Source: Candidatus Dojkabacteria bacterium | Lineage (GTDB): Bacteria; Patescibacteriota; Dojkabacteria; SC72 | NCBI GenBank assembly: GCA_040773125.1 | Contig: JAXGWV010000002.1 | Coordinates: 1-42,295 of the forward strand | Direction of reading: 5' to 3' | Length of the DNA stretch: 42,295 bases | Shown here: piece after piece, positions 1 to 42,295 of the stretch | Numbering within the stretch: the first letter of the stretch is position 1 | Layout of the letters: each line of letters begins with the position of its first letter | Program-made: the position numbers and the translations under genes | The notes under the pieces: model-generated | Seen by the model: only the letters and a program-made list of their open reading frames with translations | Databases searched by the model: none | What the model was told of the DNA's origin: nothing

Positions 1-288
1 AAAGTAAAGGGGCTGAGCATTGAGATTTCTAGGCATCTCTCCATGAAAACCCGCTTCATTTGCCAAGCAGACTAATGCTTCATGCGAATATATTTTTGAA
101 GGTATAACAGAAGGAAAATATTTTTCAAATAAATCTAACATGTGTTGATCTATTTCCTTAAGGTTAACATCTGTAAGCTGTAAGTAGGAGTAAGTTGATG
201 GATTTTCTCTCTCCAATGCTTGTAGAATTTCATTATTAATCTCCTCTTTCCAATCATGGGGCTTCTCTTGTTCGTAATTATTATTCAT
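1..288 (-). CDS. hypothetical protein, N-terminal 96 codons only (gene runs off the left edge)
   Basis: My own minus-strand translation from the ATG (complement of 286-288) stays open for all 96 codons to position 1: MNNNYEQEKPHDWKEEINNEILQALERENPSTY... It is absent from the ORF track because it has no stop in the window. No motif recognised. Confidence 0.45.
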   Translation of the reverse strand, partial: MNNNYEQEKPHDWKEEINNEILQALERENPSTYSYLQLTDVNLKEIDQHMLDLFEKYFPSVIPSKIYSHEALVCLANEAGFHGEMPRNLNAQPLYF

Positions 289-310
289 TTTTTAAAAGTA
301 AAATAAGATA

Positions 311-844
311 TTAAATATTTTTACCTAACTTTTTTTTTAATGTTTTAAACATATCTGCCTTACTCTTCTTCTCATCCTTTAGAGAATTCCCATCTATAAT
401 TTCTTTCCATTTCTTTACTAAAAATTCAGGACAATCTTCCAAAGGTTGAACTTTAACACTTACACTTGTTGAACCAGTTTGTATAACTGAAACAGTTGCT
501 GCAAAATCATTAGATTCTAGAAAATGCACTTGAACATTTCCTTCCTGTGGATATTCGGGGAGGGTTGTAGACATATAATCACATAATTCAATTACCTCTT
601 TTGGTTCGTTAATAACTACAGTATTAACAAAGGAAGTCTTTATTATTCCATTGGGGATTAAACTATCATAAATGAAAACATTAACATCTTCGACGGTTGT
701 ATTCTCTAAATCCTCTGTTTGAGAATCACCACTAAAACCATAAGTGAAGATACCCTCTAAATCCTTTCTAATGAAATCTAGGCGATTCTGTTTCCAATCA
801 TCTTCCAATGGATCCGGAGACTCTGTACGGTATCTTTCTGACAT
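311..844 (-). CDS. hypothetical acidic protein, translationally coupled to clpP
   Basis: 177-aa ORF. Its ATG shares one base with the clpP stop (TAATG at 842-846). No family motif recognised. Lys-rich C-terminal tail. Confidence 0.6.
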   Translation of the reverse strand: MSERYRTESPDPLEDDWKQNRLDFIRKDLEGIFTYGFSGDSQTEDLENTTVEDVNVFIYDSLIPNGIIKTSFVNTVVINEPKEVIELCDYMSTTLPEYPQEGNVQVHFLESNDFAATVSVIQTGSTSVSVKVQPLEDCPEFLVKKWKEIIDGNSLKDEKKSKADMFKTLKKKLGKNI

Positions 845-1425
845 TATCTTTTTTTAATTATTTTATCTATCAAACCGTAAGCTTTAGCTTCGGTAGCAGT
901 AAAATATTTATCTCTATCAGCATCCTTTGTAATTTGTGCTATGGATTTACCAGTTTTTTCCGAAATCATTTTATAAAGGCTTTCTCTAATCTTTAATATC
1001 TCTTTTGCCTCAATTGCTATATCACTTGCTTGTCCCTCTACTCCACCAAGAGGTTGGTGAATATGTATTTTACTGTTCGGAAGGGCATATCTTTTGCCTT
1101 TTGCACCGTTAATAAGAAGCATTGTTCCCATAGAGGCAGCAATACCGACTGCAGTAGTAGAAACATCGGGCTTAATGTAATTCATAGTATCTATAATGGC
1201 CATACCTGCTGTAATATGTCCTCCAGGAGAATTGATAAACATCTGGATGTCGGCATCTGGGTCCTCTTTCTCTAAAAAGAGCAATTGAGCTACTACAGTA
1301 TTAGCCATATTAGTTTCAATCTCCCCACTTACAAAAACGATTCTGTCTTTAAGAAGTCTTGAGTATATGTCATATGCTCTTTCTCCACCTCTTTCTTTTT
1401 CAATAACTGTTGGTATTAATATCAT
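844..1425 (-). CDS. clpP: ATP-dependent Clp protease proteolytic subunit ClpP
   Basis: 193 aa. Catalytic Ser context GIAASMG, His context KIHIHQP, Asp context DADRDKY. Directly downstream of tig. Confidence 0.95.
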
Positions 1426-1455
1426 AGAACAATATTAACAAATTAATAGGCAGTT

Positions 1456-2481
1456 CTATTCTCCTAAAACCTCTTTTGAAAAAGCTCTAAAAGCTTTTTC
1501 TTTCTCCTCTACCCTTCTTATGTATTCTTTCCATTCTTCATTTTCAAAAAGAGATTTGTCCTCTATTTGTGGTGATTTTGTGATTATTTCTTCAATCTTT
1601 GCTTTTAACTCTTCATCTGTAACCTTAATTCCCTTGTCGATTGCATATAATTTAAGGAAGACATCAGTTTCTAGAGCCTCTTTAGCATCTTTTAGCCAAA
1701 GCTCTCTCATCTTCTCTATCGTAACATTATTTGATTTAAGGAAAGCATCTATCTTACTTTGATCATGACCAAAATCATGCATAAAGGAATGTTCTCTCTC
1801 CTCTGCTTCATATTGAATTGCTGCTTTTGGAATTTCTATTTTACTAATTTTTATTGCCTGCATTAATGCTTCATCTTCTGCTTTTCTTCTAGAAATAATT
1901 TTCTTTTGATTCTCAATTGTGTTCTTTACAAATTCACTAAGATCTTTTATAGATTTGATGTTATCTATTTTAAGTTTCTTTGAAATTCCTGTTGCCCATT
2001 TATCATTAATTTCCTTCTCTCCTAAATTGTCATTTTTGAAAAGACTTGTGAGTGCATCATCAACTTCCTTATCTGTTGCCTTTGTATCTTCCTGCTTAAT
2101 TTTTATTTCTTTTAAATTTCCGAGTTTAAATTCAGGCATTATTGTAATATCCGTAGAAATAATTAAGTCCTCATCTTTTGTAAGATCAGGGAAGTTCTTG
2201 TAATTTGGAGGTGCTATAGGTGAAAGATTCTCTTTCTGCAATGCAGTTGTTAGGTACATTGGGAGTAACTTCTCAAATACTTTTACTTTAATACTAGTTC
2301 CTAACTCTGATTCAACTAAATTCGAAGGTACCTTTCCTTTCCTAAAACCATCTATCTTAGTATTACTTAACTCCTGATCTAACATAGCTTTGTAGCTTTT
2401 TTCAAAAGATTCTTTTGGAATTGTAATGGTTAATTCCACAGTATTCTTATCTATATCTTTTCTTTTATAAAAATCATCCAT
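1456..2481 (-). CDS. tig: trigger factor, short form apparently lacking the FKBP/PPIase domain
   Basis: N-terminal ribosome-binding signature GFRKGKVP and a C-terminal helical arm region. It is only 341 aa, and I see no IPGF-type PPIase motif. Confidence 0.85.
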   Translation of the reverse strand: MDDFYKRKDIDKNTVELTITIPKESFEKSYKAMLDQELSNTKIDGFRKGKVPSNLVESELGTSIKVKVFEKLLPMYLTTALQKENLSPIAPPNYKNFPDLTKDEDLIISTDITIMPEFKLGNLKEIKIKQEDTKATDKEVDDALTSLFKNDNLGEKEINDKWATGISKKLKIDNIKSIKDLSEFVKNTIENQKKIISRRKAEDEALMQAIKISKIEIPKAAIQYEAEEREHSFMHDFGHDQSKIDAFLKSNNVTIEKMRELWLKDAKEALETDVFLKLYAIDKGIKVTDEELKAKIEEIITKSPQIEDKSLFENEEWKEYIRRVEEKEKAFRAFSKEVLGE

Positions 2482-2512
2482 GAGTAGTTTGTGTTAATTT
2501 ATGCTTGTAATT

Positions 2513-3199
2513 CTATACTTTTTGATAAAGTTTGTCTAGCTTAGAAATGATGACCAATCTTTTTTCCGAAGTCCAAAGAGGTGTACAAGTAATAAGAGTA
2601 AGTCGATAATCTTCAGTATCTTGAAGAACGGAGAGGTCGTTATCGTTAACGATTTTAGTTTCTGTAACGATATATTTCCATTCACCTTCATTGTGGGAAA
2701 GCAGGATAGTATCACCAATCTGTACTTTGTCCAAATTAAAAAAAGTATTTTTTGCTGGTGGAAGGTAATAGAAACGATGACCAATTATTACTGAATTTCC
2801 CTTCTGTCCTGGATATTTCGAAGTGGGAAAATGCCAAAAACCTAAATCCATTGTTTTTGAGGATGTCCCTTGGAAAATTCTTCCATAAATTAGTGCTGAG
2901 TCAATTGTTAAAGTAGTATCTAATTCTTCCAAAAGTTTATTTTCGAGAATAATATTTTTTGATTGGATTGATTCTTCTATAGAATCAGATCCAAACTCAA
3001 CGATTCTGTATTTATCAGGGGATGGGGAAACAGTTGTTAGTAGAGAAATGTAGGTCTTTTTAGTAATGTCGTAGATATTGAGCTTTTTTAATTGCAACCC
3101 AATTTCATTTAAGTGGGGATAGGCGATAAAATAAAAAGTTGGAACTAACACCAATAGTATAAGGAAGAATGTTAATACAATTTTTAACAGTTTATTCAT
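2513..3199 (-). CDS. sortase family transpeptidase
   Basis: N-terminal TM anchor, conserved His (VIIGHRFY), catalytic Cys motif TLITC and downstream Arg (EKRLVI). Confidence 0.85.
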   Translation of the reverse strand: MNKLLKIVLTFFLILLVLVPTFYFIAYPHLNEIGLQLKKLNIYDITKKTYISLLTTVSPSPDKYRIVEFGSDSIEESIQSKNIILENKLLEELDTTLTIDSALIYGRIFQGTSSKTMDLGFWHFPTSKYPGQKGNSVIIGHRFYYLPPAKNTFFNLDKVQIGDTILLSHNEGEWKYIVTETKIVNDNDLSVLQDTEDYRLTLITCTPLWTSEKRLVIISKLDKLYQKV

Positions 3200-3249
3200 A
3201 ATTACCGTACTATTGTACTAAATTTTGAGAAAGGTTGCATTATTTGTGA

Positions 3250-3266
3250 AATTATATTATCCTAAA
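3250..3266. repeat. left copy of a perfect 17-nt inverted repeat
   Basis: AATTATATTATCCTAAA. Its reverse complement TTTAGGATAATATAATT occurs at 4258-4274. Confidence 0.8.
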
Positions 3267-3300
3267 CTAGTAACTATATAAATTTTAATATAGGTTAAAC

Positions 3301-4239
3301 GTGGCAAAGAAAAAAATTAATTCTGCCAAGAAAAATAATCAAAAAGTGTCTAATTCTTCCAAAGACAGTATGGTGTCTAAGGTTAAAATTAAAGAAAAAA
3401 GAGATCTTTCTCTTTCAAGACTTATAGGGACACTTTTTATTTTATTTGGTTTGCTTTTAATTGGCTACGGAATTTTTTCTTATATTAAAAGCAACAATAA
3501 TCCTCAACTCGACGAATCTCTGTCTGCACCTACTTTGGGAGAGACAGTTACCGCAGTAAATGGGGAAAATATAGTTGTCAAGGGTGTTGCAGAAGGTTTT
3601 AAGAAGGTTCAAGTATATATCGATAATGAACTTGTTGGTACCACTAAGGTTGATAAAGAAGGGAAGTTTGAATTTGCTCATAAAGTAGAAAATGAAGGGA
3701 AATATATTGTTTCTACTTCTGCAATAAAAGGTGCTTTAAAAAAGGTTGTTTCTCCGAAATCAGACCCAATAATTGTTTCCGTTGACAGAACAGCACCTGA
3801 ATTGGCAAAGATTAATTACTTGAAAGAAGTTGGGACAGAAACATTTGCATTGTCAGGAGAGGCAGAGCCAGGAAGTACGGTTGTGGTCAAAAGAGGAACA
3901 GATATTTATGAAACCGAGGTTGGAGATGATGGGAAATTTGTAATTAAAGATATTATTCTTAGAGATGAAGGAGCTAATGTCTTTTCAGTAGTTCTGAGAG
4001 ATAAAGCAGGCAATAGTAAGGAGATAGAAGAAAAAGTTTCTGTTGTATATTCTAAAGATAGTTCTGTAAATGGAAATGCTGTTATAGATGCTGATTTACC
4101 GGTTGCAGCTGGAGAATTAGAATTAGCACTCTCTATTTTAAGAGATGGTCAGATAATGGGAATTATTGGTGTCCTTGCTTTAATAGCCTTTCTTGCTACT
4201 TCTGGGATTATCGTATACAAAAAGAATAGATTACAGTAA
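3301..4239 (+). CDS. membrane-anchored surface protein with two Ig-like beta domains and a C-terminal sorting-signal-like tail
   Basis: GTG start, which is uncertain (alternative ATG at 3370). N-terminal TM segment. Two similar beta-rich segments (VVKGVAEGFKKVQVYIDNELVGTTKVDKEGKFEF and LSGEAEPGSTVVVKRGTDIYETEVGDDGKFVI). C-terminus has LPVAAG (4096-4113), then a hydrophobic helix and a KKNRLQ basic tail. Confidence 0.7.
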   Translation: MAKKKINSAKKNNQKVSNSSKDSMVSKVKIKEKRDLSLSRLIGTLFILFGLLLIGYGIFSYIKSNNNPQLDESLSAPTLGETVTAVNGENIVVKGVAEGFKKVQVYIDNELVGTTKVDKEGKFEFAHKVENEGKYIVSTSAIKGALKKVVSPKSDPIIVSVDRTAPELAKINYLKEVGTETFALSGEAEPGSTVVVKRGTDIYETEVGDDGKFVIKDIILRDEGANVFSVVLRDKAGNSKEIEEKVSVVYSKDSSVNGNAVIDADLPVAAGELELALSILRDGQIMGIIGVLALIAFLATSGIIVYKKNRLQ

Positions 4240-4257
4240 AGGTATTGTGGTATTATA

Positions 4258-4274
4258 TTTAGGATAATATAATT
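4258..4274. repeat. right copy of a perfect 17-nt inverted repeat
   Basis: TTTAGGATAATATAATT, the exact reverse complement of 3250-3266. It contains TATAAT (4268-4273), 13 nt before the AI-2E transporter ATG. Confidence 0.8.
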
Positions 4275-4286
4275 ATTGCAATAAAT

Positions 4287-5390
4287 ATGCCTAAGATTTA
4301 CTCTGTAGAAAGTAAGGATGGTTCGGATTCAAGTGAGCTTCAGAGGGTTCAAATTGATTTATCACCAACTCTACTTGCATTGATTGTCTCAATAATCGCT
4401 CTTATGTTTTGGGGAAAACAATTCATTTCAATATTACTCTTTTTGCTGTTTTCGTTTGTACTCATGTGTGCTATGAGGCCAGTTGTTAATTGGTTTTTAA
4501 AGAAGAAAATGTCCAAAAATGTTGCAATATTTCTTTCATATTTTTCCCTTTTGGTTTTCCTTCTTGTCATTTTAGCAATAATCTTTGTTCCTTTTGTTAA
4601 TCAGATAGGTGGATTTTTTGAAGCATTACCTGAATGGATATCAAAATTATTAAGTTCCATAAATGGTTTAAATATTAATGGTCTTAAGATAGATAGTTCG
4701 TCAATTGAGAAATCTGTTTCCGATTGGGTTGGTTCTCTAACTACATCAGCTAATGTCAAAAGTCTAACAACTACTCTTGGAGGATTCTTCAGTGGTTTTA
4801 CAACTTTGTTGTCAGCAACAGTCTTTTCTATTTATTTGGTATCAGAGCATGACTCTTTGGTGGATATAATTTTTGTTAAAATCCGTTCCAAAGATAGAGT
4901 GCAAAGAGTCAAGCAGTTAATTTTTGATGTGGAAAATAAACTTGGAGGATGGATCTTAGGACAAGGAACAGTTAGTTTGATAGCCACTCTGGTTTCTGTT
5001 GTATTACTGTCCCTTTTTAAAGTTCCTTTTGCCATTCCTTTAGCAGTTTTTGTAGGTCTAATGGATGCAATTCCTAGTATTGGTGCTACTCTAGGGGGAA
5101 TAGCTGTCGGAATTGTTTCTCTCATCACACTTGGTCCGCTTAATGCATTTATAATATTAATTCTCATGATTGTTTATCAACAGATTGAGAACAATTTTAT
5201 TATTCCAAAAGTTATGGGAAATGTTGTTGGAGTCAAACCTTTCTATGTGATGGCCGGAGTTGTCATTATGCTTATCATTGCTGGTCCATTAGGAGCTGTT
5301 GTTGCGGTTCCAATAATTGTGTTAATTAAAATTCTTTATGAATTCTATATAGACTTGCAAAAAATAGAAGCGAAAGGTATTGTTAATTAA
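4287..5390 (+). CDS. AI-2E family (PerM/UPF0118) transporter
   Basis: 367 aa, multiple TM helices. Family-typical C-terminal motif YQQIENNFIIPKVMG. Confidence 0.85.
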   Translation: MPKIYSVESKDGSDSSELQRVQIDLSPTLLALIVSIIALMFWGKQFISILLFLLFSFVLMCAMRPVVNWFLKKKMSKNVAIFLSYFSLLVFLLVILAIIFVPFVNQIGGFFEALPEWISKLLSSINGLNINGLKIDSSSIEKSVSDWVGSLTTSANVKSLTTTLGGFFSGFTTLLSATVFSIYLVSEHDSLVDIIFVKIRSKDRVQRVKQLIFDVENKLGGWILGQGTVSLIATLVSVVLLSLFKVPFAIPLAVFVGLMDAIPSIGATLGGIAVGIVSLITLGPLNAFIILILMIVYQQIENNFIIPKVMGNVVGVKPFYVMAGVVIMLIIAGPLGAVVAVPIIVLIKILYEFYIDLQKIEAKGIVN

Positions 5391-5421
5391 GAAGATTTAA
5401 GTTTTTTACTGCCCGAGATAA

Positions 5422-7959
5422 ATGAGTAATGAAACTTCAAAAAAACCTAAGGTATTCTTTTTTGATGACTACTCTGCGAAAGAATTGAATGAAGACAAGG
5501 TTGGAAGAAAGGGATTAAGTCTTTTCAGGCTTAAAGATATGGATGTCCCGGTCCCAGAATTTTTTGTCATATCAAGTGATGTTTTTGTTGAGCATTCTTT
5601 AAAAGTATTTAAAAGAAACAAAGAGAAACTACTTGGCAAAGGAAAGAATCCAGAAGCTTTTGAGATTGAATCAATGATGGTTAACGAATCATTAGACAAG
5701 GAAGCACAAGAAGAAATACTTTCTGCATATACAAGATTATCTGGTTTTACTGATGCTTGGGTTTCAGTAAGATCTTCTGTAGTTTTTCCAAATAATAAAG
5801 ATGTGTCATTTACTGGGATTTTTTCAACTGAGCTAAATGTAAGAAAATATGATGAGTTATTACCATCAATTAAAAGAATTTTTTCTTCAATGTTTTGCGA
5901 TGATGTTGTGGCATATGCAAAAAGAATGAATATTGATATTGCAGATGTCAAAATGGCGGTTGTCGTTCAAAAAATGGTTCAGTCTGAAGTGGCAGGTATT
6001 GTATATACAGTTGACCCAATTAGTCAGGAGAAAACGAAATTAAACATTGAGGCTGTTTATGGATTAGGTGATGTAATTTCTTTGGGCGAAGTAACCCCAG
6101 ATACGTATTTATTAAACAAAAAAGATCTTTCAACTGTTGAAAAACATATTGCTCCTCAAGAGTGGATGAAAGTTAGGACTATGAAACAAGTTAAAAAAAT
6201 GAATCAAGGTGTTGAAAAGATAAAAATTTCCAAAGGTTGGAGTCATAAGCAGAAATTGTCAGACAAGGACATTCAAGAAATATCCAAGATTGCCTTAGTT
6301 ATTGAAGATAGAAGTGGTGAAGCCCAAAGTATCGAATGGGTTCTCTCTGGAGGAAGATTTTGGGTTTTGCAAAACAAACCCGTAAGGTTTAAATCACTAG
6401 ATTATGAAATACAAAGCGAAATTGCTATTGATGTTCGACCAAATGTAAGAGAGGAAATTCTTGGCTTTATCGAAAAATTTGACATCAAAGAAGAAATGAT
6501 TTCTTCAGCAATGACAGAAGCAAAAAATATTGTGCAGAAAAACAATGACGAAGATATTAAACGACTTGAGAAATTAATAGTTCAGGCAAGAAAGGAACTT
6601 GATGCTGAAATAAATAAGCAGGAGACTAGGAGAGAAGATTTCGTTATTTCTGGTATAGGAGCAAGTTTTGGTACAGTAACAGGCAAAATAAATATTGTTG
6701 ATGGCCCAGTAGATAAGAAATATACAAAGGAAGATATACTATTAATCAAGAGATACTCATCGGAAATGGAGAAAATGATTCTTTCTTCAGGTGGAATAAT
6801 TATGGAAACTGGTGGGCTAACGAGTGATACGGCAATCCTATGCAGGGAATTTAAGATTCCTGCAGTTGTTGGGGCAGCTACTGCTTCTTCGCTGCTTAGT
6901 GATGGGGATATTGTTAAACTTGATGGAAATTCAGGAACCGTATACAAGAGCTCTAAATTAGCCGATGAATTGAAGAAAGGACCCCACCCCATTGCGGATG
7001 TATATGCTCGTGGGGATGTTAATTTGTCAATGACTTCTGAGGAAGGAATAGATGATACTTCTATTCCACCAAAAGATATTACTTTACCACCAACAGCGAC
7101 TAGGATTTTCTCTTTAGTTGATAGAGAGCCCAAAAAACTATTTGATTTTGTAGGGAATTCCAATGGTCTTGTATATATTGATTTAGATAAAATAATGATT
7201 GAAGATGGTCGCCACATTCTGCAGTATGTTGAAGACAAAAAGTTTGTAGATTATTCAAAAAAAATATGTAATACCATTCTTGAATATGTTAATTTAGCGA
7301 AAGGTGATGAAGTTGTCATCTCTATAGGTTCAGCAAAAGTTAAAGATTTCCGAGGATTAGTAGGAGGAAAGAAATATGAAGATGAATCTCTTTCCCCAGA
7401 TGCTTACGGAGCAATCCATTATGCAAGTAATCCAGAGCTTCTCAAAAGAGTTGCTAGGATAATCAGGAAGCTTCGAAATGTTTACAAGAAGAGGAATATT
7501 TCTTTAGCTATACACTCTCCAATGAATGAAGATGTAATTAAGGAGATAAAAAAGCTGCTTTTAAGTGAAAAGCTTAGAAGAATGTCCTCTTTTAATTTGT
7601 ATGTAATATTGGATAATCCTTCAGAAATAATTCTTGTTGATGAGATAGTTAATACTAATCTTGATGGAGTAATCTTAAATACTCCAAGAGTAGCAATGCA
7701 GATGCAAGGTTTTAAAGTAGATGAAAAAGATGCAAAATATGATTTAGCAAGATCTAGTATCTTTAAAGTTTTAGATAATATAAACTCATCTGTAAAAGGG
7801 AAAACTGGTCGAGTTATTGTCATAGCGGAGGATAACAAACCTCTACTTAAATACTGTGTACAAGCTGGAGTCTATGGAGTGTCAGTATCGCCAGAATATA
7901 TTTCTGAAGCTAGAAGGATTGTAGCGGATGAAGAAGGCAAAATAATACTCGGTAAATAG
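5422..7959 (+). CDS. PEP synthase / pyruvate phosphate dikinase-like three-domain protein with a non-canonical swivel domain (His replaced by Asp)
   Basis: ATP-grasp N-domain motifs (WVSVRSS, VVQKMV, YGLGD, IEWVLSGGRFWVLQNKP). PEP-utiliser mobile-domain motif GGLTSDTAILCREFKIPAVVG. C-terminal TIM-barrel-like region ending GVYGVSVSPEYISEARRIV. Confidence 0.8.
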   Translation: MSNETSKKPKVFFFDDYSAKELNEDKVGRKGLSLFRLKDMDVPVPEFFVISSDVFVEHSLKVFKRNKEKLLGKGKNPEAFEIESMMVNESLDKEAQEEILSAYTRLSGFTDAWVSVRSSVVFPNNKDVSFTGIFSTELNVRKYDELLPSIKRIFSSMFCDDVVAYAKRMNIDIADVKMAVVVQKMVQSEVAGIVYTVDPISQEKTKLNIEAVYGLGDVISLGEVTPDTYLLNKKDLSTVEKHIAPQEWMKVRTMKQVKKMNQGVEKIKISKGWSHKQKLSDKDIQEISKIALVIEDRSGEAQSIEWVLSGGRFWVLQNKPVRFKSLDYEIQSEIAIDVRPNVREEILGFIEKFDIKEEMISSAMTEAKNIVQKNNDEDIKRLEKLIVQARKELDAEINKQETRREDFVISGIGASFGTVTGKINIVDGPVDKKYTKEDILLIKRYSSEMEKMILSSGGIIMETGGLTSDTAILCREFKIPAVVGAATASSLLSDGDIVKLDGNSGTVYKSSKLADELKKGPHPIADVYARGDVNLSMTSEEGIDDTSIPPKDITLPPTATRIFSLVDREPKKLFDFVGNSNGLVYIDLDKIMIEDGRHILQYVEDKKFVDYSKKICNTILEYVNLAKGDEVVISIGSAKVKDFRGLVGGKKYEDESLSPDAYGAIHYASNPELLKRVARIIRKLRNVYKKRNISLAIHSPMNEDVIKEIKKLLLSEKLRRMSSFNLYVILDNPSEIILVDEIVNTNLDGVILNTPRVAMQMQGFKVDEKDAKYDLARSSIFKVLDNINSSVKGKTGRVIVIAEDNKPLLKYCVQAGVYGVSVSPEYISEARRIVADEEGKIILGK

Positions 7960-7996
7960 CTGAGTTTTCAATATTCTCTGTGGTATACTACAAGGT

Positions 7997-10600
7997 ATGA
8001 ATGATACTCCAATGATGAAGCAATTTTTAAGTTTTAAGAAACAGTATCCTGATAAAATTGTTCTTTTTAGGATGGGGGATTTCTTTGAAACATTTGGTGA
8101 AGATGCAAAAACTGCTTCTAAAGTTTTAAATATTACACTTACAAAAAGGGATAAAAAAGAGAATGCTACTCCACTAGCTGGATTTCCCCATAAAGCAATC
8201 GATCAGTACCTTCCCAAGTTTATTGATGCTGGATACTGTGTTGTAGTTGTTGATCAACTTGAAGATCCTAAATTCGCAAAAGGTATTGTTAAGAGAGGGG
8301 TTACTAGAATTGTCACCCCAGGTACTGTAGATGGGGAGGAAGCAAACATCACAAGAAATTCATACTTAGCATCTTTTTATTTTTCAAAAAAGAAAATAAT
8401 TGTTTCACTTGCGGATATAACTACTGGAGAGTTTATTTTGTTAAAGGAAGGTTTTGAGAATAGCTATGTTAATTCTGTTCTTTCAGCTTTCAATCCAGCT
8501 GAAATATTACTTCTAGAAGGACAAAGTAATGAGCTCTTATCTACACTTCCTGTTCAATTCCTTGATAAGAGATTTGAGAATATAAAATATTGTGAAGAGA
8601 TAATTAAAGATTTCTTTGAGATAAACACAACAGATTCAGTTGGAATAGAAAAAGACTCTGAAGAGACGATTCCTGTTGCTATGATTTTGCACTATATCTC
8701 ACAGACTCAGATGATGAATCCAAAACATATCTCAAAGCCAATGAAAGTATCTTTGGACAAAACAATGATCCTTGACAGAGCGACGGTTAGAAACCTTGAG
8801 CTAACTAATAACTATTACTCTGGGACAATGGAAAATTCCCTCTACTCTATTCTTAATAATACCAATACACGAATGGGAGCGAGATTGTTGTATAGCTGGA
8901 TACTTAGTCCATTGATTTCAAAAAAAGAAATAGATGAAAGGCTAGATATTGTTGACAAATTCTTTCAAAACGAGAATGCATTAAGCTCTGTGAGAGAGAA
9001 ATTGGAAGGAATAAATGATATGGAAAGAATTGTGGGTAAAATTGGCCTAAACAGAGTGAATGCTAGAGATCTTAAAGCTTTGCAATTATCCTTAGAATAC
9101 TCATTGGAGGTTCTTGATGAATTGGAAAATGTCCTAAAAATTAAATATCATGGATTAGAAAAGGGTTTCTTTAAAGAATTAGCCAATAAGATTTCCAAAT
9201 TCATAGTAGATAACCCGCCTAATACTATTTCTGAAGGTGGAATAGTTAGAGATGGCTATAGCAAGGAAATTGATGAGTTAAAATCCTTATCTAAAAACAG
9301 TAGAATTTGGTTAGAAGAATTTGAAGAGAAGGAAAGGAAATCTACAGGCATTTCTTCATTGAAGGTAAGTTACAATAATGTCTTTGGCTATTATATTGAA
9401 GTTACTAAAGCTCATTATAATAAAGTTCCTGAAAGATATATTAGAAAACAAACTCTTGTAAATTCAGAGAGATTTATTACTCAGGAGTTAAAAGAAAAAG
9501 AGGAGATAATACTTAATGCTCATGAGAAACTTTCTCAGTTGGAGTTAAAACTGTTTAATGAATTTAGAGAAACTCTCCTTCCAAATCTTGAGAAACTTAA
9601 GGAGCTTTCTAAGAAAATAGCATTTATTGATGTTTTGGCAAACTTCGCATATACAGCAAAACAGTTGGATTATGCTAAGCCTGAAATTTTTGAAATGGGT
9701 GAAAAGGATGGTGTAATTCATATAGAAAAAGGTCGTCATCCAATCATTGAATCTTTTGATAAAAGTAATTTTATCTCAAATAATACAGACCTATCTTTCA
9801 AAGAGGGAAGAATGTGTATACTCACTGGTCCCAATATGGCTGGGAAATCTACATATATTAGACAGGTAGCTACAATTGTATTAATGGCGCAGATAGGATC
9901 TTTTGTGCCAGCTAAGAAAGCAGAAATCTCAATAGTGGACAGAATATTTACGAGGGTTGGAGCATCAGATGATTTGACTAGGGGAAGAAGTACTTTTATG
10001 GTAGAAATGGATGAGGCGGCAAATATAATTAACAATGCCTCAAAATACAGCTTAATTGTTCTTGATGAGGTAGGAAGAGGTACGAGTACTTATGATGGGG
10101 TTAGTATTGCATGGGCATTGGCCGAGTATATAGTTAAAGAGCTTAAAGCTAGAACTCTTTTTGCTACACATTATCATGAACTTTTGAAACTTTCTGAGAA
10201 GTTCCCTTCTGAAGTAAAAAATTACAATGTTTTAGTTGAAGAAGATATTGAGAAGGGAGAAGTAATCTTTCTAAGAAAAATAGTAGAGGGAGGAACAGAT
10301 AGAAGTTATGGTATATATGTGGCGAAAATGGCAGGATTACCAGAAAAGATTATTAAGAGAGCAAACCAAATATTAGAAGGATTTGAGCAAAATATGCTTT
10401 TTCCTCAAAAAAATAGTATTAGAGAGGGAACCTTCTCTTCAAAAGAGAGAGACAGGCTAACTTCTAATATGGCACAACAATATCCTCTTTTTAGTGCAAA
10501 AAATTCTATTGTTGAAAAAGAGATTCAGGAAATTGATACAGATAATCTAACCCCATTAGAGGCTTTGAAGAAAATTGCCGAATGGAAAAAGAAAGTCTAG
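7997..10600 (+). CDS. mutS: DNA mismatch repair protein MutS
   Basis: 867 aa. N-terminal TPMMKQF...GDFFETF mismatch-binding motif, Walker A GPNMAGKST, Walker B LDEVGRGTST. Confidence 0.95.
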   Translation: MNDTPMMKQFLSFKKQYPDKIVLFRMGDFFETFGEDAKTASKVLNITLTKRDKKENATPLAGFPHKAIDQYLPKFIDAGYCVVVVDQLEDPKFAKGIVKRGVTRIVTPGTVDGEEANITRNSYLASFYFSKKKIIVSLADITTGEFILLKEGFENSYVNSVLSAFNPAEILLLEGQSNELLSTLPVQFLDKRFENIKYCEEIIKDFFEINTTDSVGIEKDSEETIPVAMILHYISQTQMMNPKHISKPMKVSLDKTMILDRATVRNLELTNNYYSGTMENSLYSILNNTNTRMGARLLYSWILSPLISKKEIDERLDIVDKFFQNENALSSVREKLEGINDMERIVGKIGLNRVNARDLKALQLSLEYSLEVLDELENVLKIKYHGLEKGFFKELANKISKFIVDNPPNTISEGGIVRDGYSKEIDELKSLSKNSRIWLEEFEEKERKSTGISSLKVSYNNVFGYYIEVTKAHYNKVPERYIRKQTLVNSERFITQELKEKEEIILNAHEKLSQLELKLFNEFRETLLPNLEKLKELSKKIAFIDVLANFAYTAKQLDYAKPEIFEMGEKDGVIHIEKGRHPIIESFDKSNFISNNTDLSFKEGRMCILTGPNMAGKSTYIRQVATIVLMAQIGSFVPAKKAEISIVDRIFTRVGASDDLTRGRSTFMVEMDEAANIINNASKYSLIVLDEVGRGTSTYDGVSIAWALAEYIVKELKARTLFATHYHELLKLSEKFPSEVKNYNVLVEEDIEKGEVIFLRKIVEGGTDRSYGIYVAKMAGLPEKIIKRANQILEGFEQNMLFPQKNSIREGTFSSKERDRLTSNMAQQYPLFSAKNSIVEKEIQEIDTDNLTPLEALKKIAEWKKKV

Positions 10601-11214
10601 ATTGAAATAACGTAATTATATCCTCTCCTTTTTTTAATCAACCGTAGTCCCATTGCTTCAATGCATTTTTTGTTTATTCTGCATACAGTTACTTGAAGTG
10701 CGGGTGAAGATTTTCTTGAATCAATACTGTTAGACATTATTGCCTTCATAGTTTCGAATTCTGAATCTGTTAAAAGTACTTTACAATGGTTATATGTAAC
10801 AGATTTTGATACATTTGACAAAGAAATTCCCCTGTATACCAACTCTTGACATTCTTTAGTGATTAATAAACCTAAATATTTTCTAATTAGGCATAATAGG
10901 AATGAATAATTAATTGGTGTGAAAAGGATATTATCGGCATTATTTTGTATCATTTTCTCAATATTTCTTTGAGAAGAGTCTCTAGATAGATAAATAATTT
11001 TTGTGTGGCAATACTTTGGAAGTACATCTAAATCCTCATAGAATCTTTGATCAATAATTATTAATTCCGCTCTTAATTCGTCCAAGAGCTCCTTCTTGTT
11101 TAGAAATAACCTAACAGATACATTAAAAGAGTAAAGATCACTTCGTAGCCGTTCAATAAGTGATTGATCCTTCGAAAAAATAAAAACATTTTTTTCATTA
11201 TATGCTTTCATCAA
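10597..11214 (-). CDS. OmpR/PhoB-like winged-helix protein with an atypical receiver-like N-terminal domain
   Basis: C-terminus resembles the OmpR effector domain (LTDSEFETMKAIM ... RINKKCIEAMG ... RRGYNYVI). The N-terminal half has a candidate acceptor Asp (LIIIDQ), but the acidic pair and the conserved Lys (FTP instead of KP) look degenerate. By-eye call. Confidence 0.45.
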   Translation of the reverse strand: MMKAYNEKNVFIFSKDQSLIERLRSDLYSFNVSVRLFLNKKELLDELRAELIIIDQRFYEDLDVLPKYCHTKIIYLSRDSSQRNIEKMIQNNADNILFTPINYSFLLCLIRKYLGLLITKECQELVYRGISLSNVSKSVTYNHCKVLLTDSEFETMKAIMSNSIDSRKSSPALQVTVCRINKKCIEAMGLRLIKKRRGYNYVISI

Positions 11215-11231
11215 TTCAGATACTGAATAAA

Positions 11232-12524
11232 TTACTTGTTTTGTATTTTAGCTATTACTTCTTTAATATTTAGAGAAAATTGTTCTTTTGTTCTCATATT
11301 TTTAAGCATAAGTGTATTAGAATATATTTCATCCTCTCCTATTATTGCAACCCAAGTAAAATTCTTCTTGTCTGCGTATTTTAATGAGTCTTTAAGTTTT
11401 ACGAAATCTGGATAGATAGAGGTTTGAATATTTTGATCTCTTAGTGATTTAGCAGTAGAAAGTACAAAAGGAATAGATTTTTCTTCCAGAGGAATAATTA
11501 ATATAGAGGGATTTTCTTTCTCTTTGAACATATTCATCTGCTTCATTACCTCCGTTAATCTCTCAAGACCAAAAGAAGTTCCTGTAGCAGGTATTTCTTT
11601 ACCAATATATTTACTGATAGCTTTGTCATATCTTCCACCTCCACTTACTGAGCCAATATTTCCTTCTGTTATCTCAAACTCCCAGATAGCCCCAGTGTAA
11701 GAGGCTAAGCCTCTAGCCAATGAGAGGTCAAACACAACCTTGTTCTCCTCTACTTCTTTAATAAATGAAAGAATCGATTTGACACTATTTATTCCTCTTT
11801 TTCCCTCTGTTGAGGAATTTATGGTATCGCTTATTTTATCAATGTCTTTAATCTTAATAATTTTAAGGAGCTCTGTGACTTTCTCCTCTTCAATCTTTGA
11901 ATCATCTATAAGAATCTCTTTTACCTTCTCTTCTCCAATCTTCTCAATTTTGTCAATTGCAATATATATATCCTCAAATTTGTCTTTTTCAATTCCAAGA
12001 ATTTCGACAATCCCTTGTATAATCTCTCTACTGTTTAGTCTTACTCTGAAATTTTCAAATCCTAATTTTTTTAGAAAGGATATACCAAAGAGAATCACCT
12101 CTGCATCAGCAAAGGGGGAACTACTACCTAAAATATCAACATCCATTTGGGTAAATTCTCTCAATCTTCCTCTTTGGACATTTTCAGCTCTCCAAGCATT
12201 TTGGATTTGGTATCGTTTGTATGGCAAGGAGATGTTGTTGATATTCTGTGCAACAGCTCTGCACATTGGAATCATTAATTCGTATTTGAGCATCACATCT
12301 CTTCCTCCATTGTCCTGAAATTTATAATAGAGTTTTTCAGCCTCAGCACCACTTTGACCAAGTATTAATTCCGAATATTCTAAGGCAGGAGTTTCTAAGG
12401 GTTCAAACCCATATTTTTCTGCAACTTCTCTAAAAGAGTCTTTGATGAAATTACGAATTCTCATATCATCCGAGAAGTAATCATAAAAGCCTTTTAATGT
12501 TTGTGGTTTCATTCCGTTTTTCAT
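11232..12524 (-). CDS. hisS: histidine--tRNA ligase
   Basis: 430 aa class II aaRS. Motifs RYQIQNAWRAENVQRGRLREFTQMDVD and GGGRYD, plus a C-terminal anticodon-binding domain. Confidence 0.93.
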   Translation of the reverse strand: MKNGMKPQTLKGFYDYFSDDMRIRNFIKDSFREVAEKYGFEPLETPALEYSELILGQSGAEAEKLYYKFQDNGGRDVMLKYELMIPMCRAVAQNINNISLPYKRYQIQNAWRAENVQRGRLREFTQMDVDILGSSSPFADAEVILFGISFLKKLGFENFRVRLNSREIIQGIVEILGIEKDKFEDIYIAIDKIEKIGEEKVKEILIDDSKIEEEKVTELLKIIKIKDIDKISDTINSSTEGKRGINSVKSILSFIKEVEENKVVFDLSLARGLASYTGAIWEFEITEGNIGSVSGGGRYDKAISKYIGKEIPATGTSFGLERLTEVMKQMNMFKEKENPSILIIPLEEKSIPFVLSTAKSLRDQNIQTSIYPDFVKLKDSLKYADKKNFTWVAIIGEDEIYSNTLMLKNMRTKEQFSLNIKEVIAKIQNK

Positions 12525-12615
12525 AGATGATTATATCATATGTTTAACAACTAGTACTCTTACAAATATATAATTACTTGATATTTTTGTCCAAATGAGG
12601 GCATAATATACGGAT

Positions 12616-15606
12616 ATGAAATATAGCATTGGTTACTCTCAAACTAGAGGAAAGCACACTCCTGCAAAGAGGAAATTAAACAAAAATTCAGTTAGAACTA
12701 TTCCTAGTGTTGGTTTTAATAAATATTTGAATATTAAAAAATATTCATCTAATGTTGTAAATAGCAAAAAGAAGCCAGAGACCAAACAGAAGGGAACATC
12801 TATACATTTTAAGAAAAAGATTAAGAAAGTACTTTATATTGTCCTTGGTGTTGTCTTTTTTATTGGTTGTGTAGGCTTAATTGTCTTGGGTATCTACTTA
12901 AAGAGGATTGGAGATGCTCTCCCTGCTCCAGATCAATTAATAGAGAGGTCATCTGATCAAAGTACTCAGATTCTAGATAGAAATGGTGAGCTTCTTTACA
13001 CAATTTTTGGGGAAGAAAACAGAGAATTTGTTCCTCTTGATAAAATCCCAGAGCATACAAGAAAAGCCCTACTTGCCGCAGAAGACGCAGAATTCTATCA
13101 ACATAAGGGATTAGATTATCTTGGAATATTACAGGCACTTATACAAAATATTCGAGGAGGTAAAATAGTTAGAGGAGGTAGTACACTTACACAACAGCTT
13201 GTTAAAACAACATTGCTCAAAGACCTCTTAGGAGATGAGGTTTATGAAAGAACCCTTTCAAGAAAAATTAAGGAAGCTTTAATTACAATGCAGGTTGAAC
13301 AGACATTCACAAAGGATGAAATTTTACAGATGTACATGAATGAAATTCCTTTAGGAGGGGTAAATTATGGCTTCCAAGCGGCTGCAAATTCCTATTTTGG
13401 AAAAGATGTTAGCGAACTAACTTTGGCAGAAAGTGCACTGTTAGCAGGACTTATTCAAGGTCCAAGTATCTACTCTCCCCTATTTGGGAGTAATCCTGAG
13501 TTAGCAAAGGTGAGGCAGAATTATGTTCTTGATCAATTGGAAGACAAGAAAAAAATCTTTGGGATTCCGAAAGAAGAAATAGATGCTGCAAGAGAAGAGG
13601 AATTGGTATATAAATCAAACAGAATTGAAATAAAGGCTCCTCACTTTGTTTTTTATGTAAAAAGTATTTTAGAAGAAGAATTTGGAGCGGATATGGTTCA
13701 AAGGGGAGGCTTGAAAGTTACCACTACCCTAGATTCTACTTTACAGGGAATTGCAGAGGAGGAGATTACAAAAGGTGTTGAGGAAAACAAAAGACATAAT
13801 GTCCATAATGGTGCAATGGTTGTTATGGACCCTAAAAATGCTCAAATACTTGCAATGGTAGGATCGGTTGACTACTGGAACATTGAAGATCCAAGGGTCG
13901 ATGGAAATGTAAATATTACTACCAGTATGAGACAGACGGGTTCTGCTGTTAAACCCTTTGTTTATTTAAATATGATTAATAAAGGGTATGGTCCGTGGTT
14001 ATTAACCCCTGATATTGATACAATTTCTTTTGGTCAATATAAGCCTAGGAACTGGGATGGAAGATATGATGGCCTTATTCTTGCACGAAAAGCGCTAGTA
14101 CTTTCAAGGAATATTCCAACAGTATATACCTTACAAGTTGGTGGTATAGATGGGTATCTTCAATTAATGCAGAGATTGGGTATTGAAGGTATTGAAAACA
14201 AGGCAAGTTATGGTTTGAGCCTAGGATTAGGTTCTGCAGAAATGAAGTTGGTCGATCTTACAAATGCCTATGCCACATTAGCAAATAGTGGAATTCGTCA
14301 TGATACAACTGCAATTCTTAAAGTAGAAGATCCAAAAGGAAAGGTTCTTAAAGAATATAAGGAATCTGAAGGACAAAGAGTAATTGATGAGAAAGAAGTC
14401 TATGTCGTAAATTGGATGATTTGTGATTTGAATGGATTTAATGATAGATATGCTAATAACTCCTTCTATATAAATGGGAAAAAGCTTTGTGGAAAGACAG
14501 GAACATCTGATGGTCCTAAAGACTTGTTAGCATTCCAATACAACCAAAGTTTAGTCGTTGCAGCTTGGAATGGAAATAACAATAACGAAATAATGCCAGG
14601 AGGATGGTCCTCTACCATTTCTCTGGATATCACAAATTCTTTCTTTAGAAGGGTTATAGATAAATATAATGAATTTAATTACAGTCGACCAGCAGGCATT
14701 ATGACAACTTCTGTATGTACTGATACTGGAGCTGTTCCTGCTGAAGGTGTTGATTGTAATAAACAGGCTACCATATACATTGCAGGAAGAGCTCCTCAGG
14801 TTGATAATAGAAAAGCCATAGAAGTGTGTACTGAAAATAACTCTATCCCTACAAATCTTGAAGCGGCAAAGCTTTATGGTTTAACATCATCTAAGATGTT
14901 GTTGACGACAAAGTTAGAGAATCCTCTTCAAGTTGAAGCATATAAAAAATATATGTTGGGTATTGGTTCATATATTTTTGAAGAGCCTCAGACTGCATAC
15001 TGTCCTTTACCATTGGGACCAGACAATGCTCCTGTAATAGATATCAGTAGACCAACTAATGGTCAACAGGTTGAGTCTGGGAAGAATTTGGAAATCTCAG
15101 GATTTGTCAGGTTTGCTGGAACTCTTTCCTCATTTACTGTAAAAGTAAATGGAGTAGATATCCCTGGAGTAGGTGTTCAAACTGTAAATGCAGACAGCTC
15201 CTTCTTGGTAAATTATGTTGTTCCAAATAGCTATCCTTCATTAAATATCTCTGTTTCAGTTAAAGATTCTGCTGGGAAGACTGATAACAAATCTGTGTCT
15301 GTAATTGTCTCAAATGTGACAGCAACAATTAATCTAATTGCTCCCTCGGAAGGGGATATAGTCAAGAGAGGTGAAACACAATTAAAAGCAGTAGTCTCGG
15401 GGAGCATATCACCCTCTGGAGTAACTTTTCAGATACTAAATGGGAGTGTTCTGAAATCTGTTGTCGGAGTAAAAGAAGGAGCTAATACTTGGGTGGCTAC
15501 AATCCCGTCAGATACTGCTTTGGGAGATAGTAAGATAAGTGCAAAAGCAATTTCTTCAAATGGAGAGGAAATTATCAGTGGGACTGTTAAAGTCAAGGTT
15601 ATATAA
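12616..15606 (+). CDS. class A penicillin-binding protein (glycosyltransferase/transpeptidase) with a C-terminal Ig-like extension
   Basis: TM anchor. GT51 motifs EDAEFYQHKG and RGGSTLTQQL. Transpeptidase motifs SAVK (SxxK), SRN (SxN) and KTGTS (KTG). About 250 extra beta-rich C-terminal residues. Confidence 0.9.
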   Translation: MKYSIGYSQTRGKHTPAKRKLNKNSVRTIPSVGFNKYLNIKKYSSNVVNSKKKPETKQKGTSIHFKKKIKKVLYIVLGVVFFIGCVGLIVLGIYLKRIGDALPAPDQLIERSSDQSTQILDRNGELLYTIFGEENREFVPLDKIPEHTRKALLAAEDAEFYQHKGLDYLGILQALIQNIRGGKIVRGGSTLTQQLVKTTLLKDLLGDEVYERTLSRKIKEALITMQVEQTFTKDEILQMYMNEIPLGGVNYGFQAAANSYFGKDVSELTLAESALLAGLIQGPSIYSPLFGSNPELAKVRQNYVLDQLEDKKKIFGIPKEEIDAAREEELVYKSNRIEIKAPHFVFYVKSILEEEFGADMVQRGGLKVTTTLDSTLQGIAEEEITKGVEENKRHNVHNGAMVVMDPKNAQILAMVGSVDYWNIEDPRVDGNVNITTSMRQTGSAVKPFVYLNMINKGYGPWLLTPDIDTISFGQYKPRNWDGRYDGLILARKALVLSRNIPTVYTLQVGGIDGYLQLMQRLGIEGIENKASYGLSLGLGSAEMKLVDLTNAYATLANSGIRHDTTAILKVEDPKGKVLKEYKESEGQRVIDEKEVYVVNWMICDLNGFNDRYANNSFYINGKKLCGKTGTSDGPKDLLAFQYNQSLVVAAWNGNNNNEIMPGGWSSTISLDITNSFFRRVIDKYNEFNYSRPAGIMTTSVCTDTGAVPAEGVDCNKQATIYIAGRAPQVDNRKAIEVCTENNSIPTNLEAAKLYGLTSSKMLLTTKLENPLQVEAYKKYMLGIGSYIFEEPQTAYCPLPLGPDNAPVIDISRPTNGQQVESGKNLEISGFVRFAGTLSSFTVKVNGVDIPGVGVQTVNADSSFLVNYVVPNSYPSLNISVSVKDSAGKTDNKSVSVIVSNVTATINLIAPSEGDIVKRGETQLKAVVSGSISPSGVTFQILNGSVLKSVVGVKEGANTWVATIPSDTALGDSKISAKAISSNGEEIISGTVKVKVI

Positions 15607-15610
15607 CCTT
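15595..15610. repeat. perfect 16-bp palindrome spanning the overlapping stops of the PBP gene and pheT
   Basis: AAGGTTATATAACCTT equals its own reverse complement. It encodes K-V-I-stop on both strands. Confidence 0.85.
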
Positions 15611-18079
15611 AATTCCAAATTCTTTGATTAATCTCTTTGAAATTAAACTAATTCTTTCTTTGATTTCTTTGTCTGTTAAAGTCTTGTTGTTATCTCCTCC
15701 CTCAATCCTAAATGTAATTCTTTTTTTCTCTGGATTATTTTTATCTTGATAAATATCAATACATTGTGTGTTCCCCCAAGAGTCTTTTACATTTAGCATC
15801 TTTTGAAGGAGAGCTTCAATCTCAGAGAATTTGACTTCCAAATTACTTTCTAAACATAAATCAAGAGAAAAAATTGGGTAAATAGAAACAGGTTTCATTT
15901 TCTTTTCAGGGAGAGATAATCCTACAATTTTACTTAAATTAATATCGAATGCAGAAGTGTTCTCAGGTAATTTATATTCAGATAAAATATTCATTTTAAG
16001 TTCTCCAACTATGCCGACAATATCTTGATCTATTAGACAAAATGCTGATACGTTTGGGTCAAACATTGGAAGAATAGCTTTTGAATATTCGTCAAGGTTC
16101 TGTTCCAAAGAATCCGCTATTAGAGAGTATTTAACCATAGAGGCTCTTTCTGAAAAAATTGCATTTGCATATTTTTTTGCCTCAAAGAAGGGAGAATGTT
16201 TTCTGTTCTCAGAGTTCGTAATTACTGAAGAAACATGCCAATCCTCCTTAGGGAGCCCTTCTTTATCATTGTATCCCTTTATATGGGGTAAATTAATTTC
16301 AAACAAGCCGAAATTTCTAAATCCGCGTCCTCTATTCTCTTTAACTTTGGGAAGAATTGTTTGAAGTAATGATATTCTCATCAATGATAATTCTGGAGAG
16401 AGTGGATTCTTTAATTTGAAAGCTAGGTTAGGATCTAAATTAGCTTTTGTAAAACTCTCAGGGCTTGTGAAGCTATATGTAAGTATCTCATTTAAGCCAA
16501 GGGTAGATAAAAGTTTTCGTGTCTCCTTTTTTAATTCAAAAATTTCATTGTTACTAACTGGTCTAATTTCTTTCTTGGGTAGTACAATATCGATATTGTC
16601 AAAACCATATATTCTAGCAATATCTTCATAAATATCTTCTTCTAATTGTATATCTTTTCTCCAAGAAGGGACTTTTACTGTCAAGAAGTTTTTATCTGAG
16701 GAAGTTATTGTATATTCAAGATTTGTTAATATGGTTGAGATTACTTCTTTTGACAAAAAAGTACCTAAATGATTATTAAGTTTATTCACATCTACTGTAA
16801 TTTTTTGTGCTAAGGGTTTGTTCTCGTATAAATCAATTATACTTGATGCAACATTTCCATCAGCCAACTCTTTAACCAGCTCAACAGCTTTAATTAGTGC
16901 CGGTAAACACATTTCGGGATCAAGAGAATGCTTAAATTTTGTTGAAGAATCAGTATTAATTCCCAAACTCATTGAGCTTTTTCTAATACTGTTTTTATCA
17001 AAATTTGCTGATTCTATAACAATGCGTTTGGTGTTTACATCTATAGAAGTATCTTTTCCTCCAATTATTCCTGCAATGGCAATCGGATGATTATTATCAG
17101 CTATCACAATTGTTCGATCATTTAGTTCATGTATTTTATTGTCCAATCCTAATATGGTCTCCCCTTCCCTCCCCATCCTAATATTTATTGTCACTTTGTT
17201 GTCTGGTGCCTTGTCATTAGAAATTATTTTATCGTAATCAAAAGCATGTAGTGGTTGTCCAAGGATTGCAGAAACATAATTCGTGATATCGATTATATTG
17301 TTTATTGGTTTAGTATCCAATTTTATCAATTCTGATTGTAACCAAATGGGGGAAGGTTTAACTGATATGTTATCGAGAGCAATACCAATATATCTTGGGC
17401 AGAGTGCTTCTGCGTCATTTATTATTTCAAGGTTTAAACAGTTAGATTCTGCATGTAATTTTTTTTGAGGTTTTAGTATCCATGAAGGGGAAACAAATTT
17501 GTTTCCTGTTATTGCAGTTAACTCTCGTGCAATTCCAAGAATGCCAAACAAATCTCCTCTATTTGTAAGGCCTTTGTTTTCAATTTCAATTATGGTGTCA
17601 TTGAAATTATAAAAATCAGAAAATGGTTCTCCAGCAGTAGCTTCTTGTGGAAGTCTGTATACACTTTCGTGGTTAAGTCCGAGATTTAATTCTTTCTCTG
17701 AACCAAGCATTCCGTTTGATTTTACACCTCTTAATTCTACGGATTTTATAACTACTGGCTTCTCCTTTGTATAATAGGTATATGGTACATATGAACCTGG
17801 AGGAATGTATGCAACTTTGTCTCCAATGCAAAGTGTCTTGTCCCCAGCTACTACCTGTACTCTTTTGTCTCCAATGAACACTTTGTAAACACCTAATTTA
17901 TCGGCATTTGGGTGTTCTTTTTTTTCAACTATCTCTCCAATTAATATCCCTTGGTAATCTTTTCGTAAATCATGAACATATTCTACATTAGCGATATGCT
18001 CTTTAATGAGTTTCTCGAAATCAGAATCATCAGCAGAAATATTTCCAAATTGTTTTAGTAGTTCTATAGTTACTATCAT
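15599..18079 (-). CDS. pheT: phenylalanine--tRNA ligase beta subunit
   Basis: 826 aa. N-terminal tRNA-binding domain (NADKLGVYKV...), B3/B4 and B5 regions. Its start shares 1 nt with the pheS stop. Confidence 0.93.
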   Translation of the reverse strand: MIVTIELLKQFGNISADDSDFEKLIKEHIANVEYVHDLRKDYQGILIGEIVEKKEHPNADKLGVYKVFIGDKRVQVVAGDKTLCIGDKVAYIPPGSYVPYTYYTKEKPVVIKSVELRGVKSNGMLGSEKELNLGLNHESVYRLPQEATAGEPFSDFYNFNDTIIEIENKGLTNRGDLFGILGIARELTAITGNKFVSPSWILKPQKKLHAESNCLNLEIINDAEALCPRYIGIALDNISVKPSPIWLQSELIKLDTKPINNIIDITNYVSAILGQPLHAFDYDKIISNDKAPDNKVTINIRMGREGETILGLDNKIHELNDRTIVIADNNHPIAIAGIIGGKDTSIDVNTKRIVIESANFDKNSIRKSSMSLGINTDSSTKFKHSLDPEMCLPALIKAVELVKELADGNVASSIIDLYENKPLAQKITVDVNKLNNHLGTFLSKEVISTILTNLEYTITSSDKNFLTVKVPSWRKDIQLEEDIYEDIARIYGFDNIDIVLPKKEIRPVSNNEIFELKKETRKLLSTLGLNEILTYSFTSPESFTKANLDPNLAFKLKNPLSPELSLMRISLLQTILPKVKENRGRGFRNFGLFEINLPHIKGYNDKEGLPKEDWHVSSVITNSENRKHSPFFEAKKYANAIFSERASMVKYSLIADSLEQNLDEYSKAILPMFDPNVSAFCLIDQDIVGIVGELKMNILSEYKLPENTSAFDINLSKIVGLSLPEKKMKPVSIYPIFSLDLCLESNLEVKFSEIEALLQKMLNVKDSWGNTQCIDIYQDKNNPEKKRITFRIEGGDNNKTLTDKEIKERISLISKRLIKEFGIKVI

Positions 18080-19116
18080 TAGAATTGCTTTAAGAAGTTA
18101 AGATTTGAATCTCTAAGTAAGCGTATGTCATTAATTCCTTTTTTAATCATTGTTAGTCTATCTACGCCAAAGCCCCAAGCAAAACCAGAATATACATCAG
18201 GATCTATATCTGCCTGTTTAAGTACATTAGGATGAATCATTCCACACCCCATTAGCTCTATCCAACCCGAGTGGCCACATGTTGAGCAACCTGCTTTGTG
18301 ACAGAATGGACAACTAATAACAAACTCACAATCGGGTTCTGTGAAAGGGAAATATGAAGGCTGGATTCTTACCTCCAATGTAGTTTCTAGGTATTGTTCA
18401 AGAAAGTCTTTTATAGTTGCAACCATATTTGCTAAAGAGACATTTTTGTCTATGTAAATTCCTTCTATCTGATGGAATGTAAATTCATGACTTGCATCGG
18501 TTGCTTCGTTCCTAAAACATCTCCCAGGTAAAACAACGGCAATTGGAGGTGGCCCAAACATTCTCATTGCCCTGTTCTGCATCGTTGATGTGTGGGCAGG
18601 GAGTACTAAGCCATCTTCTGTCCAGAAAGTATCATACATCTCTCTGGCAGGATGTCCTACGGGGAAATTAAGAGATTCGAACATATGAAAATCATCATCA
18701 ATTTGTCTGCTTTCTAAAACATTAAAGCCCATACTCTTAAATATCTCTACAAACCTCTCAACTTCCTTTGTTAGAGGATGTTGAGTCCCCATCTCATTTA
18801 AAAAGTGAGGTCTTTCCTCTTTCTTAGTGTTAAAATCAAAAGGTGCACTAACATCAATTTTTTCCTTAGTTGAATATATATTGTTGTTTTTAGATAAGGA
18901 AAGGATAATTTCTTCAAAAGATTTCTTTAACTCGTTAGCTTCTTTCCCATATTCTGCACGTTGGTTTGGTTTAATTGATGAAATTTCGTTAAAAGCTTTA
19001 TTTATCAATCCAGTCTTTGAAATATATTTCTTTTTAAGTTCTTTTAGTGATAACTTGTCTTTATCTAGAAGCAATTCTTTGTATATTTTTTGGAGATTTT
19101 CTTGTTTAAATTCCAT
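18079..19116 (-). CDS. pheS: phenylalanine--tRNA ligase alpha subunit
   Basis: 345 aa. Class II motifs FRNEATDASHEFTFHQIEG and GFAWGFGVDRL. Confidence 0.95.
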   Translation of the reverse strand: MEFKQENLQKIYKELLLDKDKLSLKELKKKYISKTGLINKAFNEISSIKPNQRAEYGKEANELKKSFEEIILSLSKNNNIYSTKEKIDVSAPFDFNTKKEERPHFLNEMGTQHPLTKEVERFVEIFKSMGFNVLESRQIDDDFHMFESLNFPVGHPAREMYDTFWTEDGLVLPAHTSTMQNRAMRMFGPPPIAVVLPGRCFRNEATDASHEFTFHQIEGIYIDKNVSLANMVATIKDFLEQYLETTLEVRIQPSYFPFTEPDCEFVISCPFCHKAGCSTCGHSGWIELMGCGMIHPNVLKQADIDPDVYSGFAWGFGVDRLTMIKKGINDIRLLRDSNLNFLKQF

Positions 19117-19220
19117 TGTTAAGTATACAACATTGTATAGGTAAAAAGGAATGTCCGTATCGGAAAATGCCTAAGAAATGGTTAGATAAATTCAGAAGGA
19201 ATTAGTCACAAAAGTGATAA

Positions 19221-19559
19221 TTACAGAGACTTTACTATGGAAGTAAAAACAGTTGGATTATTTACAGCCAAATCAGCTAGTATCATCCTATTTAATTCTA
19301 TCTTCTTCTTTTTTAGCCCAGAGATTAGATCTTTGTATTGAATATTATTATTTTTACAAGCAGCATTGATTTTTGTAATCCAGACCTTTCTCATTTGGGC
19401 ACCTCTTTTTTGTCTGTCATTGTAAGCATACTGGCCAGCATGCATAAATGCCTCATGAGAGACCCTGTAAAGCCTATTCTTTGTCATTCTGTATCCCTTA
19501 GTTCTGGCGAGTACTTTACTATGTCTTCTTTTTCTAGCTACTCCAGTTTTAACTCTCAT
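19221..19559 (-). CDS. rplT: 50S ribosomal protein L20
   Basis: 112 aa. Typical basic N-terminus MRVKTGVARKRRHSKVLARTKGY. Last gene of the infC-rpmI-rplT arrangement. Confidence 0.95.
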   Translation of the reverse strand: MRVKTGVARKRRHSKVLARTKGYRMTKNRLYRVSHEAFMHAGQYAYNDRQKRGAQMRKVWITKINAACKNNNIQYKDLISGLKKKKIELNRMILADLAVNNPTVFTSIVKSL

Positions 19560-19570
19560 AATAATTGCGA

Positions 19571-19783
19571 CTAGATATTAATAATTTTGTTTTTCATTTT
19601 ATTGCGAAGCTCACTTGGTACGGGCTTACTATCACTCTGTCTCCTTTTTTCTCTAGCAGACTTCTTAGTCCTCAAATGTCCTTGATGGCTCTGTTTATAC
19701 CTCATAATACCCCTTTTTGCACTTCTAGGATTAGACATTTTCACTCTTTTTTTTGCTGTTTTGTTTGTCTTCTGTCTTGCCAT
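19571..19783 (-). CDS. rpmI: 50S ribosomal protein L35
   Basis: 70 aa. KTNKTAKKRVKMS and HLRTKKSAREKRR match the conserved L35 pattern. Its start lies 53 nt inside the infC 3-prime end. Confidence 0.85.
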   Translation of the reverse strand: MARQKTNKTAKKRVKMSNPRSAKRGIMRYKQSHQGHLRTKKSAREKRRQSDSKPVPSELRNKMKNKIINI

Positions 19784-20306
19784 TTGGCTTAAATGTTATA
19801 AAAATATTGTTACCTTCGGATACAGGACTGGGCTCAATGCTACTATAATCTGCAAAATTAGTCAATATTTCGTCAAAAAGTTCCTTTGCCTTTTCTTTTG
19901 ATTGTCTTCCCTTACGAAACATTGTAATCCTAGTAGGATAACCCTTTTTAAGGTATTCAAGTGCCCTATTTACCTTGTGGTTAGTATCTGCCTCCTCTAT
20001 AACTGGGGAGAACCTAAACTCTTTAACTTCCTTGGCTTTCCCTTTTTTATTTAACCTATTCTTTTTACTTTGGATGTAGACATATTTTGAATAATCCATA
20101 ATTTTGCAAACTGGAGGTTTAACATTTGGTCCGACCTCAACTAAGTCTAAAGCTACCTCTTTCGCCATCTCAATGGCTTTACCTGTTTTCACTATCCCTA
20201 CATTATTTCCTTTTTCATCGATGAGTTGAACTTCTTCGACTCTAATAAATTCATTCTTTCTAGGACCAAACTTTTTCCTTAGATCTATTTGTTTGTCAAA
20301 AGGCAT
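19731..20306 (-). CDS. infC: translation initiation factor IF-3
   Basis: 191 aa. NEFIRVEEVQLIDEKGNNVGIV and DLVEVGPNVKPPVCKIMDYSKYVY are typical of IF-3. It has a Lys-rich C-terminal tail. Confidence 0.9.
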   Translation of the reverse strand: MPFDKQIDLRKKFGPRKNEFIRVEEVQLIDEKGNNVGIVKTGKAIEMAKEVALDLVEVGPNVKPPVCKIMDYSKYVYIQSKKNRLNKKGKAKEVKEFRFSPVIEEADTNHKVNRALEYLKKGYPTRITMFRKGRQSKEKAKELFDEILTNFADYSSIEPSPVSEGNNIFITFKPNGKTEDKQNSKKKSENV

Positions 20307-20329
20307 TTATTAAAATAAATAAAATTAAA

Positions 20330-22120
20330 TTAAACAGTTTCTGGTTCTATCTTAAAGGGTTCTTTTGTCCTAATTTCTTCTTTAAGATTATCAACAAACT
20401 CTTGTACTTTCATTAAACCTTCACTCTTGTTTTTTCTTGTTCTAACAGAGATTGTGTCAGTTTGGATTTCTTTTTCCCCAAGAATTATTATATATGGGAT
20501 TTTCATTTTCTCTGCATCTCTAATTCTAGATTGCATACTTTTCTCTCTGTCATCAAGTTTTACTCTTAACCCTGCATTATGTAACTGACTGTAGACTTGC
20601 TCTGCGTAATCGTGATGTTTTTCTGAAATTGGAATAATGTAAACCTGTTCTGGGGTAAACCAGAGTGGGAAATCTCCCCCGTGAGTCTCAATTAGGAATG
20701 CAAAGAATCTTTCGAATGAACCAATTAATGCTCTGTGAATAACATATGGTTCCTGTTCTTTCCCATCTTTGTCAATATATTTAATATTGAACCTCTCGGG
20801 AAGATTAAAGTCTAATTGTAGTGTTGAGACAGTGTCTTCTTTTCCAAAAACATTTACGGCTTGAATATCGATTTTGGGTCCGTAAAAAGCAGCGTCTCCT
20901 GGGATTTCTTCGAACTCTACTTTTCTATCTACGAGAACTTCTCTTAAAGTTTCTTCGGCTTTTCTCCATCTCTCAACTGCTCCTGCGTATTTCTTTGGGT
21001 TTGCCTCTCTATCAGACAAAGAAAGTCTAAATTTGTATTTTGTAAAGCCAACATCTTTGTAAAAGATATCTAGTAAATCGAGTGTCTCATTTAAAGAGTC
21101 CTTTAATTGCTCTTCAGTACAAAATATATGTGCATCATTTTGTGTAAAACCTCTTACCCTTTGCAAGCCATGAAGCTCTCCACTCTTCTCATATCTATAT
21201 ACAGTTCCTAATTCTCCCAATTTATATGGGAGATCTCTATAACTTTTTGGGCTAAGGTTGTATACCATCATTCCAGCAGGACAATTCATGGGTTTGAGAT
21301 AGTAAGTCTCGTCCTCGATTTGCATAGGAGGATACATAGACTCTTTGTAGAAATTAAGATGTCCAGATATTTCAAATAGTTGTGATTTGTTAATATGTGG
21401 GGAAAGTATATGAAGATAGCCTGCGTTATTTTCTAACTCTAGTAAATAATCTTCTAAAATTCTTCTCATGGTATACCCTCGTGGTAACCATACTGGTAAA
21501 CCTTGACCAATTTCTGGGATTATTGCAAACAGTTCTAATTGCTTACCGATTTTTCTGTGATTTCTGCTTTCAAGAAGTTCTTGGTTTTTCAAAAAAGTAT
21601 TCAACTCATTTTCGGTTTCAAAAGCTGTACCATATATTCTGGTTAGCATCTTTTTGTTTTCATCACCTCTCCAATACGCTCCTGCAGTCTTGGTTAACTT
21701 AATTGCTCCTATTTCATTTGTACTACTAACATGAGGACCCCTACAAAGATCAGCAAATTCATTTTCTCCAGTAATGTAAAAGCTTAACTCCGCACCTTCA
21801 ATTTCATTCAAAAGTTCTAGTTTATATATTTGACCTGTCTTGTTAAAATACTCTTTTGCATCTTTTCTCTTCATAAATACCTGAGTAATTGGAAGATTTT
21901 GCTTTATAATTTTACGCATCTCTTTCTCAATGTTTTTCAAGTCTTCTTCCTCTATTGTTTCGCTAAAATCAAAATCATAGTAAAAGCCGTTTTCAATTGC
22001 AGGACCAATTCCAAGTTTGGTATCGGGGTATAGTTTGAGAACTGCTTCTGCCAATACATGGGATGCAGAGTGTCTAATTCTCTCTAATTTATCTTCTTTT
22101 ATTTTTTGTTCAGAATCCAT
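20330..22120 (-). CDS. thrS: threonine--tRNA ligase (no N-terminal TGS domain)
   Basis: 596 aa. It starts directly in the editing domain (HSASHVL, GFYYDFDF), followed by the class II core and an anticodon-binding domain. Confidence 0.95.
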   Translation of the reverse strand: MDSEQKIKEDKLERIRHSASHVLAEAVLKLYPDTKLGIGPAIENGFYYDFDFSETIEEEDLKNIEKEMRKIIKQNLPITQVFMKRKDAKEYFNKTGQIYKLELLNEIEGAELSFYITGENEFADLCRGPHVSSTNEIGAIKLTKTAGAYWRGDENKKMLTRIYGTAFETENELNTFLKNQELLESRNHRKIGKQLELFAIIPEIGQGLPVWLPRGYTMRRILEDYLLELENNAGYLHILSPHINKSQLFEISGHLNFYKESMYPPMQIEDETYYLKPMNCPAGMMVYNLSPKSYRDLPYKLGELGTVYRYEKSGELHGLQRVRGFTQNDAHIFCTEEQLKDSLNETLDLLDIFYKDVGFTKYKFRLSLSDREANPKKYAGAVERWRKAEETLREVLVDRKVEFEEIPGDAAFYGPKIDIQAVNVFGKEDTVSTLQLDFNLPERFNIKYIDKDGKEQEPYVIHRALIGSFERFFAFLIETHGGDFPLWFTPEQVYIIPISEKHHDYAEQVYSQLHNAGLRVKLDDREKSMQSRIRDAEKMKIPYIIILGEKEIQTDTISVRTRKNKSEGLMKVQEFVDNLKEEIRTKEPFKIEPETV

Positions 22121-22433
22121 AATTTTATCTAAGAAATTTAATTAAAAAAGTGTTAATGGAAAAGCACACATTAAAAAGTGTGTGTTGTAAAAACTATTCT
22201 ATTTAGAATTGATTTGTTTGTTCCGTTTATTCTATACACATTGAGTATTTTATATTTTTATATTCTTTTTTGCAATGGGAAGGGTGTAATAAGATACAAA
22301 GTACAAATTCTTTAAGATGACAAATGATTGTCTCAGCAAGTGATTTTTTGAAAGATTCAGTCTTGTTCTCTCTCACTTCAATATTTCTTTGACAATGTAT
22401 TCTATTGCTTGTTGATGGAATTATTAAAATTAC

Positions 22434-22865
22434 CTAGTTTGTGTACAGGTTTTCTTTTGTTTTTTCAAGAATAATTCGCAAATCATCAAATGTTATTTTT
22501 TGAATTGCCTCTTCTAATGAGAACCATCTCCCTTCTAAATGCTCATCATCCATTTCTTTTGTTGGAACCAATTTGTCATCAAGAAGTTTAAAAAGATAGA
22601 ATGTAACAGTCTTTTCTATTTCTTCTCCTGTGTTAGGGTGTACGAAGGAAAAGTGGTGAATATATATTGGTTCTTCCTTAACAACTTCAAAGTTATGATA
22701 TCCTGTTTCTTCTTCTGTTTCTCTTTTTGCAGCTGTTAATGCATCCTCTCCTTCCTGTATCCCACCCTTTGGTAGTATCCATTCATTTCTAACAATTTGG
22801 TGAAGTAAGTATACTTCGTTTTTTTGATTTAGGAGAATACCTCCAGCTGAAAAATGTTTTTTCAT
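22434..22865 (-). CDS. Nudix hydrolase
   Basis: 143 aa with a complete Nudix box, GGIQEGEDALTAAKRETEEETGY. Confidence 0.9.
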   Translation of the reverse strand: MKKHFSAGGILLNQKNEVYLLHQIVRNEWILPKGGIQEGEDALTAAKRETEEETGYHNFEVVKEEPIYIHHFSFVHPNTGEEIEKTVTFYLFKLLDDKLVPTKEMDDEHLEGRWFSLEEAIQKITFDDLRIILEKTKENLYTN

Positions 22866-22880
22866 AAATAATAAGAATAT

Positions 22881-23615
22881 TTATTTTAAATACGGTATGA
22901 AGTATTCTACTAGTTTATCTACTTCATGGGAATAACCATTGACGGGAATTATCTTGAAATTAGGAAACTTCTCTTTAAGAAAAAATTTGTCTATGTATAT
23001 ATCCTCCCTGCCATAAAGAACTATCCCATTCTTTTCTTGAGTAATACTTTGTTCTAGTCCAGAAAACCATGTTATTAACTCTAAATCATTAATACCTCGG
23101 TAGATATTGGAATATACCTTAGAAGAGAGAAAACTTAATTTTTGTTTCCAATAAAGCCTTTGTTTGTCTTGGGAGACATTAAACATGGGGGAAACAAGTA
23201 GAAATTTTGTATTAGGCAAATAGTCCTTGTCTTTTTTTAACAAAAAATCGAATAAAACATTTGCTCCAAAACTTAAACCGAAAATCCAATCAATATTGTT
23301 GTTACTGATTTTATATTTTTTATTTTCGAAATAATCATAAATTTCTCCATTTTCAATTAATTTTATTGTCTCATTTGTTGTTTGTAATATGTTGTTTAGG
23401 GAAAACCTCTTGTAAGAATGGAACGATCCAGGGTAGTAAGGTGCAATTATTGAGTATGTTTCTATTAGGGTTTTTAGATAATTTTGCTTGAATATATATT
23501 GAGGGAGACCAGATAAAAGAATTATCCAGGGCTTACTTAAATCGCTGAAATAAAAGTTATACACAATACCCTTAATCAGTGTTTTTCTTACATACAAGTT
23601 TGTTTGTTTATACAT
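22881..23615 (-). CDS. alpha/beta-fold hydrolase (Ser-Asp-His type)
   Basis: 244 aa. Nucleophile elbow GLSFG, oxyanion-region LLSGLPQ, candidate Asp (GREDIY) and His (GYSHE). Its start overlaps the upstream ORF by 8 nt. Confidence 0.6.
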   Translation of the reverse strand: MYKQTNLYVRKTLIKGIVYNFYFSDLSKPWIILLSGLPQYIFKQNYLKTLIETYSIIAPYYPGSFHSYKRFSLNNILQTTNETIKLIENGEIYDYFENKKYKISNNNIDWIFGLSFGANVLFDFLLKKDKDYLPNTKFLLVSPMFNVSQDKQRLYWKQKLSFLSSKVYSNIYRGINDLELITWFSGLEQSITQEKNGIVLYGREDIYIDKFFLKEKFPNFKIIPVNGYSHEVDKLVEYFIPYLK

Positions 23616-24306
23616 TTGAATATCTTTTACTTATATAATCTAAAAATTGTTCTGAGAAATTAAAAATATTTTTCGCATAGTTATTGTATTCTTCTAAAGT
23701 ACTAGTAGTTTTTTTCCATTTATTTACATCGTTAATAATCGTAAAATCATTATTAAAATCCTTGAAAAGCTTTAGGCATATCTCTCTCGACGGGATATTT
23801 ACAGTGTCTTCAAGTAAGCAAGCAAGCAAAATTATATGTTGGAAACATTTTGCTACTTCCTTGAAGAGTTCAAATCCATGTAAGTTCCTAACGGAGTATC
23901 TGAGTCTATCTTTAAATGATGTCAATTGTATAAGTAAATATTTTGTATGTTTGGGTAGGTCTACTTGTACCTCTTTAATATCACCAAAGACAATTTTTGA
24001 TATTTGAAATCTGAAATTATATTTGATTAAATTTGCCTTGTGGGACACAAATTCGCAGCTTTTAGAGTTGTATTCTTTTTCTGTTAGGTATGAGGGCCCT
24101 ATCTTAATTGAGTGTCTTTGACTTGTTTCAAGGCATTTATTATTGATAGATTTTACATCCTTAAATATTATTTCTCTCAAAACAAATAGGAGATCTATAT
24201 CGCTCCAACCGTCTATGAAATTATTTGTATTATAACTACCACTCATAATTATCCCCAATATATTTTTATCTGTTTTGCCTATATGAATAATTTCTTCTTT
24301 TATCAT
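23608..24306 (-). CDS. Pol-beta superfamily nucleotidyltransferase (KNTase/ANT-like) with a helical C-terminal domain
   Basis: 232 aa. NTase signature MSGSYNTNNFIDGWSDIDLLFVL (G-S ... D-x-D). The helical C-terminal half contains RYSVRNLH, an R-x6-H, HEPN/KNTase-C-like pattern. Its start shares 1 nt with the upstream stop. Confidence 0.75.
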   Translation of the reverse strand: MIKEEIIHIGKTDKNILGIIMSGSYNTNNFIDGWSDIDLLFVLREIIFKDVKSINNKCLETSQRHSIKIGPSYLTEKEYNSKSCEFVSHKANLIKYNFRFQISKIVFGDIKEVQVDLPKHTKYLLIQLTSFKDRLRYSVRNLHGFELFKEVAKCFQHIILLACLLEDTVNIPSREICLKLFKDFNNDFTIINDVNKWKKTTSTLEEYNNYAKNIFNFSEQFLDYISKRYSNV

Positions 24307-25070
24307 TAAGTTGCATCTATAAAATTAATATTTTGGTAAATATCCTCTAATGTTGGTTTTATATCATTGACATTCTTTATAAAAAGTTTAATTACAGGGA
24401 TGTTTAATTCGTAGTCTTCAAATTTTTGGAGTTCACTCCTTAAATCCTTATGAGATTTTGTTTCATCCTTGAGTGAAAAAGTAAGATGATCATACTGTGG
24501 GTTGAGGTATTTAATGATATGGCCATATAAAGTTGATTTTATCAGCATTTTCTTTTCTTCCTCAACTGGAATAACGACTTCAGTCTTATTAGCGTTCATG
24601 TATGGAACAATTATAAGATTTAGAATATTTTTTTCAATTATTTTAAAATAATCATTGGCAAAGATAATTCTAGGATCTCTTAAGATGAGAGAGTATTCTT
24701 CTTTTAGAAACATAGAACTATCTCCTTTAAGATTTATTGGGATGTCCCCATTCCCAAAAACCAATTTCGTTTTTGTTTCTATCAATGTGTATTCATCACA
24801 TAAATATTTCCCTGATTCAGCCGCGGTTGATAATGACAGAAGTGTCTTCCCAGAAGCTATGTTCCCATCGTCTCCAAATAAAACACAATTGCCATATTTT
24901 GTAACAGCACATGAGCCATGTAATACAAAATAACTTCTATTTTCTATTGCGAATGATCGGTACATTACCTGAAATAGAGAAAGCAGATTTCTGTCCCTTA
25001 TTTTATTGTGAAATTTATTCCTTAAATCTTTTGAGTTTCTATTTATTGCATCTTTAATTTCCTCGCTCAT
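24306..25070 (-). CDS. HPr-kinase-like P-loop protein
   Basis: 254 aa. VLHGSCAVTKYGNCVLFGDDGNIASGKTLLSL lines up by eye with the HprK C-terminal core (HG..v..G.GVL..G.SG.GKS..AL). Walker A GNIASGKT. Confidence 0.6.
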   Translation of the reverse strand: MSEEIKDAINRNSKDLRNKFHNKIRDRNLLSLFQVMYRSFAIENRSYFVLHGSCAVTKYGNCVLFGDDGNIASGKTLLSLSTAAESGKYLCDEYTLIETKTKLVFGNGDIPINLKGDSSMFLKEEYSLILRDPRIIFANDYFKIIEKNILNLIIVPYMNANKTEVVIPVEEEKKMLIKSTLYGHIIKYLNPQYDHLTFSLKDETKSHKDLRSELQKFEDYELNIPVIKLFIKNVNDIKPTLEDIYQNINFIDAT

Positions 25071-25503
25071 CTTTTTCGTATGGAATTATAAAATTGGATA
25101 AGATCTCATATTCTCTTTCGAAGTCTTCAGGATCTGAAACGTGTAAAACATTTTTTATGTAAGACGATTCTCCTTCTTCGGATGTTACTTCACAAGAAGA
25201 CCACTCCCCTCTCATCCCTGTTCCTTTATAGGAATTTCCTTTTACTTCCCGACATTTCTCATAACAGTCCTCGCCCTCCCATACGGTTAGTAGGCAAGGG
25301 CCTTCTTGTAGATAATCTAAGATATATGGGAAGAACCATTGATTTACATATTTTTTGTAGAGCTTACGAATTGCTTCGTCTGTAAGCATAACTAAGTCCG
25401 CACTTAATAGATGTAAATCTTTTTCACACAGCCTTTCAATCATTGTATCCCCAAGAGATAATGCTAGTCCATCTGGTTTGAGCATCACAATAGTTTTTTC
25501 CAT
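25054..25503 (-). CDS. divergent nucleoside-diphosphate-kinase-like protein
   Basis: 149 aa. NDK landmarks are retained: IVMLKPDG, GPCLLTVWEGE, GMRGEW and the catalytic-His motif NVLHVSD. No obvious Shine-Dalgarno sequence. Confidence 0.75.
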   Translation of the reverse strand: MEKTIVMLKPDGLALSLGDTMIERLCEKDLHLLSADLVMLTDEAIRKLYKKYVNQWFFPYILDYLQEGPCLLTVWEGEDCYEKCREVKGNSYKGTGMRGEWSSCEVTSEEGESSYIKNVLHVSDPEDFEREYEILSNFIIPYEKDERGN

Positions 25504-25586
25504 ATGGCAAGGTTTTTAATTTATCTTAGTGGCTTTCTAGCTCCCAGAAAAACAATTTCTCTTTGCAATCCAAGGGCCCATAGTTA

Positions 25587-25615
25587 ATTATATGCGTTTC
25601 ACCCTCGCGTGGCAA
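25587..25615 (-). promoter_or_regulatory. candidate sigma70-type promoter for the NDK-like five-gene operon
   Basis: The minus strand reads TTGCCA-17 nt-TATAAT. It is about 85 nt upstream of the ATG at 25503, in a 170-nt intergenic gap. Confidence 0.5.
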
Positions 25616-25673
25616 GTATATACCCAAGAATCTTTTTTATGAAGTCTGAAGAAGTAGGAGAAAAAGTGAGAAC

Positions 25674-26426
25674 CTATAGCAGGGCTCCTCCATTAACACC
25701 AAGATTCTCTCCATGTATATAACTAGCCTTTTCAGACAGAAGGAAAATGACAGCATCAGCAATATATTCAGGTTTCCCAAGTCTTCTTAGGGGTATTTTA
25801 TTTTTTTGCTCTTGTATACGCTTCTTACTCCATGTTTTTAAAGAAAGAGGTGTTAAAGTTAAAGAGGGACTAATACTATTAACTCGAATATTGTATTTAG
25901 CAAGTTCAATAGCGCAACACTTAGTGAAATTTATTATTGCAGCTTGAGAAGAAGAATAAGCACAAGTATTTGCGTTAGGCCTTGTACCTAATCGAGAAGA
26001 GATATTAATAATTGAGGGATTTTTTGAAAGTTTTAGGAGGGGAATAGCATGTTTTGTACATAGAAACTTTCCAATTAAATTTACATTTACTATTCTTTTA
26101 AATTCTTCAGTGCTAAAAAATTCAATAGGACTGTCTGAACTGATTCCAGCATTATTAATTAGAAAATCGAGATAATTAAATTCTTTCCTTATTTTCTTAA
26201 ACATTCTTGATACTTCTTCCTCATTTGTAATATTCGCTCTAATAATTTTTACTTGACTTTCGTATTTGCTAAATTTTTTTAGGACTTGTTTTGCTCTTTT
26301 TTCATCATTCGCGTAATTTAAAATTACTGTGCATCCACTTTCCAGCAATTTATTTGCAATTTCTACACCAATACCTGAAGTTGATCCTGTAACAAGAGCA
26401 ATCTTCCCCTTTAAAAAATCGTCCAT
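25674..26426 (-). CDS. short-chain dehydrogenase/reductase (FabG-like) with a non-canonical active-site motif
   Basis: 250 aa. TGSTSGIG cofactor motif, NNAG, and NISS. The YxxxK position reads YSSSQ. Confidence 0.88.
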   Translation of the reverse strand: MDDFLKGKIALVTGSTSGIGVEIANKLLESGCTVILNYANDEKRAKQVLKKFSKYESQVKIIRANITNEEEVSRMFKKIRKEFNYLDFLINNAGISSDSPIEFFSTEEFKRIVNVNLIGKFLCTKHAIPLLKLSKNPSIINISSRLGTRPNANTCAYSSSQAAIINFTKCCAIELAKYNIRVNSISPSLTLTPLSLKTWSKKRIQEQKNKIPLRRLGKPEYIADAVIFLLSEKASYIHGENLGVNGGALL

Positions 26427-26445
26427 ATTAAATATTAAATATAAT

Positions 26446-27189
26446 TTATTGTACAGAAACTATGAAAAACGAGATTACATTCAGTCCTAGATTTATACTC
26501 TCCACCAACTTAAGATTCTTAATGTCTATCTTTCCTAAATCATATCTTTTTGGATGTTTTAGAATAAATGCTCCTTTCCAACCTTTGCAGTTCTTGTTTT
26601 GTATACCAGGCAATAACTTAGTTGCCATATTAATAACTGTTTCCATTTTGTAAGTCTTTTTTGTATTGAAAAGCTTGTACGGGGGATCCATAAATATAAT
26701 ATCAAAAGAAGGAACTTGCTCTTGATTAAGAACTCTAAATAGATATTCTTCAACCTTTTCTTTTATAATTTCAGATTCTATTAAAAATCCAGTATGAGCA
26801 GCATTCTTTTTTAAGATGATATTAGCATTCTTTGAAGCATCTACAAATGTAGAACTCTTTGCACCTCTTGAAAGAGCTTCGAAACCAAAAGAGCCAGCTC
26901 CCGCATAAAGGTCTAATATGGATTTGTTTACTAAATCTTCTTTAAGAATATCAAAAATACGAATCTTCATTCTGTCTGTCATAGGACGGGTTGTTTTGGG
27001 AACTTCCAAGTTAAAATTTTTGGCCTTTCCAGCTGTAATTCTTACTGTTGTAGTTATTGTAGGCTCTTTACTTTGTAACCTTTCCTTAAGAAAAGTGTCT
27101 TCCATCTCCTCAAAATCCTCAGGGGTTTCTAACCTCCATTTCTTTTTCTCTTTTCTAACTTTTTTAAATGAATCATGTTTTAAACTCAT
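26446..27189 (-). CDS. RsmD-like (m2G966-type) rRNA methyltransferase with a charged N-terminal extension
   Basis: 247 aa. RPMTDRMKIRIFDIL, motif I LDLYAGAGSFGFEALSRGA, motif IV DPPY. Confidence 0.8.
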   Translation of the reverse strand: MSLKHDSFKKVRKEKKKWRLETPEDFEEMEDTFLKERLQSKEPTITTTVRITAGKAKNFNLEVPKTTRPMTDRMKIRIFDILKEDLVNKSILDLYAGAGSFGFEALSRGAKSSTFVDASKNANIILKKNAAHTGFLIESEIIKEKVEEYLFRVLNQEQVPSFDIIFMDPPYKLFNTKKTYKMETVINMATKLLPGIQNKNCKGWKGAFILKHPKRYDLGKIDIKNLKLVESINLGLNVISFFIVSVQ

Positions 27190-27241
27190 ATTGGATTATA
27201 TCGTTTTGAAATTGAAATATAAAGCTATTAAAGGCTTATTC

Positions 27242-27694
27242 TTACTCTCTTGTAATCTCATATAGAACGGCTGTTGCGCAATTTGCTACATTTAGGGATT
27301 CTTTCTTCCCCCTCATAGGGACAAAGATTTTTTTATCAGAAGAATTTAAAATACTCTTATCTACACCCATTTTTTCATGACCAAAAACTAGTGCTAACTT
27401 TTGAGGATATTTAACTCTCTGAAAATTCTCCGCATCCTCTGTTAACTCTACTGAATATATCGGGATATTTTTTGCTCTGATTTCTTCAAGTGCTTCCTGT
27501 GTACTATCATAATGTTCGGAAGGAACCATTTCAATTGCACCTAGTGCTGTTTTTTCTAACTTAGGGTTGTCTATATCAGATGTCATACCACATAGGTATA
27601 TTTTTTTTACACTTCCTGCTCCATCAGCTGATCGGAATATACTTCCTACATTAAAAACTGAGCGAATATTATCTAGGACTATATGCACCTCCAT
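27242..27694 (-). CDS. SpoU/TrmH-family RNA 2'-O-methyltransferase (single-domain)
   Basis: 150 aa. SPOUT motifs NVGSIFRSADGAG, LVFGHEKMGV, IPMRGKKESLNVANCATAVLYE. Confidence 0.85.
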   Translation of the reverse strand: MEVHIVLDNIRSVFNVGSIFRSADGAGSVKKIYLCGMTSDIDNPKLEKTALGAIEMVPSEHYDSTQEALEEIRAKNIPIYSVELTEDAENFQRVKYPQKLALVFGHEKMGVDKSILNSSDKKIFVPMRGKKESLNVANCATAVLYEITRE

Positions 27695-29686
27695 TTAAGA
27701 AAAAAGGTTATCTAAAATATATTGTGGATCATTATCTTCCTTTAAGATTTTTTTAGCAAATACTCTTGCCTCTTTTAGTAAATCGGTATCGTAAATACTA
27801 GCCACTTTAAAATTTGGGATACCAGATTGCAGTGTTCCATATACTTCTCCTGGACCTCTTCTTCTTAGATCAAATTCTGCAACTTCAAAGCCAGAACTAT
27901 GTTTAGCAAAATAGAGCAATCTCTCTTCTGCAGGGGAACCTTTCTCAACAGAATTACTTGGGATAACAAAGCAGTAAGATTCCTTGTCACTTCGGCCTAC
28001 TCTACCCCTAAGCTGGTGAAGTTGTGCAAGACCAAATCTTTCCGCATCTTCAATTACCATTATAGTTGCATCCGGGATATCAATTCCTACTTCGATTACA
28101 GTTGTAGAAATAAGTACATTGATTTTCTTCTCTTTAAAATCATTAAGTAATTTACTTTTTTCTTCCTCTTTTAACTTGCCATGAAGATATTGGACATTTA
28201 ATCCTTCAAAAATCTTAGTTATAGTTTTGTACTCATTCAAAATTGATTTTCTTGTAGATTTATCACTCTCTTCGATTAAAGGGTAAATGAAGAATGCTTG
28301 ATCATTCTTTTCGCTCGAAAGAATTTTCTCTCTTACCCATTTAAAACATTCTATTCTTTTTTTCAAAGGTGTATAGTATGTTTTGACTTCAATTCTGTTT
28401 TTTGGTTTTTCTCTAATTTCTGACACATCAAGTCCACCGAAAAAAATCTCAGTTAAGCTTCTTGGTATTGGAGTTGCTGTCATTGTTAAGTGATGAGGAG
28501 AGTTATCTCTCTTTTGTTTGAAATATTGTCTTTGTTCTACACCAAACCTGTGCTGTTCATCGATAACCACTAGGTTTAAGTCACTTGGAAGGACTTTGTT
28601 GTACAAAATGGCATGAGTTCCAATTATTAATTTATTGTTTGAAGAGGAAATATCGTTCTTTGTAGAGATACAAAGTTCTATATTTACTCCAAAATTTTTG
28701 AAGAGTTTTGAAAAGGTATCAAAATGTTGTTTTGCCAATACGGTTGTTGGTGCCAGAACTATTGCTGAAAAACCACTTTTTACACAATTCAATACTGCAG
28801 AAGCAGCAACTACTGTTTTTCCACTCCCAACATCTCCGTTTAGTAGTCTATTCATAGGTCTTTTTCTTGTGCAGTCATCTAATATTTCTTCCATTGCTTT
28901 GGCTTGATCATTGGTAAGTTTATATGGGAGGGAAAGAATAAAGCTGTTAATTAGATTTGAGTTAAGAGGAATAGGAATGCCTTTTTGTTTTCTTCTTTTC
29001 ATGTGCTCTTTTTCAATTTTAATTCCTACTTTTAACATTTCATCAAATGCTAGTCTCTCTCTTGCATCTTCAGTATCTTTTATTTCTTCTGGAAAATGAA
29101 TCTTCTCAATTGCACTCTCTAGGCTAAGTAAGGGTGGGTTATATTCTCTTATTGGATCATTAAAAATATTCTGTATTTCATCTCTTAATTCAGAGATTCT
29201 TCTTCTGAGCATTGCGGAAGATAACCCCTTGGTTTCTGGGTATATTCCAACGATTTTCCCAACATGCAATTGGTTTTTCTTATCTAATTTGAATTTCTCA
29301 AATTTCGGATTATATACATTTTTTCTACCATTTTTTTCGGTAATTTTTGCATCAAAAAGATAGACATCATTTTTCTTAAAAGTCTTTTGAAGATATGCTT
29401 GATTGAAAAATACTAATCTTATACTATCAGAATCATCTTTTACTTTTACTGTCGTTATTTTTTTCCTAAAATAGGTTGTTTTTACATCTTCTATCTCACC
29501 GATAAATGTTCCTTCCTTTAATTCCTTGAAAGCTTTAATTGAAATAATGTTAGAAGAATCTTGATATCTAAATGGAATGTGGGAAAGAAGGTCTCTAACA
29601 GTATTAATCCCTAGCTTTCTGTATAAATATTCAGATCTAGGGCCAACACCTTTTAATTGGCTAATATCTGTATCTTTATTTAACAT
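27695..29686 (-). CDS. recG: ATP-dependent DNA helicase RecG
   Basis: 663 aa. Wedge/OB N-terminus, Walker A GDVGSGKT, DEQHRFG, helicase C motifs QLRGRVGR. Confidence 0.93.
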   Translation of the reverse strand: MLNKDTDISQLKGVGPRSEYLYRKLGINTVRDLLSHIPFRYQDSSNIISIKAFKELKEGTFIGEIEDVKTTYFRKKITTVKVKDDSDSIRLVFFNQAYLQKTFKKNDVYLFDAKITEKNGRKNVYNPKFEKFKLDKKNQLHVGKIVGIYPETKGLSSAMLRRRISELRDEIQNIFNDPIREYNPPLLSLESAIEKIHFPEEIKDTEDARERLAFDEMLKVGIKIEKEHMKRRKQKGIPIPLNSNLINSFILSLPYKLTNDQAKAMEEILDDCTRKRPMNRLLNGDVGSGKTVVAASAVLNCVKSGFSAIVLAPTTVLAKQHFDTFSKLFKNFGVNIELCISTKNDISSSNNKLIIGTHAILYNKVLPSDLNLVVIDEQHRFGVEQRQYFKQKRDNSPHHLTMTATPIPRSLTEIFFGGLDVSEIREKPKNRIEVKTYYTPLKKRIECFKWVREKILSSEKNDQAFFIYPLIEESDKSTRKSILNEYKTITKIFEGLNVQYLHGKLKEEEKSKLLNDFKEKKINVLISTTVIEVGIDIPDATIMVIEDAERFGLAQLHQLRGRVGRSDKESYCFVIPSNSVEKGSPAEERLLYFAKHSSGFEVAEFDLRRRGPGEVYGTLQSGIPNFKVASIYDTDLLKEARVFAKKILKEDNDPQYILDNLFS

Positions 29687-29688
29687 TT

Positions 29689-29799
29689 TTAGAGAGAAGT
29701 TAATACAATAATCATTGGGACTACTATACTTGCAAGTAATACGACTGCCATGATTATGTTTATTAATTTTGTTACTTTTCCTCGAGTTTTCTTTTTCAT
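29689..29799 (-). CDS. possible 36-aa small membrane protein
   Basis: My own translation: MKKKTRGKVTKLINIIMAVVLLASIVVPMIIVLTSL. It has a basic N-terminus and one hydrophobic helix. It fills the rel-recG gap almost exactly, with its stop 2 nt before the recG ATG. It is below the ORF-track length cutoff. Confidence 0.4.
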   Translation of the reverse strand: MKKKTRGKVTKLINIIMAVVLLASIVVPMIIVLTSL

Positions 29800-29826
29800 C
29801 TTCTTATTGTATAACTTTTTGTTTTT

Positions 29827-31290
29827 TTATTTAACCCTTTCTTTCATATTTTTTCTTATTTTGTTTTTTGTGCTTCTCGAATTTGCGTATTCTAGGGTGG
29901 TATCTTTTTGATAGGATTTATTTTTATTAACTTTTATCTCTACAGTATCTCCCGTAACTAGTTTCTGAGCTAATTTGGCTGGTAATCCATTTACTTTTGC
30001 ACTTTCGGCCTTGTTACCTATATCTGTATGAAGTCTAAAAGCAAAATCCAATACGGTGTCTCCTTTATCAAGTGCAATTATTTTTCCTTTTGGAGTAAAT
30101 ACAAAAACCTCATCATCAAAGATCTTACATCTTATTGGGAATGATTTAGATTTTTTATTCTCAATTTTACTTTTTTCAATTTCATCCTGAATTTTTTTAA
30201 CCCAATCATATTTGTTAGTTGGCTTTGCATACCTTAATTGACTTGCTTTGTAGGCTATATGAGAAGCTTTCCCAAAAGTATTCTCTTTATACATATCCTC
30301 AGTTACTATCTGAAGCTCAATATTCATTTTGGATATTTGAGGGAAACATATTGGGAATTGAATTGCTTTGTATCCGTTTGGTTTTGGATTTGATATGTAG
30401 TCATCAAATCTTTCTTCAATTATTTCTCCCTTATCCATCAACTTTTCAAGTATCTCGTAACAGGAATCTATATCGGAAGTAATAATTCTAAAAGCTATTA
30501 GATCATCTAGTCTACTAATATTGGGGTCTATCCATTCTTTCTCATATTTTTTTAATTTATTGTAAATACTGTATTTACTCTTTATCCTTTGCTCAATACG
30601 GGCCTTAATTCTTGATTCTCTGATTCTTAGGAGTATCTCTTTTTTGTATTTTTCTAAGAGCTCTTCTGAGATGCCCAATGACTCCATTTTTTTTGAGATA
30701 CTTCTATACTCAATCGGAAGATAGTATGAAAATGCTTTCTCTTCGAGTTCTTTTTTTAAATCTTCCAGATAAAGATACTCAGCTAAAACCCCGTAAATAT
30801 TTAATGCTTTAAAAAGTTTGCTTTTTTTCTGCTCATCTGGGATTTCATCAAAAGAGCGAATGTCGTGTAGTGTGTCATATATTTTTAAATATAATGGTCT
30901 TAAATCCTTAGAAACATTTAGAACATATTTGATAATTATTTCAGGGTTAGTGTCGACACTATCTGTCCCTCTTTTAATTTTCTTAATACCATTAAGAATT
31001 TCCATTACATCGTCAGAAAAATACTTGTGGATTTCTTCTTCTATTGTTTCGTTAAGTTCAATCTCATGTAACAGAGTTGCAATTGCAGTATTTAAATCCA
31101 GTCCTTTTTCTAGAAGAGAAATTGCAATTTCGAGGACATGATTTATCATTGGAACTCCATTGAATCTAGTTTTGCCTTTGTATTTTTCCTCGGCATATGA
31201 GACAGCTTCTTTTAAATCCTTTGTAAAATTCAAAGGAGCTAGGGAATATAGCCTGCTTTTTAGTACACCAGTTGATGTTTGTTTTTCCAT
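29827..31290 (-). CDS. RelA/SpoT homologue (short; synthetase and TGS domains, degenerate HD domain)
   Basis: 487 aa. Synthetase motifs RIKSKYSIYNKL, DLIAFRIIT, DYISNPKPNGYKAIQ, ELQIVTEDMY. TGS-like FVFTPKGKIIALDKGDTVLDFAFRLHTDIG. The HD position reads LLHEIELNE. Confidence 0.88.
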   Translation of the reverse strand: MEKQTSTGVLKSRLYSLAPLNFTKDLKEAVSYAEEKYKGKTRFNGVPMINHVLEIAISLLEKGLDLNTAIATLLHEIELNETIEEEIHKYFSDDVMEILNGIKKIKRGTDSVDTNPEIIIKYVLNVSKDLRPLYLKIYDTLHDIRSFDEIPDEQKKSKLFKALNIYGVLAEYLYLEDLKKELEEKAFSYYLPIEYRSISKKMESLGISEELLEKYKKEILLRIRESRIKARIEQRIKSKYSIYNKLKKYEKEWIDPNISRLDDLIAFRIITSDIDSCYEILEKLMDKGEIIEERFDDYISNPKPNGYKAIQFPICFPQISKMNIELQIVTEDMYKENTFGKASHIAYKASQLRYAKPTNKYDWVKKIQDEIEKSKIENKKSKSFPIRCKIFDDEVFVFTPKGKIIALDKGDTVLDFAFRLHTDIGNKAESAKVNGLPAKLAQKLVTGDTVEIKVNKNKSYQKDTTLEYANSRSTKNKIRKNMKERVK

Positions 31291-31291
31291 T

Positions 31292-32518
31292 TTATTGAAT
31301 CTCTATCTTGGCTATTTGCCTTCCTACTTTAAGAGTTGTTGGGGAGTTTCTTAAATCAATATGTTCATCGAAAACGGAATGTCTTTCTCCGTTAATATAC
31401 ACAGCGCCTTGCTCAATCAATCTTCTTGCTTCTCCTTTGCTTTTGGCAAATTTACTGTCGTAAATTAGATTTACAAGGGTTAGAGGGTCCTTTTTAATTT
31501 TAATTACTGGTATTTCGGTGTTTAGATTCTTTTTCTGAAAAATCGATTCGAAGAATAATTCAGCTTTCTTTGCCTCATCTTCCGATTTAATCTCTGAGGT
31601 AATTTTGTAGGCCAACTCTTTTTTAAGTACCATTGGGTTCTCTCCACTTTCAATTCTTTTCTTGTACAAATCGAGTTCATCCATTGACGCATTTGTTAAA
31701 ATTTCGAAGGACAAGAGAATTTGATTATCTTCAAAAGACATTATCTTCCCATATATCTCTTCGGGTGTGTCGTCTAACCTTACCATGTTCCCTTCTGATT
31801 TGCCCATTTTATTTCCATCTGCTGTTTCAAGCAATTTACCGGCTAAAACAATCTTATCTTTCTTTAGGTGATTTAAAACCATATCTCTACCTGCGAGCAT
31901 ATTGAACAATTGATCATTGCCTCCAACCTCGACATCTACATCCATGACAACTGAGTCATATCCTTGCATAATTGGATAGAGAAATTCGTTAAGAAAAATT
32001 GGTTTATCTTCCTTAATTCTTTGTTGGTACATGCTTCGTTTTATCATCTGTTGTACAGTAAATTCTGAAGCAAGGGTAATAACCTCGGAAAAGGTTAATT
32101 TGTCATGCCATTCACTGTTATATCTTATTTCAACAGGATTCTCTTTGTTCTTGATATCAATTATGTGGGACGCTTGCTCAACATAATTTCTCAAATTTGA
32201 CTCAACTTCTTCTTTTGTTAAAATTTTTCTAGCTGATTCTCTAGCTTCCTTCTTGTCTGATGGGTCACCAATTCTAGCTGTAAAGTCTCCTATCAAAAAG
32301 ATAACTTTGTGACCAAGCTTCCTAAAGTCTTCCAATTTTCTCATTCCCACAGTATGTCCAATATGAAGTGAAGGTGCCGTTGGGTCAAAACCTTGGTATA
32401 CAGTTAACCTTTTTCCTGAGAGTAATTTTTTTCTGAGTACCTCCTTAGAAGGGAGGATTTGCTCTACCCCTTTGTTAAGTATCCTTTCAATTATTTGATT
32501 GTCTTTTTTTATTTCCAT
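31292..32518 (-). CDS. tyrS: tyrosine--tRNA ligase
   Basis: 408 aa. GFDPTAPSLHIGH (HIGH), KMGKS, and a C-terminal S4-like domain. Confidence 0.93.
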   Translation of the reverse strand: MEIKKDNQIIERILNKGVEQILPSKEVLRKKLLSGKRLTVYQGFDPTAPSLHIGHTVGMRKLEDFRKLGHKVIFLIGDFTARIGDPSDKKEARESARKILTKEEVESNLRNYVEQASHIIDIKNKENPVEIRYNSEWHDKLTFSEVITLASEFTVQQMIKRSMYQQRIKEDKPIFLNEFLYPIMQGYDSVVMDVDVEVGGNDQLFNMLAGRDMVLNHLKKDKIVLAGKLLETADGNKMGKSEGNMVRLDDTPEEIYGKIMSFEDNQILLSFEILTNASMDELDLYKKRIESGENPMVLKKELAYKITSEIKSEDEAKKAELFFESIFQKKNLNTEIPVIKIKKDPLTLVNLIYDSKFAKSKGEARRLIEQGAVYINGERHSVFDEHIDLRNSPTTLKVGRQIAKIEIQ

Positions 32519-32568
32519 TTCCTAATTATATATTCAATCTTCTTAACTTTCCACAAAAGAGATAGAGT

Positions 32569-33780
32569 TTAATGAATATATTTTCTTTTTATTAATTTAT
32601 CTGGCATACATTGTTGGTTGGATTTCTTGTTTGGAAGCTCATGATCATATTCATATCCCTTTCCATACCCCATTTCCTTCATTAATTTTGTTTCTGCATT
32701 TCGAATATTTAAAGGTACTGGTAGATTTCCAAATTCCTCAATATCTTGTTTTACTTGCTCTTCAACTACATATGCAGTGTTGTCTTTTGGTGCTTTTGAA
32801 AGGTATATGGCTAATTGCATTAAAAATATCTCACATTCAGGCATACCAATTTTTTGACAAGATTCGTAAACGGAATTAGCTAAAATCAAGGCTTGAGGAT
32901 CAGCATTTCCAATATCTTCACTAGCAAATCTTAACATTCTTCTAGCAATATACAATGGGTCTTCTCCGCCTGCCAACATTCTTCCTACCCAATAACAGGC
33001 AGCATCTGGATTCGATGACCTCATAGATTTATGAATTGCGGATATGATGTTGTAATGCTCTTCACCCGTCTTGTCATAATATACTGGTTTTTGAACAGTC
33101 TCAATTAAGGTTTTCTCTTTTACTTCTGCTTTCCCATTCTTGGAAGCTTCTGTATTCGCTAATGTAGCACTCATCTCAAGAATATTTAGACCTGAGCGGA
33201 TGTCTCCATTCGCAAGATTAGCCATTTGTTGAAGGACTTTCTTAGAAATCTTTATATTAGGGTACTCTTTCTTAGATATCTTACTCAGGAGTTTCTCAAT
33301 ATCTTCTTCAGTTTGTTGTTTAAATACAAACACCTTAGTTCTTGAGAGGAGAGCTGAAATTATCGTAAAAGAGGGGTTCTCTGTTGTTGCACCTATTAGT
33401 GTAATTATTCCTTTCTCTACATATGGTAAAAGAGCATCTTGTTGTGCTTTGTTCCATCTATGGATTTCATCTAGAAAAAGGATTGTTTTTTTCCCGTATT
33501 GTTGATTGGCCATTGCCACTTTTATTACCTTTCTTAAAGCATCTTTACCACTGTTGACTGCTTGCATTCTATGAAAATCGTAGTAAAGATTTAAGGAAAG
33601 AATATATGCTAATGTGGTTTTCCCTGTACCTGGAGGTCCCCAAAATATCATAGAAGGAATTTTGCCTGATTCTAGGAATTTTCTAATCGGACCATTTTCT
33701 CCAACCAAATGTTCCTGCCCAACAAAGTCATCAAGAGTTTTAGGTCTGTATTTGGATGCAAGTGGTTCATGTGGATTCAT
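32569..33780 (-). CDS. rarA: replication-associated recombination protein A (MgsA/RarA AAA+ ATPase)
   Basis: 403 aa. PLASKYRPKTLDDFVGQEHL, Walker A GPPGTGKTT, Walker B LFLDEIHRWNK, and a C-terminal MgsA domain (DAACYWVGRML). Confidence 0.93.
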   Translation of the reverse strand: MNPHEPLASKYRPKTLDDFVGQEHLVGENGPIRKFLESGKIPSMIFWGPPGTGKTTLAYILSLNLYYDFHRMQAVNSGKDALRKVIKVAMANQQYGKKTILFLDEIHRWNKAQQDALLPYVEKGIITLIGATTENPSFTIISALLSRTKVFVFKQQTEEDIEKLLSKISKKEYPNIKISKKVLQQMANLANGDIRSGLNILEMSATLANTEASKNGKAEVKEKTLIETVQKPVYYDKTGEEHYNIISAIHKSMRSSNPDAACYWVGRMLAGGEDPLYIARRMLRFASEDIGNADPQALILANSVYESCQKIGMPECEIFLMQLAIYLSKAPKDNTAYVVEEQVKQDIEEFGNLPVPLNIRNAETKLMKEMGYGKGYEYDHELPNKKSNQQCMPDKLIKRKYIH

Positions 33781-33804
33781 GCCCCATTATATCATTAATA
33801 TACC

Positions 33805-33833
33805 TTTAAAGAGAGCACATTTTGTGTTATAAT
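33805..33833 (+). promoter_or_regulatory. candidate promoter for the acidic-protein gene
   Basis: TTTAAA-17 nt-TATAAT, with a TGT immediately upstream of the -10. It is 45 nt upstream of ATG 33878. Confidence 0.45.
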
Positions 33834-33877
33834 GTATCCTGTTCTTGCTCTTTACGGTATTAGAAAAAAGGAGAAAC

Positions 33878-34219
33878 ATGAAAAAGTTACTTATTGCTGT
33901 TGTAGATTCGGATATTGCAGAAGACTTAAAGGAGAAGGGGTATCTCTCTCTCTCTGTAGAGTTGTCACCATGGAATTTTAAATGGCTTAGCAAGGTGCTA
34001 CAGCAAGAAAACTTCAAAACAGAAGGAGGTAATCCTAGTTTCAGTTTCCTTGTAAATGTCGATGAAAATGGTCGTATGAATTTCCTTTCTGTCGGAGAAT
34101 GTATTGATTATGGTACAATCACAGATTTTTTTGACTCTCTTCCTTCAGATGAATTCGACATTAATGTCGAATTAGGATGTTATCTTGAAGATCTTGAATC
34201 AGATGATTTGGATCTCTAA
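33878..34219 (+). CDS. hypothetical small, highly acidic protein
   Basis: I start it at ATG 33878 (MKKLLIAVVDSD...), which has a strong SD (AAAGGAG, 6 nt upstream), rather than the ORF-track start at 33845. 113 aa with a very acidic C-terminus (LEDLESDDLDL). No family recognised. Confidence 0.6.
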   Translation: MKKLLIAVVDSDIAEDLKEKGYLSLSVELSPWNFKWLSKVLQQENFKTEGGNPSFSFLVNVDENGRMNFLSVGECIDYGTITDFFDSLPSDEFDINVELGCYLEDLESDDLDL

Positions 34220-34254
34220 GTAGGTAGTGAATATCAAACCGTAAAGAACAGATT

Positions 34255-34305
34255 AAAGAGAGTCTTCATCTCTATACGATTTTATTTCGTAAGAAGACTC
34301 TCTTT
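34255..34305 (+). terminator. long-stem hairpin downstream of the acidic-protein gene (possible terminator)
   Basis: Perfect 13-bp stem AAAGAGAGTCTTC / GAAGACTCTCTTT, with a 25-nt loop containing an inner ACGA/TCGT helix. It lies 36 nt after the stop. There is no clear U-tract, so this is not a textbook intrinsic terminator. Confidence 0.35.
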
Positions 34306-34318
34306 CCTATCCTCACTA

Positions 34319-34347
34319 TTGAGAAAATGTACAACCTATAGTATAAT
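34319..34347 (+). promoter_or_regulatory. candidate promoter for the two small membrane-protein genes
   Basis: TTGAGA-17 nt-TATAAT, a near-consensus match, about 140 nt upstream of ATG 34488. Confidence 0.55.
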
Positions 34348-34354
34348 GTAAGTA

Positions 34355-34460
34355 GGTACCTTTTATGGTATCAACTGCTCTTTAAAAAGGTTCTACCCTA
34401 TTTCAAATTAGTAAAACCCAATATCTTCTTAACATCTGTTGAGGGTATTTTGGGTTTTAC
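34355..34460 (+). promoter_or_regulatory. structured 5-prime leader (candidate cis-regulatory RNA) upstream of the 62-aa and 118-aa membrane-protein genes
   Basis: Hairpin GGTACC/GGTATC (34355-34372). An 11-bp helix 34411-34421 / 34450-34460. A 6-bp pairing TACCCT (34394-34399) / AGGGTA (34442-34447) crosses the 11-bp helix, so this is either a pseudoknot or an alternative fold. Confidence 0.35.
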
Positions 34461-34487
34461 TAAAAATGATATAGAAAAGGAGAATAG

Positions 34488-34676
34488 ATGAAAAACTTGT
34501 TTTCAATTGGTTTTTTTGTCTTTTTGTTTGGAGCATTAATCCTAACATGGGCGAAAAGTTTAAACCGGAGGAAGATTATTTCTAACGGACAAGAAACTAG
34601 CAACTCAGTTGTTGGGACAATTCTCGTCGTGATTGGATTTGTCATTATGGTGATTCCCTTCTTCATAGAAAAGTAA
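34488..34676 (+). CDS. hypothetical small membrane protein (2 predicted TM helices)
   Basis: 62 aa with a strong SD (AAAGGAGAA) upstream and two hydrophobic helices. It is 9 nt upstream of the next ORF. Confidence 0.6.
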   Translation: MKNLFSIGFFVFLFGALILTWAKSLNRRKIISNGQETSNSVVGTILVVIGFVIMVIPFFIEK

Positions 34677-34685
34677 AGGAGAAAA

Positions 34686-35042
34686 ATGAACTGGGATATT
34701 GTTTTTGTATACCTAATGGTACTCGAAGTAATAATCGAGGCTTACCAGATCGGGAAAAACCAAGGGAAGCTTTGGGTCAATTTGGTCCAAATAGGAATAT
34801 ACGTGAGTACTTTTCTCGTGTATACCCTTAACAGAGGCCAAGGATCTTTTCCTTTTGGCTTGTTTCTAAGAGGAGCAACATTTGCTTTTATCCTTGCGAT
34901 TATTCTTGAAGTTAGTAATTTTTCGCTTGGTAAAGTGGAAAAGGGGAAATTTGGCCTTGGCCTAATTAATTTGGCTCTGTCCTTACTAAAGTTTCTCCCT
35001 CTTATTCTTTTGATTTTGTTTTTGACAGACTCATATATGTAA
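34686..35042 (+). CDS. hypothetical small membrane protein (about 4 TM helices)
   Basis: 118 aa with a strong SD (AAAGGAGAA) and four hydrophobic segments. Its N-terminus MNWDIVFVYLMVLEV has a membrane-embedded Glu14 reminiscent of SMR/Gdx transporters, but the other SMR landmarks are not evident. Confidence 0.6.
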   Translation: MNWDIVFVYLMVLEVIIEAYQIGKNQGKLWVNLVQIGIYVSTFLVYTLNRGQGSFPFGLFLRGATFAFILAIILEVSNFSLGKVEKGKFGLGLINLALSLLKFLPLILLILFLTDSYM

Positions 35043-35056
35043 CCGGTAGAACCCAA

Positions 35057-35108
35057 TGGAGGGAACAATCTAATTGAGCTTTATGCTTATTTTTAATTGT
35101 TCCCTCCA
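35057..35108. terminator. long-stem hairpin between convergent genes (possible bidirectional terminator)
   Basis: Perfect 13-bp stem TGGAGGGAACAAT / ATTGTTCCCTCCA with a 26-nt loop, lying between the stop at 35042 (+) and the stop at 35114 (-). Confidence 0.35.
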
Positions 35109-35113
35109 CCAAC

Positions 35114-35722
35114 CTAATCTTTTTTCAATTCTCCATAAATATATAAATATTCGCTATCACTCAATTTGATTTTCTTCTCACTCTTCAATCCGTCAATACC
35201 ATATTTGTAGCTATACAATACTCCACCATTTTTAACATATTCCATAATTTTCCCTTTTAATGCATTCATCGTCTTATCATCTAGATAGCAATATATTTTA
35301 GTAAAGTCATTAAATTTAAGCTCAAAAAGATTTTCCCCTTCAAATACAATATCTTTAGACATTGGGAAATGTAAAATTCTTTTTGTTCTGGCGATAATTA
35401 TCATAATAGGGGAAATATCATAGCCAAAACATTTACACTGAGAATTCCTATATGCTTCCAGTACTATATCCCCTACTCCACAGCCCAAATCTAAAAACTT
35501 GTCATTTTTATTAAGATTCATAAGCTCAATAATTTCTGGAATAACTGTTTGTGGAGTTTTCTTTGTAGGAGCCAATAAGGAATTTATGATTATTGTGATA
35601 ATTAAACCAGCAAAAAGCATTACTCCGGTTACTATTACACCAATTGTAATTCCATTTAACATGAATAGAGAATAATAATATATAATTAGGTATATGATAG
35701 ATGGAATTTTACTAATAGACAA
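35114..35722 (-). CDS. membrane-anchored class I SAM-dependent methyltransferase
   Basis: 202 aa. N-terminal TM region and SAM motif I FLDLGCGVGD. The start is uncertain: 35722 overlaps the truB start, and Met21 at 35662 is an alternative. Confidence 0.7.
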   Translation of the reverse strand: MSISKIPSIIYLIIYYYSLFMLNGITIGVIVTGVMLFAGLIITIIINSLLAPTKKTPQTVIPEIIELMNLNKNDKFLDLGCGVGDIVLEAYRNSQCKCFGYDISPIMIIIARTKRILHFPMSKDIVFEGENLFELKFNDFTKIYCYLDDKTMNALKGKIMEYVKNGGVLYSYKYGIDGLKSEKKIKLSDSEYLYIYGELKKD

Positions 35723-36392
35723 GGAGAAGGGTATTACATCGTATGATGTTATTAGGAAATTAAAAAAAATTCTTCCAAAAGGTCAAAAGATTGGTCATGC
35801 TGGAACTTTAGATCCTTTTGCTACTGGGTTATTGATAATACTCCTTGGTAGAGGTACAAAACTTATGGAAGATATTTTACAACTTGAAAAAGGATATATT
35901 GTAAAAGCAGAGTTTGGTTATGCTACAGATACTCAAGATATTACAGGGAAGAAAGTACTTGAGGATAATAAAGGTTTGGTTGTTCCGAAAGACTCTTTAG
36001 AGGAAATAATTAAAAAGAATTTTTTGGGAGAAATCCAACAGGTTCCTCCATCTTATTCTGCAATTAAAATAAAAGGTAAAAAAGCATATGAATATGCGAG
36101 AGATGGTAAAGAAGTCCAAATCAATTCTAGGGCTATTAATATTTCTGAATTTTCATGTTTAAACTATAATTGGCCATTCGTTACTTTTAAGATTCTTTGT
36201 TCATCTGGGACATATGTAAGGACATTAATTAATGATTTGGGAATACAATCAGGAGCGTATGCTACTGCTGTAGAATTAAGAAGGTTTAAGATTGGTAATT
36301 ATTTATCTGAAAGAGCTTTTAAGTCTGAGGAAATTTCTGAAGGGAATATTGATAGAATTCTTAATAGTATTATAAATTTAAATAACAAATAA
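35694..36392 (+). CDS. truB: tRNA pseudouridine(55) synthase TruB (short form)
   Basis: 232 aa. GILLIDKEKGITSYDV, and the catalytic-Asp motif GHAGTLDPFATGLL. Confidence 0.93.
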   Translation: MIDGILLIDKEKGITSYDVIRKLKKILPKGQKIGHAGTLDPFATGLLIILLGRGTKLMEDILQLEKGYIVKAEFGYATDTQDITGKKVLEDNKGLVVPKDSLEEIIKKNFLGEIQQVPPSYSAIKIKGKKAYEYARDGKEVQINSRAINISEFSCLNYNWPFVTFKILCSSGTYVRTLINDLGIQSGAYATAVELRRFKIGNYLSERAFKSEEISEGNIDRILNSIINLNNK

Positions 36393-37073
36393 ATGGAAAA
36401 AGGTAAATTATATGTAGTTGCCACACCAATAGGTAATCTTGAAGATATCACATTAAGAGCGATTAGAATATTAAAAGAAGTCACTTTTATTCTTGCAGAA
36501 GACACAAGGGAAAGTAAAAAATTGCTTGATAAATATTCAATCACTAGTCCACTAATTTCCTATAGAGACCAGAACCATGAGAGGATGATAGGTAAGATAT
36601 TTGAAAAGTTAGATATGGGTATGGATTTAGCATTAATCTCTGATGCAGGTACTCCTCTAATTTCTGATCCTGGTTTTCGTTTAGTGAAGGAGCTGTTAGA
36701 AAGAGATTATTCTGTGATATCTATTCCAGGACCATCAGCCGTTACATCTGCCCTCTCTGTGTCTGGTTTGCCAACAGACAGATTCGTTTTTTTAGGATTT
36801 CTTCCTAAAAGTGAGGAAAGAAGAAAGAAAATATTAAAGGATTATTTACATCTCGAGAATTCAGTAGTTATATACGAATCTCCACAGCGATTAATTAGAT
36901 TACTAAGGTTGATATTAAACGAATTTGGAGATAGAGATGTTTTTCTTGCGAAAGATATTTCAAAGATGAGAGAAGAAAGTTTTAAAGGGAATATCTCTAA
37001 TGTTCTATATGAATTAGAAAAAAGAAACTTTGAGAAAAATCCTCATGGAGAATTTGTATGTATATTTAGGTAA
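36393..37073 (+). CDS. rsmI: 16S rRNA (cytidine1402-2'-O)-methyltransferase RsmI
   Basis: 226 aa. LYVVATPIGNLEDITLRAIRILKEV, and the tetrapyrrole-methylase-fold motif SDAGTPLISDPG. Confidence 0.93.
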   Translation: MEKGKLYVVATPIGNLEDITLRAIRILKEVTFILAEDTRESKKLLDKYSITSPLISYRDQNHERMIGKIFEKLDMGMDLALISDAGTPLISDPGFRLVKELLERDYSVISIPGPSAVTSALSVSGLPTDRFVFLGFLPKSEERRKKILKDYLHLENSVVIYESPQRLIRLLRLILNEFGDRDVFLAKDISKMREESFKGNISNVLYELEKRNFEKNPHGEFVCIFR

Positions 37074-37953
37074 AGAGGATTTGGTAATTCTTATCAGTAG
37101 CCTCTTCTAATTTCTCCATACTTAAATCTTTTACTTGGGATGCAATTTGCATAATTTCTCGGATATCTTTAGGTTGTGCGAATTTTTCCTTTATCTTTTT
37201 ATTTTTTCTAACAGATTGTGGAGGAAGAAATGGTCCATCTGTTTCAAAAAGAATTCTATCAAGAGGGGTTTCTCTAAGTACTTCTCTAACACTTTCTCCA
37301 CTCTTGTAAGTGATTATCGCATTGAAGCCAATATGAAACCCAAGATCTAATATCTGGTGAAGTTGTGAAATGTTGCCTGTGTAGCTATGAAAAGAGCCTC
37401 TAACAGTACCCTTCCCTTCTTCAGCAATTATCCTAATTGTATCTGCAAGACACTCTTTACTTCCATTAATATCTCTTGAATGAATACTCATTGGTAATGA
37501 GTTCTCAGTAGCTAACCGAATTTCATTTCTAAACATAATTTTTTGCACTTCTTTTAATTGCTCCTTTTGATCTTCGGAATATTCTTTATTTAAGGAAAAT
37601 TGGTAATAATCAAGACCACACTCTCCAATTGCGGAGATTTCATCTTTTTTCTTGTTAAAAATCTCATTATACAGAACCATTTTCTTTTGGCACTTCTCAA
37701 AAATTTCCTCTTGTATTCCAAGAGAGAGAGTAATCTCTTCAAAGAATGTAGGGTGTAGTCCTATGGCAACTTGAACAGTATTCGGGTGCAATTTGTTAAT
37801 TTTCTCTGCAATTTGGAAATTGTCGTCAAAGTCTACTAAATCAGTCCCTTGTGTAAGAATATACTTTCCATTATCACGAAGAAACAGATCGATAACATCT
37901 TGATAGTTGCCTTTTAGGGGTTCCATAGCTAAATGAATGTGTGAATCATGCAT
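37066..37953 (-). CDS. tatD: TatD-family metal-dependent hydrolase/DNase
   Basis: 295 aa. N-terminal HDSHIHL (HxH), GECGLDY, SIHSRD, ETDGPFL. Confidence 0.9.
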   Translation of the reverse strand: MHDSHIHLAMEPLKGNYQDVIDLFLRDNGKYILTQGTDLVDFDDNFQIAEKINKLHPNTVQVAIGLHPTFFEEITLSLGIQEEIFEKCQKKMVLYNEIFNKKKDEISAIGECGLDYYQFSLNKEYSEDQKEQLKEVQKIMFRNEIRLATENSLPMSIHSRDINGSKECLADTIRIIAEEGKGTVRGSFHSYTGNISQLHQILDLGFHIGFNAIITYKSGESVREVLRETPLDRILFETDGPFLPPQSVRKNKKIKEKFAQPKDIREIMQIASQVKDLSMEKLEEATDKNYQILFT

Positions 37954-38029
37954 AGGGGTATTCTACCATAGAAATGAAAAATATTATTTGATGCTTTTTA
38001 AAATCATAATATGGTAAAATATTAAAGAG

Positions 38030-38734
38030 ATGGGAAAAAAATCAGGTTCGAATTGGATGCTGCTTATTACCGTTTTTATCTTCTTACTTTCAGTAGGTGT
38101 TGTTGCATACAAACTTATTGAATCCTCTAGGTTGTCACAATGTAATTACAATGGGAAAATTGTTTCAGTTGGTGATTCAATTTCAGAAGATGGAAAAAAT
38201 TGCATATGTTCTTCGGAAGGATTGTTGATTTGTGATGATGATGCGGTTTCGGATAACCTAACACAATCTACATATTTAACTGATAATCTTTCTTTTACTT
38301 ACAAATTTCAAAACACACTAGTTTCTGAGAAACCCTTATTCTCAAATGTTAGGACAGTAGATGTCACACAAAATGGTGACAAATTAAGGGTAGTAATAGA
38401 AAGGGAGGTTTGGTGTACGAAAGATTATGAAGCTCCAAATCAGGCAGCTTATTATCAAATTGAAGAAAACAAACTACAATTGTTTACTATTACAGCCTTT
38501 GAGGAAGGTGTTTACACAAAAAATTGTTTAGTTTCTAACACTTTTGAATTAAGTAATTCTGATGTTTTGGTAGACGAAAATTTCGAAATATTATACATAG
38601 GGGAAGATGGAAGCTCTAATCTTCTTAATTCCTGTGTGTATAATGGAATTCTTTATGGAGGGAATGATACTTTTAGTGCTCAAGAACAGGGTAAATTATG
38701 CTCTTGCAACAATGGATCTGTAGAGTGTAAGTAG
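38030..38734 (+). CDS. hypothetical secreted or membrane-anchored Cys-rich protein with terminal repeated Cys motifs
   Basis: 234 aa. N-terminal TM/signal anchor. It has near-identical cysteine patterns close to both ends (CNYNG...CICSSEGLLIC and CVYNG...CSCNNGSVEC). Confidence 0.6.
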   Translation: MGKKSGSNWMLLITVFIFLLSVGVVAYKLIESSRLSQCNYNGKIVSVGDSISEDGKNCICSSEGLLICDDDAVSDNLTQSTYLTDNLSFTYKFQNTLVSEKPLFSNVRTVDVTQNGDKLRVVIEREVWCTKDYEAPNQAAYYQIEENKLQLFTITAFEEGVYTKNCLVSNTFELSNSDVLVDENFEILYIGEDGSSNLLNSCVYNGILYGGNDTFSAQEQGKLCSCNNGSVECK

Positions 38735-38737
38735 CAA

Positions 38738-39766
38738 TTAAATGATTCCCAAATAAAAGCCTACAATACTTGTAGCAAGGGTGAACAACCAAAATCTCAT
38801 AACAACTTTGTATTGTGGCCATCCATTTGCCTGAAAATGGTGATGAATTGGAGCGATTTTAAAAACCCTTTTGTTGAAAAATCTAAGGCTTACCATTTGG
38901 ATAAAGCTAGATAGCATAATTATCCATGTTATTAGTGACATGAATATGTAAGGAATCAAATTGTTTGTAACTAATGCGATAAAAAACATTGTAAAACCAA
39001 GAGGCATAGCTCCTGGTCCACCATTCCAGAATCTTGCAGGAGGAATATTGAAGTATAAATCTATAATCTCAACACCGAGGATTATAAATAAAATGGGCAG
39101 AAATTCATACTGTCCTTGTAAAACAAGTAAAAAAGAAAAAAAGATTGTAATGATTGTCATAATTCCAATCATTAATCCATCTGCTCCATCAGTTAATTCT
39201 GCCGAATAAATAGCAAACTGCCCCACAACTCCACTAAGTATTGCGATAATTGGAGTAAAGTTTACAGCCAGATTGCTTGTAAAATTTAATTTCTCAATAT
39301 ATCCTGTTTTGTACAGAAGTAGCATTACACCAATATTAAGGAAAATGGAGAAGATTAACTTCCCAAGACGCCATTCAAAAGTCTCCTGAAAAGCTTTCAT
39401 CTTCTCATTGTTCTTAAATCCATTTGTGAAAACGACTACGTCAATTAGTCCCCAGATTCCGAATAGGATAAAACCAATCAAAAACACTTTTAGGACCTCT
39501 GTCATAGGTAAGAACAGAAGAATTATTAATGGGACTATGACTAAAATAATAAGTCCACCCATATTAGGAGTTCCATTTGTTGTAGTTGTTTTCATTATCT
39601 TCATAAAGAGTGTATTATCTCCATCGGTAGCACCAATCTTTGATTTCTTAATTCCACTAACTTGATTAAATTTGTAGAGGATGGAAATCATAATTGGGGC
39701 AAATATAGCTGAAACAATCGTGGAAACAAAAAGTAGTTCTATACTCCTTTTAAGTTCTTGGTTCAT
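38738..39766 (-). CDS. mraY: phospho-N-acetylmuramoyl-pentapeptide transferase MraY
   Basis: 342 aa polytopic protein. GTPNMGG, TDGADGL, APIHHHFQANGWPQYKVVMRFW. Confidence 0.93.
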   Translation of the reverse strand: MNQELKRSIELLFVSTIVSAIFAPIMISILYKFNQVSGIKKSKIGATDGDNTLFMKIMKTTTTNGTPNMGGLIILVIVPLIILLFLPMTEVLKVFLIGFILFGIWGLIDVVVFTNGFKNNEKMKAFQETFEWRLGKLIFSIFLNIGVMLLLYKTGYIEKLNFTSNLAVNFTPIIAILSGVVGQFAIYSAELTDGADGLMIGIMTIITIFFSFLLVLQGQYEFLPILFIILGVEIIDLYFNIPPARFWNGGPGAMPLGFTMFFIALVTNNLIPYIFMSLITWIIMLSSFIQMVSLRFFNKRVFKIAPIHHHFQANGWPQYKVVMRFWLFTLATSIVGFYLGII

Positions 39767-39798
39767 ATTTCTAAGAAATAAATTATTGCTTTATTATC

Positions 39799-41634
39799 TC
39801 AATTTCTTTTGGGAATTTCTAGGTCATCAGCAATTGCAAGAAATATTTTTTCCCATAAAGGTGCAGCAGTTAAGGTTGAGAAACTTGCTGTTTGAGGCTC
39901 CTCAAGCCTTACAAGCATAATCATTTTGGGGTTCTCTATAGGAGCAAACCCTACTACTGTATCATTGGTGTAATCGCTCTTATACCCCAATTTTTCAGTG
40001 TTTGCTATCTGTGCTGTTCCTGTTTTGGCTGCTACAGAATAAGATTTCAGTTCTTTTACCATCCCACCCAACATTCCCCTGTCTACTGCAACACCCATTG
40101 CTTCTTTAACAATTCGTGCTGTTTCTTTGGAAATTGGTTGAGAGAGTACCTGTGGTTTTATGGAAATGGTCTCGTTTTCATCGATTATTTGTTCAATAAT
40201 ATATGGTCTCATTCGTATCCCATCATTTGCAAAAGCACTTTGAGCAGAAATCGCCTGTAGAGCAGTAGCGGATATACCCTGTCCAAAGGCAGAAGTTATT
40301 ATATCTAGTTTTGTCCAGTAATCAAAAGGTTTAAGGTAATTGGTAGATTCATCTTGTAATCCTATACCGATAAATTTACCAAGCCCAAATTCTTGTAATT
40401 TTGCATAATACTTTTGAGCATCTACTTTTAAAGCAATTTGGGCAGCACATGGATTGTTGGATGTACGAAATATATCCGCGATATCAATAACTCCAGCAGG
40501 TTTTAGGTTCCATGTATAAACCTTTGATCCTTTTAAATCATCATATCCTGTTACTTTGTATAAATCTAAAAAACCTGTACTGTCATCACACTTAAAATCT
40601 TTATCAATCACTTTCGATTCAAGAGCTATCGCGACAGTTAGTGGTTTCTGGATCGAGCCATATTCGTATACATCTGAAACAGCTTTGTTTTTCAGGATTG
40701 AAGCTTCTGGTACTCTCCAGTACTCTCCAGGTGAGTAAGTTGGGAAATTGGCCATCACCAGAATAGCTCCCGTTTTAGGATCCATGATAATTACACTTCC
40801 ACTTTTTGAACGAGTGTTTCTTACTGTTTCTTCAAGGATTTTTTCTGCTTTGCTTTGTAGATTTGGTTTTAGAGTTAATACAAAATCTTTTCCCTCCCTT
40901 GGTAATATTGGTTGATATTCGGAAGTTAAAATAACATTTCCGTAGGAATCTTTCTCTTCATAGGTATATCCTGATCTTCCATTGATATCTCCGAAATAAT
41001 AACCCTGAATACCGTATTGTCCAATTGTTTTCCCCTCACTGTCTTTTCCAATAAAACCTAGTACATGTGCTGCCAGTGTATCATTAGGATATATTCTTTT
41101 TTCCTCTCGTTCAAAATATAGGCCAAAACCTTGAGTGTTTTTTCCGAAGATTTCGGCATTTTCCAAAGCTTTTTTCTTTTCTGTTGACACCTGTTTTTTT
41201 AATGGAGCATAGACAAAATCGTCAGTTAGTTTTGAACTAATCTCTTCTCGTTCAACTCCCAATATACCTGAGACTTCTGAGACAAATTTTTCCTTTTCTT
41301 TAAAAAACATCTCTCTTTCTTCTTCATTGTTACTTAATGTAGCATAAATATTCCAGACGGGTTCATCTACTGCGAGAATTGTTCCATCTGAAGCTGAAAT
41401 CTTTCCTCTTGGGGCAATTGATATTTGAGTTGACTTGTATTGCTCTTCAGAAAGGTCTTTGAATTTTTCTGCATACAATATTTGCCATCTAAAAGTTTGG
41501 AATATTATGATAAAAGCAAAAAGGGAAATAATGTACATAAGAGTTTTGGCATTTGACGAGGATGTCTTAATTTTGTTTTTCTTACTTTGAGTTCTTCCAA
41601 TATTTGCTTTGTGAAGATGAGTAAGACTTGTCAT
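39799..41634 (-). CDS. ftsI: class B penicillin-binding protein (FtsI-like transpeptidase)
   Basis: 611 aa. TM anchor, dimerisation domain, SIQK (SxxK), SNN (SxN), KTGTA. Located in the dcw position after ftsL. Confidence 0.9.
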   Translation of the reverse strand: MTSLTHLHKANIGRTQSKKNKIKTSSSNAKTLMYIISLFAFIIIFQTFRWQILYAEKFKDLSEEQYKSTQISIAPRGKISASDGTILAVDEPVWNIYATLSNNEEEREMFFKEKEKFVSEVSGILGVEREEISSKLTDDFVYAPLKKQVSTEKKKALENAEIFGKNTQGFGLYFEREEKRIYPNDTLAAHVLGFIGKDSEGKTIGQYGIQGYYFGDINGRSGYTYEEKDSYGNVILTSEYQPILPREGKDFVLTLKPNLQSKAEKILEETVRNTRSKSGSVIIMDPKTGAILVMANFPTYSPGEYWRVPEASILKNKAVSDVYEYGSIQKPLTVAIALESKVIDKDFKCDDSTGFLDLYKVTGYDDLKGSKVYTWNLKPAGVIDIADIFRTSNNPCAAQIALKVDAQKYYAKLQEFGLGKFIGIGLQDESTNYLKPFDYWTKLDIITSAFGQGISATALQAISAQSAFANDGIRMRPYIIEQIIDENETISIKPQVLSQPISKETARIVKEAMGVAVDRGMLGGMVKELKSYSVAAKTGTAQIANTEKLGYKSDYTNDTVVGFAPIENPKMIMLVRLEEPQTASFSTLTAAPLWEKIFLAIADDLEIPKRN

Positions 41635-41636
41635 AT

Positions 41637-41942
41637 CTACTTAGTTGCAACGATTGCTTCTTCTTGGAGATAGATCAGAGTCTTTTTGTTGGAGGGTGAT
41701 AGTGATAACGTTTTGTCAGCTAATTTTTGAATAACCATTATAGATCCACTCTTTGCTATCTCCTCTTCCATTCCTCTGTTCTCCTCAATTAAATAATTCT
41801 TTTCTCCATTTAAGCTTTGGAGTTCGGTACCAAGAGGTGCCAAAATTGAATTAATAATCAATTGACAAAGGACAAATAGAACAAGACTTAAAACGAATAT
41901 ACTTGTAGCGATGTTTTTTGATGCCTTGTTTAATATTCGCAT
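41637..41942 (-). CDS. ftsL: FtsL-like cell division protein
   Basis: 101 aa, with a single TM helix followed by a coiled-coil-like segment. The assignment is positional, based on its location between rsmH and ftsI. Confidence 0.55.
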   Translation of the reverse strand: MRILNKASKNIATSIFVLSLVLFVLCQLIINSILAPLGTELQSLNGEKNYLIEENRGMEEEIAKSGSIMVIQKLADKTLSLSPSNKKTLIYLQEEAIVATK

Positions 41943-41950
41943 TTAAGTTG

Positions 41951-42295
41951 TTAGTTCTTAATTAATGTTCGTAACTTAGCAGAAGCGGAGCGAGGATTTT
42001 TTCTTTTCTCATCATCGGTTGGGGCAATGTATTTTTGAAAAAGCATCCTCCCCTCTCCGCTTCTCGATTTGTCAATAAAATAATTTTTAACAATCCGGTC
42101 TTCTAATGAATGGAATGTAATAACAGAGAGTCTTCCATTCTGATTTAAGACCTTAAAAGAATTATCTAAACCTTTTTCTAAGCTTCCCAACTCATCGTTT
42201 ACCACGATTCGCAGGGCCTGAAAGACCCTGCGAGAAGGGTTCTTATTAATAGATTTATCAGCAGCCGGTACTGCTTTATAGATAAGTCTTGTAAG
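41951..42295 (-). CDS. rsmH: 16S rRNA m4C1402 methyltransferase RsmH (MraW), C-terminal part; the gene continues beyond the right edge
   Basis: The frame stays open to the window end: ...LTRLIYKAVPAADKSINKNPSRRVFQALRIVVNDELGSLEKGL...SVITFHSLEDRIVKNYF, which is typical RsmH. The ORF-track Met at 42205 is internal. Confidence 0.9.
   Translation of the reverse strand, partial: LTRLIYKAVPAADKSINKNPSRRVFQALRIVVNDELGSLEKGLDNSFKVLNQNGRLSVITFHSLEDRIVKNYFIDKSRSGEGRMLFQKYIAPTDDEKRKNPRSASAKLRTLIKN

Follow-up and report, generated by a model that had tools for sequence, protein, structure and literature searches.

Five tightly packed minus-strand ORFs on a contig of Candidatus Dojkabacteria raise the question of what an NDK-like protein, an HprK-like kinase, a Pol-beta-type nucleotidyltransferase (NTase), a putative alpha/beta-hydrolase and a Nudix hydrolase could accomplish together. 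They lie within a stretch of 42,295 nucleotides, referred to here as the window, among aaRS, RecG, RelA/SpoT, MutS and PBP genes. From the NDK-like to the Nudix gene the junctions measure -17, -1, -8 and +15 nt. A sequence-only reading of this DNA had described the five genes as one translationally coupled unit; its ORF coordinates, three overlaps (17, 1 and 8 nt) and 15-nt gap match the ORF list exactly, and every motif it quoted is found in the translations of the five ORFs.

The first gene (25054..25503) codes for the NDK-like protein of 149 aa. It matches Pfam PF00334 at 3e-19, above the gathering score, in keeping with the original NDK call, and its profile matches solved NDKs at 1e-19; it scores below every NCBIfam ndk equivalog cut-off. 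The translation contains the KNVLHVSD motif, and K9, Y52, T95, R98, N118, H121, S123 and E131 are invariant in four orthologues. The protein is thus predicted to be a divergent nucleoside-diphosphate kinase keeping the catalytic His121 and its partners.

The second gene (24306..25070, 254 aa) encodes FGDDGNIASGKT, with LHGS before it. Its product has no match to the Pfam Hpr-kinase models at E<=1, and its only NCBIfam match is TIGR04352 (HprK_rel_A, E=0.027). Structure confirms the proposed HprK-like identity: the AF2 model (pLDDT 87.7, pTM 0.88) retrieved only HprK/P (1kkm, 1ko7 and 1knx, probability ~1.0) and PEPCK in a Foldseek search of the PDB. Eighteen diverse relatives all share residues R38, H51, S53, G66, D67, K75, D92, E93, K187 and D194. 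As modelled, the enzyme is a P-loop phosphotransferase of the HprK/PEPCK fold, representing a new family without a Pfam model.

The third gene (23608..24306, 232 aa) had been read as a Pol-beta NTase from its GS-x10-SDIDL motif. This assignment is consistent with the profile matches, all of them sub-threshold: Adenyl_transf (6e-4), NTP_transf_2 (2e-3) and Polbeta (2e-3) in Pfam, below gathering score, and in the PDB, as the best match, a 120-aa ‘nucleotidyltransferase domain’ protein (9xbd, E=0.005). NTP_transf_5 gave no match at E<=1, and the AF2 model (pLDDT 45) failed as a structure prediction. S35-D36-x-D38 is invariant, but the G-S dipeptide is not universal, being lost in two of five orthologues. 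Since no third catalytic carboxylate is evident either, some of these NTases may be non-canonical. Motif and sub-threshold profiles support a predicted N-terminal minimal NTase domain followed by a C-terminal helical domain.

For the fourth gene (22881..23615, 244 aa) the translation has GLSFG followed by a D and SHE, and the hydrolase call is consistent with GLSFG (S115), D205 and H230, which are invariant in four orthologues, and with weak Hydrolase_4 matches in 9 of 12 family members (best 1.3e-3). There is no PDB sequence match, and the alpha/beta-hydrolase fold is putative and weakly supported. The family comprises only 12 clusters in 5.8 billion proteins. The fifth gene (22434..22865, 143 aa) is readily recognised as Nudix, as had been noted: PF00293 matches at 5e-21, above threshold, and the Nudix box reads GGIQEGEDALTAAKRETEEETGY. 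Among proteins of solved structure its best matches are to Ap4A hydrolases (3i7u at 3.7e-12, also NUDT2, Ndx1 and CT771) and its best NCBIfam matches are RppH models, all under cut-off, which places it closest to the Ap4A-hydrolase/RppH-like clade.

Are the five genes transcribed from a promoter of their own? The TTGCCA-17-TATAAT site (25587..25615, minus strand) proposed in the sequence-only reading is present, matches 11 of 12 positions and lies 84 nt before the first codon of the NDK-like gene. The region is AT-rich, and promoter-like sites in it show no excess over chance (19 observed, 22.3 expected), and an equally good one lies within the kinase gene (24637..24610), so the promoter is plausible but not statistically distinguishing. 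It is supported by the 170-nt spacer 5' of the cassette and by a terminator-like hairpin with a T-run (25688..25669, minus strand), which a terminator scan found where the upstream SDR gene ends and which separates that gene from the cassette. A third point in its support is that at a syntenic locus, L005, the corresponding spacer contains a TG-extended -10 site that is analogous, its position not being conserved. On the 3' side, the reported 313-nt non-coding stretch, which separates the stop codon of the Nudix gene from the start of thrS (22121..22433, minus strand), is real. Only its thrS-proximal part of ~130 nt aligns with L005, and this part includes a hairpin with a T-run (22184..22165). 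The spacer has no Rfam match at E<=1, and its 49-aa ORF (22227-22376) is not conserved in L005.

The cassette is rare: its orthologues form ~12 clusters in a set of 1.84 billion representatives, and it is present in 2 of 185,579 species genomes. Several bacteria of the ultra-small CPR group carry it, as does a single phage-like contig. CPR lineages share gene order and tight junctions at protein identities of 25-61% and with differing flanks. Order and junctions are kept in at least eight independent type-1 lineages with different flanks, and the 8-nt NTase/hydrolase overlap in five lineages. Since independent CPR lineages repeat these genes with order and tight junctions unchanged, the arrangement is judged to be far beyond chance. 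It is true that CPR genomes are gene-dense, that overlapping genes are common in them and that both NDK and Nudix count as ordinary housekeeping families, as one would expect if five unrelated housekeeping genes had simply been packed into a compact genome without any joint function. We regard this as extremely unlikely: the partners co-occur through rearrangements, strand inversions, fusions, unrelated flanks and very distant relatives, the three middle families (kinase, NTase and hydrolase) are essentially found only within the cassette, and the conservation and fusion data contradict chance packing.

In other genomes, kinase and NTase homologues do adjoin NDK-like and Nudix genes, so the cassette as first described is real; the conserved unit, on the other hand, is smaller than the five genes. 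The hydrolase is confined to the window-type cassette and is an accessory of this one subtype, while the conserved core is the quartet of NDK-like protein, HprK-like kinase, Pol-beta NTase and Nudix hydrolase. In rearranged orders, the quartet persists in far more distant relatives; compared with the family profile, their kinases give E-values of 1e-40 to 1e-24. Kinase and Nudix are naturally fused in three clusters (P0034, P0043 and P0055), and at one locus NDK is fused to a P-loop kinase-like domain. We take these fusions as an argument for a single metabolite pool shared by the enzymes. In type-2 relatives the kinase::Nudix fusions adjoin a DHQ-synthase-like cyclase and a SAM-methyltransferase, with a GT2 gene at two loci (L014 and L015). 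The cyclase belongs to the DHQ-synthase family of sugar-phosphate cyclases (3e-41 to AroB, 7e-28 to 2-deoxy-scyllo-inosose synthase). Cyclase, methyltransferase and GT2 are the sort of enzymes by which a carbocyclic or sugar moiety is assembled and then handed on as an activated donor.

Between the window and L005, identity is 46-61% for the cassette genes and 63-83% for the compared non-SDR flanking genes, so that the block is accessory yet maintained. No cassette gene is assigned to a characterised pathway by PADLOC, NCBIfam or Pfam, and we found no paper describing the five-gene set, as the earlier claim of an undescribed composition had it. The cassette is a real conserved gene module matching no described pathway, and it is probably a lineage-restricted (CPR/Patescibacteria) accessory enzyme module.

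What could such a module make? Nudix enzymes hydrolyse nucleoside diphosphates that carry a linked moiety X, and NDK makes non-adenine NTPs. A precedent comes from RiPP clusters, where a Ser hydroxyl receives a phosphate from an HprK-like kinase and its partner, an ANT-like ‘NTP transferase’, goes on to decorate this phosphate (PMC6993621; PMC13381572). Among the functions offered by the sequence-only reading (a reversible modification cycle, a nucleotide-derived signal, small-molecule modification or resistance, and anti-phage defence), we tentatively favour phosphorylation of a hydroxyl, most likely on a small molecule, followed by nucleotidylation, a possible reading in which we place limited confidence. 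The HprK-like enzyme would phosphorylate a hydroxyl of substrate X; a small molecule resembling a sugar or cyclitol is the most likely X, a protein Ser a less likely one. The NTase would join NMP from an NTP to the X phosphate, giving pyrophosphate-linked NDP-X, and the NDK-like enzyme would regenerate the NTP needed. Nudix would hydrolyse NDP-X to NMP and X-P, limiting or editing the pool, and in the window-type cassette the alpha/beta-hydrolase might release X from an ester or remove an acyl group from it. All five genes would be expressed as one translationally coupled unit. Retention of the catalytic residues of the kinase and NDK, of the hydrolase triad and of the NTase DxD counts in favour of the NDP-X model, as do the conservation of the cassette, the fusions, the biosynthetic partners in type-2 relatives and the RiPP precedent. 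Against it, classical X-1-P nucleotidylyltransferases have a different fold, the usual target of Pol-beta/ANT-type enzymes is a hydroxyl and not a phosphate, some of the NTases may be non-canonical, the hydrolase fold has weak support, and no cyclase, methyltransferase or glycosyltransferase lies near the window cassette.

Nor does a purely metabolic role predict three defence-adjacent contexts and one variant on a phage-like contig. The cassette adjoins a Type I R-M system and a helicase on a 1.1-Mb Patescibacteria contig (L007) and a CBASS SMODS/AGS_C cyclase with a SAVED effector at L009-L011, while the compact quartet form adjoins two AbiEii modules at L019. On the phage-like contig L018, a kinase::Nudix - mini-NTase - NDK block accompanies Erf, a ParB-like protein, an RNA ligase and the large terminase. 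The main rival is nucleotide-based anti-phage defence, or counter-defence on phages. Here the kinase, NDK and NTase would produce or alter a signal derived from nucleotides, or a nucleotide analogue; Nudix would restrain the signal or destroy that of the invader, and the hydrolase would be an effector or processing enzyme. A patchy, rare distribution, faster divergence than the flanks and the slightly low GC of the cassette (4th percentile) fit this reading as well. We nevertheless consider it unlikely. There is no significant PADLOC match and no recognisable sensor or toxic effector in the cassette; most contexts, the window included, have housekeeping or regulatory flanks at a vertically syntenic locus; the viral link is a single contig, no relatives having been found in IMG/VR, BFVD, GenBank phages or PLSDB; and the type-2 partners look biosynthetic.

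The same fusions would also link consecutive steps of nucleotide salvage or pool maintenance in an auxotrophic symbiont. Nudix, being nearest to Ap4A hydrolases, would produce NMP from NDP-X or from dinucleoside polyphosphates that had been scavenged, the HprK-like protein would act as an NMP-type kinase, NDK would complete the NTP and the NTase would consume the product. CPR bacteria depend on salvage, and boosted NTP pools would profit a phage. This reading is quite improbable in our view: to our knowledge, no HprK/PEPCK-fold enzyme is a nucleotide kinase, the NTase, the hydrolase and the cyclase/methyltransferase/GT2 partners are left unexplained, and a cassette of such rarity can hardly serve as a general route of salvage in CPR bacteria. 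In favour of this reading, the HprK-like kinases of RiPP clusters extend an existing phosphate by a second and a third, a reaction like that from NMP to NDP (PMC6993621; PMC13381572).

The ANT-like features of the NTase suggest yet another role, inactivation of a hydroxyl-rich drug (such as an aminoglycoside, lincosamide or macrolide) of neighbouring microbes, or self-protection, by phosphorylation, nucleotidylation and ester hydrolysis. Kinase, NTase and esterase are three classical drug-modifying activities, and an N-terminal NTase with a helical C-terminal domain resembles ANT enzymes. The best Pfam match of the NTase is indeed streptomycin adenylyltransferase ANT(6) at E=6e-4, but it spans only 45 residues and is sub-threshold. 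None of the five proteins reaches any NCBIfam cut-off (the only resistance-type match is Vat, E=0.058), we know of no role for NDK and Nudix in resistance, PLSDB holds no plasmid copies, and both the phage-like contig and the type-2 cyclase/GT2 link fit poorly, making this role very unlikely.

Among the closest known systems are the paeninodin-type lasso and Lpp pairs (PadeK, PsmK/PsmN and LppK/LppN), in which an HprK/PEPCK-fold kinase stands beside a Pol-beta/ANT-like NTase and the kinase acts on a hydroxyl before the transferase acts on the phosphate, the two-step logic proposed for the cassette (PMC6993621; PMC13381572). This pairing is the hallmark secondary-modification duo of such clusters, and HprK_rel_A is the sole NCBIfam match of our kinase, so that the cassette might itself tailor a ribosomal peptide, as in paeninodin, pseudomycoidin and Lpp. 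That reading is largely refuted and we give it hardly any credence. No conserved precursor-like small ORF was found, and RRE/PqqD, lasso cyclase, leader peptidase and exporter are absent from the window and ~15 related loci, in line with the earlier remark that precursor peptide, cyclase and protease are missing here; kinase and NTase match no relevant Pfam or NCBIfam model at threshold. The cassette also differs in always including NDK-like and Nudix genes, both of which RiPP clusters lack, and in its confinement to CPR bacteria and one phage-like contig.

HprK/P of Firmicutes shares with the cassette kinase the catalytic-domain fold and the His-x-Ser, Walker-A Lys and acidic pair motifs. The cassette kinase lacks the N-terminal HprK domain, is 12-22% identical, has a different signature loop (GN..IPINLK) and entirely different operon partners, and nothing suggests HPr as its substrate. 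NadM-Nudix and NatV of phage KVP40 likewise couple a nucleotidyl-transferring enzyme genetically to Nudix, in NatV in a phage-borne version; their transferase is a HIGH-motif Rossmann enzyme rather than Pol-beta, the cassette Nudix matches those NCBIfam models at E 1e-3 or weaker, far below cut-off, and the cassette has no Nampt or NAD-salvage partners. MNT of MNT-HEPN and ANT-type enzymes have the hG[GS]-x(9-13)-DxD motif in common with the cassette NTase, whose best profile matches fall here (9xbd; PF04439, PF01909 and PF18765 at ~1e-3), all below curated thresholds and with no HEPN partner.

Kennedy-type and cyclitol activation pathways, such as LicA-LicC-LicD for phosphocholine and ValC-ValB-ValL for C7-cyclitols, run from kinase through nucleotidylyltransferase to transferase. 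Their kinase and NTase folds differ from those of the cassette, they have no dedicated NDK or Nudix, and the window cassette has no transferase gene. They nevertheless follow the same order, from X-OH through X-P and NDP-X to transfer, and the type-2 relatives also have a DHQS-family cyclase and a glycosyltransferase.

The cassette consists of five minus-strand genes coding for the NDK-like protein (25054-25503), the HprK-like kinase (24306-25070, 254 aa), the Pol-beta NTase (23608-24306), the alpha/beta-hydrolase (22881-23615) and the Nudix protein (22434-22865). The ORF list reproduces exactly the coordinates claimed for them in the sequence-only reading; the claimed overlaps and gap were measured as junctions of -17, -1, -8 and +15 nt, and all the motifs quoted there are present in the translations. 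Cassette GC content is 0.307 compared to the window mean of 0.331, the 4th percentile among windows of the same size. Going by the members that carry names in the 90%-identity clusters of ThrS, MutS and RecG, the organism belongs to Candidatus Dojkabacteria (CPR). Both flanks are made up of core housekeeping genes: RelA/SpoT, TyrRS, MgsA, RecG, SpoU, RsmD and SDR on one side, ThrRS, IF3, PheST, PBP1, HisRS, MutS and a PPDK-like gene on the other. The RelA/SpoT homologue (29827-31290, minus strand, 487 aa) is encoded four genes upstream of the cassette, in a stretch where aminoacyl-tRNA synthetase genes abound (Thr, Phe alpha/beta, His, Tyr); it has HD, RelA_SpoT and TGS domains, and no ACT-type C-terminus was detected. 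A 205-aa ORF with a TTG start (10597-11214, minus strand) lies between mutS and hisS and has no Pfam match at E<=1e-5.

The promoter proposed for the block, TTGCCA-17-TATAAT at 25615..25587, does exist (11/12 matches), but sites of this kind are not above chance frequency: 19 were found in the region while 22.3 were expected from shuffled sequence, and a second, equally good one is located inside the kinase gene. A terminator-like hairpin (25688..25669) closes the upstream SDR gene. In L005, a locus syntenic with the window, the SDR-NDK spacer also carries a strong promoter-like site, its position not aligned with that of the window. The non-coding stretch between the Nudix gene and thrS (22121-22433) is indeed 313 nt long, with no conserved small ORF inside; its L005 counterpart has 137 nt, and alignment between the two is limited to some 130 nt on the thrS-proximal side. 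This spacer gave no Rfam match at E<=1 and no T-box, so a regulatory RNA, a T-box or a precursor was rejected. A hairpin with a T-run (22184..22165) is located in the shared part, some 45 nt before thrS begins, and this part may represent a thrS leader or the cassette terminator. thrS itself is split in L005 (10787-12581) into 87-aa and 523-aa ORFs, apparently by a frameshift or assembly error near codon 75.

The kinase has no Pfam match at E<=1, including Hpr_kinase_C (PF07475) and Hpr_kinase_N (PF02603), and its sole NCBIfam match is TIGR04352, "HprK-related kinase A" (E=0.027; the cut-off is 200 bits). Its assignment as HprK-like is nevertheless borne out by structure. The AlphaFold2 model, built from an alignment of six orthologues, has a pLDDT of 87.7 and a pTM of 0.88, and a Foldseek search of PDB returned HprK/P (1kkm, 1ko7, 1knx; probability ~1.0) and PEPCK, nothing else, with modest TM-scores (~0.5 target-normalised, 0.37 query-normalised). 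Among viral models in BFVD the single significant match was a giant-virus PEPCK (E=1.1e-3), all the others having E>2. R38, H51, S53, G66, D67, K75 (Walker A), D92, E93, K187 and D194 are invariant in 18 relatives, a comparison reaching down to 18% identity; these include the His upstream of the Walker-A Lys and the acidic pair downstream of it, and this pattern is as expected for an active phosphotransferase. With 254 aa and a helical N-terminus in the model, the protein is not a bona fide two-domain HprK/P, and no HPr-like (ptsH) ORF was found in the 42-kb window.

The first gene of the cassette was correctly recognised as NDK-related: its product matches PF00334 with 69.7 bits (cut-off 27, E 3e-19), its profile matches NDK structures in PDB at 1e-19, and the catalytic His of the N-x-x-H motif is kept along with the partner residues, K9, Y52, T95, R98, N118, H121, S123 and E131 being invariant in four orthologues. 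The T-G-x-R motif and N-x-x-H are separated by a divergent stretch. As the protein is far under every NCBIfam ndk equivalog cut-off (the best one scores 66.9 bits, its cut-off being 155), we consider it a divergent paralogue-like NDK. The Nudix assignment holds equally well (PF00293, 75.5 bits, cut-off 21.1, E 5e-21). The Nudix box GX5EX7REUXEEXGU is present, reading GGIQEGEDALTAAKRETEEETGY in the translated window protein, and the closest solved relatives are Ap4A hydrolases: 3i7u (3.7e-12), NUDT2, Ndx1 and CT771.

The two remaining assignments stand on motifs, while profile matches stay under threshold. The Pol-beta NTase pattern hG[GS]-x(9-13)-[DE]h[DE]h is found in the window protein as G-S-x10-S-D-I-D-L. 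S35-D36-x-D38 is invariant, G-S is replaced in two of the five orthologues (L006, L001), and no third carboxylate is evident. ANT(6) (6e-4), NTP_transf_2 (2e-3) and Polbeta (2e-3) score 18-19.5 bits against cut-offs of 21-27; relatives in the loci L014, L021 and L018 match NTP_transf_2 or Polbeta at 3e-5 to 5e-3. The family profile finds in PDB a 120-aa "nucleotidyltransferase domain" structure (9xbd, E=0.005), and the AlphaFold2 model, with a pLDDT of 45, is unusable. The hydrolase retains G113-L-S115-F-G117, D205 and H230 in canonical order, invariant in four orthologues, with GLSFG and D205 invariant across 12 members. Hydrolase_4 matches nine of these 12 weakly and under the cut-off (best E=1.3e-3), and a sequence search of PDB gave no match. 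Two 239-aa hydrolase homologues, P0012 and P0013, carry the JGI label "UDP-galactopyranose mutase", a sugar-nucleotide label; since their length and motifs do not fit it, this is probably an annotation transfer error. Such a set of enzymes could also be read as serving drug inactivation of the ANT, APH or esterase type. We regard this as quite improbable, as curated models lend no support: no NCBIfam resistance model reaches its cut-off for any cassette protein, the sole resistance-type match being Vat on the Nudix protein (E=0.058).

The three middle families (kinase, NTase and hydrolase) are extremely rare. A search of 5.8 billion proteins added five clusters to the kinase family, the hydrolase family comprises 12 clusters in total, only three NTase clusters were recovered by a word-indexed search, and two species genomes out of 185,579 have a relative, one belonging to candidate division WWE3. 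The kinase family has no Pfam match, and the NTase and hydrolase families have sub-threshold ones only. The kinase and NTase homologues do adjoin NDK-like and Nudix genes in other genomes. All loci whose flanking DNA is long enough share the order NDK - kinase - NTase - hydrolase - Nudix: L005/L004 (syntenic with the window), L002/L003, L006/L012 (WWE3) and L007/L008, the last on a 1.1-Mb Patescibacteria contig. The NTase and hydrolase genes overlap by 8 nt in five lineages, by 22 nt in two. Loci of three lineages (L001, L009-L011, L013) are without a co-directional NDK gene and have instead a divergently transcribed gene for a 213-221-aa protein with KPD...RNLIH motifs (53% identity between L001 and L009). 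It is weakly NDK-like (Pfam E=0.0025-0.07, hhalign 1e-4, local HMM 4e-5 to 3e-4), and the idea that NDK is missing in some loci was provisionally rejected. In L009 (3902-6662), and also in L010 and L011, genes for a CBASS-like SMODS+AGS_C cyclase and a SAVED-domain effector are located immediately beside the cassette, and a 1282-aa protein with no Pfam domain is encoded on its other side. In L002 (295-2879), a transketolase gene and a gene for a second, unrelated alpha/beta-hydrolase (Abhydrolase_11) are located directly upstream of the cassette NDK gene.

Cassette proteins of the window and L005 are 46-61% identical, while the flanking ones, the SDR protein excepted, share 63-83%. Together with the cassette GC content, this marks the block as a maintained but faster-evolving accessory unit. 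The SDR/FabG-like gene directly upstream of the cassette (25674-26426, minus strand) shows a cassette-like divergence (56% identity with L005), and the surroundings of the WWE3 cassette contain an SDR gene as well (L006, 11810-12568). The gene may be a partner in loose association; since the other loci lack it, we do not include it as a sixth member.

Searched exhaustively with a profile, 1.84 billion representatives yielded 85 relatives of the kinase, 12 of them at E<1e-30 and about 50 having 305-325 aa with an N-terminal extension. Three (P0034, P0043 and P0055) are natural kinase::Nudix fusions, and P0043 shares a cluster with a Candidatus Magasanikbacteria protein. Gene order around these distant relatives varies. 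In L014/L015 it is SAM-methyltransferase - NDK (4-nt overlap) - kinase::Nudix - GT2 - NTase - DHQ-synthase-like, and the NTase encoded there is homologous to that of the window over its full length (hhalign 97%, E=4.5e-11). L017 has DHQ-synthase-like - Nudix - 390 aa - methyltransferase fragment - 143 aa - kinase::Nudix - NTase, while in L021 the kinase gene is convergent to DHQ-synthase-like - NTase - Nudix - NDK::P-loop fusion - methyltransferase. The L021 fusion protein (4722-5699, minus strand, 325 aa) carries a C-terminal P-loop kinase-like domain with weak CoaE/AAA_18 matches, and the 390-aa neighbour in L017 has a similarly weak AAA_18 match. The DHQ-synthase-like protein is nearest to true AroB (3e-41), followed by 2-deoxy-scyllo-inosose synthase (7e-28). 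L022 carries NDK - NTase - kinase - Nudix. A compact block in L019/L020, kinase - Nudix - 151-aa mini-NTase - NDK, comes straight after two AbiEii modules; in L019 (2402-5713), which belongs to the CPR-type MAG GCA_964516505.1, these are tandem two-gene modules (190 aa + AbiEii; 217 aa + AbiEii), and an Abhydrolase_11 gene is also located nearby. On the phage-like contig L018 (Logan ERR14794628_7018; Erf recombinase, ParB-like protein, RNA ligase, large terminase), kinase::Nudix, a 148-aa Polbeta NTase and NDK follow one another at 5230-7204, with a Band_7 gene and an RNA ligase gene just downstream. The mini-NTases of L018 and L019/L020 are homologous to each other (E=5e-15).

From these contexts we conclude that the conserved functional unit is a quartet comprising the NDK-like protein, the HprK-fold kinase, the Pol-beta NTase and the Nudix protein; the hydrolase is confined to cassettes of the window type. 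The fusions and rearrangements contradict chance packing of unrelated genes, which is hardly credible. A role in nucleotide salvage would account for the fusions and for a Nudix protein of the Ap4A type, and still we find it unlikely, as the NTase, the hydrolase and the rarity of the module are left unexplained.

The observed basis for assigning a function consists of the kinase fold and catalytic residues, membership of the NDK and Nudix families, the DxD of the NTase, the triad motifs of the hydrolase, gene fusions, and partners that persistently occur together. Tentatively, we take synthesis of a nucleoside diphosphate-linked compound (NDP-X) to be the most likely function. This proposal is modelled on the only characterised pairs of an HprK-like kinase and an NTP-transferase: PsmK and LppK phosphorylate a Ser hydroxyl, and the ANT(2'')-like PsmN decorates the phosphate on Ser afterwards (PMC6993621; PMC13381572). 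We infer an order of reactions in which the kinase would convert X to X-P and the NTase, with NTP provided by the NDK-like protein, would transfer NMP onto the phosphate of X-P, giving NDP-X, whose formation the Nudix protein may reverse or edit. The Nudix class is defined by cleavage of a "nucleoside diphosphate linked to X". The kinase::Nudix fusion fits NDP-X synthesis, as both activities would yield X-P. The cyclase, methyltransferase and GT2 partners of the distant relatives fit as well, with presumed roles in making a sugar- or cyclitol-like X and putting it to use; in window-type cassettes, the hydrolase could release X from an ester. Some points count against NDP-X synthesis: Pol-beta enzymes usually have hydroxyls as acceptors, the NTase motifs are partly degenerate, and there is no transferase gene in the window.

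Some of the neighbourhoods suggest defence or counter-defence instead. Cassettes adjoin a Type I restriction-modification system with a helicase in one context and CBASS in another, the compact block adjoins AbiE, one copy is on a phage-like contig, and the module is rare and faster-evolving. On the other hand, no effector is present, the other contexts are housekeeping ones, and viral and plasmid collections (three IMG/VR scans, GenBank phages, PLSDB) yielded no relatives, BFVD having returned the giant-virus PEPCK alone. A known defence system was rejected: as the sequence-only reading had anticipated, PADLOC-DB v2 gave no significant match for any component (best PDC-S09, E=5.7e-4, on the NTase; the others weaker, E 0.0045-0.034). 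Overall, a defence-related role seems doubtful to us. Rather unlikely, in our opinion, is its more specific version, an unrecognised CPR/phage immune or counter-immune system based on a nucleotide analogue or signal. The product of the quartet would then be a non-canonical nucleotide; in relatives with a cyclase this might be an NTP that is carbocyclic or modified in some other way, or an NDP-linked signal. Its role would be that of an antiviral chain terminator or of an alarm molecule, with the Nudix protein as a safety or off switch, and phages might have captured the module to subvert it.

CPR bacteria (Patescibacteria) account for a large share of bacterial diversity, and for the majority of their accessory genes no function has been assigned. 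The present analysis defines a conserved four-enzyme nucleotide module which survives fusion and rearrangement. If its product is an NDP-linked metabolite, the module would represent a new activation route with folds unusual for such chemistry and might hint that ultra-small symbionts have a pathway for a surface glycan or a cyclitol. Should it prove immune-related, it would add a new type of nucleotide-based defence, one of few cases on record from CPR bacteria and a CPR-type phage. In both cases, the three proteins encoded in the middle of the cassette are small, look soluble and lend themselves to direct biochemistry.

We rate the module as a kinase and NTase two-step modification type, complemented with NDK and Nudix. 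The claim that no operon of this composition has been described agrees with our literature search, in which no paper combining the module's components was found. To our knowledge, pairing of an HprK-like kinase with an NTP-transferase has hitherto been known solely as a RiPP tailoring duo of Firmicutes. That the cassette itself is a RiPP tailoring set of the paeninodin, pseudomycoidin or Lpp type is very improbable, as the defining features fail. The absence of a precursor peptide, cyclase and protease was confirmed at the window; small ORFs near the kinase gene are unrelated between loci and none is conserved in any locus, and no RRE/PqqD, lasso cyclase, signal-peptidase-type leader peptidase or ABC exporter was found among the Pfam-annotated neighbours in the window and about 15 related loci. 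The RiPP duo is thus the nearest functional likeness of the module, yet the module is not a member of that class: peptide, RRE, peptidase and exporter are all lacking, and for none of the relevant profiles do its proteins reach the threshold. The module extends this pairing to a peptide-free context with dedicated NDK and Nudix proteins and, unlike the RiPP duo, is always accompanied by NDK-like and Nudix genes.
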